A stretch of DNA of 64,000 nucleotides, from assembly GCF_048403405.1 (NCBI RefSeq), contig NZ_CP183129.1; one strand, 5' to 3'. This DNA is from Escherichia coli (GTDB taxonomy: Bacteria > Pseudomonadota > Gammaproteobacteria > Enterobacterales > Enterobacteriaceae). How positions within the stretch are numbered: the first letter of the stretch is position 1; the number at the start of each line of letters is the position of its first letter. The notes under the pieces are model-generated. The model searched no databases. It saw only the letters and a list, made by a program, of their open reading frames with translations, and had not been told where the DNA came from. Shown here one piece after another: positions 1-64,000 of this stretch. A program made the translations under genes and the position numbers.

Positions 1-118
1 CACCGCCGCGTGGATGAACAAAGTGGTCGAAAAATGCATCATGATGGCACCAGAGCAGTATATGTGGTTACACCGTCGCTTTAAAACACGCCCGGAAGGC
101 GTTCCTTCACGCTATTAA
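1..118 (+). CDS. lpxL: Lipid A lauroyl acyltransferase, 3' end only (5' part lies outside the window)
   Basis: In-frame translation ends ...[24 protein letters not shown] with stop at 116-118, matching the recalled LpxL C-terminus; followed by mdtG as in E. coli. Confidence 0.8.
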
Positions 119-125
119 ATCTCCC

Positions 126-156
126 ATGCCGGATGCTTCAGAAGGGCATCCGGCAT
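126..156. repeat. Palindrome atgccggatgc...gcatccggcat downstream of lpxL (REP-like or weak terminator hairpin)
   Basis: Perfect 11-bp inverted repeat with 9-nt loop read directly; no strong T-run on + strand. Confidence 0.35.
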
Positions 157-289
157 TCCCACAGCAAATCCTCCTGATTTAGCGATAAAAGCTCTCTGGA
201 TTGCGCCCCCTGGAAGTCGGGCGCATAATTAGTGTGCTTATCTTTTCTTCTTATGTTCACCGCGCCTGGCGCACCAACAGCGGATTGCT

Positions 290-1516
290 ATGTCACCCTG
301 TGAAAATGACACCCCTATAAACTGGAAACGAAACCTGATCGTCGCCTGGCTAGGCTGTTTTCTTACCGGTGCCGCCTTCAGTCTGGTAATGCCCTTCTTA
401 CCCCTCTACGTTGAGCAGCTTGGCGTTACCGGTCACTCCGCCCTGAATATGTGGTCCGGTATTGTCTTCAGCATTACATTTTTATTTTCGGCCATCGCCT
501 CACCGTTTTGGGGTGGACTCGCCGACCGTAAAGGCCGAAAACTCATGCTATTACGCTCTGCCCTCGGCATGGGCATCGTGATGGTGTTGATGGGGCTGGC
601 ACAAAATATCTGGCAGTTTTTGATCCTGCGGGCGCTTCTTGGGTTACTTGGCGGATTTGTCCCCAACGCTAATGCTCTTATCGCCACACAAGTACCGCGT
701 AATAAAAGCGGCTGGGCGCTGGGTACGCTCTCCACAGGCGGCGTTAGCGGTGCGTTGCTCGGCCCAATGGCTGGCGGCCTGCTCGCCGATAGCTACGGCT
801 TACGTCCGGTATTCTTTATTACCGCCAGTGTGCTCATACTCTGCTTTTTCGTCACCCTGTTTTGCATCAGAGAAAAATTCCAGCCGGTCAGCAAAAAAGA
901 GATGCTGCACATGCGTGAAGTGGTGACATCACTTAAAAACCCGAAACTGGTACTCAGCCTGTTTGTCACCACGTTAATCATCCAGGTGGCAACGGGCTCA
1001 ATTGCCCCCATTCTGACGCTGTATGTCCGCGAACTGGCGGGTAACGTCAGTAACGTCGCCTTTATCAGTGGCATGATCGCCTCGGTGCCAGGCGTAGCTG
1101 CTCTGCTGAGTGCACCACGACTCGGCAAACTTGGCGATCGAATCGGCCCCGAAAAGATCCTGATTACGGCGCTGATCTTTTCTGTACTGCTGTTGATCCC
1201 AATGTCATACGTTCAGACGCCATTACAACTTGGGATTTTACGTTTTTTGCTCGGTGCCGCCGATGGTGCACTACTCCCCGCCGTACAGACACTGTTGGTT
1301 TACAACTCGAGCAACCAAATAGCCGGGCGTATCTTCAGCTATAACCAGTCGTTTCGTGATATTGGAAACGTTACCGGACCATTGATGGGAGCCGCGATTT
1401 CAGCGAACTACGGTTTCAGAGCGGTATTTCTCGTCACCGCTGGCGTAGTGTTATTCAACGCTGTCTATTCATGGAACAGTCTACGTCGTCGTCGAATACC
1501 CCAGGTATCGAACTGA
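290..1516 (+). CDS. mdtG: MFS multidrug efflux transporter MdtG (YceE), 408 aa
   Basis: Track ORF of 408 aa with hydrophobic 12-TMS-like profile and MFS motif [10 protein letters not shown]; matches recalled MdtG; synteny. Confidence 0.9.
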
Positions 1517-1598
1517 TTTTTCGCCTTTCATACTTGCAAAAGCGGAGAATCAGCTATCCTTTTCCCTGAAACCTCATCAACTCAAAGGGAGAATCGTG

Positions 1599-1973
1599 AT
1601 GACCATGTACGCAACGCTTGAAGAAGCCATTGACGCTGCACGCGAAGAATTTCTTGCAGACAACCCCGGCATCGACGCCGAAGACGCGAATGTGCAACAG
1701 TTCAATGCCCAAAAATACGTTTTGCAGGACGGCGACATCATGTGGCAAGTTGAGTTTTTTGCCGACGAAGGGGAAGAAGGTGAATGTTTACCTATGCTTA
1801 GCGGTGAAGCCGCGCAAAGTGTCTTTGATGGCGACTATGATGAGATAGAGATCCGCCAGGAGTGGCAGGAAGAGAATACATTACATGAATGGGACGAGGG
1901 GGAATTTCAGCTTGAGCCACCGCTGGATACCGAGGAAGGACGCGCAGCAGCTGATGAGTGGGATGAACGTTAA
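1599..1973 (+). CDS. msyB: Acidic protein MsyB, 124 aa
   Basis: Highly acidic ORF MTMYATLEEAIDAAREEFLADNPGIDAED...; second Met of track ORF gives 124 aa. Confidence 0.9.
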   Translation: MTMYATLEEAIDAAREEFLADNPGIDAEDANVQQFNAQKYVLQDGDIMWQVEFFADEGEEGECLPMLSGEAAQSVFDGDYDEIEIRQEWQEENTLHEWDEGEFQLEPPLDTEEGRAAADEWDER

Positions 1974-2201
1974 TTACTCATACGGGCCATGATGAATGTC
2001 GATCGGCAGCAGTAAAGTATCAAAAACCAGGGAGAATGGCAGATCAAGGATTGTGACATAACGCCAGGCGGAGTCACGCACATCCCATTGCACACCGGGA
2101 TAATATTGGTTGCCATGCCCCTGCCCCGGTATAGTGCGACTAATAATGCTGCCACAGCCACTCAGCAAGGTCACCATGATGCTCACCACAATTAAACGCA
2201 T
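1974..2201 (-). CDS. yceK: Lipoprotein YceK, 75 aa
   Basis: 75-aa ORF with lipobox LLSGC; convergent with msyB; synteny. Confidence 0.85.
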   Translation of the reverse strand: MRLIVVSIMVTLLSGCGSIISRTIPGQGHGNQYYPGVQWDVRDSAWRYVTILDLPFSLVFDTLLLPIDIHHGPYE

Positions 2202-2221
2202 TTGATACCTCTTCCGTAAAA

Positions 2222-2252
2222 AAATACCGGCATAACGCCGGTATTTTTATTG
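2222..2252. terminator. Bidirectional intrinsic terminator hairpin (ataccggc-ataac-gccggtat) with A-run/T-run on both sides
   Basis: GC stem with flanking aaaaaaaa (T8 on minus strand) and ttttatt; lies downstream of opgH on minus strand. Confidence 0.6.
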
Positions 2253-2269
2253 GCTCGTTGTTTTTGCCA

Positions 2270-2370
2270 GATGTGGCGTGAACGCCTTATCCGACCTACA
2301 AAATCTTGCAAAATCAACACATTGCAGGAGCGATGTAGGCCTGATAAGCGTAGCGCATCAGGCAACTACG
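2270..2370. repeat. REP (repetitive extragenic palindromic) elements
   Basis: Motifs gcgtgaacgccttatccgacctac and gtaggcctgataagcgtagcgcatcaggc typical of E. coli REP units. Confidence 0.6.
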
Positions 2371-2373
2371 TTT

Positions 2374-6556
<4,183 letters not shown>

Positions 6557-6838
6557 TCAGCACGCTGGCTCATGGATTAAGCACCTGATTGCAACCGTTT
6601 TCACTTTCCGTGCTTCTCCTAAAGACAGAAGCATCGACTTCGTGTAGGGTTTGCCAGCAAATTTATTTATCAACCGTCTTACAGACGCTTCCATTCTGGT
6701 TAGTGGTAGCGATGATGCTATGCATAAAAACCTTGAAGCCTGCGCCTGGCGCGGTCAGGTCGGTGTCGCTATGGCAACAAGCCTAAAGGCATAACCCGAC
6801 AGGGATAAGACGAAAAATCCGAGATTAGTTAACCATAT

Positions 6839-7996
6839 ATGAATCCAGTACCCGCGCAACGTGAATATTTCCTCGACTCCATCCGCGCCTGGCTGATGTT
6901 GTTAGGGATCCCTTTTCATATTTCTTTAATCTATTCGAGCCATACATGGCATGTGAATAGCGCCGAACCGTCATTATGGCTGACCCTTTTTAATGACTTC
7001 ATCCACTCGTTCCGCATGCAGGTATTTTTCGTTATATCCGGGTACTTTTCCTACATGCTTTTTTTACGCTATCCCTTGAAAAAATGGTGGAAAGTACGTG
7101 TCGAACGTGTAGGTATCCCGATGTTAACAGCCATCCCCCTACTGACATTGCCGCAATTTATTATGCTGCAATACGTCAAAGGGAAAGCGGAAAGTTGGCC
7201 TGGACTGTCATTGTATGACAAATATAATACGTTGGCCTGGGAATTAATATCACACCTGTGGTTTTTACTGGTGTTAGTGGTCATGACGACGCTGTGCGTC
7301 TGGATATTCAAACGTATCAGAAATAATTTAGAAAATTCTGATAAAACGAATAAAAAATTCTCGATGGTAAAACTATCGGTGATTTTTTTGTGCCTCGGCA
7401 TCGGTTATGCGGTAATAAGAAGAACAATTTTTATTGTGTATCCGCCCATTCTGAGTAACGGCATGTTCAATTTTATTGTCATGCAAACGCTATTTTATTT
7501 GCCGTTCTTTATCCTCGGCGCACTGGCTTTCATTTTCCCTCATCTTAAAGCCTTGTTTACCACGCCGTCTCGTGGCTGTACCTTCGCAGCAGCATTGGCA
7601 TTTGTCGCTTACTTACTCAACCAGCGCTATGGCAGTGGCGATGCCTGGATGTACGAAACCGAGTCTGTGATCACCATGGTCCTCGGTCTGTGGATGGTGA
7701 ATGTGGTCTTCTCCTTCGGCCACCGTTTGCTTAACTTCCAGTCAGCGCGGGTGACTTACTTTGTTAATGCATCGCTGTTTATCTATCTGGTTCACCACCC
7801 GTTAACGCTGTTTTTCGGCGCGTACATTACACCGCACATCACCTCCAACTGGCTTGGTTTTCTCTGTGGCCTGATATTCGTAGTAGGGATTGCGATAATT
7901 CTGTATGAAATTCATTTACGCATCCCGTTACTGAAGTTTTTGTTCTCTGGTAAACCGGTTGTTAAGCGTGAGAACGATAAAGCACCAGCCCGTTAA
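6839..7996 (+). CDS. opgC: OPG succinyltransferase OpgC (MdoC), 385 aa, acyltransferase-3 family membrane protein
   Basis: 385-aa polytopic membrane ORF divergent from opgGH; matches recalled OpgC. Confidence 0.9.
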
Positions 7997-8003
7997 GCCG
8001 CGT

Positions 8004-8733
8004 TTACAATAACCATTCCACAGGCAATATCGACGCCAGTCTGACCATAACCCGCTTCCAGAAACTGGTGGCGGGTTCTTTTTTGAGAACAATCTCTTTC
8101 TTTGCATGACGATCAACCCAGTTGATCCGTCCCCACCTGTCCAGACGGAGCTGCCAGGCCGCATCATACTGGCTCTGAATAAAGCGTTTATCAATTAACT
8201 GTGCCAGCGTTTCGCTCTCTATCACGAAACCCATTTCAGTATTGAGCAATGTTGAACGCGGATCGAAATTGAAAGAGCCGATAAACACCGTTTTACCATC
8301 GATGCTAAAGGTTTTAGCATGCAGGCTGGCACCGGAATTACCGGTTATGCCGCGATCGTGTAACGTACTACTTTGTTCACGCGTCGGCTTGAGTTCATAT
8401 AATTCCACGCCGTAGCGGAGCAATTTTTTGCGCCAGCGTGCGTATCCGGCATGGACGACAGCAACATCGTTAGCGGCAAGAGAATTGGTTAGGATCGCAA
8501 TCTTTACCCCTTTTCTCACCATCCGTAAGAGTTGCGCCACACCTGCGCGTGTCGGTACAAAATAGGCAGAGATAATATCGATGCGTTCACTGGGTGAGCC
8601 CATGATATCGAACAGGCGCTGCGGTAACAGTGAATGCCGTTTTGCCTTGCCCTCCCCTTTCGCCGGATCATCACTTAATAAACGTGTTTTCGCCCAGATA
8701 AGCGGCAACGTTCCATCAACCAGATGATTTATA
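8004..8733 (-). pseudogene. clsC: clsC (ymdC) 3' fragment: C-terminal PLD domain of cardiolipin synthase C, separated from its 5' part by the ISEcp1-bla insertion
   Basis: Contains second HKD motif HAKTFSIDGKTVFIGSFNFD; reading frame continues through 8709-8733 (TLPLIW... preceded by NHLVDGT) up to the ISEcp1 left end. Confidence 0.9.
8729..8733. repeat. Target-site duplication TTATA (left copy)
   Basis: 5 bp immediately left of ISEcp1 IRL; identical 5 bp immediately right of the truncated IS903 end at 11773-11777. Confidence 0.8.
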
Positions 8734-8919
8734 CCTAGATTCTACGTCAGTACTTCAAAAAGCATAATCAAAGCCTTGATAAATATGCATTCCTTCGAAA
8801 TTCAGCTTTCACCCATTGGGTGAAAGAAAAGTGCTCAAAAATATGTTAAATTATCAGCTTTTATGACTCGATATATGGTAAAATAATAGTAAGAAAAGTA
8901 GTAAAAAGGGGTTCTAATT

Positions 8920-10182
8920 ATGATTAATAAAATTGATTTCAAAGCTAAGAATCTAACATCAAATGCAGGTCTTTTTCTGCTCCTTGAGAATGCAAAAAGC
9001 AATGGGATTTTTGATTTTATTGAAAATGACCTCGTATTTGATAATGACTCAACAAATAAAATCAAGATGAATCATATAAAGACCATGCTCTGCGGTCACT
9101 TCATTGGCATTGATAAGTTAGAACGTCTAAAGCTACTTCAAAATGATCCCCTCGTCAACGAGTTTGATATTTCCGTAAAAGAACCTGAAACAGTGTCACG
9201 GTTTCTAGGAAACTTCAACTTCAAGACAACCCAAATGTTTAGAGACATTAATTTTAAAGTCTTTAAAAAACTGCTCACTAAAAGTAAATTGACATCCATT
9301 ACGATTGATATTGATAGTAGTGTAATTAACGTAGAAGGTCATCAAGAAGGTGCGTCAAAAGGATATAATCCTAAGAAACTGGGAAACCGATGCTACAATA
9401 TCCAATTTGCATTTTGCGACGAATTAAAAGCATATGTTACCGGATTTGTAAGAAGTGGCAATACTTACACTGCAAACGGTGCTGCGGAAATGATCAAAGA
9501 AATTGTTGCTAACATCAAATCAGACGATTTAGAAATTTTATTTCGAATGGATAGTGGCTACTTTGATGAAAAAATTATCGAAACGATAGAATCTCTTGGA
9601 TGCAAATATTTAATTAAAGCCAAAAGTTATTCTACACTCACCTCACAAGCAACGAATTCATCAATTGTATTCGTTAAAGGAGAAGAAGGTAGAGAAACTA
9701 CAGAACTGTATACAAAATTAGTTAAATGGGAAAAAGACAGAAGATTTGTCGTATCTCGCGTACTGAAACCAGAAAAAGAAAGAGCACAATTATCACTTTT
9801 AGAAGGTTCCGAATACGACTACTTTTTCTTTGTAACAAATACTACCTTGCTTTCTGAAAAAGTAGTTATATACTATGAAAAGCGTGGTAATGCTGAAAAC
9901 TATATCAAAGAAGCCAAATACGACATGGCGGTGGGTCATCTCTTGCTAAAGTCATTTTGGGCGAATGAAGCCGTGTTTCAAATGATGATGCTTTCATATA
10001 ACCTATTTTTGTTGTTCAAGTTTGATTCCTTGGACTCTTCAGAATACAGACAGCAAATAAAGACCTTTCGTTTGAAGTATGTATTTCTTGCAGCAAAAAT
10101 AATCAAAACCGCAAGATATGTAATCATGAAGTTGTCGGAAAACTATCCGTACAAGGGAGTGTATGAAAAATGTCTGGTATAA
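8920..10182 (+). CDS. tnpA: ISEcp1 transposase, 420 aa
   Basis: 420-aa ORF MINKIDFKAKNLTSNAGLFLLLENAKSNGIFDF... matching recalled ISEcp1 Tnp; AT-rich codon usage unlike flanking chromosome. Confidence 0.92.
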   Translation: MINKIDFKAKNLTSNAGLFLLLENAKSNGIFDFIENDLVFDNDSTNKIKMNHIKTMLCGHFIGIDKLERLKLLQNDPLVNEFDISVKEPETVSRFLGNFNFKTTQMFRDINFKVFKKLLTKSKLTSITIDIDSSVINVEGHQEGASKGYNPKKLGNRCYNIQFAFCDELKAYVTGFVRSGNTYTANGAAEMIKEIVANIKSDDLEILFRMDSGYFDEKIIETIESLGCKYLIKAKSYSTLTSQATNSSIVFVKGEEGRETTELYTKLVKWEKDRRFVVSRVLKPEKERAQLSLLEGSEYDYFFFVTNTTLLSEKVVIYYEKRGNAENYIKEAKYDMAVGHLLLKSFWANEAVFQMMMLSYNLFLLFKFDSLDSSEYRQQIKTFRLKYVFLAAKIIKTARYVIMKLSENYPYKGVYEKCLV

Positions 10183-10285
10183 TAAGAATATCATCAATAA
10201 AATTGAGTGTTGCTCTGTGGATAACTTGCAGAGTTTATTAAGTATCATTGCAGCAAAGATGAAATCAATGATTTATCAAAAATGA

Positions 10286-10315
10286 TTGAAAGGTGGTTGT
10301 AAATAATGTTACAAT
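10286..10315 (+). promoter_or_regulatory. ISEcp1-borne outward promoter driving blaCTX-M (-35 TTGAAA, 18-bp spacer, -10 TACAAT)
   Basis: Hexamers read at 10286-10291 and 10310-10315 just inside the ISEcp1 right end, about 120 bp upstream of bla ATG. Confidence 0.7.
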
Positions 10316-10413
10316 GTGTGAGAAGCAGTCTAAATTCTTCGTGAAATAGTGATTTTTGAAGCTAATAAAAAACACACGTGGAATTTAGGGAATACTGATG
10401 TAACACGGATTGA

Positions 10414-11307
<894 letters not shown>

Positions 11308-11772
11308 CTGGTTTTGTTGAATAAATCGAACTTTTGCTGAGTTGAAGGATCAGATCACGTATCTTCCCGACAACGCAGACCGTTCCGTGGCAAAGCAAAA
11401 GTTCAAAATCACCAACTGGCCCACCTACAATAAAGCCCTCATCAACCGTGGCTCCATAACTTTCTGGCTGGATGATGAAGCTATTCAGGCCTGGTATGAG
11501 TCAGCAACACCTTCTTCACGAGGCAGACCTCAGCGCTATTCTGACCTTGCCATCACGACTGTGCTGGTCATTAAACGCGTATTCAGGCTGACCCTGCGCG
11601 CTGCGCAGGGCTTTATTGATTCCATTTTTTCTCTGATGAACGTTCCGCTACGCTGCCCGGATTACAGCTGTGTCAGCAGGCGGGCAAAGTCGGTTAATAT
11701 CAGTTTCAAAACGCCCACCCGGGGTGAAATCGCACACCTGGTAATTGATTCCACCGGGCTGAAGGTCTTCGG
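11308..11772 (+). mobile_element. IS903 (IS5 family) 5' fragment, truncated after ~465 bp
   Basis: Starts right after bla stop with IS903-like terminal IR ggttttgttgaataaatcg; encodes transposase N-terminus up to ...LVIDSTGLKVFG, then sequence switches to clsC. Confidence 0.8.
11342..11772 (+). pseudogene. Truncated IS903 transposase (N-terminal ~143 aa of ~307)
   Basis: MKDQITYLPDNADRSVAKQKFKITNWPTYNKALINRGS... matches recalled IS903 Tnp; track ORF 11342..11803 reads through into clsC antisense before stopping. Confidence 0.8.
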
Positions 11773-11777
11773 TTATA
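11773..11777. repeat. Target-site duplication TTATA (right copy)
   Basis: Identical to 8729-8733; deleting 8734-11777 restores an in-frame clsC (…SSPFINHLVDGTLPLIWAKTR…). Confidence 0.8.
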
Positions 11778-12478
11778 AACGGACTGGATTCCATTTTGCG
11801 TAAGTAACGATGCGTCATAGCATCGTTATGCCAGGAGGCGGGTAACTCGATGCGATCCGCCATTTCACCTTCCGGGACATCCAGCACCTGCTGTAGGGGT
11901 GAAACCGATTTGCAATACCAGTAGCGGGCGAAATCATCGGCAACGTCCTCTACAACTGGTCCTATTGCCATGACATCTAAATCCGAAAAAAGTGGCTCTT
12001 CCCCTGCACCAAAATAGGCATCACCAATATTTCGCCCCCCTACCAGCGTCACCACGCCATCGACAGTGAAACTTTTATTGTGCATACGGCGATTGAGACG
12101 GGAAAAGTCGGTGATATAACCAAGCGGACGTAGCAAGCGAAACGAGAAAGGATTAAAAAGCCGGACTTCAATGCGGGGATGACTGTCAAGCAAGCGTAAA
12201 ATGTCGTCAAGTCCGGGTGTATTGTTGTCGTCCAGCAACAAACGGACGCGAACGCCACGCTTTGCTGCGGCTAACAGGGCGGAAAACAGTAATCGACCCG
12301 ACATATCGTCCTGCCAGATGTAATACTGAACATCCAGCGTATGCTCTGCCATTTCGGCCAGACGATACCGGGCGGCAAACGCATCCAGACTTTTCTCCAG
12401 AGGAAAAAGGCCACACTGACCGGGATGTTGCGAACACAGTGGCAGCACCGCGCTCGCCAGCCGGGGCAAATCATTCAT
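11773..12478 (-). pseudogene. clsC: clsC (ymdC) 5' fragment: N-terminal PLD domain of cardiolipin synthase C
   Basis: Contains first HKD motif HNKSFTVDG; native frame ends ...RKMESSPFI then runs 41 codons into IS903-derived sequence before a stop; start position approximate (MNDLPRLAS...). Confidence 0.88.
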
Positions 12479-13004
12479 CTCCTTGTTGAGTAAGGAGTCT
12501 TTCGTAGAGGTGGGCGTTTTCTTCATCATAACAGACAAAGTATACCTGTTCGGGTAAAGCGTGACGGGTAATAAATTCTGAAACGGTTTTTACTGCGATT
12601 TCAGCCGCTGCCGCACGAGGGTAACCATAAACCCCAGTACAAATTGCAGGAAAAGCCACTGACGTATAGCTGTTTGCCGCCACCAGTCGTAGGCTATTGA
12701 GATAGGCATCCTGCAAAAGCTGGTCTTCGTTCTGTTCACCACCACGCCAGACTGGCCCGACGGTGTGCACTACGGCTTTAGCGGGAAGATCGCCTGCAAG
12801 CGTAATAACGGCATGCCCCGTAGGGCAATCGCCCTGCTGTTGCCTGACTTTTAAACAGGCATCCAGCAGCGCCGGACCCGCTGCGCGATGAATGGCCCCA
12901 TCGACGCCGCCGCCTCCCATTAATGACGGATTAGCCGCATTCACAATCACATCAACGGCCAGTTTGGTAATATCACCCTGCACAACATGAATACGCGTTT
13001 TCAT
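12471..13004 (-). CDS. ymdB: Macrodomain O-acetyl-ADP-ribose deacetylase YmdB, 177 aa
   Basis: 177-aa [46 protein letters not shown]... with macro-domain motifs. Confidence 0.92.
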
Positions 13005-13098
13005 AACGCCTCCTTACACCTTCTTGTTTCTTAAGTGTACAGCAGGCTTTTTGGTTAAATCGCATTTTTCTGCTCAGCAAGGTGAGTTGTTCAGAAAC

Positions 13099-13478
<380 letters not shown>

Positions 13479-13479
13479 C

Positions 13480-13863
<384 letters not shown>

Positions 13864-13871
13864 ATTCTTCT

Positions 13872-13901
13872 CCCGAAAAAAAACAGGGCTTGCGCCCTGT
13901 T
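13872..13901 (-). terminator. Intrinsic terminator after csgA (hairpin aaacagggc-ttgc-gccctgttt plus T-run on minus strand)
   Basis: GC hairpin followed on the minus strand by tttttttt; sits between csgA and csgC. Confidence 0.6.
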
Positions 13902-13920
13902 TCTTTAATACAGATGTGTA

Positions 13921-14376
13921 TTAGTACTGATGAGCGGTCGCGTTGTTACCAAAGCCAACCTGAGTGACGTTAACGCTGGAGTTAGATGCAGTCTGGTCAA
14001 CAGCAGCACCGTTACCGCCACCGAACTGTTTAACAGTCATAGTAGAATCTTTACCATTCCACTGATCAAGAGTAGCGCTGTTGCCGAAACCACGCTGAGT
14101 CAGATCGATTGAGCTGTCATCAGAACCTTGGCCAACATCTGCACCGTTACCGCCGCCGTGCTGGGTAATGGTCAGATCAGAGTTACGGGCGTCAGCTTGC
14201 AGAGCAAGTGCAGAGTTACCGCCACCGTACTGGTAAATGTTCAGCTCTGAATTTGGGCCGCTATTATTACCGCCACCACCGTGGTTACCGCCGCCGCCGT
14301 ACTGAGGAACAACACCTGCCAGAGCGCTACCAGAGAATACGATTGCTGCAATTGCTGCTACTTTTAAAAGTTTCAT
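13921..14376 (-). CDS. csgA: Major curlin subunit CsgA, 151 aa
   Basis: Gly/Asn/Gln-rich repeats (SxxxxxQxGxGNxA) and signal peptide MKLLKVAAIAAIVFSGSALA. Confidence 0.95.
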   Translation of the reverse strand: MKLLKVAAIAAIVFSGSALAGVVPQYGGGGNHGGGGNNSGPNSELNIYQYGGGNSALALQADARNSDLTITQHGGGNGADVGQGSDDSSIDLTQRGFGNSATLDQWNGKDSTMTVKQFGGGNGAAVDQTASNSSVNVTQVGFGNNATAHQY

Positions 14377-14416
14377 GTAAAACCCCCATCGGATTGATTT
14401 AAAAGTCGAATGGAAA

Positions 14417-14872
14417 TTAACGTTGTGTCACGCGAATAGCCATTTGCGACTGTCTCTGCACTACAATTGCCGTTTTTTGAGTACCATACTGTGTAATATT
14501 TGCTTTATTACCAGAACCTTTCTGGATAATCATCGCAGTATTACCATAAGCACCTTGCGAAATACTGGCATCGTTGGCACTGCCCGCCTGATCAATATAT
14601 GCAAGGTTATAATCTCCTGTCTGGTCAATCTTTGCCCGATTGCTACTACCTTCTTGCGCAACAACCGCCAAAAGTTTTGAGCCTCCCTGCCGTAACTGAG
14701 CACTATTATTAGTCCCAGCTTGACCAATTATGGCTGCCTGATTAAATGAAGACTTACTCAATTCATTTACCGCGAAGTTATATTCTGAATTAGCTAAATC
14801 ATAACCTGCTGCGGCTGCAATCCCAGGCGCACCCAGTATTGTTAACATCATAAATAACAATTTGTTTTTCAT
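14417..14872 (-). CDS. csgB: Minor curlin nucleator CsgB, 151 aa
   Basis: Track ORF 160 aa; start at MKNKLLFMMLTILGAPGIAAA gives 151 aa; curlin repeats. Confidence 0.93.
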   Translation of the reverse strand: MKNKLLFMMLTILGAPGIAAAAGYDLANSEYNFAVNELSKSSFNQAAIIGQAGTNNSAQLRQGGSKLLAVVAQEGSSNRAKIDQTGDYNLAYIDQAGSANDASISQGAYGNTAMIIQKGSGNKANITQYGTQKTAIVVQRQSQMAIRVTQR

Positions 14873-15626
14873 GTTGTCACCCTGGACCTGGTCGTACATT
14901 TAAGAAATTAAATCATTTCAACTTGGTTGTTAACGCAACCTGTATTTTGTTAACGCTGCGTTACGATGGAAAGTATGTCTGCGGAAATATTTTTAATAAC
15001 TCACCCGCGCGTCGTATTTTTCTTTTTTTGTTCATACCAAAGTATTAAAACCCACGTAAATACGCTGTTATCTACGCAAAAAAATATTTTGTTTTCTTTT
15101 AAATCTCCGTTTTCCGCAATCAAAAATCACCAGACAGCCATTCTTCTTGCCCGTCGCTGATTGCTGCGATATGTCTTGCGCACAAGCCGTGACAAACCTC
15201 GTCTTTTTGCAGTAAAAAATTGTCCACGGAGGTGTGAAGAAAAAACAACAACGTTTTACATGACGAAAGGACTACACCGAAATATTTTTTATATGCATTA
15301 TTAGTAAGTTAGCACCATTTGTATGATTTTTTAAAATTGTGCAATAAAAACCAAATGTACAACTTTTCTATCATTTCTAAACTTAACAAAACCTTAAGAT
15401 TAACATTTTAATATAACGAGTTACATTTAGTTACATGTTTAACACTTGATTTAAGATTTGTAATGGCTAGATTGAAATCAGATGTAATCCATTAGTTTTA
15501 TATTTTACCCATTTAGGGCTGATTTATTACTACACACAGCAGTGCAACATCTGTCAGTACTTCTGGTGCTTCTATTTTAGAGGCAGCTGTCAGGTGTGCG
15601 ATCAATAAAAAAAGCGGGGTTTCATC
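14873..15626. promoter_or_regulatory. csgBAC/csgDEFG divergent intergenic control region (~750 bp, AT-rich)
   Basis: Long AT-rich non-coding spacer between divergent csgB and csgD; known in E. coli to carry sigma-S promoters and multiple regulator sites; individual sites not mapped here. Confidence 0.7.
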
Positions 15627-16277
<651 letters not shown>

Positions 16278-16281
16278 AGCC

Positions 16282-16671
16282 ATGAAACGTTATTTACGCT
16301 GGATTGTGGCGGCAGAATTTCTGTTCGCCGCAGGGAATCTTCACGCCGTTGAGGTAGAAGTCCCGGGATTGTTAACTGACCATACTGTTTCATCTATTGG
16401 CCATGATTTTTACCGAGCCTTTAGTGATAAATGGGAAAGTGACTATACGGGTAACTTAACGATTAATGAAAGGCCCAGTGCACGATGGGGAAGCTGGATC
16501 ACTATAACGGTCAATCAGGACGTTATTTTCCAGACTTTTTTATTCCCGTTGAAAAGAGACTTCGAAAAAACTGTCGTCTTTGCACTGATTCAAACTGAAG
16601 AAGCACTAAATCGTCGCCAGATAAATCAGGCGTTATTAAGTACGGGCGATTTGGCGCATGATGAATTCTAA
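16282..16671 (+). CDS. csgE: Curli secretion specificity factor CsgE, 129 aa
   Basis: 129-aa secreted ORF immediately after csgD. Confidence 0.92.
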
Positions 16672-16695
16672 ATAAAAAATTGTTCGGAGGCTGCA

Positions 16696-17112
16696 ATGCG
16701 TGTCAAACATGCAGTAGTTCTACTCATGCTTATTTCGCCATTAAGTTGGGCTGGAACAATGACTTTTCAGTTCCGTAATCCAAACTTTGGTGGTAACCCC
16801 AATAATGGCGCTTTTTTATTAAATAGCGCCCAGGCCCAAAACTCGTATAAAGATCCGAGCTATAACGATGACTATGGTATTGAAACACCCTCAGCGTTAG
16901 ATAACTTTACTCAGGCCATCCAGTCACAAATTTTAGGTGGGCTACTGTCGAATATTAATACCGGTAAACCGGGCCGCATGGTGACCAACGATTATATTGT
17001 TGATATTGCTAACCGCGATGGTCAATTGCAGTTGAACGTGACAGATCGTAAAACCGGACAAACCTCGACCATCCAGGTTTCGGGTTTACAAAATAACTCA
17101 ACCGATTTTTAA
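16696..17112 (+). CDS. csgF: Curli assembly component CsgF, 138 aa
   Basis: 138-aa secreted ORF in csgDEFG. Confidence 0.92.
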
Positions 17113-17138
17113 GCCCCAGCTTCATAAGGAAAATAATC

Positions 17139-17972
17139 ATGCAGCGCTTATTTCTTTTGGTTGCCGTCATGTTACTGAGCGGATGCTTAACCGCCCCGCC
17201 TAAAGAAGCCGCCAGACCGACATTAATGCCTCGTGCTCAGAGCTACAAAGATTTGACCCATCTGCCAGCGCCGACGGGTAAGATCTTTGTTTCGGTATAC
17301 AACATTCAGGACGAAACCGGGCAATTTAAACCTTACCCGGCAAGTAACTTCTCCACTGCTGTTCCGCAAAGCGCCACGGCAATGCTGGTCACGGCATTGA
17401 AAGATTCTCGCTGGTTTATACCGCTGGAGCGCCAGGGCTTACAAAACCTGCTTAACGAGCGCAAGATTATTCGTGCGGCACAAGAAAACGGTACGGTTGC
17501 CATTAATAACCGAATCCCGCTGCAGTCTTTAACGGCGGCAAATATCATGGTTGAAGGTTCAATTATCGGTTATGAAAGCAACGTCAAATCGGGCGGTGTT
17601 GGGGCAAGATATTTTGGGATCGGTGCAGACACGCAATACCAGCTTGATCAGATTGCCGTGAACCTGCGTGTCGTCAATGTGAGTACCGGTGAGATCCTCT
17701 CCTCGGTGAACACCAGTAAGACGATACTTTCCTATGAAGTTCAGGCGGGGGTCTTCCGCTTTATTGACTACCAGCGCTTGCTGGAAGGGGAAGTGGGTTA
17801 CACCTCGAACGAACCCGTGATGCTGTGCCTGATGTCGGCTATCGAAACAGGCGTCATTTTCCTGATTAATGATGGTATCGACCGCGGTCTTTGGGATTTG
17901 CAAAATAAAGCAGAACGGCAGAATGACATTCTGGTGAAATACCGCCATATGTCGGTTCCACCGGAATCCTGA
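17139..17972 (+). CDS. csgG: Curli secretion channel lipoprotein CsgG, 277 aa
   Basis: 277-aa ORF with lipobox LLSGC. Confidence 0.95.
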   Translation: MQRLFLLVAVMLLSGCLTAPPKEAARPTLMPRAQSYKDLTHLPAPTGKIFVSVYNIQDETGQFKPYPASNFSTAVPQSATAMLVTALKDSRWFIPLERQGLQNLLNERKIIRAAQENGTVAINNRIPLQSLTAANIMVEGSIIGYESNVKSGGVGARYFGIGADTQYQLDQIAVNLRVVNVSTGEILSSVNTSKTILSYEVQAGVFRFIDYQRLLEGEVGYTSNEPVMLCLMSAIETGVIFLINDGIDRGLWDLQNKAERQNDILVKYRHMSVPPES

Positions 17973-17981
17973 TAGATAAAA

Positions 17982-18012
17982 ATGCCGGAATTAATAATCC
18001 GGCATTTTACTG
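17982..18012 (+). terminator. Intrinsic terminator after csgG (atgccggaatt...aatccggcat + ttt)
   Basis: Inverted repeat followed by T-rich tract, 10 bp after csgG stop. Confidence 0.55.
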
Positions 18013-18036
18013 TTTAAGCGAAAGCGTGAGTGCCCC

Positions 18037-18528
18037 TCACGCTTTATTTTTGATTTGCTGCTCACGGTGAGCGATCTTCGTACTACGCGCCGCCAGCCAC
18101 AGGCCGCTGTTTTTCATTGCGTAACCAAATATCAACCCGAGCGCCAGCGAAGGTAACACCAGTTTCCAGTCACCCTGCCCGGCAAACGTCGCGCATGCGC
18201 CTATAAACGTTCCCGGAACAAATGAAAGCAGCAGCTGTTTGGCCTGAATACACATCAGAAACGCGACAATACCGGTTATGACATAACCGAGAATTTCCAG
18301 ATGTGGTGCCAGTGCACTACCGTAAATAATGACCATCGCCCACACCACGCCACTAAGCAGGGTTGCAGCGGAGATCGCCAGCCCTTTCAGCCCACCTTGC
18401 GGGCAGGCAAAGTAGGCCGTACAGCCCAGGAAGCCCGCCCAGCTTAGTAAGCCCAGGGAAACAGCCACCCATCCCCAGATACCGGAGAGAATGCCTGTTG
18501 TGATTGCAATAGAGAGAAGTATGTTCAT
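18037..18528 (-). CDS. ycdZ: Inner membrane protein YcdZ (DUF1097), 163 aa
   Basis: Track ORF 179 aa; start at MNILLSIAITTGILSG gives 163 aa; hydrophobic. Confidence 0.85.
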   Translation of the reverse strand: MNILLSIAITTGILSGIWGWVAVSLGLLSWAGFLGCTAYFACPQGGLKGLAISAATLLSGVVWAMVIIYGSALAPHLEILGYVITGIVAFLMCIQAKQLLLSFVPGTFIGACATFAGQGDWKLVLPSLALGLIFGYAMKNSGLWLAARSTKIAHREQQIKNKA

Positions 18529-18629
18529 GCCGCGCATGATAGCAGAAAACGCGGCCATGAATGAGATCGAGCACACATTTTATGCAACGGCAAATTATCT
18601 GTTGCAGTTATGAGTGATGCAGATCACAT

Positions 18630-19184
18630 TTACTCTTCAGAATCTTCTTCCAGCTCGTCCCACATTGCACTAATGGCATCGCGGGTTAGCGGTGCCATGG
18701 TGCGCCAGAAAGGCGTGGTTGCATGAGCCTCCACTTTGCCGAGGAACGCACCACACCAGGGTAACAGATACTCACTGAACAGTGTTTCCAGTGCTTCGCT
18801 CTCATCTTCCGTTGACTGATCTTCCAGCCAGGAAGCCGCGAGCAGCAATGTGCCGATGTGATCGGCTGGCGTATCCGCTAATGGCATCCCCCGTTCGGAA
18901 AGAAAAGCGCGCACTTCCGCTTCCGTCGCGCCCTCAACCCATGCGCTACGATATGGCGGCACAGCACATTCATCGCCGATAAACAACGCATTGTAATCGG
19001 CAGAGACTTGCGTCATATCACAGCTTTTCTGCAAACGTGTCAGCAACTCATCCTGCTCCAGTGGCCAGTTCGCAGCCAGTTTCCCCTCACGAATCAGGGT
19101 AAACAGCGGCACCAGTAAAGGATCTTGTGGTTGGCGGTAATAGAGCGAACCCAGCACACGACAGAGGATAGAAAACTCGTTCAT
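18630..19184 (-). CDS. ycdY: TorD-family redox enzyme maturation chaperone YcdY, 184 aa
   Basis: 184-aa ORF matching recalled YcdY; adjacent to ycdX. Confidence 0.88.
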   Translation of the reverse strand: MNEFSILCRVLGSLYYRQPQDPLLVPLFTLIREGKLAANWPLEQDELLTRLQKSCDMTQVSADYNALFIGDECAVPPYRSAWVEGATEAEVRAFLSERGMPLADTPADHIGTLLLAASWLEDQSTEDESEALETLFSEYLLPWCGAFLGKVEAHATTPFWRTMAPLTRDAISAMWDELEEDSEE

Positions 19185-19207
19185 TAATATATTTCCATTA
19201 CTAGTAA

Positions 19208-19945
19208 TTAAAGGTCTGCAAATTCCGCAATCGGTGCCATACCGCGAGATTCAAGGAAGTTCAGTAAGCGGCGCGGAGAAACATTCAAAATGCGCTCTGG
19301 CGGAAAATCTACCGCGTCGAGGATTTTAAGACACTCTTCAAATTCACCCATGGTAAACGCGGTGTGAGAATCCGAGCCTAATGCCACCCAACCTCCAGCG
19401 TCACGTACCGCTGCGGCTACCGCACGACAATTGTCTTCACTTCCCTTACGTGAGTGTAAAAAAGAGGAATTATTGATTTCCAGCGCCACCTGATGTTTCG
19501 CGGCTGCTTCAGCAACGGCTTTAACATCTATTTCATATTTCGGATTTCCGGGATGGCTTATTATATGCACATTGCCGCTGGCGATAGTGGCGATCATCGC
19601 TTGCGTATTGGTCGCTTTGTCATGTGGCGCAAAAACCGGCTCATGAAAACCGGCAATAATCAGATCCAGCGAATCAAACATTTTGCCGCTGCAATCAATT
19701 TCACCATCAACATTTTTAATGTTAGCTTCGATGCCGCGCAGGATCCCTACCCCATCAACCACTCGCGGCCAGATACGCATGTTAATGAAGTGCCAGTGAT
19801 GAGGCGCATCTTCCATATCCGGGCCATGATCGGTGATAGCAAAAAGTTTAATGCCCTTTTGTTTGGCCTGGGCAATGTAATCACTCAATGTGCTATATGC
19901 ATGCGTGCTGGCAACGGTATGCATATGAAGGTCGACGGGATACAT
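19208..19945 (-). CDS. ycdX: PHP-family zinc phosphatase YcdX, 245 aa
   Basis: Starts [14 protein letters not shown] (PHP-domain His motif); 245 aa. Confidence 0.9.
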
Positions 19946-19999
19946 AACTCTCTCCTGTATTCAATTCCCGCCAAGGATAGCAGGAAACCAGATGCTTTA

Positions 20000-20977
<978 letters not shown>

Positions 20978-21171
20978 TTATCGTTATGATCTACAAAAGC
21001 CACCAGCATAACAAATCCGTGGTCGGTGGCAAAAAAAGCAGATTTCGCTTATTAAAACTGCACATTGATTGAAGTTTGAATAAACGCGCGATTTTTTAAA
21101 AAAGTTTGTTGACCTCAGGTCATGATTTCCCTAAATTAGCGCCCGTTCCAGCAAGACAGGAACGACAATTT

Positions 21172-21259
21172 GGTGAGGTGTCCGAGTGGCTGAAGGAGCA
21201 CGCCTGGAAAGTGTGTATACGGCAACGTATCGGGGGTTCGAATCCCCCCCTCACCGCCA
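21172..21259 (+). tRNA. serX: tRNA-Ser (anticodon GGA), 88 nt with long variable arm
   Basis: GGTGAGGTGTCCGAGTGGCTGAAGGAGCACGCCTGGAAAGTG...GGTTCGAATCCCCCCCTCACCGCCA; cloverleaf with GGA anticodon and 3' CCA. Confidence 0.93.
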
Positions 21260-21267
21260 TATTTAAA

Positions 21268-21302
21268 GAAGAGCTCGTACGAAAGTACGAGCTTTTTTTT
21301 CG
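21268..21302 (+). terminator. Intrinsic terminator after serX (gagctcgtac-gaaa-gtacgagctc + T8)
   Basis: Perfect 10-bp stem, GAAA tetraloop, eight T residues. Confidence 0.85.
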
Positions 21303-21363
21303 TATATTGCATAGACCGGGGGGATGAGAAGCCCCAGGCGGAGGTCGACAACTAGCGACAGAC

Positions 21364-22731
21364 TCATTCATCATCCTTGCGGTTGATAAGAATTTCTGCC
21401 TCTTTTACTACCACCTTATTACGCCCGGTCTCTTTCGCCTCGTAAAGTGCGTTATCAGCCAGTTGATAGATCTCCTTAGGGTTTAACTCATTTTTCTGCG
21501 TTACAACAGCGCCAATACTAATCGTCACTTTTTGTGGTATGGCGTATTCAGGATTATCACCAGTTAAACGCTCAACATTTTCCCGAATCCTTTCCGCTAA
21601 AGCTTTCGCACGTTCAGTATCGATGTCCGTCAGCAAGACGCCAAACTCTTCGCCGCCGACGCGCGCAAAAAGGTCATCTGGCCGTATGCTTTTCCCAATT
21701 ATACTCACCACTGTTTTTATCACCTGATCGCCAACCGGATGCCCCCAGGTGTCGTTGACTTTTTTGAAGTGGTCGATATCCATAATCATGACGCAATAAG
21801 GCGTTTTTTTGGCCGATGCTGATTGAACTGTCAGTTCATTAAAAAAATAATTTCTGTTAAATATATTGGTTAAGGAATCGCGATGTGCAATGTCCTTTGT
21901 TACTCGTAGCGCACTGAATATATGGCACATAAATATTACCATAACGGTTAACTTACTGACTACTTCAATAGTGCGACTAATATACCAAATGGACACGCTA
22001 TACCTGCTCATAAATAAAAGAGAGACATTGTACAGTACGGCACAAAAAGCAATCACCGTCACTCCATTCCAGATATCACAGCGTAAACCATTAAAGTATA
22101 GATTAACTGAAAGCAAGGTTAACCACATGAAAATCATTATGGTAACATATGATGTTTTCCAAACCACCTGATCATTTTCATTGGTTAACTCGGCAATGTG
22201 TAAATTGTAGCTCTCATAATGACTAGAAAGTATGTGAGCAACTATCGGCCCCCCAACAACAAAAAACAAACTTATGCACAAAGTCATTTTTTTGGAAAAT
22301 AAATTGCGCTGTTTTGTGTTTTCACTAACTTTATTCACCAATGCCAGAAATATTAATATGCACAAACTCATCTGACGAAACAAATAATAGATTGCAATGT
22401 CATTTTGAACAACACTGCTTGTCAAACGCCCCTCAATAATTTGCTGAATGATAATGACGGTTTTAACAAAGTAAATCAAACAACTCAGAAAAGCCAAACT
22501 AAGTATACAGTTTGAAAATTGCCTACGGTCATAAATGAAATACAACTGCATAAAAATAAATGCAACAGTATCGATAAAAAATAAAGCAATCATTACCATC
22601 AGATAGGTTGATCGTGGAACAACTTCCTCAACGCCTGGCTGATTAAACCAACTATTCACCAAAACCAAAGCAAGCCCAAACAATAAGCTCACTAATACAG
22701 TACTACTAATTCTCAAATAGTCTTTTTCCAT
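21364..22731 (-). CDS. dgcT: Diguanylate cyclase DgcT (YcdT): N-terminal membrane sensor domain plus GGDEF domain
   Basis: GGEEF active-site motif (RVGGEEFGVLL); N-terminal multi-TMS region; start taken at MEKDYLRISS; divergent from pgaA. Confidence 0.88.
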   Translation of the reverse strand: MEKDYLRISSTVLVSLLFGLALVLVNSWFNQPGVEEVVPRSTYLMVMIALFFIDTVAFIFMQLYFIYDRRQFSNCILSLAFLSCLIYFVKTVIIIQQIIEGRLTSSVVQNDIAIYYLFRQMSLCILIFLALVNKVSENTKQRNLFSKKMTLCISLFFVVGGPIVAHILSSHYESYNLHIAELTNENDQVVWKTSYVTIMIFMWLTLLSVNLYFNGLRCDIWNGVTVIAFCAVLYNVSLLFMSRYSVSIWYISRTIEVVSKLTVMVIFMCHIFSALRVTKDIAHRDSLTNIFNRNYFFNELTVQSASAKKTPYCVMIMDIDHFKKVNDTWGHPVGDQVIKTVVSIIGKSIRPDDLFARVGGEEFGVLLTDIDTERAKALAERIRENVERLTGDNPEYAIPQKVTISIGAVVTQKNELNPKEIYQLADNALYEAKETGRNKVVVKEAEILINRKDDE

Positions 22732-23079
22732 AAAGCTACACCAATCTGTAGGTTGTAGATCCCTTTCTATTATTAATAGATATAAGAACTGTACTGTTGT
22801 CAATATGAAATTCCGCCCACAAACAATACCGATGATGATAGTTGCATACCGCAATTATTATTGCCTTAGTGCTTTATACATTCTTCGCGACAAGACAGGC
22901 TTGCAAATACATATAAATGGTTATAAGGAAATCCTTATAAAACATTAATTCATAGATATATTAGGAATAACAATTGAATCCGTGAGTACAGTAACGCTGC
23001 ACTTCATCAGGACTTTCGAAAAATCCGATATCATGCATCGGAATTTACTGATTTAATTATTTTAATCCTAATTTATTTT

Positions 23080-23321
23080 GAAAAAGGCATTGGGATTTAT
23101 GCCGTATTCCTGAAGTTCCTCATCATTGGAATGGATTTTCAGGCGAGAAAAGGATTTTATATGGATACTCTACTCATCATTTCTTCTTCTCATCATCAAC
23201 AATTCACGTCTCTCTTCCGCGTTTAATAACGGATTATGATGTGCAAAAAAAATATCTTTCGTTTCAGTTACCTGTAATTAGATACAGAGAGAGATTTTGG
23301 CAATACATGGAGTAATACAGG
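23080..23321 (+). promoter_or_regulatory. pgaA 5' leader with multiple GGA motifs (candidate CsrA binding sites)
   Basis: Several GGA-containing motifs incl. one overlapping the SD (caggatg) seen in sequence; the pgaA leader is an established CsrA target. Confidence 0.55.
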
Positions 23322-25745
23322 ATGTATTCAAGTAGCAGAAAAAGGTGCCCGAAAACCAAATGGGCTTTGAAAATTCTTACTGCCGCATTTTTAGCAGCGA
23401 GTCCCGCGGCGAAGAGTGCTGCTAATAATGCCTATGATGCATTGATTATCGAAGCTCGCAAGGGAAATACTCAGCCAGCTTTGTTATGGTTTGCACAAAA
23501 ATCAGCACTCAGTAATAACCAAATTGCTGACTGGTTACAGATTGCCTTATGGGCCGGGCAAGATAAACAGGTTATTACCGTTTACAACCGCTACCGTCAT
23601 CAGCAATTACCAGCGCGTGGTTATGCAGCTGTCGCCGTCGCTTATCGTAACCTGCAACAATGGCAAAACTCGCTTACACTGTGGCAAAAGGCACTCTCTC
23701 TGGAGTCGCAAAATAAGGATTATCAACGGGGACAAATTTTAACCCTGGCAGATGCGGGTCACTATGATTCTGCGCTGGTTAAACTTAAGCAGCTTAACTC
23801 TGGAGCACCGGACAAAGCTAATTTACTCGCAGAAGCCTATATCTATAAACTGGCGGGGCGGCATGAGGATGAATTACGGGCGATGACAGGGTCATTACCT
23901 GAAAATGCCTTAACGCAACAATATCCCACAGAATACGTGCAGGCATTACGGAATAATCAACTTGCTGCCGCGATTGACGATGCCAATTTAACGCCAGATA
24001 TTCGCGCTGATATTCATGCCGAACTGGTCAGACTGTCGTTTATGCCTACGCGCAGTGAAAGTGAACGTTATGCCATTGCCGATCGCGCCCTCGCCCAATA
24101 CGCTGCATTAGAAATTCTGTGGCATGATAACCCTGACCGCACTGCCCAGTACCAGCGTATTCAGGTTGATCATCTTGGCGCGTTATTAACTCGCGATCGT
24201 TATAAAGACGTTATTTCTCACTATCAGCGTTTAAAAAAGACGGGGCAAATTATTCCGCCCTGGGCGCAATATTGGGTTGCGTCGGCTTATCTCAAAGAAC
24301 ATCAGCCAAAAAAAGCACAGTCAATAATGACAGAGCTCTTTTATCACAAGGAGACCATTGCCCCGGATTTATCCGATGAAGAACTTGCGGATCTCTTTTA
24401 CAGCCACCTGGAGAGTGAAAATTATCCCGGCGCGCTAACTGTCACCCAACATACCATTAATACTTCGCCGCCTTTCCTTCGGTTAATGGGCACGCCTACG
24501 AGCATCCCGAATGATACCTGGTTACAGGGGCATTCGTTTCTCTCAACCGTAGCTAAATATAGTAATGATCTTCCTCAGGCTGAAATGACAGCCAGAGAGC
24601 TTGCTTATAACGCACCAGGAAATCAGGGACTGCGCATTGATTACGCGAGTGTGTTACAAGCCCGCGGTTGGCCTCGTGCGGCAGAAAATGAATTAAAAAA
24701 AGCAGAAGTGATCGAGCCACGTAATATTAATCTGGAGGTTGAACAAGCCTGGACAGCATTAACGTTACAAGAATGGCAGCAGGCAGCGGTCTTAACGCAC
24801 GATGTTGTCGAACGTGAACCGCAAGATCCCGGCGTTGTACGTTTAAAACGTGCGGTTGATGTACATAATCTTGCAGAGCTTCGTATCGCTGGCTCAACAG
24901 GAATTGATGCCGAAGGTCCGGATAGTGGCAAACATGATGTCGACTTAACCACCATCGTTTATTCACCACCGCTGAATGATAACTGGCGCGGTTTTGCTGG
25001 ATTCGGTTATGCCGATGGACAATTTAGCGAAGGAAAAGGGATTATTCGCGACTGGCTTGCGGGTGTTGAGTGGCGGTCACGTAATATCTGGCTTGAGGCG
25101 GAGTACACCGAACGCTTTTTCAATCATGAGCATAAACCCGGCGCGCGCCTGTCTGGCTGGTATGATTTTAATGATAACTGGCGTATTGGTTCGCAACTGG
25201 AACGCCTCTCTCACCGCGTTCCATTACGGGCAATGAAAAATGGTGTTACAGGCAACAGTGCACAGGCTTATGTTCGCTGGTATCAAAATGAGCGGCGTAA
25301 GTACGGTGTCTCTTGGGCTTTCACTGATTTTTCTGACAGTAATCAGCGTCATGAAGTCTCACTTGAGGGTCAGGAACGCATCTGGTCTTCACCATATTTG
25401 ATTGTCGATTTCCTCCCCAATCTGTATTACGAACAAAATACAGAACACGACACCCCATACTACAACCCTATAAAAATGTTCGATATTGTTCCGGCATTTG
25501 AGGCAAGTCATTTGTTATGGCGAAGCTATGAAAATAGCTGGGAGCAAATATTCAGCGCAGGTGTTGGTGCCTCCTGGCAAAAACATTATGGCACGGATGT
25601 CGTCACCCAACTCGGCTACGGGCAACGCATTAGCTGGAATGACGTGATTGATGCTGGCGCAACGCTACGCTGGGAAAAACGACCTTATGACGGTGACAGA
25701 GAACACAACTTATACGTTGAATTCGATATGACATTCAGATTTTAA
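23322..25745 (+). CDS. pgaA: PGA (poly-beta-1,6-GlcNAc) outer-membrane export porin PgaA, 807 aa
   Basis: 807-aa ORF with signal peptide, TPR-like N-domain and C-terminal beta-barrel ending ...YVEFDMTFRF. Confidence 0.95.
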   Translation: MYSSSRKRCPKTKWALKILTAAFLAASPAAKSAANNAYDALIIEARKGNTQPALLWFAQKSALSNNQIADWLQIALWAGQDKQVITVYNRYRHQQLPARGYAAVAVAYRNLQQWQNSLTLWQKALSLESQNKDYQRGQILTLADAGHYDSALVKLKQLNSGAPDKANLLAEAYIYKLAGRHEDELRAMTGSLPENALTQQYPTEYVQALRNNQLAAAIDDANLTPDIRADIHAELVRLSFMPTRSESERYAIADRALAQYAALEILWHDNPDRTAQYQRIQVDHLGALLTRDRYKDVISHYQRLKKTGQIIPPWAQYWVASAYLKEHQPKKAQSIMTELFYHKETIAPDLSDEELADLFYSHLESENYPGALTVTQHTINTSPPFLRLMGTPTSIPNDTWLQGHSFLSTVAKYSNDLPQAEMTARELAYNAPGNQGLRIDYASVLQARGWPRAAENELKKAEVIEPRNINLEVEQAWTALTLQEWQQAAVLTHDVVEREPQDPGVVRLKRAVDVHNLAELRIAGSTGIDAEGPDSGKHDVDLTTIVYSPPLNDNWRGFAGFGYADGQFSEGKGIIRDWLAGVEWRSRNIWLEAEYTERFFNHEHKPGARLSGWYDFNDNWRIGSQLERLSHRVPLRAMKNGVTGNSAQAYVRWYQNERRKYGVSWAFTDFSDSNQRHEVSLEGQERIWSSPYLIVDFLPNLYYEQNTEHDTPYYNPIKMFDIVPAFEASHLLWRSYENSWEQIFSAGVGASWQKHYGTDVVTQLGYGQRISWNDVIDAGATLRWEKRPYDGDREHNLYVEFDMTFRF

Positions 25746-25753
25746 GGATAAAT

Positions 25754-27772
25754 ATGTTACGTAATGGAAATAAATATCTCCTGATGCTGGTGAGTATAAT
25801 TATGCTCACTGCGTGCATTAGCCAGTCAAGAACATCATTTATACCGCCACAGGATCGCGAATCTTTACTCGCCGAGCAACCGTGGCCGCATAATGGTTTT
25901 GTGGCGATTTCATGGCATAACGTTGAAGACGAAGCTGCCGACCAGCGTTTTATGTCAGTGCGGACATCAGCACTGCGTGAACAATTTGCCTGGCTGCGCG
26001 AGAACGGTTATCAACCGGTCAGTATTGCTCAAATTCGTGAAGCACATCGAGGAGGAAAACCGCTACCGGAAAAAGCAGTAGTGCTGACTTTTGATGACGG
26101 CTACCAGAGTTTTTATACCCGCGTCTTCCCAATTCTTCAGGCCTTCCAGTGGCCTGCTGTATGGGCCCCCGTCGGCAGTTGGGTCGATACGCCAGCGGAT
26201 GAACAAGTAAAATTTGGCGATGAGATGGTCGATCGAGAATATTTTGCCACGTGGCAACAAGTGCGAGAAGTTGCGCGTTCCCGGCTCGTTGAGGTCGCTT
26301 CTCATACATGGAATTCTCACTACGGTATTCAGGCTAATGCCACCGGCAGCTTATTGCCTGTATATGTAAATCGTGCATATTTTACTGACCACGCACGGTA
26401 TGAAACCGCAGCAGAATACCGGGAAAGAATTCGTCTGGATGCTGTAAAAATGACGGAATACCTGCGTACAAAGGCTAAGGTAAATCCACACGTTTTTGTT
26501 TGGCCTTATGGCGAAGCGAATGGCATAGCGATAGAGGAATTAAAAAAACTCGGTTATGACATGTTCTTCACCCTTGAATCAGGTTTGGCAAATGCGTCAC
26601 AATTGGATTCCATTCCGCGAGTATTAATCGCCAATAATCCCTCATTAAAAGAGTTTGCCCAGCAAATTATTACCGTACAGGAAAAATCACCACAACGGAT
26701 AATGCATATCGATCTTGATTACGTTTATGACGAAAACCGCCAGCAAATGGATCGCAATATTGATGTGCTAATTCAGCGGGTGAAAGATATGCAAATATCA
26801 ACCGTGTATTTGCAGGCATTTGCTGATCCCGATGGTGATGGGCTGGTCAAAGAGGTCTGGTTTCCAAATCGTTTGCTACCAATGAAAGCAGATATTTTTA
26901 GTCGGGTTGCCTGGCAATTACGTACCCGCTCAGGTGTAAACATCTATGCGTGGATGCCGGTATTAAGCTGGGATTTAGATCCCACATTAACGCGAGTAAA
27001 ATACTTACCGACTGGGGAGAAAAAAGCACAAATTCATCCTGAACAATATCGCCGTCTCTCTCCTTTCGATGACAGAGTCAGAGCACAAGTTGGCATGTTA
27101 TATGAAGATCTTGCCGGACATGCTGCTTTTGATGGCATATTGTTCCACGATGATGCTTTGCTTTCAGATTATGAAGATGCCAGTGCACCGGCTATCACGG
27201 CTTATCAGCAAGCAGGCTTTAGCGGGAGTCTGAGCGAAATTCGACAAAACCCGGAGCAATTTAAACAGTGGACCCGCTTTAAAAGTCGTGCGTTAACTGA
27301 CTTCACTTTAGAACTTAGTGCGCGCGTAAAAGCCATTCGCGGTCCACATGTTAAAACTGCACGAAATATTTTTGCACTTCCGGTAATACAACCTGAAAGT
27401 GAAGCCTGGTTTGCACAGAATTATGCTGATTTCCTAAAAAGCTATGACTGGACCGCTATTATGGCTATGCCTTATATGGAAGGTGTCGCAGAAAAATCGG
27501 CTGACCAATGGTTAATACAATTGACCAATCAAATTAAAAACATCCCTCAGGCTAAAGACAAATCTATTTTAGAATTACAGGCACAAAACTGGCAGAAAAA
27601 TGGTCAGCATCAGGCTATTTCTTCGCAACAACTCGCTCACTGGATGAGCCTATTACAACTGAATGGAGGGAAAAACTATGGTTATTATCCCGACAATTTT
27701 CTGCATAACCAACCTGAAATAGACGTTATTCGTCCTGAGTTTTCAACAGCCTGGTATCCGAAAAATGATTAA
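25754..27772 (+). CDS. pgaB: PGA N-deacetylase lipoprotein PgaB, 672 aa
   Basis: 672-aa ORF with lipobox LTAC and polysaccharide deacetylase motifs (TFDDGY). Confidence 0.95.
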
Positions 27773-29090
27773 TCGCATCGTATCGTTTTTTATATTATGT
27801 CTGGTGTTATGCATCCCCCTATGCGTAGCGTACTTTCACTCTGGTGAACTGATGATGAGGTTCGTTTTCTTCTGGCCGTTTTTTATGTCTATTATGTGGA
27901 TTGTTGGCGGCGTCTATTTCTGGGTCTATCGTGAACGCCACTGGCCGTGGGGAGAAAACGCACCAGCCCCCCAGTTGAAAGATAATCCGTCTATCTCCAT
28001 TATCATTCCCTGTTTTAATGAGGAGAAAAACGTTGAGGAAACCATACACGCCGCTTTAGCACAGCGTTATGAGAACATTGAAGTTATTGCCGTAAATGAC
28101 GGTTCAACAGACAAAACCCGTGCCATCCTGGATCGCATGGCTGCACAAATTCCCCACCTGCGGGTCATTCATCTGGCGCAAAACCAGGGGAAAGCCATTG
28201 CGCTTAAAACCGGAGCTGCCGCGGCGAAAAGTGAATATCTGGTGTGCATTGATGGCGATGCGTTATTAGACCGCGATGCGGCGGCATATATTGTGGAACC
28301 GATGTTGTACAACCCGCGTGTGGGTGCCGTAACCGGTAATCCTCGTATTCGAACACGTTCTACCCTGGTGGGTAAAATTCAGGTTGGCGAGTATTCCTCA
28401 ATTATTGGTTTGATCAAGCGAACCCAGCGTATCTATGGAAACGTATTTACCGTTTCCGGTGTTATTGCCGCATTTCGTCGCAGCGCCCTGGCAGAAGTGG
28501 GTTACTGGAGTGACGATATGATCACCGAAGATATTGATATTAGCTGGAAGCTGCAGTTGAATCAGTGGGCGATTTTTTACGAGCCACGGGCGCTGTGCTG
28601 GATATTAATGCCTGAAACGTTAAAAGGGCTGTGGAAACAGCGCCTGCGCTGGGCTCAGGGCGGTGCAGAAGTATTCCTCAAAAATATGACAAGGTTGTGG
28701 CGCAAAGAAAACTTTCGAATGTGGCCGCTGTTTTTTGAATACTGCCTGACGACAATATGGGCCTTCACTTGCCTGGTCGGTTTCATTATTTACGCAGTCC
28801 AACTTGCCGGTGTACCGTTAAATATTGAATTGACACATATCGCTGCGACACATACTGCCGGAATATTATTGTGTACGTTATGTTTACTGCAATTTATTGT
28901 CAGCCTGATGATCGAGAATCGCTATGAGCATAATCTGACTTCATCGCTTTTCTGGATTATTTGGTTCCCGGTTATTTTCTGGATGCTGAGTCTGGCAACG
29001 ACATTGGTATCATTTACACGAGTCATGTTGATGCCTAAAAAGCAACGCGCCCGTTGGGTAAGTCCCGATCGCGGGATTCTGAGAGGTTAA
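27765..29090 (+). CDS. pgaC: PGA synthase glycosyltransferase PgaC (GT2), 441 aa
   Basis: GT2 motifs incl. DGD and QRLRW (QxxRW); overlaps pgaB by 8 bp. Confidence 0.95.
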
Positions 29091-29091
29091 T

Positions 29092-29505
29092 ATGAACAAT
29101 TTAATTATTACGACCCGACAATCGCCAGTACGTTTAATGGTTGATTATGTTGCCACAACCATCTTATGGACATTATTTGCTTTGTTCATATTCTTATTCG
29201 CAATGGATCTGCTGACGGGTTATTACTGGCAAAGCGAGGCCAGAAGCCGACTTCAGTTCTATTTTTTGCTGGCAGTGGCGAATGCCGTCGTGTTAATTGT
29301 CTGGGCGCTGTACAATAAGCTACGTTTTCAAAAACAGCAGCATCATGCAGCCTACCAATATACGCCGCAAGAATATGCTGAGAGCTTAGCAATACCTGAT
29401 GAGCTCTATCAGCAACTACAAAAAAGCCACAGGATGAGCGTACACTTCACCAGCCAGGGGCAAATAAAAATGGTGGTTTCAGAAAAAGCGCTAGTCCGGG
29501 CGTAA
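29092..29505 (+). CDS. pgaD: PGA synthesis protein PgaD, 137 aa
   Basis: 137-aa two-TMS ORF immediately after pgaC. Confidence 0.92.
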
Positions 29506-29518
29506 ACACCCAAAACAA

Positions 29519-29538
29519 AGCCCGGTTCGCCCGGGCTC
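29519..29538. terminator. Hairpin (agcccgg-ttcg-cccgggct) between convergent pgaD and phoH
   Basis: GC stem; T-run only on minus strand side (tttgttttg), so mainly a phoH terminator. Confidence 0.5.
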
Positions 29539-29554
29539 TGCGCCGATAATACAC

Positions 29555-30619
29555 TTAACTGTATGCATGTAGCGTACGTTGGCAAAGTGCCGAACGTACG
29601 CAATCCTCTTTACCGAATCGGACGATCCCGACCATTTCATCTTCTTCGAAACGTTCCAGCGCGTCACTTAATCCGGAGCGCACGCCGCGAGGCAAATCGC
29701 ATTGCGTGATATCACCGTTGACGATAACCGTCACGTTCTCCCCGAGGCGGGTTAAAAACATTTTCATTTGCGCGGCAGTCACATTCTGCGCCTCGTCAAG
29801 AATGACGACTGCATTTTCAAAGGTACGTCCACGCATATAGGCGAACGGCGCAATTTCCACCTTCCCTATTTCCGGTCGCAGGCAGTACTGCATAAAGGAA
29901 GCCCCTAAGCGCCGGACCAGCACGTCGTAGACCGGACGAAAATAGGGAGCAAACTTTTCTGCGATATCTCCAGGTAAGAAGCCAAGATCTTCATCGGCTT
30001 GCAGAACTGGACGGGTGACGATAATCCTGTCGACATCCTTATGTATCAGGGCCTCTGCCGCTTTTGCTGCGCTGATCCAGGTTTTTCCGCACCCGGCTTC
30101 GCCCGTGGCGAATATCAGCTGCTTACTCTCAATAGCCTTCAGATAGTGCAATTGCGCTTCATTTCGCGCGAGGATGGGCGAGGTATCGCGACTGTCGCGG
30201 GCCATACCAATGGCTTCTACGCCGCTCATCTGCACAAGCGAGGTGACCGATTCTTCTTCACGCTGCTTATGGCTGCGCGAATCCCGTCTCAGCACACGTT
30301 TTGCCTCGCGACGAGCTTTGATCACTGCTTTTTGTCTTCCCATGGAGAGCACCTTGAGTTGTTTGTATTCATCACACGCGCCGTTGGCAGCGCGATTATG
30401 CGCACGAACATCAGAGGGTTGGCTTCCTTGTAAGCCATAGTTTGCTTTTGGATAAAATGCCGAAAAACGGCTACGCGCACCGTTTACGGCGTCGGTAACA
30501 CATGAAAAGAAAGGATGAGGTTGAAAATACAAAGTGACGAGATGACTACCGGAGGAGAAATCTCCGCGAGTGGTGGCGCGCTGATTATCTAAAACATGTC
30601 CAGTACAGGACGTTACCAT
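29555..30619 (-). CDS. phoH: PhoH, phosphate-starvation-inducible ATPase (long form), 354 aa
   Basis: Walker A GEAGCGKT, PhoH-like C-terminal domain; 354 aa. Confidence 0.92.
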   Translation of the reverse strand: MVTSCTGHVLDNQRATTRGDFSSGSHLVTLYFQPHPFFSCVTDAVNGARSRFSAFYPKANYGLQGSQPSDVRAHNRAANGACDEYKQLKVLSMGRQKAVIKARREAKRVLRRDSRSHKQREEESVTSLVQMSGVEAIGMARDSRDTSPILARNEAQLHYLKAIESKQLIFATGEAGCGKTWISAAKAAEALIHKDVDRIIVTRPVLQADEDLGFLPGDIAEKFAPYFRPVYDVLVRRLGASFMQYCLRPEIGKVEIAPFAYMRGRTFENAVVILDEAQNVTAAQMKMFLTRLGENVTVIVNGDITQCDLPRGVRSGLSDALERFEEDEMVGIVRFGKEDCVRSALCQRTLHAYS

Positions 30620-30768
30620 CCGCGATCTCCATAGTGACTGACTATCACTGCCGGGAACTTCCGCTGCTACTTAATAATTACAACAGAACTCGCATTCATT
30701 GCAACAATATATTCACTTATATTTAACGATAAACACCCATTTCGGTGACATTAGTTTCTACTGGAAAG

Positions 30769-30786
30769 ATGACAGAGTGATGACAG
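30769..30786 (-). promoter_or_regulatory. Pho box (PhoB binding site) upstream of phoH
   Basis: Minus-strand sequence CTGTCAT-CACT-CTGTCAT: two 7-bp direct repeats with 4-bp spacer, the PhoB consensus architecture. Confidence 0.75.
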
Positions 30787-30837
30787 AGATGAAAAAAGCT
30801 GTGTGCTTTCAGCAGGATTCGCAGTACTGGTAAAAGC

Positions 30838-30875
30838 TTGCCGGATGCGGCGTGAACGCCTTACCCGACCTACAA
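30838..30875. repeat. REP element
   Basis: gccggatgcggcgtgaacgccttacccgacctac matches E. coli REP consensus. Confidence 0.6.
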
Positions 30876-30941
30876 GTGATTAATAATTTGTGCACCAAAC
30901 TCATGCCCGATAAACCTGCGCATCGGGCATATTTGCGTCGT

Positions 30942-32213
30942 TCAAACCTGTAATAGCGCCCTTCCCAGATAATCGTTCGTGTCCTTCACCCCCGGCAGCG
31001 CAAAAAAATAACCGCCGCCGATAGGTTTAACGTATTCCTCCAGCGCTTCGCCATTGAGCCTTTTTTGTACTGTCAGGAAGCCTTTTTCCAGATCGTGTTG
31101 GTAACAGACAAACAATAGCCCCATATCCAGTTGTCCGGAGTTGGTGACGCCCAACGAATAACTGTAGCCACGACGCAGCATCAGGCTGGACTCACTCTCT
31201 GGCGTGCGGGGATTCGCCAGCCGGATATGGCTGTCCAGCGCAATCACCTTCCCCTCCGGATCGCTGGCGTAATCGGGAACATCATGCTCATGCTGCATTC
31301 CCAGCGGCGCACCGGTTTGTTTGTCGCGACCAAAAATCGTCTGCTGTTCTTTCAGTGGCGTTCTGTCCCAAAACTCCACCCGAAACTGAATCAACCGCAC
31401 CGCCTGGTAGCTGCCGCCGATTGTCCACGCAGGCTCCTGCTGATCTGCCGTCACCCACACCACTTGTTGCATCAACTTATCATTCTGGCTATCGGGATTG
31501 GCAGTGCCGTCTTTGAAACCCAGCAAATTAATCGGCGTCTCTTTGCCTTTACTACGCGCTGCATGATCGGAAATAAACCCTTCCCGCTTCCAGCGCACGC
31601 TGAGCAAATCCGGCGTGTGTTTGATGATATCGCGCAGCGCATGGATCACCGTGTCCTGGGTGTTGGCGCAAATTTGTAGCAACACATCACCATGACATAA
31701 CGCCGCATCCAGCGAGTCGTTGGGGAAACGCGTCATTTTCTGCAACTTTTTCGGCATCTGCGGTGTAAGGCCAAACCGCTCATCAAACAATGAGTGGCCC
31801 ACCGATAACGTTATGGTGAGATTATCGGACGCAATGTAGCCGCCAAGAATGCCGGAATCGAGTGGAGGCAGGCGCGGATTTGGCGTTTCTGGTGCCGCTC
31901 CGCCCTGAGTCAGAAAAGCAAAACGCTGAGTCAACAAGCGAAACAACCGTTCAAGATCGGCTTTATCGCTGGCAAGCACATCAAACGCCACCAGCATCAT
32001 TGCGGCCTGTTGTGGCGTCAGGACCCCTGCCTGATGCTCACCATAAAACGGCTGTTTCTCATTGCGTGCATCCGGTGAAAGCGTTCCCGGTGCACTTTGC
32101 GTTTTTTGTGCATGAGCGACCGGACAACTTCCCGCCAGCGCCAGCGCACCAATCCCTTTCAGTAAACGTCGGCGTGACGGTTCATTCACGCCGTTTTCAT
32201 CTTCATACTGCAT
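30942..32213 (-). CDS. efeB: Dye-decolorizing (DyP) haem peroxidase EfeB (YcdB), Tat-secreted, 423 aa
   Basis: Twin-arginine signal [17 protein letters not shown]; 423 aa. Confidence 0.93.
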
Positions 32214-32218
32214 AACAC

Positions 32219-33346
32219 TTAATCCAGTCCCAGCACACCGCGAAGTTGCGCCAGATCTTCCGCCAGCGCAGTAATCGGCCCTTTCAGCGCGTTACGGTCG
32301 GCATCGGTCAATTTGTCGTAGGTTTCAAAACCGTCTTTAGTACGGTATTTCGCCAGAATGGTATCGACCTTTTTGAAGTTGGCATCGACTTTTGCCAGCA
32401 GTTCCGGGTTGGCTTTTTGTAGTTGTGGACGCAGCAGATCGACAATTTTCTGCGAGCCTTCAACGTTAGCCTGGAAATCCCACAGATCGGTGTGGCTGTA
32501 GCGATCTTCTTCACCGCTGATTTTGCTGGCTGCCACTTCCTCAATCAGTCCGGCTGCACCGCCGACCACTTTTGAAGGTGGGAAAGCCAGTTCACTGATG
32601 CGTTTTTGCAAATCGACCACATCGGTATAAAGCTGGTCAGCGTACTTATCCATCCCTTTAGTGGTGTTATCGCCAAACAATGCTTTTTCCAGACGGTGGA
32701 AACCGGTGAATTTTGGATCGGCGGCTTTTTGCTCGTAATCATCTTCACGGGCGTCAATGCTACCATCCAGATCGGAGAACAGTTCAGCAATCGGTTCAAT
32801 GCGCTCATAGTGCTGGCGCGTCGGCGCATACAGTGCTTTCGCTTTTTCGATATCGCCTGCTTTAATCGCGTCGGTAAAGGCTTTGGTGTCGGTCACCAGC
32901 TGTGTGGTTTCCGCCATGACATACGCTTTATATGCAGTAATTGCACCACCAAGACTTAACAGCGCATCACTTTGCGCCGCATCCGCCGTTGCCTCACCTT
33001 TGACGATCAACTTCCCTTTCGGGTTAGTCAGCAGACCGCAGGTCATATCGTATTCGCCAGGCTGTAAATTCGCCGTCATTTTCTGGCTAAAACCAGGGGC
33101 GATATTTTCCCGCTCTTCCACCACCATCACGCCTTTGAGGATCTCCCACTCCAGCGCCTTCTGGCTGTGGTTCTGAATAATGAACTGTGTTTTCCCGGCG
33201 TTAACCGTAATGGTCATCGGTTCGCACTGTTTATCTGTCACAGTGACTTTGACCTGCGGAATATCAGCGGCGTTAGCCATAAAAGCAGAAGAGAACAGCG
33301 CAGCCACGCTAAACTGCAATGCGTTACGGCGGAAGTTAATGGTCAT
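32219..33346 (-). CDS. efeO: Periplasmic iron-binding protein EfeO (YcdO), 375 aa
   Basis: 375-aa ORF with signal peptide; cupredoxin + M75 peptidase-like domains by recall. Confidence 0.93.
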
Positions 33347-33403
33347 GACGAGACTATCCCTTTAAAGTATGTTGTAACTAAGCAAGAGTTTGCGTCGTAT
33401 TTG

Positions 33404-34234
33404 TTACGCGGAGCGAGACGCTGTCGCCCCTGCGCGTGGTGGCAGAGCAAATGCCACCAGCGCCGGGATGAGATAAATAAACCAGACGGCGACTTCGCTG
33501 ACACTTGGCGCTTCCTGATAGCCAAAAATCCCTTCCATCAGCGTGCCAAACAGCGAGTGAGTTGAGAGCACCGCACTCATATCGAAGGCGATTTCCTGAA
33601 AGTGGTTCCACAATCCGGCTTCATGAAATGCGCGAATGGCACCAGCCGCCAGCCCTGCGGCGACGAAGAGAATAAACAGGCTGGTCCATTTAAAAAATGC
33701 ACCAAGATTGAGGCGAATACCGCCCCAGTAGAGCAGGAAGCCGAGCACCACGGCTGTAGCAAGACCGAGCATTGCACCCAGCGGCGGCCAGATCCCGACA
33801 TCTTGTTGAAATGCCGCCAGCAGGAAAAAGACCGACTCCAGCCCTTCCCTTGCAACGGCAAAAAAGACCATCATCACCAGCGCCCAGCCATGATGATTTC
33901 CACGCTGCAATGCGCTATCGACTGCCTGCTCCAGTTGTACTTTGACGTTGCGCGACACTTTGCGCATCCAGAAAACCATCCAGGTAAGGATCACCACGGC
34001 GATCACCGCCACGATACCTTCAAACAGTTCCTGTTCTTTTTGCGGAAATTCGCCGGTGGTTTCGTTAATGAAGATACCCAAGCCCAGGCACAACGCAGCG
34101 GCAAGCAACACGCCAATCCACATCACACCAATCCATCGGCCTCGCTGGGTACGCTTAAGATAGCTGGCAATCAAACTGACAATCAGCGCGGCTTCAAGTC
34201 CTTCGCGCAACATAATGAGAAATGGAACAAACAT
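33404..34234 (-). CDS. efeU: Ferrous iron permease EfeU (YcdN), intact, ~276 aa
   Basis: Uninterrupted ORF with two REGLE (RExxE) iron-binding motifs; start taken at MFVPFLIMLREGLE (track ORF begins 3 codons upstream). Confidence 0.9.
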   Translation of the reverse strand: MFVPFLIMLREGLEAALIVSLIASYLKRTQRGRWIGVMWIGVLLAAALCLGLGIFINETTGEFPQKEQELFEGIVAVIAVVILTWMVFWMRKVSRNVKVQLEQAVDSALQRGNHHGWALVMMVFFAVAREGLESVFFLLAAFQQDVGIWPPLGAMLGLATAVVLGFLLYWGGIRLNLGAFFKWTSLFILFVAAGLAAGAIRAFHEAGLWNHFQEIAFDMSAVLSTHSLFGTLMEGIFGYQEAPSVSEVAVWFIYLIPALVAFALPPRAGATASRSA

Positions 34235-34283
34235 GCCACCCACCCTTAAACGTTTTTCTGAGTCAATCTATGCAAAGAAAAGT

Positions 34284-34302
34284 AAATCGCAGTGATAGCG
34301 AT
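34284..34302 (-). promoter_or_regulatory. Candidate Fur box upstream of efeU
   Basis: gatagcgattatcattac resembles Fur consensus GATAATGATAATCATTATC; ~50 bp upstream of efeU start. Confidence 0.55.
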
Positions 34303-34887
34303 TATCATTACGGCAAAGAAAAATACAAGCGGAATGTTTATAAAATGATGTTGGAATGTAAACAAAGAGAGGTAATGCCAGGGGATATAAACAATTATTC
34401 CAGGTACAAAGATGGGATTGTTTACAACGAGCCATGTGTTCTTGCCAGATGCCGCGTAAACGCCTTATCCAGCCGACAAAACTGTCCAGACTCAATGCAT
34501 CAGAGCTTCCATGTAAAACTGATAAGCGGGTGTATCAAGCAATTTCGTCCATCCGCGATTATCAAATCTAACTTTTTGCCCGGAACATAATAACAGCTCG
34601 GGTGTTGGTGGCGTCAAAGTCGCTGAAGCGTTCCCCGAAGGCCGGGGCAGCCCACATGGATGTGGGCTGAGGGCGCGTCTTACAGGACATTACCTCGCGC
34701 CCGACCCGGTAGCCGAAGGGGATAAGCTGAAGGTACCGCGCAGCGGCGATTTTGTTCGCCAGAGCCCGGGGTGCAGGGGGTGGCGGCGATTGGCCGCCCC
34801 CTGCACCATTCAATTTATATGGCGAGGCACATTAAGGGAGCGCAACCCGCTGCTGAAGCCAAACAAAACCGCCGCAGGCTAAGTCCC

Positions 34888-36396
<1,509 letters not shown>

Positions 36397-36818
36397 CTAA
36401 AGTCTCCAAAAAATTATTATCGGCAATGTCGAAACTTGCCGTTATATCTGCCACCGGAACGGGGTAACAGAGTTTATGTTTTACCAGGGCGACCGTATCC
36501 TGCCGGAAGCGCCGGTTATTCACAATCGATTTAACACACCATTTACATTAAATTTTAGTGCTCAGCGACACTATTTTTCATCAGGTTGCACTCTCTCACA
36601 TTTTTTGCGGTTGCACCTTTCAAAAATGTTAACTGCCGCAGAGAAAAAGTCTGAGTTATTTTTTTAATCCCTGTCATATCGATTTCTTTTATTAACATTT
36701 CATTCATTTTTAAGCTTGCTACGCAGGTCACATTTAACATGGTTGCACAAAGTTGCAACATCATGGATATTTCACGATAACGTTAAGTTGCACCTTTCAG
36801 AACAACAGGAGTAATGGC
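36397..36818. promoter_or_regulatory. put control region between divergent putP and putA with GTTGCA PutA operator motifs
   Basis: Repeated GTTGCA motifs read at ~36586, ~36612, ~36739-36752 (inverted pair gttgcacaaagttgcaac) and ~36784. Confidence 0.75.
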
Positions 36819-39800
36819 ATGGGAACCACCACCATGGGGGTTAAGCTGGACGACGCGACGCGTGAGCGTATTAAGTCTGCCGCGACACGTATCGATCGCA
36901 CGCCACACTGGTTAATTAAGCAGGCGATTTTTTCTTATCTTGAACAACTGGAAAACAGCGATACTCTTCCGGAGCTACCTGCGCTGCTTTCTGGCGCTGC
37001 CAATGAGAGCGATGAAGCACCGACTCCGGCAGAGGAACCACACCAGCCTTTCCTCGACTTTGCCGAGCAAATTTTGCCCCAGTCGGTTTCCCGCGCCGCG
37101 ATCACCGCTGCCTATCGCCGTCCGGAAACCGAAGCGGTTTCGATGCTGCTGGAACAAGCCCGCCTGCCGCAGCCAGTTGCTGAACAGGCGCATAAACTGG
37201 CATATCAACTGGCCGATAAACTGCGTAATCAAAAAAATGCCAGTGGTCGCGCAGGTATGGTCCAGGGGTTATTGCAGGAGTTTTCGCTGTCATCGCAGGA
37301 AGGCGTGGCGCTGATGTGTCTGGCAGAAGCGTTGTTGCGTATTCCCGACAAAGCCACCCGTGATGCGTTAATTCGCGACAAAATCAGCAACGGTAACTGG
37401 CAGTCACACATTGGTCGTAGCCCGTCGTTGTTTGTTAATGCCGCCACCTGGGGGCTGCTGTTTACTGGCAAACTGGTTTCCACCCATAACGAAGCCAGCC
37501 TCTCCCGCTCGCTGAACCGCATTATCGGTAAGAGCGGTGAACCGCTGATCCGCAAAGGTGTGGATATGGCGATGCGCCTGATGGGCGAGCAGTTCGTCAC
37601 TGGCGAAACCATCGCGGAAGCGTTAGCCAATGCCCGCAAGCTGGAAGAGAAAGGTTTCCGTTACTCCTACGATATGCTGGGCGAAGCCGCGCTGACCGCC
37701 GCAGATGCACAGGCGTATATGGTTTCCTATCAACAGGCGATTCACGCTATTGGTAAAGCGTCCAATGGTCGTGGCATCTATGAAGGTCCGGGCATTTCAA
37801 TAAAGCTGTCGGCGCTGCATCCGCGTTACAGCCGCGCCCAGTATGACCGGGTAATGGAAGAGCTTTACCCACGTCTGAAATCACTCACCCTGCTGGCGCG
37901 TCAGTACGATATTGGTATTAACATCGATGCCGAAGAGGCCGATCGTCTGGAGATCTCCCTCGATCTGCTGGAAAAACTCTGTTTCGAGCCGGAACTGGCA
38001 GGCTGGAACGGCATCGGTTTTGTTATTCAGGCTTATCAAAAACGCTGTCCGTTGGTGATTGATTATCTGATTGATCTCGCCACCCGCAGCCGTCGCCGTC
38101 TGATGATTCGCCTGGTGAAAGGCGCGTACTGGGATAGTGAAATCAAGCGTGCACAGATGGACGGCCTTGAAGGTTATCCGGTTTATACCCGCAAGGTGTA
38201 TACCGACGTTTCATATCTCGCCTGTGCGAAAAAGCTGCTGGCGGTGCCGAATCTAATCTACCCGCAGTTCGCAACGCATAACGCCCATACGCTGGCGGCA
38301 ATTTATCAACTGGCGGGTCAGAACTACTACCCGGGTCAGTACGAGTTCCAGTGCCTGCACGGTATGGGCGAGCCACTGTATGAGCAGGTCACCGGGAAAG
38401 TTGCCGACGGCAAACTTAACCGTCCGTGTCGTATTTATGCTCCTGTCGGTACACATGAAACGCTGCTGGCGTATCTGGTGCGTCGCCTGCTGGAAAACGG
38501 TGCTAACACCTCGTTTGTTAACCGTATTGCTGACACCTCTTTGCCACTGGATGAACTGGTCGCCGATCCGGTCACTGCTGTAGAAAAACTGGCGCAACAG
38601 GAAGGGCAAACTGGATTACCGCATCCGAAAATTCCCCTGCCGCGCGATCTTTACGGTCACGGGCGCGACAACTCGGCAGGGCTGGATCTCGCTAACGAAC
38701 ACCGTCTGGCCTCGCTCTCTTCTGCCCTGCTCAATAGTGCACTGCAAAAATGGCAGGCCTTGCCAATGCTGGAACAACCGGTCACGGCTGGTGAGATGTC
38801 GCCCGTTATTAACCCGGCAGAGCCGAAAGATATTGTGGGCTATGTGCGCGAAGCCACGCCGAGTGAAGTAGAACAGGCGCTGGAAAGTGCGGTTAATAAC
38901 GCACCAATCTGGTTTGCCACGCCTCCGGCTGAACGCGCGGCAATTTTGCATCGCGCTGCCGTGCTGATGGAAAGCCAGATGCAGCAACTGATTGGTATTC
39001 TGGTGCGTGAGGCCGGAAAAACCTTCAGTAACGCCATTGCCGAAGTGCGCGAAGCGGTCGATTTTCTCCACTACTACGCCGGACAGGTGCGGGATGATTT
39101 CGCTAACGAAACCCACCGTCCATTAGGGCCTGTGGTATGTATCAGTCCGTGGAACTTCCCGCTGGCGATTTTCACCGGGCAGATCGCCGCCGCACTGGCG
39201 GCAGGTAACAGCGTGCTGGCAAAACCGGCAGAACAAACGCCGCTGATTGCCGCGCAAGGGATCGCAATTTTGCTGGAAGCGGGTGTACCACCAGGCGTGG
39301 TGCAATTGCTGCCAGGTCAGGGGGAAACCGTGGGCGCGCAACTGACGGGTGATGATCGCGTGCGCGGGGTGATGTTTACCGGTTCAACCGAAGTCGCTAC
39401 GTTACTGCAACGCAATATCGCCAGCCGCCTGGACGCTCAGGGTCGCCCTATTCCGCTCATCGCGGAAACCGGCGGCATGAACGCGATGATTGTCGATTCT
39501 TCAGCACTGACCGAACAAGTCGTAATAGATGTGCTGGCCTCGGCGTTCGACAGTGCGGGTCAGCGTTGTTCGGCACTGCGCGTGCTGTGCCTGCAAGATG
39601 AGATTGCCGACCACACGTTGAAAATGCTGCGCGGCGCAATGGCCGAATGCCGGATGGGTAATCCGGGTCGCCTGACCACCGATATCGGTCCGGTGATTGA
39701 TAGCGAAGCGAAAGCCAATATTGAGCGTCATATTCAGACTATGCGTAGTAAAGGCCGTCCGGTGTTCCAGGCGGTGCGGGAAAACAGTGAAGATGCCCGT

Positions 39801-40781
39801 GAATGGCAAAGCGGCACCTTTGTCGCGCCGACGCTTATCGAACTGGATGATTTTGCCGAATTGCAAAAAGAGGTCTTTGGTCCGGTGCTGCATGTGGTGC
39901 GTTATAACCGTAACCAGCTGCCGGAGCTGATCGAGCAGATTAACGCTTCCGGTTATGGTCTGACGCTTGGCGTCCATACGCGCATTGATGAAACCATCGC
40001 CCAGGTCACTGGCTCGGCCCATGTCGGTAACCTGTACGTTAACCGTAATATGGTGGGCGCAGTGGTCGGGGTGCAGCCATTCGGCGGCGAAGGGTTGTCC
40101 GGCACCGGGCCGAAAGCAGGCGGTCCGCTCTATCTCTACCGTCTGCTGGCGAATCGCCCGGAAAGTGCACTGGCAGTGACGCTCGCGCGTCAGGATGCAG
40201 AGTATCCGGTCGATGCGCAGTTGAAAGCCGCATTGACTCAGCCGCTAAATGCACTGCGGGAATGGGCGGCAAACCGTCCAGAATTGCAGGCGTTATGTAC
40301 GCAATATGGCGAGCTGGCGCAGGCAGGAACACAACGATTGCTGCCAGGGCCGACGGGTGAACGCAACACCTGGACGCTGCTGCCGCGTGAGCGCGTGTTG
40401 TGTATTGCGGATGATGAGCAGGATGCGCTGACTCAGCTCGCCGCCGTGCTGGCGGTGGGCAGCCAGGTGCTGTGGCCGGATGACGCGCTGCATCGTCAGT
40501 TAGTGAAGGCATTGCCATCGGCAGTCAGCGAACGTATTCAACTGGCGAAAGCGGAAAATATAACCGCTCAACCGTTTGATGCGGTGATCTTCCACGGTGA
40601 TTCGGATCAGCTTCGCGTATTGTGTGAAGCAGTTGCCGCGCGGGATGGCGCAATTGTTTCGGTGCAGGGTTTTGCCCGTGGCGAAAGCAATATCCTGCTG
40701 GAACGGCTGTATATCGAGCGTTCGCTGAGTGTGAATACCGCTGCCGCTGGCGGTAACGCCAGTTTAATGACGATCGGTTAA
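36819..40781 (+). CDS. putA: Bifunctional proline dehydrogenase / P5C dehydrogenase and transcriptional repressor PutA, 1320 aa
   Basis: Track ORF 1342 aa; start at MGTTTMGVKLDDATRERIKSAA (ribbon-helix-helix DNA-binding N-terminus) gives 1320 aa. Confidence 0.95.
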   Translation: MGTTTMGVKLDDATRERIKSAATRIDRTPHWLIKQAIFSYLEQLENSDTLPELPALLSGAANESDEAPTPAEEPHQPFLDFAEQILPQSVSRAAITAAYRRPETEAVSMLLEQARLPQPVAEQAHKLAYQLADKLRNQKNASGRAGMVQGLLQEFSLSSQEGVALMCLAEALLRIPDKATRDALIRDKISNGNWQSHIGRSPSLFVNAATWGLLFTGKLVSTHNEASLSRSLNRIIGKSGEPLIRKGVDMAMRLMGEQFVTGETIAEALANARKLEEKGFRYSYDMLGEAALTAADAQAYMVSYQQAIHAIGKASNGRGIYEGPGISIKLSALHPRYSRAQYDRVMEELYPRLKSLTLLARQYDIGINIDAEEADRLEISLDLLEKLCFEPELAGWNGIGFVIQAYQKRCPLVIDYLIDLATRSRRRLMIRLVKGAYWDSEIKRAQMDGLEGYPVYTRKVYTDVSYLACAKKLLAVPNLIYPQFATHNAHTLAAIYQLAGQNYYPGQYEFQCLHGMGEPLYEQVTGKVADGKLNRPCRIYAPVGTHETLLAYLVRRLLENGANTSFVNRIADTSLPLDELVADPVTAVEKLAQQEGQTGLPHPKIPLPRDLYGHGRDNSAGLDLANEHRLASLSSALLNSALQKWQALPMLEQPVTAGEMSPVINPAEPKDIVGYVREATPSEVEQALESAVNNAPIWFATPPAERAAILHRAAVLMESQMQQLIGILVREAGKTFSNAIAEVREAVDFLHYYAGQVRDDFANETHRPLGPVVCISPWNFPLAIFTGQIAAALAAGNSVLAKPAEQTPLIAAQGIAILLEAGVPPGVVQLLPGQGETVGAQLTGDDRVRGVMFTGSTEVATLLQRNIASRLDAQGRPIPLIAETGGMNAMIVDSSALTEQVVIDVLASAFDSAGQRCSALRVLCLQDEIADHTLKMLRGAMAECRMGNPGRLTTDIGPVIDSEAKANIERHIQTMRSKGRPVFQAVRENSEDAREWQSGTFVAPTLIELDDFAELQKEVFGPVLHVVRYNRNQLPELIEQINASGYGLTLGVHTRIDETIAQVTGSAHVGNLYVNRNMVGAVVGVQPFGGEGLSGTGPKAGGPLYLYRLLANRPESALAVTLARQDAEYPVDAQLKAALTQPLNALREWAANRPELQALCTQYGELAQAGTQRLLPGPTGERNTWTLLPRERVLCIADDEQDALTQLAAVLAVGSQVLWPDDALHRQLVKALPSAVSERIQLAKAENITAQPFDAVIFHGDSDQLRVLCEAVAARDGAIVSVQGFARGESNILLERLYIERSLSVNTAAAGGNASLMTIG

Positions 40782-40788
40782 GCAGGAA

Positions 40789-40816
40789 GCCGGAGGATGT
40801 TACAACCTCCTCCGGC
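40789..40816. terminator. Hairpin between convergent putA and rutR (gccggagga...cctcctccggc)
   Basis: 9-11 bp GC-rich inverted repeat immediately after putA stop and rutR stop. Confidence 0.6.
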
Positions 40817-40820
40817 ATCT

Positions 40821-41459
40821 TTAACGTGGTCGAATCCCCTCAATAATAATCCGCTGCACGTTTTCAACCGTTTGATTGAAAAATACCTCATCGCGCAACG
40901 TCGCGCCTGTCACCGCCTCCACCTGAGGGGCGAAATCGGCGTAATGTTGAGTGGAAGCCCAAATCATAAAAATCAAATGCTGCGGGTCAATCGGCGCGAG
41001 TTTGCCGCTTTTGACCCAACCGGCAATCAGCGCCGATTTCTCATCAATTAATGCCTTCAAATCGCCCGTCAGTTCATCCATTAACAACGGCGCGCCTGCC
41101 AGCATCTCCATACAAAACAGACGTGAAGCCTGCGGATAATCGCGTGAGACTTCCAGCTTCAGACGGATGTACTCTTTGATCGCCGCCAGCGGGGCGAAAT
41201 CTTCACGAAACGCTTTTAACGGTGCCAGCCAGATATCGAGAATCTGCCGCAGTACGGCTATATACAGCGCCTCTTTTGACGGGAAGTAATACAGCAGATT
41301 GGTTTTTGAAACGCCTGCCAACTCTGCGATCTGCTCCAGCCTTGTGCCGTGAAAACCGAATTGTGAAAAAGTGTCCAGTGCTGCGCTAAGAATCGCTTTT
41401 TTCTTCGCGCTCACTGCGCGCGAACGTTTACCCGTTGTTTTCACTGCGCCTTGCGTCAT
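40821..41459 (-). CDS. rutR: TetR-family repressor RutR, 212 aa
   Basis: Track ORF 221 aa; start at MTQGAVKTTGKRSR gives 212 aa; TetR HTH. Confidence 0.92.
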   Translation of the reverse strand: MTQGAVKTTGKRSRAVSAKKKAILSAALDTFSQFGFHGTRLEQIAELAGVSKTNLLYYFPSKEALYIAVLRQILDIWLAPLKAFREDFAPLAAIKEYIRLKLEVSRDYPQASRLFCMEMLAGAPLLMDELTGDLKALIDEKSALIAGWVKSGKLAPIDPQHLIFMIWASTQHYADFAPQVEAVTGATLRDEVFFNQTVENVQRIIIEGIRPR

Positions 41460-41563
41460 GCGCTCTCCCCTCTTGTAGATTGGCAACAGGATAGCAAAAC
41501 CCCAGCCCGGCCTCGACCTTCTGCACTTTCATCGCGCACGGATGCATGTTTTATGTGCAACTG

Positions 41564-41581
41564 TTTTGACCGTTTAGTCCA
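41564..41581. promoter_or_regulatory. Candidate RutR operator
   Basis: tttgaccgtttagtccac resembles RutR box TTGACCAnnTGGTCAA in rutR-rutA intergenic region. Confidence 0.5.
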
Positions 41582-41645
41582 CTTTTTTCCAGATATTTTA
41601 GACAACTTAACATTAACACATTAATAACATTCACTTTTTAAAAAC

Positions 41646-64000: not shown

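Follow-up and report, generated by a model that had tools for sequence, protein, structure and literature searches.

Judged from its sequence, the stretch between csgB and csgD in the window, as we call the whole 64-kb piece of Escherichia coli DNA analysed here (NCBI RefSeq assembly GCF_048403405.1, contig NZ_CP183129.1), is the canonical and already known control region between the two divergently transcribed curli operons of E. coli, and it is structurally intact. We put at about 0.85 the probability that the region is canonical and intact, with regulation that is most likely normal. Taken alone, an intact csgB–csgD region matters little, being a textbook regulatory hub with ordinary natural variation. 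Curli would most likely respond normally to temperature and stationary phase in this strain, provided that the trans-acting regulators encoded elsewhere are intact.

Extent and elements of the csgB–csgD region

The region fills the 754 bp between the start codon of csgB (CAT, 14870..14872, minus strand) and the ATG of csgD at 15627 (plus strand). Its alignment with the corresponding region of K-12 MG1655 (NC_000913.3 1103197..1103950) covered 754 columns with 0 gaps and 10 substitutions (98.7% identity), and neither an indel nor an insertion sequence was found in 14873..15626 in this comparison. An earlier description of the locus, the sequence-only reading, had presented it as a control region of some 750 bp, intact and free of IS insertions, and the gap-free alignment bears this out. 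The divergent layout was tested by tblastn with K-12 proteins as queries, which placed full-length csgB on the minus strand and csgD on the plus strand at the two flanks (CsgB 100% and CsgD 99.1% identical). The window therefore shares with K-12 MG1655 the flanking genes, their orientation, the 754-bp length, the -79..+148 segment and the MlrA, OmpR and CsgD elements. The coordinates of all features are collected in Table 1.

Table 1. Features of the csgB–csgD region and its flanking genes in the window. Positions with a sign are relative to the csgD P1 start site; footprint coordinates are second-hand, from PMC4894380, PMC12388358 and PMC3535384.
Feature	Window coordinates	Strand	Position	Details
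csgB CDS, curli minor subunit, 151 aa	14417..14872	-		151/151 identical to K-12; one synonymous nucleotide difference
csgB–csgD intergenic control region, 754 bp	14873..15626			Gap-free K-12 alignment, 10 substitutions
CsgD box CGGGTGAGTTA of csgBA promoter (csgB strand)	14997..15007	-		Exact regex match; identical in K-12
Substitution	15013		-466	Window C, K-12 T; 5 bp distal of CsgD box
Substitution	15029		-450	Window T, K-12 A
Substitution	15118		-361	Window A, K-12 T
Substitution	15127		-352	Window T, K-12 G
Substitution	15138		-341	Window C, K-12 T
RcdA initial footprint	15171..15287		-308..-192	PMC3535384; includes SNPs -242 and -230
Substitution	15237		-242	Window A, K-12 G; in RcdA initial footprint
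Substitution	15249		-230	Window C, K-12 G; in RcdA initial footprint
H-NS footprint	15278..15506		-201..+28	PMC12388358, PMC4894380; includes SNPs -167, -92, -80
Substitution	15312		-167	Window G, K-12 T; in H-NS region only
MlrA box AAAATTGTGCA-N12-TGTACAACTTT	15333..15366	+	-146..-113	Exact published site; identical in K-12
CpxR boxes around MqsA-like palindrome	15377..15411		-102..-90, -80..-68	PMC4894380; SNPs -92 and -80 inside
Promoter-proximal IHF footprint	15383..15442		-96..-37	Quoted in PMC4894380
Substitution	15387		-92	Window C, K-12 T; in CpxR box and IHF footprint
Substitution	15399		-80	Window A, K-12 G; edge base of CpxR box, in MqsA palindrome
OmpR activating site, D1-type direct repeat GTTACATTTAGTTACATGTT	15420..15439	+	-59..-40	Identical to K-12
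csgD P1 core: -35-like TTGATT, 16-bp spacer, -10 TAGATT	15446..15473	+		Identical to K-12; placed from start-site anchor
csgD 5' untranslated leader, 148 nt	15479..15626	+		100% identical to K-12, ribosome-binding site included
csgD CDS, 216 aa	15627..16277	+		214/216 identical to K-12; S19P, S110A

The same reading had called the region unusually long and AT-rich, and this holds at its exact coordinates. Its GC content was 34.6% compared to 49.6% for the 64-kb window, and the lowest GC content of any 200 bp in the window (22.5%) was reached at 15279..15478, that is, from -200 to -1 of the csgD start site, in the part covered by the H-NS footprint. The gap also ranked as the longest of 18 in the surrounding 19-kb stretch (754 bp, the next being 590 and 393 bp), the gaps being those between neighbouring annotated genes plus the serX tRNA as read in strain 4621, which is nearly identical. 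With GC taken over 754 bp, the region was among five similarly AT-rich troughs in the window, the remaining ones lying at ISEcp1, the dgcT region and yccE. The yccE homologue in that last trough (about 50234..51494, mapping to L016 25752..27012) carries a frameshift in the annotation of strain 4621, and the window sequence is identical there.

The start site (+1) of csgD P1 was set at 15479 by means of the primer pair that defines the -335..+67 fragment in a 2025 footprinting paper (PMC12388358), both primers of which match the window. From -79 to +148 of this promoter, which includes core promoter and leader, no difference from K-12 was detected. The RcsB footprint at -31..+54, as given in PMC12388358, lies in a stretch identical to K-12. 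The MlrA palindrome quoted in PMC3509220, AAAGTTGTACA(12N)TGCACAATTTT, was matched exactly as its reverse complement at 15333..15366. Regex scans for the IHF, CpxR, RcdA and CRP consensus gave no match in this DNA or in K-12, which says little given that such sites are degenerate.

The direct repeat GTTACATTTAGTTACATGTT at -59..-40 is the element that we take to be the OmpR activating site of Prigent-Combaret (2001) and Jubelin (2005). PMC13304067 and PMC10002515 place an OmpR D1 site at about -50.

A hidden, unannotated RNA or gene in the region was considered and rejected. The sole Rfam match, ES056 (RF02752; 15480..15571, 119.7 bits), corresponds to +2..+93 of the csgD leader, and this 'sRNA' match is probably a fragment of the leader and not an independent gene. 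The leader is a target of curli-repressing small RNAs. Short open reading frames of 40-64 aa inside the region had the length and composition expected for AT-rich DNA.

On the csgB side, the only exact CsgD box of the region sits 125-135 bp upstream of the csgB ATG. The CsgD-box consensus that Brombacher et al. are said to have described in 2003 reportedly reads CGGGKGAGNKA. A scan of 11200..15700 for sigma-70 promoters and terminators stayed at chance level (6 promoter-like sites vs 7.2 expected, 7 terminator-like sites vs 4.6 expected) and did not locate the csgBA promoter, and literature searches turned up nothing usable on the coordinates of CsgD sites at the csgB promoter; positions on this side are given relative to the csgB ATG, without a csgB start site.

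The regulatory mechanism is established for K-12 and is carried over to the window from sequence identity. RNA polymerase would begin transcription of csgDEFG at about 15479, from a weak promoter with a 16-bp spacer that would require both OmpR at -59..-40 and MlrA at -146..-113. The AT-rich DNA upstream would be coated by H-NS and would carry overlapping sites for IHF, CpxR, RcsB, RcdA and further regulators, and the 148-nt leader would offer a landing pad to the repressing small RNAs. CsgD would then switch on csgBAC, on the opposite strand, via the box at 14997..15007. According to cited descriptions, csgD-csgB of Salmonella enterica (agfD-agfB) has the same divergent architecture and the same regulators, with OmpR D1 at about -50, MlrA, IHF, H-NS and CpxR. 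In contrast to E. coli, extra OmpR sites D2-D6 are described for Salmonella in PMC10002515, and according to PMC12388358 the Salmonella leader diverges from the E. coli one at +1 to +54.

Distribution of the region and of its ten substitutions

A match to the csgB–csgD region was found in 5,371 of 5,426 complete E. coli genomes, 55 having none at all, and 5,329 of the 5,426 hold a full-length copy, defined as a single place covering at least 80% of the region, with identities of 97.6-100%. With an intact copy in about 98% of complete genomes, preservation is therefore the rule and not special to this strain. An identity of at least 99% to the region of the window was reached by 420 genomes, and four complete genomes (strains 4621, MS 69-1, TUM1226 and OX030728) were 100% identical to it over all 754 bp.

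Real disruptions of the region were also seen. In E. coli PEC389 (NZ_CM168012.1 2865649..2867178) an IS1A interrupts the csgB-csgD intergenic region, the type of disruption that the earlier description had excluded for the strain of the window. In the bloodstream isolate E. coli Z1002 (NZ_CP021202.1), 10 bp are missing (-60..-51, aligned to 15419..15428 of the window), so that the OmpR activating site has lost one of its GTTACATTTA repeat copies; loss of csgD activation would be predicted for this isolate, as an example of a real lesion in the region.

The ten substitutions that separate the window from K-12 are all located 80 bp or more upstream of the start of csgD transcription and leave the MlrA and CsgD boxes unaffected. 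They were compared in a panel of 14 alleles, made up of the window, K-12, strain 4621 (identical to the window) and 11 others sampled across the identity ranking. At -450, -352, -167 and -80 most of the panel agrees with the window, and K-12 is the odd one, usually together with BL21. Minority alleles shared with the nearer relatives M7424, ETEC6333 and Z1002 were found at five positions (-361 A, -341 C, -242 A, -230 C and -92 C), and -466 C was present only in the window and strain 4621. The ten differences would thus represent ordinary lineage polymorphisms: four K-12 oddities, five minority clade alleles and one clone-specific change (-466 C). An alignment with K-12 only is misleading in this respect, as four of the ten apparent mutations are peculiarities of K-12.

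Searches in the complete genomes gave a similar view, and which alleles are derived is already evident from these E. coli-wide frequencies. The exact 61-mer around -466 occurred in 4 of 4,993 genomes, the four with the identical 754 bp, and that around -92 and -80 in 47 of 4,809, -92 C being a rare derived allele. With a 31-mer around -80, A was found in 2,249 and G in 2,158 of the 5,426 genomes (about 41% vs 40%), so that, at one of the footprint SNPs, two alleles of roughly equal frequency exist across the species. Within phylogroup B2 the base at -80 also differs, being G in UTI89 and A in an O25:H4 strain, which suggests recombination or recurrent change.

Substitutions inside published regulator sites

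The sequence-only reading had named point mutations in known promoter elements, as revealed by alignment, as what would speak against wild-type regulation. The alignment upheld it for the core promoter, the OmpR and MlrA sites, the CsgD box and the leader, all identical to K-12, but four substitutions (-80, -92, -242 and -230) fall in published sites, and on the csgB side -466 C lies 5 bp away from the CsgD box. These substitutions are natural alleles and not lesions, none of them touching a core element; in particular, -80 A, present in about 41% of complete genomes, is not a lesion. Wild-type regulation of curli in this strain is plausible, although the claim cannot be read from the sequence, since -80 and -92 lie inside published footprints.

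Soo and Wood (PMC4894380) describe an MqsA palindrome AACCT-TA-AGGTT ending at -78, and give the limits of the CpxR boxes (-68..-80 and -90..-102), the IHF footprint (-37..-96) and the H-NS region (+28..-201). At 15390..15401 (-89..-78) the window reads AACCTTAAGATT vs AACCTTAAGGTT in K-12, so that the perfect palindrome is that of K-12 and the one in the window is imperfect. The CpxR half-site at -80 reads ATTAA in the window and GTTAA in K-12, compared to the consensus GTAAA, and its match is thus lowered, whereas direct reading of the half-site at -92 showed one non-consensus base (T) replaced by another (C).

The substitutions at -80 and -92 might therefore weaken binding of the repressors CpxR and MqsA, or alter bending by IHF, leading to csgD transcription that is higher or less restricted by temperature. 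Both SNPs lie within footprints given in PMC4894380, where mutation of the palindrome drastically reduced MqsA binding in vitro, -92 C is rare and derived, and a 2026 preprint reports that polymorphism of the region (OmpR, IHF and CsgD sites) clusters with isolates of semi-constitutive, temperature-independent rdar expression. Yet this explanation seems unlikely to us, given that -80 A is so widespread, that -92 leaves the half-site with a non-consensus base as before, that the control of csgD by MqsA was not reproduced at physiological protein levels according to PMC6918082, and that csgBA expression in planktonic K-12 was unchanged on deletion of cpxR, mqsR, rstA or rcdA in PMC12713406.

One-base changes in this region can have strong effects on curli expression, as described for Salmonella and E. 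coli O157:H7 (PMC13304067, PMC10459773). Changes of this kind in the promoter switch rdar expression in Salmonella (PMC13304067), and curli-constitutive promoter mutants of Salmonella and O157:H7 are cited in PMC10459773. Promoter-core mutations of the Salmonella and O157:H7 type would be excluded here solely in the sense that -79..+148 equals the K-12 sequence.

The base at -466 was considered separately. Its C could change the activation of csgBAC by CsgD, in such a way that fibre output would differ despite normal csgD expression; the allele is confined to the four genomes mentioned above and adjoins the sole exact CsgD box of the region, but the base lies outside the 11-bp box and its four carriers were deposited as separate assemblies (4621, isolated from blood in Houston; MS 69-1; TUM1226; OX030728), and we regard an effect of this kind as highly improbable. 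A joint action of -92 C, -80 A and -466 C, raising curli expression or relaxing its temperature restriction in an ESBL bloodstream lineage, is likewise quite improbable. If it were true, with A and G at -80 being about equally common (about 41% and 40%), the K-12 repressor map would be inapplicable to about half of E. coli.

The ISEcp1 insertion and the matrix genes nearby

The neighbourhood's clinically relevant feature is a chromosomal insertion of ISEcp1-blaCTX-M-14 in clsC. The ISEcp1-blaCTX-M-14-ΔIS903B transposition unit (3,039 bp, 8734..11772) starts with CCTAGATTCTACG and is flanked by a 5-bp target duplication, TTATA, at 8729..8733 and 11773..11777. It splits chromosomal clsC (ymdC) at about codon 233, whereas clsC is uninterrupted in strain 4621, which thus provides the empty site. 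Together with the left inverted repeat and a transposase located upstream of bla, the duplication and the empty site identify it as an ISEcp1 transposition unit. The bla gene product was identical to WP_001617865.1 over 291/291 residues, in agreement with the earlier description of the strain as ESBL-carrying. The junction between clsC and ISEcp1 was found in 0 of 5,426 complete E. coli genomes; elsewhere the same unit occupies different chromosomal sites (bcsC, bcsA and lamB).

The unit lies 1.76 kb from the csgC stop codon, with bla and the ISEcp1 transposase directed towards ymdB, ymdA and csgCAB and antisense to them. Curli output, instead of following from the state of the csgB–csgD region, could be set by outward antisense transcription from ISEcp1, or elsewhere in the genome, by rpoS, mlrA, ompR, c-di-GMP enzymes or rcsB. 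This is rather unlikely in our view: the proximity and direction of the unit favour it, but a terminator-like hairpin (11592..11610) is present downstream of bla within the insert, and the window gives no hint of a trans defect. The alternatives overlap with one another and with the main reading of an intact and normally regulated region, and the probabilities attached to them do not add up to 1.

Insert aside, 18.7 kb surrounding the locus were 100.000% identical to strain 4621 (NZ_CP103479.1; from blood, Houston), and in the next 39.5 kb 2 SNPs were detected, at 34393 and 44963. As these are the sole substitutions in about 58 kb shared, the strain of the window and the Houston bloodstream isolate are essentially one clone.

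The remaining curli proteins CsgA, C, E, F and G were full length and 98-100% identical to K-12 by tblastn. The exact CsgD sequence occurs in at least 1,000 contigs and gives its name to a UniRef cluster with 107 members, compared to 5 in the cluster headed by the K-12 form; thus, the CsgD of the window is the common allele. PgaA-D were also full length (97.9-99.8% identity to K-12), and DgcT is a protein of 455 aa whose GGEEF motif sits at residue 359 and whose C-terminus differs from that of K-12. pgaABCD and dgcT are thus intact, as had been claimed, but the further statement on complete biofilm matrix loci goes too far, as the genes for cellulose (bcs) lie outside the window, and so do rpoS, mlrA, ompR and the c-di-GMP module.

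In K-12, dgcT ends against IS3D. The K-12 islet between dgcT and the tRNA-Ser gene serX (IS3D, ymdE and ycdU; about 3.3 kb) is absent from the window and from strain 4621, the positions concerned in the window, dgcT included, being 21260..21363 and 21364..22731. Finally, opposite the 3' end of phoH, the Rfam family Ysr251, a Yersinia antisense RNA family, was matched at 29560..29753 with 192.8 bits.

Follow-up and report, generated by a model that had tools for sequence, protein, structure and literature searches.

Results and discussion

An unoccupied attachment site at serX

The stretch of Escherichia coli DNA analysed here (64,000 nucleotides of contig NZ_CP183129.1, referred to below as the window) very probably carries an unoccupied chromosomal attachment site (attB) at the tRNA gene serX, set in the 'short' backbone version of the interval between serX and the diguanylate cyclase gene dgcT. 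An earlier note on this DNA had stated that no genes lie between the two, and this proved to be correct: ARAGORN, Rfam and the list of open reading frames leave only a 104-bp spacer (21260-21363) between a tRNA gene identical to that of K-12 and dgcT, with no integrase gene and no island genes between them in the window. The spacer holds no notable open reading frame, those listed at 21106-21374 merely overlapping the tRNA. The features of the region are the following.

21109..21137, + strand: candidate sigma-70 promoter of serX (TTGACC, 17-nt spacer, TAAATT), from a consensus scan (9/12 matches)
21172..21259, + strand: serX, an intact tRNA-Ser(GGA), from ARAGORN, the Rfam tRNA model, identity to K-12 and synteny with ghrA
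21246..21259, + strand: 14-bp attachment core CCCCCTCACCGCCA, the last 14 nt of serX, from core searches and occupied relatives
21260..21361, + strand: the opening 102 nt of an RtT-like unit of 181 bp, not counting the 19-nt copy of the tRNA 3' end with which the unit starts, from alignment with K-12
21265..21300, no strand assigned: hairpin common to the convergent serX and dgcT transcripts, with a G+C-rich stem at 21272-21293, from folding and a terminator-site scan
21362..21407, - strand: haplotype-specific 46 bp, comprising the dgcT stop and the last 13 codons (KEAEILINRKDDE), from alignment with K-12 and protein alignment
21364..22731, - strand: dgcT (ycdT), a gene for a MASE4-GGDEF diguanylate cyclase (455 aa plus stop), from Pfam and annotation in identical genomes

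The tRNA gene is the only one that ARAGORN detects in the 64-kb window; it scores 53.8 bits against the Rfam tRNA model (gathering score 29), folds into a cloverleaf with the anticodon GGA and matches K-12 serX at 88 of 88 positions. We call it serX, rather than its identical paralogue serW, because its neighbours on the 5' side are ghrA, ycdX, ycdY, ycdZ and csg. The candidate promoter ends 35 nt ahead of the tRNA start and, together with the strong hairpin downstream, would make serX a stand-alone gene with a promoter and a terminator of its own. The convergent dgcT, whose stop codon is the TGA at 21364-21366 and beyond which lies pgaABCD, takes its name from the annotation of the open reading frame 21364-22731 in the 100%-identical genome GN02461, and its product matches the Pfam families MASE4 (2.8e-69) and GGDEF (2e-50), the GGDEF domain ending at residue 439.

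The 14-nt sequence that closes serX, CCCCCTCACCGCCA, is the crossover and direct-repeat sequence of islands with P4-family integrases that use serX or serW. Perfect 14-bp repeats of TGGCGGTGAGGGGG, the last 14 bp of serX/serW, are known to flank OI-43/OI-48 and the Shigella SRL island (PMC3064760, PMC7545054), and P4-family integrases and a precise excision that restores intact serX have been described for OI-48 and the SRL PAI (PMC3064760, PMC7545054). These 14 nt are where the P4-family tyrosine integrases of islands such as PAI-CFT073-serX, O157 OI-48/SpLE1 and the Shigella SRL island cross over; their integration regenerates the tRNA at one end of the island, and a 14-bp copy stays behind at the other. 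A search for attL/attR-like repeats, as the earlier note had proposed, found the core once in 64 kb and no second direct repeat: the 14-nt core, with one mismatch or fewer allowed, occurs in the whole window at the tRNA end alone, the last 19 nt of the tRNA, with up to three mismatches, recover the tRNA itself alone, and a general repeat search of the 15-35 kb part of the window returned only short families at chance level.

Occupied relatives

That serX is an integration site for islands in some pathotypes, as the earlier note stated, agrees both with the literature (PMC3064760, PMC7545054) and with the islands that we saw at serX in CFT073, ETEC4071, 00_3305, EC22 and O157. The most direct comparison is with PAI-CFT073-serX of the uropathogenic strain CFT073, which shares with the backbone of the window the 455-aa dgcT, an identical spacer and 14-bp core beside dgcT, and an intact serX beside ghrA. 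The order in CFT073 is dgcT, spacer, CCCCCTCACCGCCA, a tyrosine integrase gene, the remainder of the 113-kb island, intact serX and ghrA; 113 kb thus lie between two copies of the 14-bp sequence, with the integrase gene at the dgcT end, where the window has nothing. Over the stretch read, the window from 21172 to about 21400 is the exact join of the two flanks of the CFT073 island. The porcine strain ETEC4071 has the layout of CFT073, with the integrase gene beside the 14-bp remnant that adjoins dgcT, while in O157:H7 the integrase gene again lies beside the remnant and the remnant adjoins ycdU. In 00_3305 and EC22 the end of the island adjoins the intact tRNA. Matches to the window in island-occupied genomes begin exactly at 21246, the first position of the core. 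Judging from its identity to sites used in these other strains, the serX of the window would be competent for integration.

The genome differs from its occupied relatives in that no island, whether of the PAI-CFT073-serX, OI-48/SpLE1 or SRL type, lies at serX, and it carries no OI-47-like island either. It falls among the strains with the 'short' serX-dgcT backbone and the 455-aa DgcT, a placement whose significance is small beyond the description of the strain.

Frequency of the empty arrangement and the possibility of past excision

The frequency of each state of the interval was counted among 5426 complete E. coli genomes. The exact junction of serX, spacer and dgcT (21172-21440), matched in one place, is present in 1119 of them (20.6%), and the window-type dgcT junction (21262-21430), which is counted whether serX is occupied or empty, in 1436 (26.5%); subtraction of the first number from the second therefore leaves about 317 genomes in which a window-type backbone has an occupied serX. 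The K-12-type segment ymdE'-ycdU is present in 2601 genomes (47.9%), and in 1044 (19.2%) pgaABCD-dgcT is absent and a DUF2726 gene lies between the RtT unit and phoH. This last state was seen in GmM066 and S1-CAM-04-C, in which the only gene between an RtT-like unit and phoH has a DUF2726 domain. Identity across 21172-21440 is 99.3-100% in GN02461, 4621, MS 69-1 and an O25b:H4 genome and the lowest value among the 1119 is 96.3%; all 13 sampled matches to the exact junction, that of the O25b:H4 genome included, were single pieces of 269 bp. A looser query for contiguity returned 1222 genomes, a count that includes IS3 derivatives such as BE2-5 (see below).

These figures qualify the description of the empty configuration as a strain-level difference: the interval is indeed polymorphic, between lineages, but the state seen here, with its share of one-fifth of complete genomes, is not unusual. 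The arrangement is an ordinary and common backbone haplotype that is already known, being implicit in hundreds of annotated genomes and explicit in published work on serX islands. GN02461, 4621, MS 69-1 and the O25b:H4 genome share the tRNA, the 104-bp spacer and the 455-aa dgcT with the window and show no substantial difference from it.

The closest genomes were identified in the efeB-putA region (window 29500-41000, 11.5 kb), where only eight of 5437 matching records reach 99% identity or more, so that the lineage appears sparsely sampled. Six records are identical at about 100% over this region (GN02461, 4621, MS 69-1, TUM1226, TUM14771 and OX030728), and the sources recorded among them are blood (two), colon (one) and faeces (one). 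Five of these (GN02461, 4621, MS 69-1, TUM1226 and TUM14771) were checked at serX, and all have the tRNA, the 104-bp spacer and dgcT.

An empty site might also be one that was emptied, an island at serX having been present once and lost by precise, integrase-mediated excision between the 14-bp direct repeats. We regard such a history as improbable, while noting that it would be mechanistically unremarkable: the excision of OI-48 and of the SRL island is documented to be precise and to restore an intact serX (PMC3064760, PMC7545054), the window has the sequence expected as the recombination product of a CFT073-like occupied state, and serX is occupied in the next-nearest lineage, that of porcine ETEC (ETEC4071, for example, with 98.9% identity in efe-putA). 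Nothing in the window speaks positively for excision, although by definition no scar would be expected. All five of the closest genomes are empty, as are about 78% of the genomes with the backbone of the window (1119/1436), and because both the closest relatives and most genomes with the same backbone lack an island, a site that was never occupied is the more economical reading; the sequence alone separates the two histories in neither direction. The earlier note had gone further and taken the empty configuration as showing that the tRNA had never served as an attachment site in this lineage. This does not follow: precise excision restores an intact serX (PMC3064760, PMC7545054) and, because such excision, at the 14-bp repeats, is scarless, a claim of 'never used' is not provable. 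An empty tRNA site should not be read as proof that the site has never been used.

Comparison with K-12 and O157:H7

The earlier note stated that ycdU, ymdE and a copy of IS3 lie in this interval in K-12, and the annotation of MG1655 agrees, giving the order dgcT (452 aa), IS3D (insE4/insF4), ymdE (pseudogene), ycdU, serX and ghrA. K-12 MG1655 and the window are alike in their flanking genes, in an identical serX and in the repeat-unit sequence that directly follows the tRNA. They differ in that K-12 has 2760 bp (L001 6202-8961, holding IS3D, ymdE' and ycdU) in place of 87 bp in the window (21321-21407), and in that three full 181-bp repeat units are added after serX in K-12. The interval in the window has no homology to L001 6202-8961, and neither ymdE'-ycdU nor the RDVVNFCESP tail that marks the K-12 type was found in it.

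The origin of the K-12 genes becomes clearer from O157:H7 (Z1615), where dgcT is separated from ycdU by an island of about 33 kb, and ycdU from serX by the tellurite/urease island OI-48, which occupies the same locus and uses the same 14-bp core (PMC3064760); the window has neither island. The stretch of about 33 kb corresponds to OI-47, given as 31,727 bp comprising z1528-z1556 (PMC8565820). It encodes an EAL protein, a regulator, fimbrial genes, an FHA-like two-partner system and a fatty-acid/polyketide-like cluster, and it ends with a full-length gene for an ACP S-malonyltransferase (fabD-like), followed by ycdU. Here dgcT has a tail of the K-12 type, with no IS3 after it. In the comparison with K-12 (L001 6235-7600), the two sequences part 10 bp beyond the stop codon of dgcT: up to there they are identical, and then IS3D starts in K-12 and the island continues in O157. 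The ymdE pseudogene of K-12 corresponds to the 3' part of the full-length ACP S-malonyltransferase gene of the island, its 5' end being missing beyond IS3. Because IS3D begins where O157 enters OI-47, and because ymdE lacks its 5' end, ymdE'-ycdU of K-12 are what remains of an OI-47-like island after an IS3-associated deletion cut it short.

This has a bearing on how the K-12 locus is to be described. The junction of the OI-47-like island with dgcT falls within the last codons of that gene, and the junction on the serX side lies 62 nt inside an RtT-like unit; no 14-bp repeats flank the island. The K-12 arrangement derives from a different backbone, in which an OI-47-like island lay between dgcT and the repeats and was later cut by IS3, and the IS3, ymdE and ycdU of K-12 are not an insertion at the tRNA site. 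By the criterion of the integrase, the serX of K-12 is itself unoccupied. The implication of the earlier note that these genes fill the tRNA site is not borne out, since they are the IS3-truncated remnant of an OI-47-like island, and we caution against taking ymdE-ycdU-IS3 in K-12 for a tRNA-site insertion.

The two backbones are also distinguished by dgcT itself. Homology to K-12 ends at 21361 and restarts, within dgcT, at 21407/21408, and in the protein alignment the tail of DgcT reads ...GRNKVVVKEAEILINRKDDE in the window, compared with ...GRNKVVVRDVVNFCESP in K-12. Both tails fall past the GGDEF domain. We observed that the C-terminal form of DgcT follows the backbone haplotype, with 455 aa ending in KEAEILINRKDDE in one and 452 aa ending in RDVVNFCESP in the other (K-12, at L001 6202-6235, and O157).

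These 46 window-specific bases are one reason why we think it very improbable that the short interval arose secondarily, by deletion of IS3, ymdE, ycdU and the extra RtT repeats from a K-12-like state. Repeat copy number does vary between genomes, and BE2-5 and DP051 have lost ymdE-ycdU by a deletion adjacent to IS3, but a deletion cannot create bases that encode a different DgcT tail, and these known derivatives retain both IS3 and the K-12 tail. Moreover, the features that are plainly derived, IS3 and a truncated pseudogene, belong to the K-12 type, and the window-type junction is shared with an outgroup that is about 90% identical (see below). In BE2-5 (L036 2920-2930) and DP051 the order is serX, RtT unit(s), IS3 and dgcT with the K-12 tail, with no ymdE-ycdU; as IS3-adjacent deletion derivatives of the K-12 type, they resemble the short interval in coarse comparisons and differ from the window.

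The polarity of the change rests on one outgroup, since a DgcT scan of the contigs of species-dereplicated genomes gave a single Escherichia locus. The other 26 matches of the scan were to distant GGDEF proteins, except for one, to a 214-bp contig that is a probable contaminant; this contig, NZ_BPQV01000098.1 from an assembly of Methylobacterium organophilum, carries an 87%-identical DgcT fragment that is most likely E. coli contamination. In the outgroup locus (L009, deposited as E. coli SCPM-O-B-8794), identity is only about 90% across csg-ghrA and about 80% across dgcT-pga. After serX it has a short unit of 106 bp, a complete unit of 181 bp (46.9 bits against RtT), a truncated unit and a 455-aa dgcT, so that two extra repeat units are its sole difference from the layout of the window. 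The truncated unit ends, as in the window, in '...ggcgacaga' just before the dgcT stop, and the DgcT tail resembles that of the window. Because the outgroup shares it, the junction of truncated unit and dgcT would predate the split of the two lineages. On the evidence of this one locus, the window-type backbone is probably the older state, although transfer of the approximately 80%-identical dgcT-pga block is a possible alternative.

The spacer and its repeat unit

The compactness of the interval can hardly be an artefact of assembly in which repeats or an island were collapsed, a possibility that we discount almost entirely: RtT-like units are tandem repeats that short-read assemblers may collapse, but the 1119 complete genomes that contain the same 269-bp junction come from many laboratories, and the spacing is the same, to the base, in the five closest complete genomes.

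The earlier note described the spacer as about 100 bp, mostly a strong terminator. The length (104 bp) and the strength of the hairpin are as stated, but the terminator covers only approximately 36-42 of the 104 bp, about one-third. The hairpin at 21265-21300, a 16-bp stem with a 9-bp G+C-rich core that is followed by a run of eight T residues, folds with -21.3 kcal/mol (z = -6.5), a stability equalled by none of 200 shuffled sequences, and it is predicted as an intrinsic terminator. The T8 run follows the hairpin on the + strand, and a weaker T-rich tail is present on the - strand. By consensus and thermodynamic prediction, we infer that the hairpin is a strong intrinsic (Rho-independent) terminator for serX.

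The terminator lies within the truncated RtT-like unit. In K-12, 3.4 tandem copies of a 181-bp unit lie downstream of serX (L001 8962-9584), each opening with the last 19 nt of the tRNA. The corresponding sequence in the window, 21241-21361, consists of the last 19 nt of the tRNA and 102 nt more, and it has four matches downstream of serX in K-12, including three extra copies (92.6-96.3% identical). It stops where dgcT begins, the stop codon of dgcT lying 2 nt past the end of the unit. K-12 thus carries the 14-bp att core four times in tandem and the window retains a single truncated unit.

Many RefSeq genomes annotate the repeat units at serX as 'RtT sRNA'. The copies in K-12 score 46.3, 46.3 and 36.1 bits against Rfam RtT (RF00391; gathering score 45), whereas no match to RtT at E <= 1 was found in window positions 20500-23500, so that the unit of the window falls short of the 45-bit threshold. 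We would accordingly class it, from its sequence, as a truncated unit and not as a member of the RtT family. Its organization is like that of the RtT RNA repeats of the tyrT operon (RF00391), the tRNA 3' end and the terminator being followed in both by the GGGGGGAUGAGAAGCCCC hairpin, although the window holds just the 5' part of one unit. Spacer matches to the Rfam families sX4, MicC, Thr_leader and STnc320 were far below their gathering scores and were taken as noise from the tRNA and the terminator.

Two speculations may be added, to which we attach little probability. The truncated RtT-like unit and the dgcT stop, which are kept together in E. coli and in the approximately 90%-identical Escherichia, might act as a 3' element common to the convergent serX and dgcT transcripts, one that influences the stability of dgcT mRNA or gives rise to a small RNA. 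The other speculation is that the number of RtT units, each with a 14-bp core, might set how many islands can stack at serX, the window then representing the minimal, single-core state.

The outgroup locus provides an example of how the number and length of the repeats at serX change. Within L009 7566-7786, the 106-bp short unit apparently arose by recombination of the T-arm sequence of the tRNA, 'ggggttcgaatcc', with the similar 'ggggttcgacaac' inside the RtT-like unit.

Follow-up and report, generated by a model that had tools for sequence, protein, structure and literature searches.

Canonical Pho boxes, as found at pstS, phoA and phoB of Escherichia coli (consensus CTGTCATA(A/T)A(A/T)CTGTCA(C/T)), consist of two heptamers that are spaced by 11 bp, run along the direction of transcription and sit in the place of the -35 element. 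For this family it is established that a PhoB~P dimer replaces the -35 element and recruits sigma-70 RNA polymerase, and at the pstS, phoA and phoB promoters the spacing from the box to the -10 element is 10 bp. In K-12, phoH has a promoter with such a box, P1 (Kim et al. 1993), and a second promoter, P2, that is PhoB-independent (Kim et al. 1993 as cited in Park et al. 2013, PMC3798270). In MG1655, PhoB ChIP-seq gave a peak at 1084845 that was assigned to phoH, with a ChIP score of 11 and the site TGTCATCACTCTGTCATC (Fitzgerald et al. 2023, PMC10294691). The same study lists phoH as one of seven classical pho operons with significant positive regulation by PhoB. Levels of phoH RNA fell significantly, from 37,076 in the wild type to 13,375 when phoB was deleted, and sigma-70 occupancy at the phoH site was more than 2-fold lower in the deletion in hns+ cells (PMC10294691). 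The main text of an earlier ChIP-chip paper (Yang et al. 2012) does not mention phoH.

ArcA-P also acts on phoH. Its footprint covers 60 bp (-80 to -21) and overlaps P2, and the site, ATGTCAC...TTGCAAT at 1084083-1084136, is made up of one distal and three consecutive repeats (Park et al. 2013, PMC3798270). ArcA represses phoH 25.3-fold, for which the authors propose a mechanism of occlusion (PMC3798270).

We examined the corresponding region in another E. coli strain, within a window of 64,000 nucleotides (the whole stretch of DNA analysed). The gene order is efeU, efeO, efeB and phoH, followed by the convergent genes pgaD, pgaC and pgaB. Positions 30620-30941 exactly fill the space from the efeB stop codon to the ATG of the long form of phoH, and the features of this gap are collected in Table 1. 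As an earlier note on this DNA had claimed from its letters, the gap holds CTGTCAT-CACT-CTGTCAT on the minus strand at 30769-30786, and both the letters and the coordinates are correct. This element is the phoH P1 Pho box itself, in another E. coli strain, and as such belongs to known, textbook biology. For the region as a whole, the best explanation, and one that we regard as almost certainly right, is a P1 Pho box activated by PhoB~P, accompanied by P2, by the ArcA-P operator and by a REP unit and a hairpin that belong to the end of efeUOB.

Table 1. Features of the efeB-phoH intergenic region and its flanking genes, in window coordinates.
Feature	Coordinates	Strand	Remarks and basis
efeB (Dyp-type deferrochelatase/peroxidase)	30942..32213	minus	423 aa; last gene of efeUOB; stop TGA 30942-30944
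Single-copy hairpin ATGCCCGAT-GCGCAGGTTT-ATCGGGCAT	30903..30930	minus	starts 11 nt past the efeB stop; fold, alignments
Y-type REP unit GCCGGATGCGGCGTGAACGCCTTACCCGACCTAC	30840..30873	plus	inverted relative to efeB/phoH transcription; consensus match, fold
Pho box (CTGTCAT-CACT-CTGTCAT, then C)	30768..30786	minus	PhoB~P dimer site, P1; sequence, PWM, ChIP-seq identity
Candidate P1 -10 hexamer GAAACT	30753..30758	minus	10 bp past the box; weak; predicted
ArcA-P operator	30698..30751	minus	54 bp; site of Park et al. 2013 placed by sequence and coordinates
P2 (TTGCAA ... TGTTGTAATTATTAAG)	~30665..30704	minus	position approximate; from ArcA footprint coordinates
Shine-Dalgarno GGAG, 7-nt spacer and long-form phoH ATG	30617..30630	minus	sequence
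phoH long ORF	29555..30619	minus	354 aa

The efeB product carries the Pfam domains Dyp_perox_N and Dyp_perox_C, and its last codons and stop differ from those of K-12 (TGA here vs TAA). The phoH product matches Pfam PhoH PF02562 at residues 149-353 (E = 1e-76). In the window-identical strain, efeU is annotated as intact (L001 1-557), and in K-12 MG1655 as a frameshifted pseudogene (L002 1-452). A full-length Rfam match to Ysr251, a Yersinia antisense sRNA, lies at 29560-29753 on the plus strand (192.8 bits, E = 1e-53), antisense to the phoH 3' end and just downstream of the convergent pgaD; this match may simply mirror the conservation of phoH coding sequence.

The distance between the box and phoH depends on which start codon is used. 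The 3' end of the box (30769) lies 150 bp from the long-form ATG at 30619, exactly the spacing that the earlier note had given as approximate. RefSeq/PGAP annotates only a short phoH of 262 aa (29555-30343), whose start at 30343 is 426 bp from the box, and this choice of start makes the promoter look oddly distant. The long ORF nonetheless has a good Shine-Dalgarno sequence (GGAG), and its 92-codon extension differs from that of K-12 by three substitutions, one synonymous and two non-synonymous. The PhoH protein purified by Kim and colleagues in 1993 was reportedly ~39 kDa, which agrees with the long form.

Read from 30786 to 30769 on the minus strand, the box is CTGTCATCACTCTGTCAT (plus strand 30769-30786, ATGACAGAGTGATGACAG). 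Its heptamers are both perfect CTGTCAT and match the canonical Pho consensus without exception; they form direct repeats 11 bp apart, centre to centre, and are oriented along phoH transcription. The spacer CACT is A/T at two of four positions and is thus less A/T-rich than the consensus; "near-perfect" in the earlier note stands for two perfect heptamers with this mixed spacer between them. Mixed spacers of this kind also occur in several sites bound by PhoB in vivo (Table 1 of Fitzgerald et al. 2023, PMC10294691). A possible third half-site upstream, TTTTCAT at 30789-30795, was rejected because it is out of register, being 9 bp rather than 11 bp from the first heptamer. A downstream candidate, TGTCAC at 30745-30750, is likewise out of register, lying 24 bp past the second heptamer, and corresponds to repeat DR-1 of the ArcA operator.

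The match to PhoB sites is highly improbable by chance. When the 64-kb window was searched with CTGTCATNNNNCTGTCAT, allowing up to three mismatches, 10 matches were obtained, of which the Pho box had no mismatches and the other nine all had three. By simple arithmetic, an exact match of the 14 specified bases is expected ∼5e-4 times in 128,000 positions. We also carried out the PWM scan that the earlier note had proposed as a check, using a leave-one-out matrix built from 58 published PhoB ChIP-seq sites (Table 1 of Fitzgerald et al. 2023) from which phoH was excluded. The box scores 18.55 bits; among 200 shuffled versions of the window, a single one reaches this value. Scores of the training sites lie between 6.55 and 23.19 bits (median 14.98), and no more than five of these sites score as high, which would place the phoH box sixth among 59 published sites. 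Within the window it ranks second. The top PWM match is AGTCATATTTCTGTCACA at 49978-49995 on the minus strand, itself a member of the training set: its letters are those of the published agp ChIP-seq site, and it is located 37-54 bp upstream of the start of agp. Published levels of agp RNA go up, not down, when phoB is deleted.

The published phoH site is identical, letter for letter, to window positions 30785 to 30768. The control of phoH by phosphate starvation that the earlier note had proposed is therefore backed in MG1655 by ChIP-seq identity, by PhoB-dependent RNA and by sigma-70 occupancy, and the possibility that transcription is independent of the site is contradicted for P1 by the same published data. 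Given the identity of the site, this function would carry over from MG1655 to the present strain.

The flanking genes, the 18-bp box, the next 24 bp and the distance to phoH are the same as at K-12 P1 (Kim et al. 1993; ChIP-seq peak 1084845). The differences are one base directly 5' of the box (CT here, CA in K-12), a few substitutions in the ArcA operator, and the efeB side, where a single-copy hairpin stands in place of the Z-type REP of K-12. Over the 401 bp that surround the site, E. coli O169:H41 strain Res13-Lact-PER13-34 matches with 100% identity. Relative to the canonical Pho boxes, phoH has a single box (pstS has two) with a spacer that is only half A/T. Induction by PhoB is modest, ∼2.8-fold for phoH RNA, compared with hundreds-fold for pstS and phoA (PMC10294691), a weakness that we attribute to the constitutive second promoter downstream.

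The box is also far better conserved than the DNA around it. Among 5,426 complete E. coli genomes, 5,213 carry an exact copy of the 42-bp core that includes the box and 117 more carry it at 95-99% identity, whereas the best match to the full 401-bp query is only 90-95% identical in most genomes (4,455 records). By these two queries, the Pho box is more conserved than the intergenic DNA that flanks it. The stretch CTGTCATCACTCTGTCATCTTTCCAGTAGAAACTAATGTCAC is unchanged in all aligned strains (MG1655, a UPEC strain, O157:H7 and two others), and Escherichia sp. E1V33 and strain E69 retain the full box despite diverged flanks. An exact 19-mer scan of species-representative genomes, which is blind to diverged sites, returned two Escherichia, one Tatumella and four hits in unrelated taxa, with ∼2 expected by chance (arithmetic). 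The Tatumella morbirosei hit, CTGTCATCACTCTGTCATC, is an exact 19-mer at L007 2780-2798 that lies in intergenic DNA 28 bp past a 249-aa ORF, in a locus whose end truncates the downstream gene. According to Fitzgerald et al. 2023 (PMC10294691), conservation of the phoH PhoB site extends to a limited group of gammaproteobacteria.

These features suggest how the promoter region would work. Under phosphate limitation, a head-to-tail dimer of PhoB~P would occupy the two 11-bp units; the box would stand in for the -35 element, and PhoB would recruit sigma-70 RNA polymerase, a mechanism that the published sigma-70 data support for phoH. With the 10-bp spacing of pstS, phoA and phoB, the -10 hexamer would be GAAACT and the P1 start is predicted near 30746, ∼23 bp past the box, giving an mRNA with a leader of ∼125 nt before the long-form ATG. 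Besides the -10 hexamer given in Table 1, TAGAAA (30755-30760) and ACTAAT (30750-30755) are alternative candidates. A sigma-70 consensus scan around phoH detected no promoter-like site, and at P1 this is expected because an activator-dependent promoter lacks a -35 element. P2 would lie ∼70 bp further downstream, with a start near 30674 as judged from the published ArcA footprint coordinates (-80 to -21), and it gives basal, PhoB-independent expression. The phoH expression that remains in the phoB deletion fits such a promoter.

Starting 17 bp past the Pho box, the ArcA-P operator extends over the predicted start of P1 and into the upstream portion of P2, and through it ArcA-P would repress phoH anaerobically. 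Its repeats are located at ∼30748 (DR-1) and at ∼30726, 30715 and 30704 (DR1-DR3). Like the multi-repeat ArcA-P operators described by Park et al. 2013, it has three consecutive repeats and a distal one ∼22 bp away, positioned over promoter elements. It differs from the K-12 operator at 7 of 54 positions, including positions in DR1 and DR2. Bound there, ArcA-P would cover the predicted start of P1 together with the upstream half of P2, in line with the occlusion model.

The region between the box and efeB has a different character. The REP unit that the earlier note had placed upstream of the Pho box, toward efeB, is real: over 34 bp it has two mismatches to the Y-type REP consensus used in our search, with 0 matches expected by chance, and it folds into a stable hairpin (-18 kcal/mol, z = -3.4). 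It is intergenic and lies 54 bp upstream of the box. The unit gives a partial Rfam match, well below threshold, to the REP-derived naRNA4, and an Rfam scan of 29000-32500 revealed no regulatory RNA in the intergenic region beyond this partial match. REP sequences are dispersed, as a genome search returned more places than records, with some matches consisting of the REP core alone. Further REP-like units occur in the window at 2266-2299 (plus strand, three mismatches to the 34-bp consensus) and at 34444-34467 (plus strand, two mismatches to the 24-bp core). As with other REP/BIME palindromes of E. coli, the unit is thus extragenic, follows the convergent-free end of an operon and has several copies in the window.

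The second hairpin on this side, at 30903-30930, has a 9-bp stem (-17.7 kcal/mol, z = -3.0). We considered whether it is also a dispersed repeat, a reading that is ruled out by its single copy per genome: the 72-bp segment that contains it (30874-30945) is a minority allele, present in 245 of the 5,426 complete genomes of E. coli, with one copy each and always at this locus. Most strains carry a Z-type REP in place of this segment, and K-12 has a pair of oppositely oriented REP units, which we take to be first a Z-type and then an inverted Y-type. The REP of the window therefore stands alone where K-12 has a Z-type/Y-type pair, and its outer stem has two substitutions. Among E. coli strains, the REP/hairpin block exists in three or more arrangements. 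A BIME, which needs at least two alternating REPs, is excluded for the window, where there is one canonical REP and the second hairpin is single-copy. Nor does the block hold a canonical intrinsic terminator of efeB. Neither hairpin has a T tract, and the hairpin at 30903-30930 was not called terminator-like because it lacks a run of T; a terminator scan of 30400-31100 on the minus strand found no terminator-like site, the sole such site being inside phoH on the other strand. Because the efeB side varies and the box is fixed, we read the REP as an ordinary palindrome of the efeUOB 3' end rather than a component of the phoH promoter. The REP and the hairpin are generic palindromes that lie where the efeUOB transcript ends and probably terminate or protect it.

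REP/BIME elements can serve as binding sites for IHF, gyrase or Pol I. With a REP only 54 bp from the box, one could imagine a composite element in which proteins bound to the REP, or the structure of its DNA, modulate PhoB activation of P1. We consider this very unlikely, as the REP side is highly polymorphic among strains when the box is invariant, the allele in the window has one canonical REP and hence is no BIME, and no link between REP and phoH control was found in the literature searched. An effect on readthrough is speculative and also unlikely: REP/hairpin alleles without a canonical terminator could set the amount of transcription that reaches phoH from the efeUOB operon, itself regulated by iron and acid. 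Were this true, phoH would be tied to iron status in an allele-dependent manner, on top of its control by PhoB and ArcA.

Two other readings concern the box itself. ArcA and PhoB boxes have the 11-bp spacing in common and are similar in composition (PMC3798270), and the ArcA operator begins close by, such that the box might be a chance direct repeat or a site for ArcA or another OmpR-family regulator. However, the footprinted ArcA site starts at ATGTCAC (30751) and leaves the box outside, PhoB occupancy in vivo has been published for this exact sequence (PMC10294691), and chance is excluded by the mismatch search and the PWM shuffles, leaving this explanation with a negligible probability. It is also conceivable that PhoB binds the box without transcriptional consequence and that phoH is driven by P2 only. 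Most PhoB ChIP-seq sites have no detectable regulatory effect, deletion of phoB leaves phoH with roughly a third of its RNA, and in an hns-deletion background the difference in sigma-70 occupancy at the phoH site was not detected, with none above 1.5-fold (PMC10294691). Nonetheless, the inert sites are mostly intragenic, whereas the phoH box is intergenic, correctly oriented and upstream of its gene; the operon is one of the seven that PhoB activates significantly, with the loss of sigma-70 occupancy in hns+ cells noted above; and the box clearly surpasses its flanks in conservation. An inert box is thus highly improbable, and PhoB-activated P1 remains the preferred reading.

Three published layers of control lie within a stretch of ∼120 bp in this strain's phoH upstream region: PhoB at P1, ArcA-P across P1 and P2, and constitutive P2. 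Confirmation of the Pho box demonstrates that a real regulatory site can be recognized from sequence alone, with little significance beyond annotation. In the species, the REP side of the intergenic region is a hotspot of allelic turnover that has left the phoH promoter untouched.

Follow-up and report, generated by a model that had tools for sequence, protein, structure and literature searches.

An Intact efeUOB Operon, Ordinary for Non-K-12 Escherichia coli

Organization of the efeUOB Locus and Features of EfeU

The Escherichia coli DNA analyzed here (a continuous stretch of 64 kb, referred to throughout as the window) contains the genes efeU, efeO, and efeB, arranged in that order and transcribed in the same direction. 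The gap between efeU and efeO is of 57 nt and that between efeO and efeB of 5 nt, a spacing shared with the reference strains. The coding features of the locus are the following:

33404..34234, minus strand: efeU, uninterrupted, 276 codons and a stop codon, read from an ATG
34193..34207, minus strand: first REGLE (RExxE) motif, EfeU residues 10–14, inside hydrophobic segment 1 (residues 5–23)
33836..33850, minus strand: second REGLE (RExxE) motif, EfeU residues 129–133, inside hydrophobic segment 4 (residues 119–137)
34243..34247, minus strand: Shine-Dalgarno-like AAGGG located 8 nt before the efeU ATG, read from the sequence, putative in its role
32219..33346, minus strand: efeO, intact, 375 aa (open reading frame listing and family profiles)
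30942..32213, minus strand: efeB, intact, 423 aa, coding for a DyP-type peroxidase/deferrochelatase (open reading frame listing and family profiles)

In the open reading frame listing, the longest frame for efeU (33404..34243, minus strand) starts at an in-frame GTG at 34243 and codes for 279 aa. The ATG at 34234 is the start chosen by RefSeq in the near-identical strains 4621 and TUM14771 (WP_000497942.1). A previous reading of the sequence alone (the sequence-only reading) had described an intact frame of about 276–279 codons that retained both RExxE motifs, and this description was borne out: the frame is uninterrupted for 276 codons from the ATG and for 279 from the GTG, and both copies of REGLE are in place.

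The deduced protein was compared with family profiles. EfeU matched Pfam FTR1 with an E value of 1.8e-89 and 300 bits (cut-off 25.3), residues 1–275 aligning with positions 1–283 of the 284-position profile. It also scored 331 bits against the NCBIfam EfeU equivalog NF041756 (cut-off 255) and 352 bits against TIGR00145, the EfeU/Ftr1 subfamily (cut-off 304). The family match is far beyond chance. A Kyte-Doolittle scan, which considers hydropathy only and is not a topology predictor, gave seven hydrophobic segments. A PDB search returned no sequence relative of EfeU with a solved structure.

The K-12 Frameshift in efeU and Its Distribution

The efeU gene of K-12 had been described in the sequence-only reading as split by a frameshift, and an alignment with K-12 had been proposed there as a check. 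This alignment placed the lesion at the following position of the window:

34128..34129, minus strand: GG dinucleotide opening codon 36 (GGT, Gly36), the K-12 frameshift site, from the alignment with MG1655

Pairwise global alignment showed that MG1655 lacks one G of this dinucleotide, a 1-nt deletion that truncates the K-12 product to 36 residues, at the point where the second membrane segment begins. The MG1655 gene is annotated as frameshifted. Neither a frameshift nor a premature stop was found in the efeU gene of the window, and the remaining eight nucleotide differences between both genes are all at third positions and synonymous.

The frequency of both alleles was determined in complete E. 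coli genomes, using as denominator the 5417 (out of 5426) that were matched by a 1.1-kb query covering the efeU region. The K-12 deletion allele, identified by exact match to an 80-mer, is present in 368 of these 5417 genomes, and the corresponding 81-mer of the window, containing the GG dinucleotide, occurs exactly in 3587 complete genomes. The remaining matches that were sampled span 81 nt in the record, and therefore they carry substitutions and not the K-12 deletion. Consequently, approximately 93% of sequenced E. coli genomes are free of the K-12 deletion at the mutation site, as is the window.

The genomes carrying the deletion allele were further inspected. The 60 best matches of the K-12 allele belong to genomes of 4.46–4.79 Mb, and the genomes among them for which a strain name or source is given are all K-12 laboratory derivatives. 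Among the matches listed, 62 of 63 distinct genomes with the deletion allele look like K-12 laboratory derivatives. The idea that wild E. coli commonly carry the K-12 frameshift allele was rejected, with one clear exception among the matches listed.

This exception is TUM12357 (NZ_CP134370.1, locus 1436–2265), a 5.03-Mb isolate from imported chicken meat, in which efeU is annotated as frameshifted and carries the K-12 allele. Around efeU it shows a single difference from MG1655 in 3080 nt. Thus, at least one genome deposited as that of a non-laboratory isolate has the allele.

The strain is clearly not K-12, as had also been stated in the sequence-only reading. Identity to K-12 over the 1.1-kb region is 98.8%. 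Independently of efeU, positions 22000–46000 of the window show two mismatches to the blood isolate 4621, and the same segment is listed at 100.0% identity to other clinical isolates, namely MS 69-1, TUM1226, GN02461, and TUM14771. No complete genome in the collection matched the 1.1-kb query at 100%. E. coli normally has an intact efeU, which is therefore a weak strain marker and not noteworthy: because only 368 of 5417 genomes carry the deletion allele, the intact gene is ordinary, and it rules out K-12 and says little else.

The efeO and efeB Genes

EfeO scored 773 bits against its NCBIfam model and contains cupredoxin and M75/imelysin domains, with HRLE at residue 217 and an N-terminal hydrophobic leader that resembles a signal peptide. 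Among solved structures, it matches 7WGU, that of E. coli EfeO. EfeB scored 611 bits against its NCBIfam model and aligns over residues 33–423 with the YcdB structures 2Y4F and 3O72. Its Tat motif reads SRRRLLK, and the haem site retains D235, H329, and R347.

Divergence is uneven along the operon. Relative to K-12, nucleotide divergence is 0.96% in efeU, 2.5% in efeO, and 4.9% in efeB, and a similar trend is seen in the comparison with O157:H7. Thus, efeB diverges by 4–5% from K-12, O157, and ABU 83972, and efeU by approximately 1% from K-12 and O157. EfeB differs from the K-12 protein at 11 positions and from the O157 protein also at 11, and at eight positions it carries a residue absent from all four comparison strains (K-12, O157:H7, ABU 83972, and N96). 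The comparison of efeB with K-12 gave 47 synonymous and 11 nonsynonymous codons. Substitutions in the operon are mostly synonymous, which indicates purifying selection. The EfeU, EfeO, and EfeB proteins are identical in TUM14771, and strain 4621 carries the same three RefSeq accessions. As a separate observation, the operon (30942–34234) resembles a mosaic produced by recombination, its efeB allele being divergent.

The efeU Upstream Region

Two putative regulatory sites were located between efeU and the preceding gene putP:

34294..34312, minus strand: Fur box CGTAATGATAATCGCTATC, a predicted site matching 15 of 19 consensus positions
34272..34286, plus strand: CpxR-box-like GCAAA-N5-GTAAA, 9 of 10 positions, a putative site between the Fur box and the start codon

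No site with three or fewer mismatches to the Fur consensus was found; the box upstream of efeU has four and was recovered by a custom scan. It is the only site with four or fewer mismatches in the 64-kb window, 0.17 being expected from shuffled sequences. The sequence-only reading had placed a Fur-box-like sequence about 50 bp upstream of the gene. The box does exist, and that distance is correct only if counted from the GTG (51–69 nt), since from the ATG it lies 60–78 nt upstream; moreover, the interval given for the locus ended at 34302 and so cut in half a box that reaches 34312. The 88 nt running from the Fur box to the start codon are invariant in the window, K-12, O157:H7, ABU 83972, and the divergent strain N96, and beyond them the sequence is not alignable between lineages. 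Both efeU and efeO have been assigned to the Fur-2 iModulon (PMC10164565).

CpxR has been reported to repress efeU at high pH (PMC3852070, PMC9600279; RegulonDB list in PMC7657598), and the position of the CpxR-like box would fit this repression. Matches of this quality (9 of 10 positions) occur in the window at chance frequency, with six found and 4.0 expected. A consensus scan detected no sigma-70 consensus promoter upstream of efeU. The hexamer GATAAT at 34301..34306, inside the Fur box, is a possible -10 element, and TTGTAT-16-GATAAT, which overlaps the Fur box and was read by eye, is a weak candidate for a promoter arrangement.

The putP–efeU Spacer and Other Features of the Window

The spacer between putP and efeU varies greatly from lineage to lineage, its length ranging from 219 nt in ABU 83972 and N96 to approximately 2.7 kb in O157:H7; K-12 has 542 nt and the window 653 nt. 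In the window it contains a TRIP1-type repeat (about 34590–34847) beginning approximately 41 nt past the putP stop codon. Relative to K-12, the window has 123 extra bases here (34652–34774) and lacks 11. The K-12 copy, TRIP1b, is reported to have lost 125 bp internally (PMC10888264), and so the strain seems to carry the undeleted form of TRIP1. A long G+C-rich hairpin is found at 34770–34807. In O157:H7, the 1344-nt open reading frame in the spacer (locus 610–1953) is annotated as a hypothetical protein and lies on the opposite strand.

An Rfam scan of 30500–37000 revealed no regulatory RNA, only sub-threshold matches to naRNA4. The match at 30836–30870, beyond the end of efeB, scored 33 bits, and that at 34438–34474, ahead of efeU, 27 bits, against a gathering score of 59.5; both are probably REP elements.

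At position 34393 the window has an A and strain 4621 a G, and at this alignment column K-12, O157:H7, ABU 83972, and N96 carry the other base as well. Strain 4621 also differs from the window at 44963, again by a single base, and from 44964 to 58900 there are no mismatches. Within the latter segment, 50234–51494 is annotated by RefSeq in strain 4621 as a frameshifted pseudogene of the YccE family, and the window has an open reading frame of 395 aa at 50234..51421. Leftward of about 11772 the window falls out of ungapped register with strain 4621, which implies an indel between the two there, near ymdA/csgC according to the annotation of 4621. In the divergent promoter region between putP and putA, an open reading frame of 69 aa (36555–36764, minus strand) corresponds to the RefSeq hypothetical protein WP_000979516.1, found in several strains including K-12.

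Proposed Function of EfeUOB

The locus is very probably an ordinary intact efeUOB operon of non-K-12 E. coli that, judging by homology, would provide working Fe2+ uptake. Iron transport by EfeU is inferred from its 100% identity to the EfeU protein of O157:H7 together with the literature. The prediction that the system is functional and acid-inducible in this strain is a reasonable one, based on Grosse 2006 and Cao 2007 as these are reported in PMC2808357, PMC7549933, and PMC3852070: EfeU is the same protein as in O157:H7, neither efeO nor efeB is interrupted, and K-12 and O157 have the same 88 nt upstream of the start. The frameshift in K-12, the functional versions in O157:H7 and other non-K-12 strains, and the regulation by Fur, CpxAR, and acid were all published in 2006–2007, and hence the finding is already known.

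According to the proposed mechanism, EfeU would act as an inner-membrane iron permease of the Ftr1 type with seven segments, in which the REGLE motifs of segments 1 and 4 would correspond to the iron-translocation motifs of the family. EfeO would be a periplasmic cupredoxin/M75 protein and EfeB a Tat-exported haem DyP peroxidase. By homology, Fe2+ in the periplasm would be bound and oxidised by EfeO and EfeB and then passed through EfeU. Transcription would be repressed in two ways: by Fe2+-Fur at the predicted box, 60–78 nt ahead of the start codon, and, at high pH, by CpxR. Low iron and acid would therefore favour expression. It has been reported that the K-12 frameshift inactivates the system and that an in-frame operon leads to better growth under iron restriction (PMC7549933, PMC2808357). 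An efeOB mutant of ExPEC showed no virulence defect (PMC7549933), which suggests that the physiological weight of the system may be small.

The nature of the transported ion admits a second reading of the same intact genes, in which EfeUOB would not be a simple Fe2+ importer. EfeB and EfeO would oxidise periplasmic Fe2+ and EfeU would carry Fe3+, following the logic of yeast Fet3p-Ftr1p, or else EfeB would act mainly as a haem deferrochelatase. The cupredoxin domain of EfeO is in line with this possibility, as is the label of deferrochelatase given by both PDB and NCBIfam to EfeB, a DyP peroxidase. A review (PMC3852070) reports two proposals, one that the iron carried by EfeU may be Fe3+ produced by EfeO, and the other that EfeB helps to extract iron from haem in K-12, where efeU is broken; the cargo of EfeU (Fe2+ versus Fe3+) and the weight of the deferrochelatase activity of EfeB are presented there as debated. 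We regard this reading as possible and clearly less probable than not. Transport of Fe3+ would in any case refine the mechanism without contradicting it, since uptake overall would still begin with Fe2+.

It is unlikely that the reading frames are intact and the system is nonetheless effectively non-functional or silent, as could result from the EfeB substitutions, from the private SNP upstream of the operon, or from defects in Tat, Fur, or CpxAR encoded elsewhere. The eight EfeB residues absent from the four comparison strains and the divergence of efeB (4–5%, versus approximately 1% for efeU) would be compatible with such a loss, as would the SNP at 34393, 159 nt upstream of the ATG. However, the Tat motif and D235, H329, and R347 of EfeB are kept, the predominance of synonymous substitutions points to purifying selection, and the same three proteins are encoded by TUM14771 and represented by the same accessions in strain 4621. 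The SNP, for its part, is not within the invariant 88 nt, and the intergenic sequence around it is poorly conserved. For the related question of whether the EfeB allele of this lineage or its upstream spacer alters the activity or expression of the system with respect to the characterised O157:H7 version, such an effect is predicted to be very improbable. Finally, it is hardly credible that the G missing from K-12 is an error of sequencing or assembly in the window, hiding a frameshifted efeU, since beyond the general possibility of such errors nothing speaks for it, and against it are the exact occurrence of the 81-mer with GG in 3587 complete genomes, the shortness of the G run (just two bases), and the full-length family match encoded by the restored frame.

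With efeUOB taken as a working Fe2+ uptake system, the strain should have one more ferrous uptake route than K-12 laboratory strains, pertinent to acidic, iron-poor, and aerobic conditions. This additional route would be the normal condition in E. coli, K-12 being the exception at efeU, and it has little importance beyond correct annotation.

Comparison With Known Systems

The closest functional reference is the operon of E. coli O157:H7, which was reported by Cao et al. 2007, as cited in PMC4746246 and PMC7549933, to be functional. EfeU (YcdN) of O157:H7 strain 3384, which is not the exact strain of Cao et al., has 276 aa and is 100% identical to the protein of the window, both corresponding to WP_000497942.1. 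The two operons also agree in gene order, in intergenic spacing, and in the 88 nt preceding the ATG. Differences are found in EfeO (3 residues), in EfeB (11 residues), and in the putP–efeU spacer, which in O157:H7 extends over approximately 2.7 kb and contains the additional 1344-nt open reading frame, versus 653 nt in the window.

In K-12 MG1655, the efeU pseudogene (efeU_1/efeU_2, ycdN) occupies the same locus between putP and efeO, with 99% nucleotide identity and an identical Fur box. Unlike the efeU gene of the window, it has one G fewer at codon 36 and yields a product of 36 aa. Upstream of it, the TRIP1b repeat of K-12 has an internal deletion of 123 bp in comparison with the window.

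A more distant relative is yeast Ftr1p (PF03239 FTR1), with which EfeU shares the full-length family match, two RExxE motifs, and approximately seven membrane segments. Both permeases differ in their partners: Ftr1p pairs with the multicopper oxidase Fet3p, whereas EfeU pairs with EfeO, a cupredoxin/M75 protein, and with EfeB, a haem DyP peroxidase.

Follow-up and report, generated by a model that had tools for sequence, protein, structure and literature searches.

The GTTGCA repeats of the Escherichia coli put control region very probably represent the five PutA operators and lie beside candidate RNA hairpins of the putP leader

We examined the 422-bp gap between the divergent genes putP and putA (the put control region, positions 36397-36818) within the whole 64-kb stretch of DNA that was analysed, hereafter the window. 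The gap contains five exact copies of GTTGCA on the plus strand, starting at 36585, 36610, 36742, 36752 and 36787, and these are almost certainly the five sites at which PutA controls the put regulon of E. coli. The identification follows from the density of the motif (six matches on the two strands, where about 0.3 were expected), from the identity of the region with that of K-12, from the cognate PutA encoded next to it, from a match to the 2RBF operator consensus, from genomic SELEX and from the footprint. PutA operators between putP and putA were already known, and their presence here is ordinary; to our knowledge, only the E. coli-specific operator 5 and the hairpins in the putP leader go beyond what has been published.

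The put control region is bordered on one side by putP (34888-36396, minus strand), which encodes a sodium/proline symporter of 502 aa and was recognised by its ORF, by the NCBIfam PutP equivalog NF011948 (1143 bits) and by the RefSeq annotation of an identical locus. On the other side lies putA (36819-40781, plus strand), whose product of 1320 aa matched the NCBIfam model NF008772 over residues 1-1320 (2659 bits) as the trifunctional repressor, proline dehydrogenase and P5C dehydrogenase. Residues 1-52 of PutA (36819-36974, plus strand) correspond to the ribbon-helix-helix DNA-binding domain, according to matches with the PDB structures 2RBF, 2GPE and 2AY0 (E about 1e-31). The gene order in an identical E. 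coli record is efeUOB-putP-putA-rutR-rutA, and the G+C content of the put control region is 38.9%, compared with 49.6% in the window. Of the 5426 complete E. coli genomes, 5412 contain the region with a coverage of at least 80%, its best matches being at least 99% identical in 5330 records; the window is thus a piece of an E. coli chromosome. Among the 5428 matches to the region, seven fell on records labelled as plasmid instead of chromosome.

All five operators were placed on the plus strand. Operator 1 (36585-36590) is the putP-proximal one, its sequence is the same in K-12, and it is separated by 25 bp from operator 2 (36610-36615). Operator 3 (36742-36747) is followed, 10 bp further on, by operator 4 (36752-36759), which is the palindrome GTTGCAAC and scores on both strands. 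Operator 5 (36787-36792) has the context taaGTTGCACctttca and precedes the putA ATG by 32 nt. From operator 1 to operator 5, the contexts read aGGTTGCACtc, cGGTTGCACct, tGGTTGCACaa, aaaGTTGCAAca and taaGTTGCACct. Operators 1-3 have the 8-mer GGTTGCAC in common, which occurs only twice more in the 64 kb, and operators 2 and 5 share an identical 13-mer, GTTGCACCTTTCA (36610-36622 and 36787-36799), an identity that base 36799 lengthens in this strain from the 12 bases of K-12.

A preliminary description of this DNA, made from the letters alone, had reported multiple GTTGCA motifs between the putP and putA starts, including a closely spaced inverted pair, and had matched them to the known autoregulatory architecture. 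The multiple motifs are indeed there, five on the plus strand and a sixth on the minus strand (36754-36759), the latter because the fourth copy is palindromic. The inverted pair was seen as well, as GTTGCA-N6-TGCAAC at 36742-36759, composed of 36742-36747 and the palindrome at 36752-36759. The same bases also form a direct tandem, GTTGCA-N4-GTTGCA, with 10 bp from start to start, and it is this direct tandem that is kept across species. As for the architecture, the identity with K-12, the 2RBF consensus and the adjoining trifunctional PutA all agree with it.

Alignment with the K-12 reference (MG1655, NC_000913 1078883-1079304), which the same description had proposed as a check, gave 419 identical positions out of 422 and no altered motif: the three substitutions, at 36513, 36726 and 36799, are all outside the motifs. 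The PutA operator consensus of 2RBF has been tabulated as cGGTTGCACc (PMC4655474). This string is found at 36607-36616 of the window, that is, in operator 2. We take operator 2 to be the DNA that was co-crystallised with PutA52. Zhou et al. 2008 (J Mol Biol 381:174) reportedly described five operators, each with a GTTGCA, of which three were critical for putA and the other two for putP; a 9-bp contact is reported for their crystal of operator 2, and a lower affinity for the flanks of operator 4. The layout observed here, with two sites nearer putP and three adjoining putA, agrees with that split. When purified PutA was used for genomic SELEX, the K-12 genome showed one peak only, located in the putA/putP spacer (PMC8249747).

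In K-12, both genes are repressed by PutA bound to the put control DNA, and proline lifts this repression (PMC5879082); the protein is on the operators at low proline and on the membrane at high proline (PMC5879082, PMC5293562). In that strain, with scarce proline, cytoplasmic PutA occupies the operators and both divergent genes are repressed; once proline has reduced the FAD cofactor, PutA goes to the membrane and off the DNA, and both genes are expressed. In this protein family, the N-terminal parts of the PutA dimer make up a single ribbon-helix-helix fold, which uses its beta-sheet to recognise GTTGCA and its flanks in the major groove.

We then compared the operators across species. The N-terminal 500 residues of PutA served as query in a scan of species-representative genomes, and the 80 loci obtained belong to Enterobacterales, Pseudomonas, Cupriavidus and Ralstonia, with no Salmonella locus among them. 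The putP gene was adjacent and divergent in 74 out of the 80 put loci, and in these 74 the density of GTTGCA was 10.8 per kb in the intergenic sequence and 0.62 per kb over the 443 kb of flanks, a 17-fold enrichment. For a closer comparison, 18 Enterobacteriaceae intergenic sequences were aligned (that of the window, that of the representative E. coli genome and those of 16 further genomes), with a mean column identity of 57%. The 18-mer GGTTGCACAAAGTTGCAAC, which comprises operators 3 and 4, was invariant in all 18 sequences; operator 1 was exact in 17 and operator 2 in 15 of them. Operator 5 was exact only in the two E. coli sequences of the alignment and was not found in E. albertii or in the 15 other Enterobacteriaceae genomes compared; conservation thus lends no support to its importance. 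At the corresponding position E. albertii has GCTATA, and it retains the downstream ACCTTT. The tandem at 10-bp spacing recurred in most of the Pseudomonas loci, at about -88/-78, and was also present in the Cupriavidus and Ralstonia loci. Among E. coli strains, all six GTTGCA matches were retained in two of the most divergent ones sampled (98.8% identity, and one with an indel).

A rearranged region was observed in E. coli EC22 (NZ_CM169479.1; 2288-3152 of the extracted locus), where an IS1 lies beside a truncated pgaB and meets the put region at query position 271. Through the IS1 and a deletion, this strain lacks putP, operators 1 and 2 and the genes that separate pga from put; operators 3-5 and putA are kept.

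On the putA side, a candidate -10 hexamer, GATATT, was located at 36766-36771 (plus strand), 17 bp after the TTGCAC of operator 3, and the G, A, T, A and final T of this GATAnT are invariant in the 18 sequences. The TTGCAC of operator 3 is thus likely to serve as the putA -35 element. The consensus promoter scan did not call this candidate putA promoter, because its -35 matches the consensus at just three of the six positions. With GATAnT placed 17 bp past TTGCAC, operators 3 and 4, one helical turn apart, would cover the -35 element and the spacer of the putative promoter, and operator 5 would sit just downstream of the predicted putA start, at about +9 to +14.

This arrangement bears on another reading of the repeats, namely that they are promoter elements and not operators, either sigma-54 -24/-12 boxes or sigma-70 -35-like hexamers. 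We consider it very improbable. TTGCA is the core of the sigma-54 -12 box, and TGGCAC-N5-TTGCA resembles the TTGCAC-N4-TTGCA found here; however, the tandem lacks one base of spacing relative to the fixed GG-N10-GC, the GG is absent (TG in the tandem), and a search with TGGCAC-N5-TTGCA allowing up to 3 mismatches gave no match on the tandem and only background-level matches elsewhere in the region. Regarding sigma-70, operator 3 probably doubles as the putA -35, as 17 bp separate its TTGCAC from the invariant GATATT downstream, but five one-strand copies over 200 bp do not make a promoter, and the solved PutA-DNA contacts are to the GTTGCA sequence (2RBF). Binding of PutA to operators, one of which probably overlaps a promoter element, remains the preferred reading.

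On the putP side, transcription starts have been published at -137, -95/-94 and -13/-17 (PMC2760140), which map to about 36533, 36491/36490 and 36409/36413 in the window. Operators 1 and 2 are at -52 to -82 relative to the putP P1 start, i.e. upstream of the core P1 promoter, and for this reason occlusion alone fails to explain the repression of putP by PutA bound there. We also noted a conserved TTGTGA (36525->36520) and a conserved CAGGAT (36502->36497), both on the minus strand and 17 bp apart, which fit a -35/-10 pair for the putP P4 start (-95/-94). The second of these conserved blocks, the one with CAGGAT, also contains UUCCGG, the hexamer of the hairpin 1 loop described below. For the putP strand, the promoter scan returned one sigma-70-like site (-10 TAAAAT, 36557->36552), which was set aside as a poor fit to the published P1 start, and two terminator-like matches from the same scan were judged not credible.

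Part of the operator region is annotated as coding. The small ORF ymdG, of 40 aa as first reported (36555-36677, minus strand), overlaps operators 1 and 2, and the RefSeq annotation of K-12 ymdG covers just its last 8 codons (36555-36581). In the same frame, PGAP annotates a 'hypothetical protein' of 69 aa (36555-36764, minus strand) that spans operators 1-4 and of which ymdG is the C-terminal part. Conservation of the repeats could accordingly be due to coding constraint on YmdG or on the 69-aa ORF, and not to DNA binding, a reading that finds some ground in the PGAP CDS itself and in the detection of SPA-tagged YmdG in K-12 (PMC6001520). We give it almost no credence: in E. albertii and all the other genera compared, the frame is broken by stops or frameshifts, yet the GTTGCA blocks within it are invariant, and the ORF has no protein family match. 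An intact ORF with synonymous-site variation was not seen across the genera. The apparently conserved residues of the 69-aa ORF are operator DNA read as codons, and the PGAP 'hypothetical protein' is probably not a conserved gene.

The frequency of the motif was evaluated against background. The window overall is ordinary, with 53 GTTGCA against 56 +/- 8 in shuffles, and the put control region stands out from it: chance would place 0.31-0.36 matches in its 422 bp, and 6 were counted (Poisson P(>=6) = 9.8e-7), six matches were attained in 1 of 20,000 first-order Markov simulations of 422 bp, and no other 422-nt stretch of the window has more than 4 copies. The notion that the cluster arose by chance in intergenic DNA rich in A+T draws on the lack of enrichment in the window as a whole and on a second stretch with 4 copies, yet a P of about 1e-6, the retention of four of the five sites where the surroundings have diverged to 57% column identity, and the 17-fold enrichment across the 74 loci leave it next to no probability, and the conservation data refute it.

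That second-densest cluster lies at 18362-18723 and includes an inverted pair, TGCAAC-N12-GTTGCA (18583-18606), within a 53-bp gap between two minus-strand ORFs. It is probably a chance cluster, since genomic SELEX of PutA gave no target beyond the put spacer.

Besides the operators, we detected two possible RNA hairpins in the putP leader. Hairpin 1 (36447-36471, minus strand) has a stem of 8-9 bp and a 7-nt loop, N-CGUUCC, with an invariant CGUUCCGG, which corresponds to CCGGAACG on the plus strand (36454-36461). It was identified by covariation in 23 Enterobacterales sequences: the arms around the invariant CCGGAACG vary between species yet remain complementary, with 84.5% of cells pairing and 58 cells changed on both sides. 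Shuffles gave 20.7 +/- 4 such double-sided cells, and slid controls no more than 20. In Yersinia aldovae, the variant CGUUCCGA has a closing pair that is changed compensatorily and retains CGUUCC. RNAalifold recovered hairpin 1 independently, a covariance model of it found one copy in the 64-kb window as well as the Y. aldovae variant, and a search of Rfam with 36300-36900 gave no match at E <= 1 on either strand. A conserved uORF running through hairpin 1 was ruled out by an in-frame stop in the stem in E. albertii.

Hairpin 2 (36421-36441, minus strand; CGGCAA...UUGCCG) has changes on both sides in all 6 of its pairs and is deleted in 3 genera. An in vivo 3' end has been mapped by Term-seq in K-12 at 1079260(+), not scored as Rho-dependent and 45 nt before putP (PMC7815308, supplementary file 3). 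It corresponds to position 36441 of the window, six bases past hairpin 1 and between the two hairpins. On the antisense strand of hairpin 1, 80.7% of cells pair, compared with 84.5% in the putP sense; this better pairing, together with the Term-seq 3' end on the putP-sense strand, is suggestive, but not decisive, for a hairpin on the putP-sense strand.

The loop of hairpin 1 led us to the small RNA GcvB, whose nt 11-18 are CCGGAACG, the exact complement of the invariant CGUUCCGG; the chance of such an 8-mer match in 206 nt is about 0.003. Moreover, the segment 36451->36438, just after hairpin 1, can form 14 contiguous pairs with the R1 seed of GcvB (nt 77-90). A prediction of duplexes between the whole-length GcvB and the putP leader was discarded, as it returned meaningless full-length duplexes, and a windowed estimate was used instead. 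Corrected for accessibility, this estimate ranked the R1 pairing (-5.1 kcal/mol) above the pairing of the GcvB 5' end with the loop (-3.2 kcal/mol), and nt 11-13 of GcvB are predicted to be internally paired. Predicted energies of -5.1 to -3.2 kcal/mol are too weak to decide on a pairing between GcvB and putP. Salmonella microarrays, as they are cited in PMC9299463, have GcvB regulating putP through the R1 region. We consider the pairing of GcvB with the putP leader a lead and not a result.

If this lead holds, putP would be under two controls, one exerted on the DNA by PutA and one on the RNA by GcvB or another factor reading the loop. We propose only tentatively, and regard as rather unlikely, that the put region also carries an undescribed post-transcriptional element, hairpin 1, and that operator 5 is a recent E. 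coli-specific addition tightening the autorepression of putA.

Little is gained from the finding of the operators itself, which is the textbook autoregulatory circuit again in another E. coli strain; it does indicate that a reading free of annotation is able to recover that circuit. The operator set can be described as a deeply conserved core, the tandem next to putA, to which the species-specific operator 5 is added, and this bears on the evolution of the strength of PutA repression. Should the leader hairpins be functional, proline uptake would also be controlled at the RNA level, and the hairpins might explain the microarray hint that GcvB regulates putP.

The closest known system is the put control region of K-12, at the same locus and with the same length (422 bp), 99.3% identical, with the five GTTGCA and their immediate flanks unchanged and the same repressor encoded alongside. 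In other Enterobacteriaceae, putP and putA are likewise divergent, the invariant GGTTGCACAAAGTTGCAAC lies about 50-130 bp before putA, as here, and a pair of sites 25 bp apart is found nearer putP, as in E. coli; these species have four sites versus the five described here, the -32 site being exact only in E. coli. The genetics of the put control region have been studied in Salmonella. More distantly, the PutA of Pseudomonas putida, which has GTTGCA operators too, has a homologous ribbon-helix-helix domain (E 2e-20; PDB 2JXG/2JXH/2JXI), and most of the Pseudomonas loci share the tandem GTTGCA-N4-GTTGCA, at about -88/-78 before putA, whereas the distal sites differ (e.g. -311+, -268-, -245+) and the rest of the intergenic sequence is unrelated. 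Similar tandem operators are those of MetJ, Arc and CopG, short sites about one helical turn apart that are read by a two-stranded beta-sheet, and structures of the CopG family were the next PDB matches to the N-terminus of PutA. Unlike these repressors, PutA carries its DNA-binding domain on an enzyme of 1320 residues, and its switch is the redox state of the flavin together with membrane binding, and not a small co-repressor.
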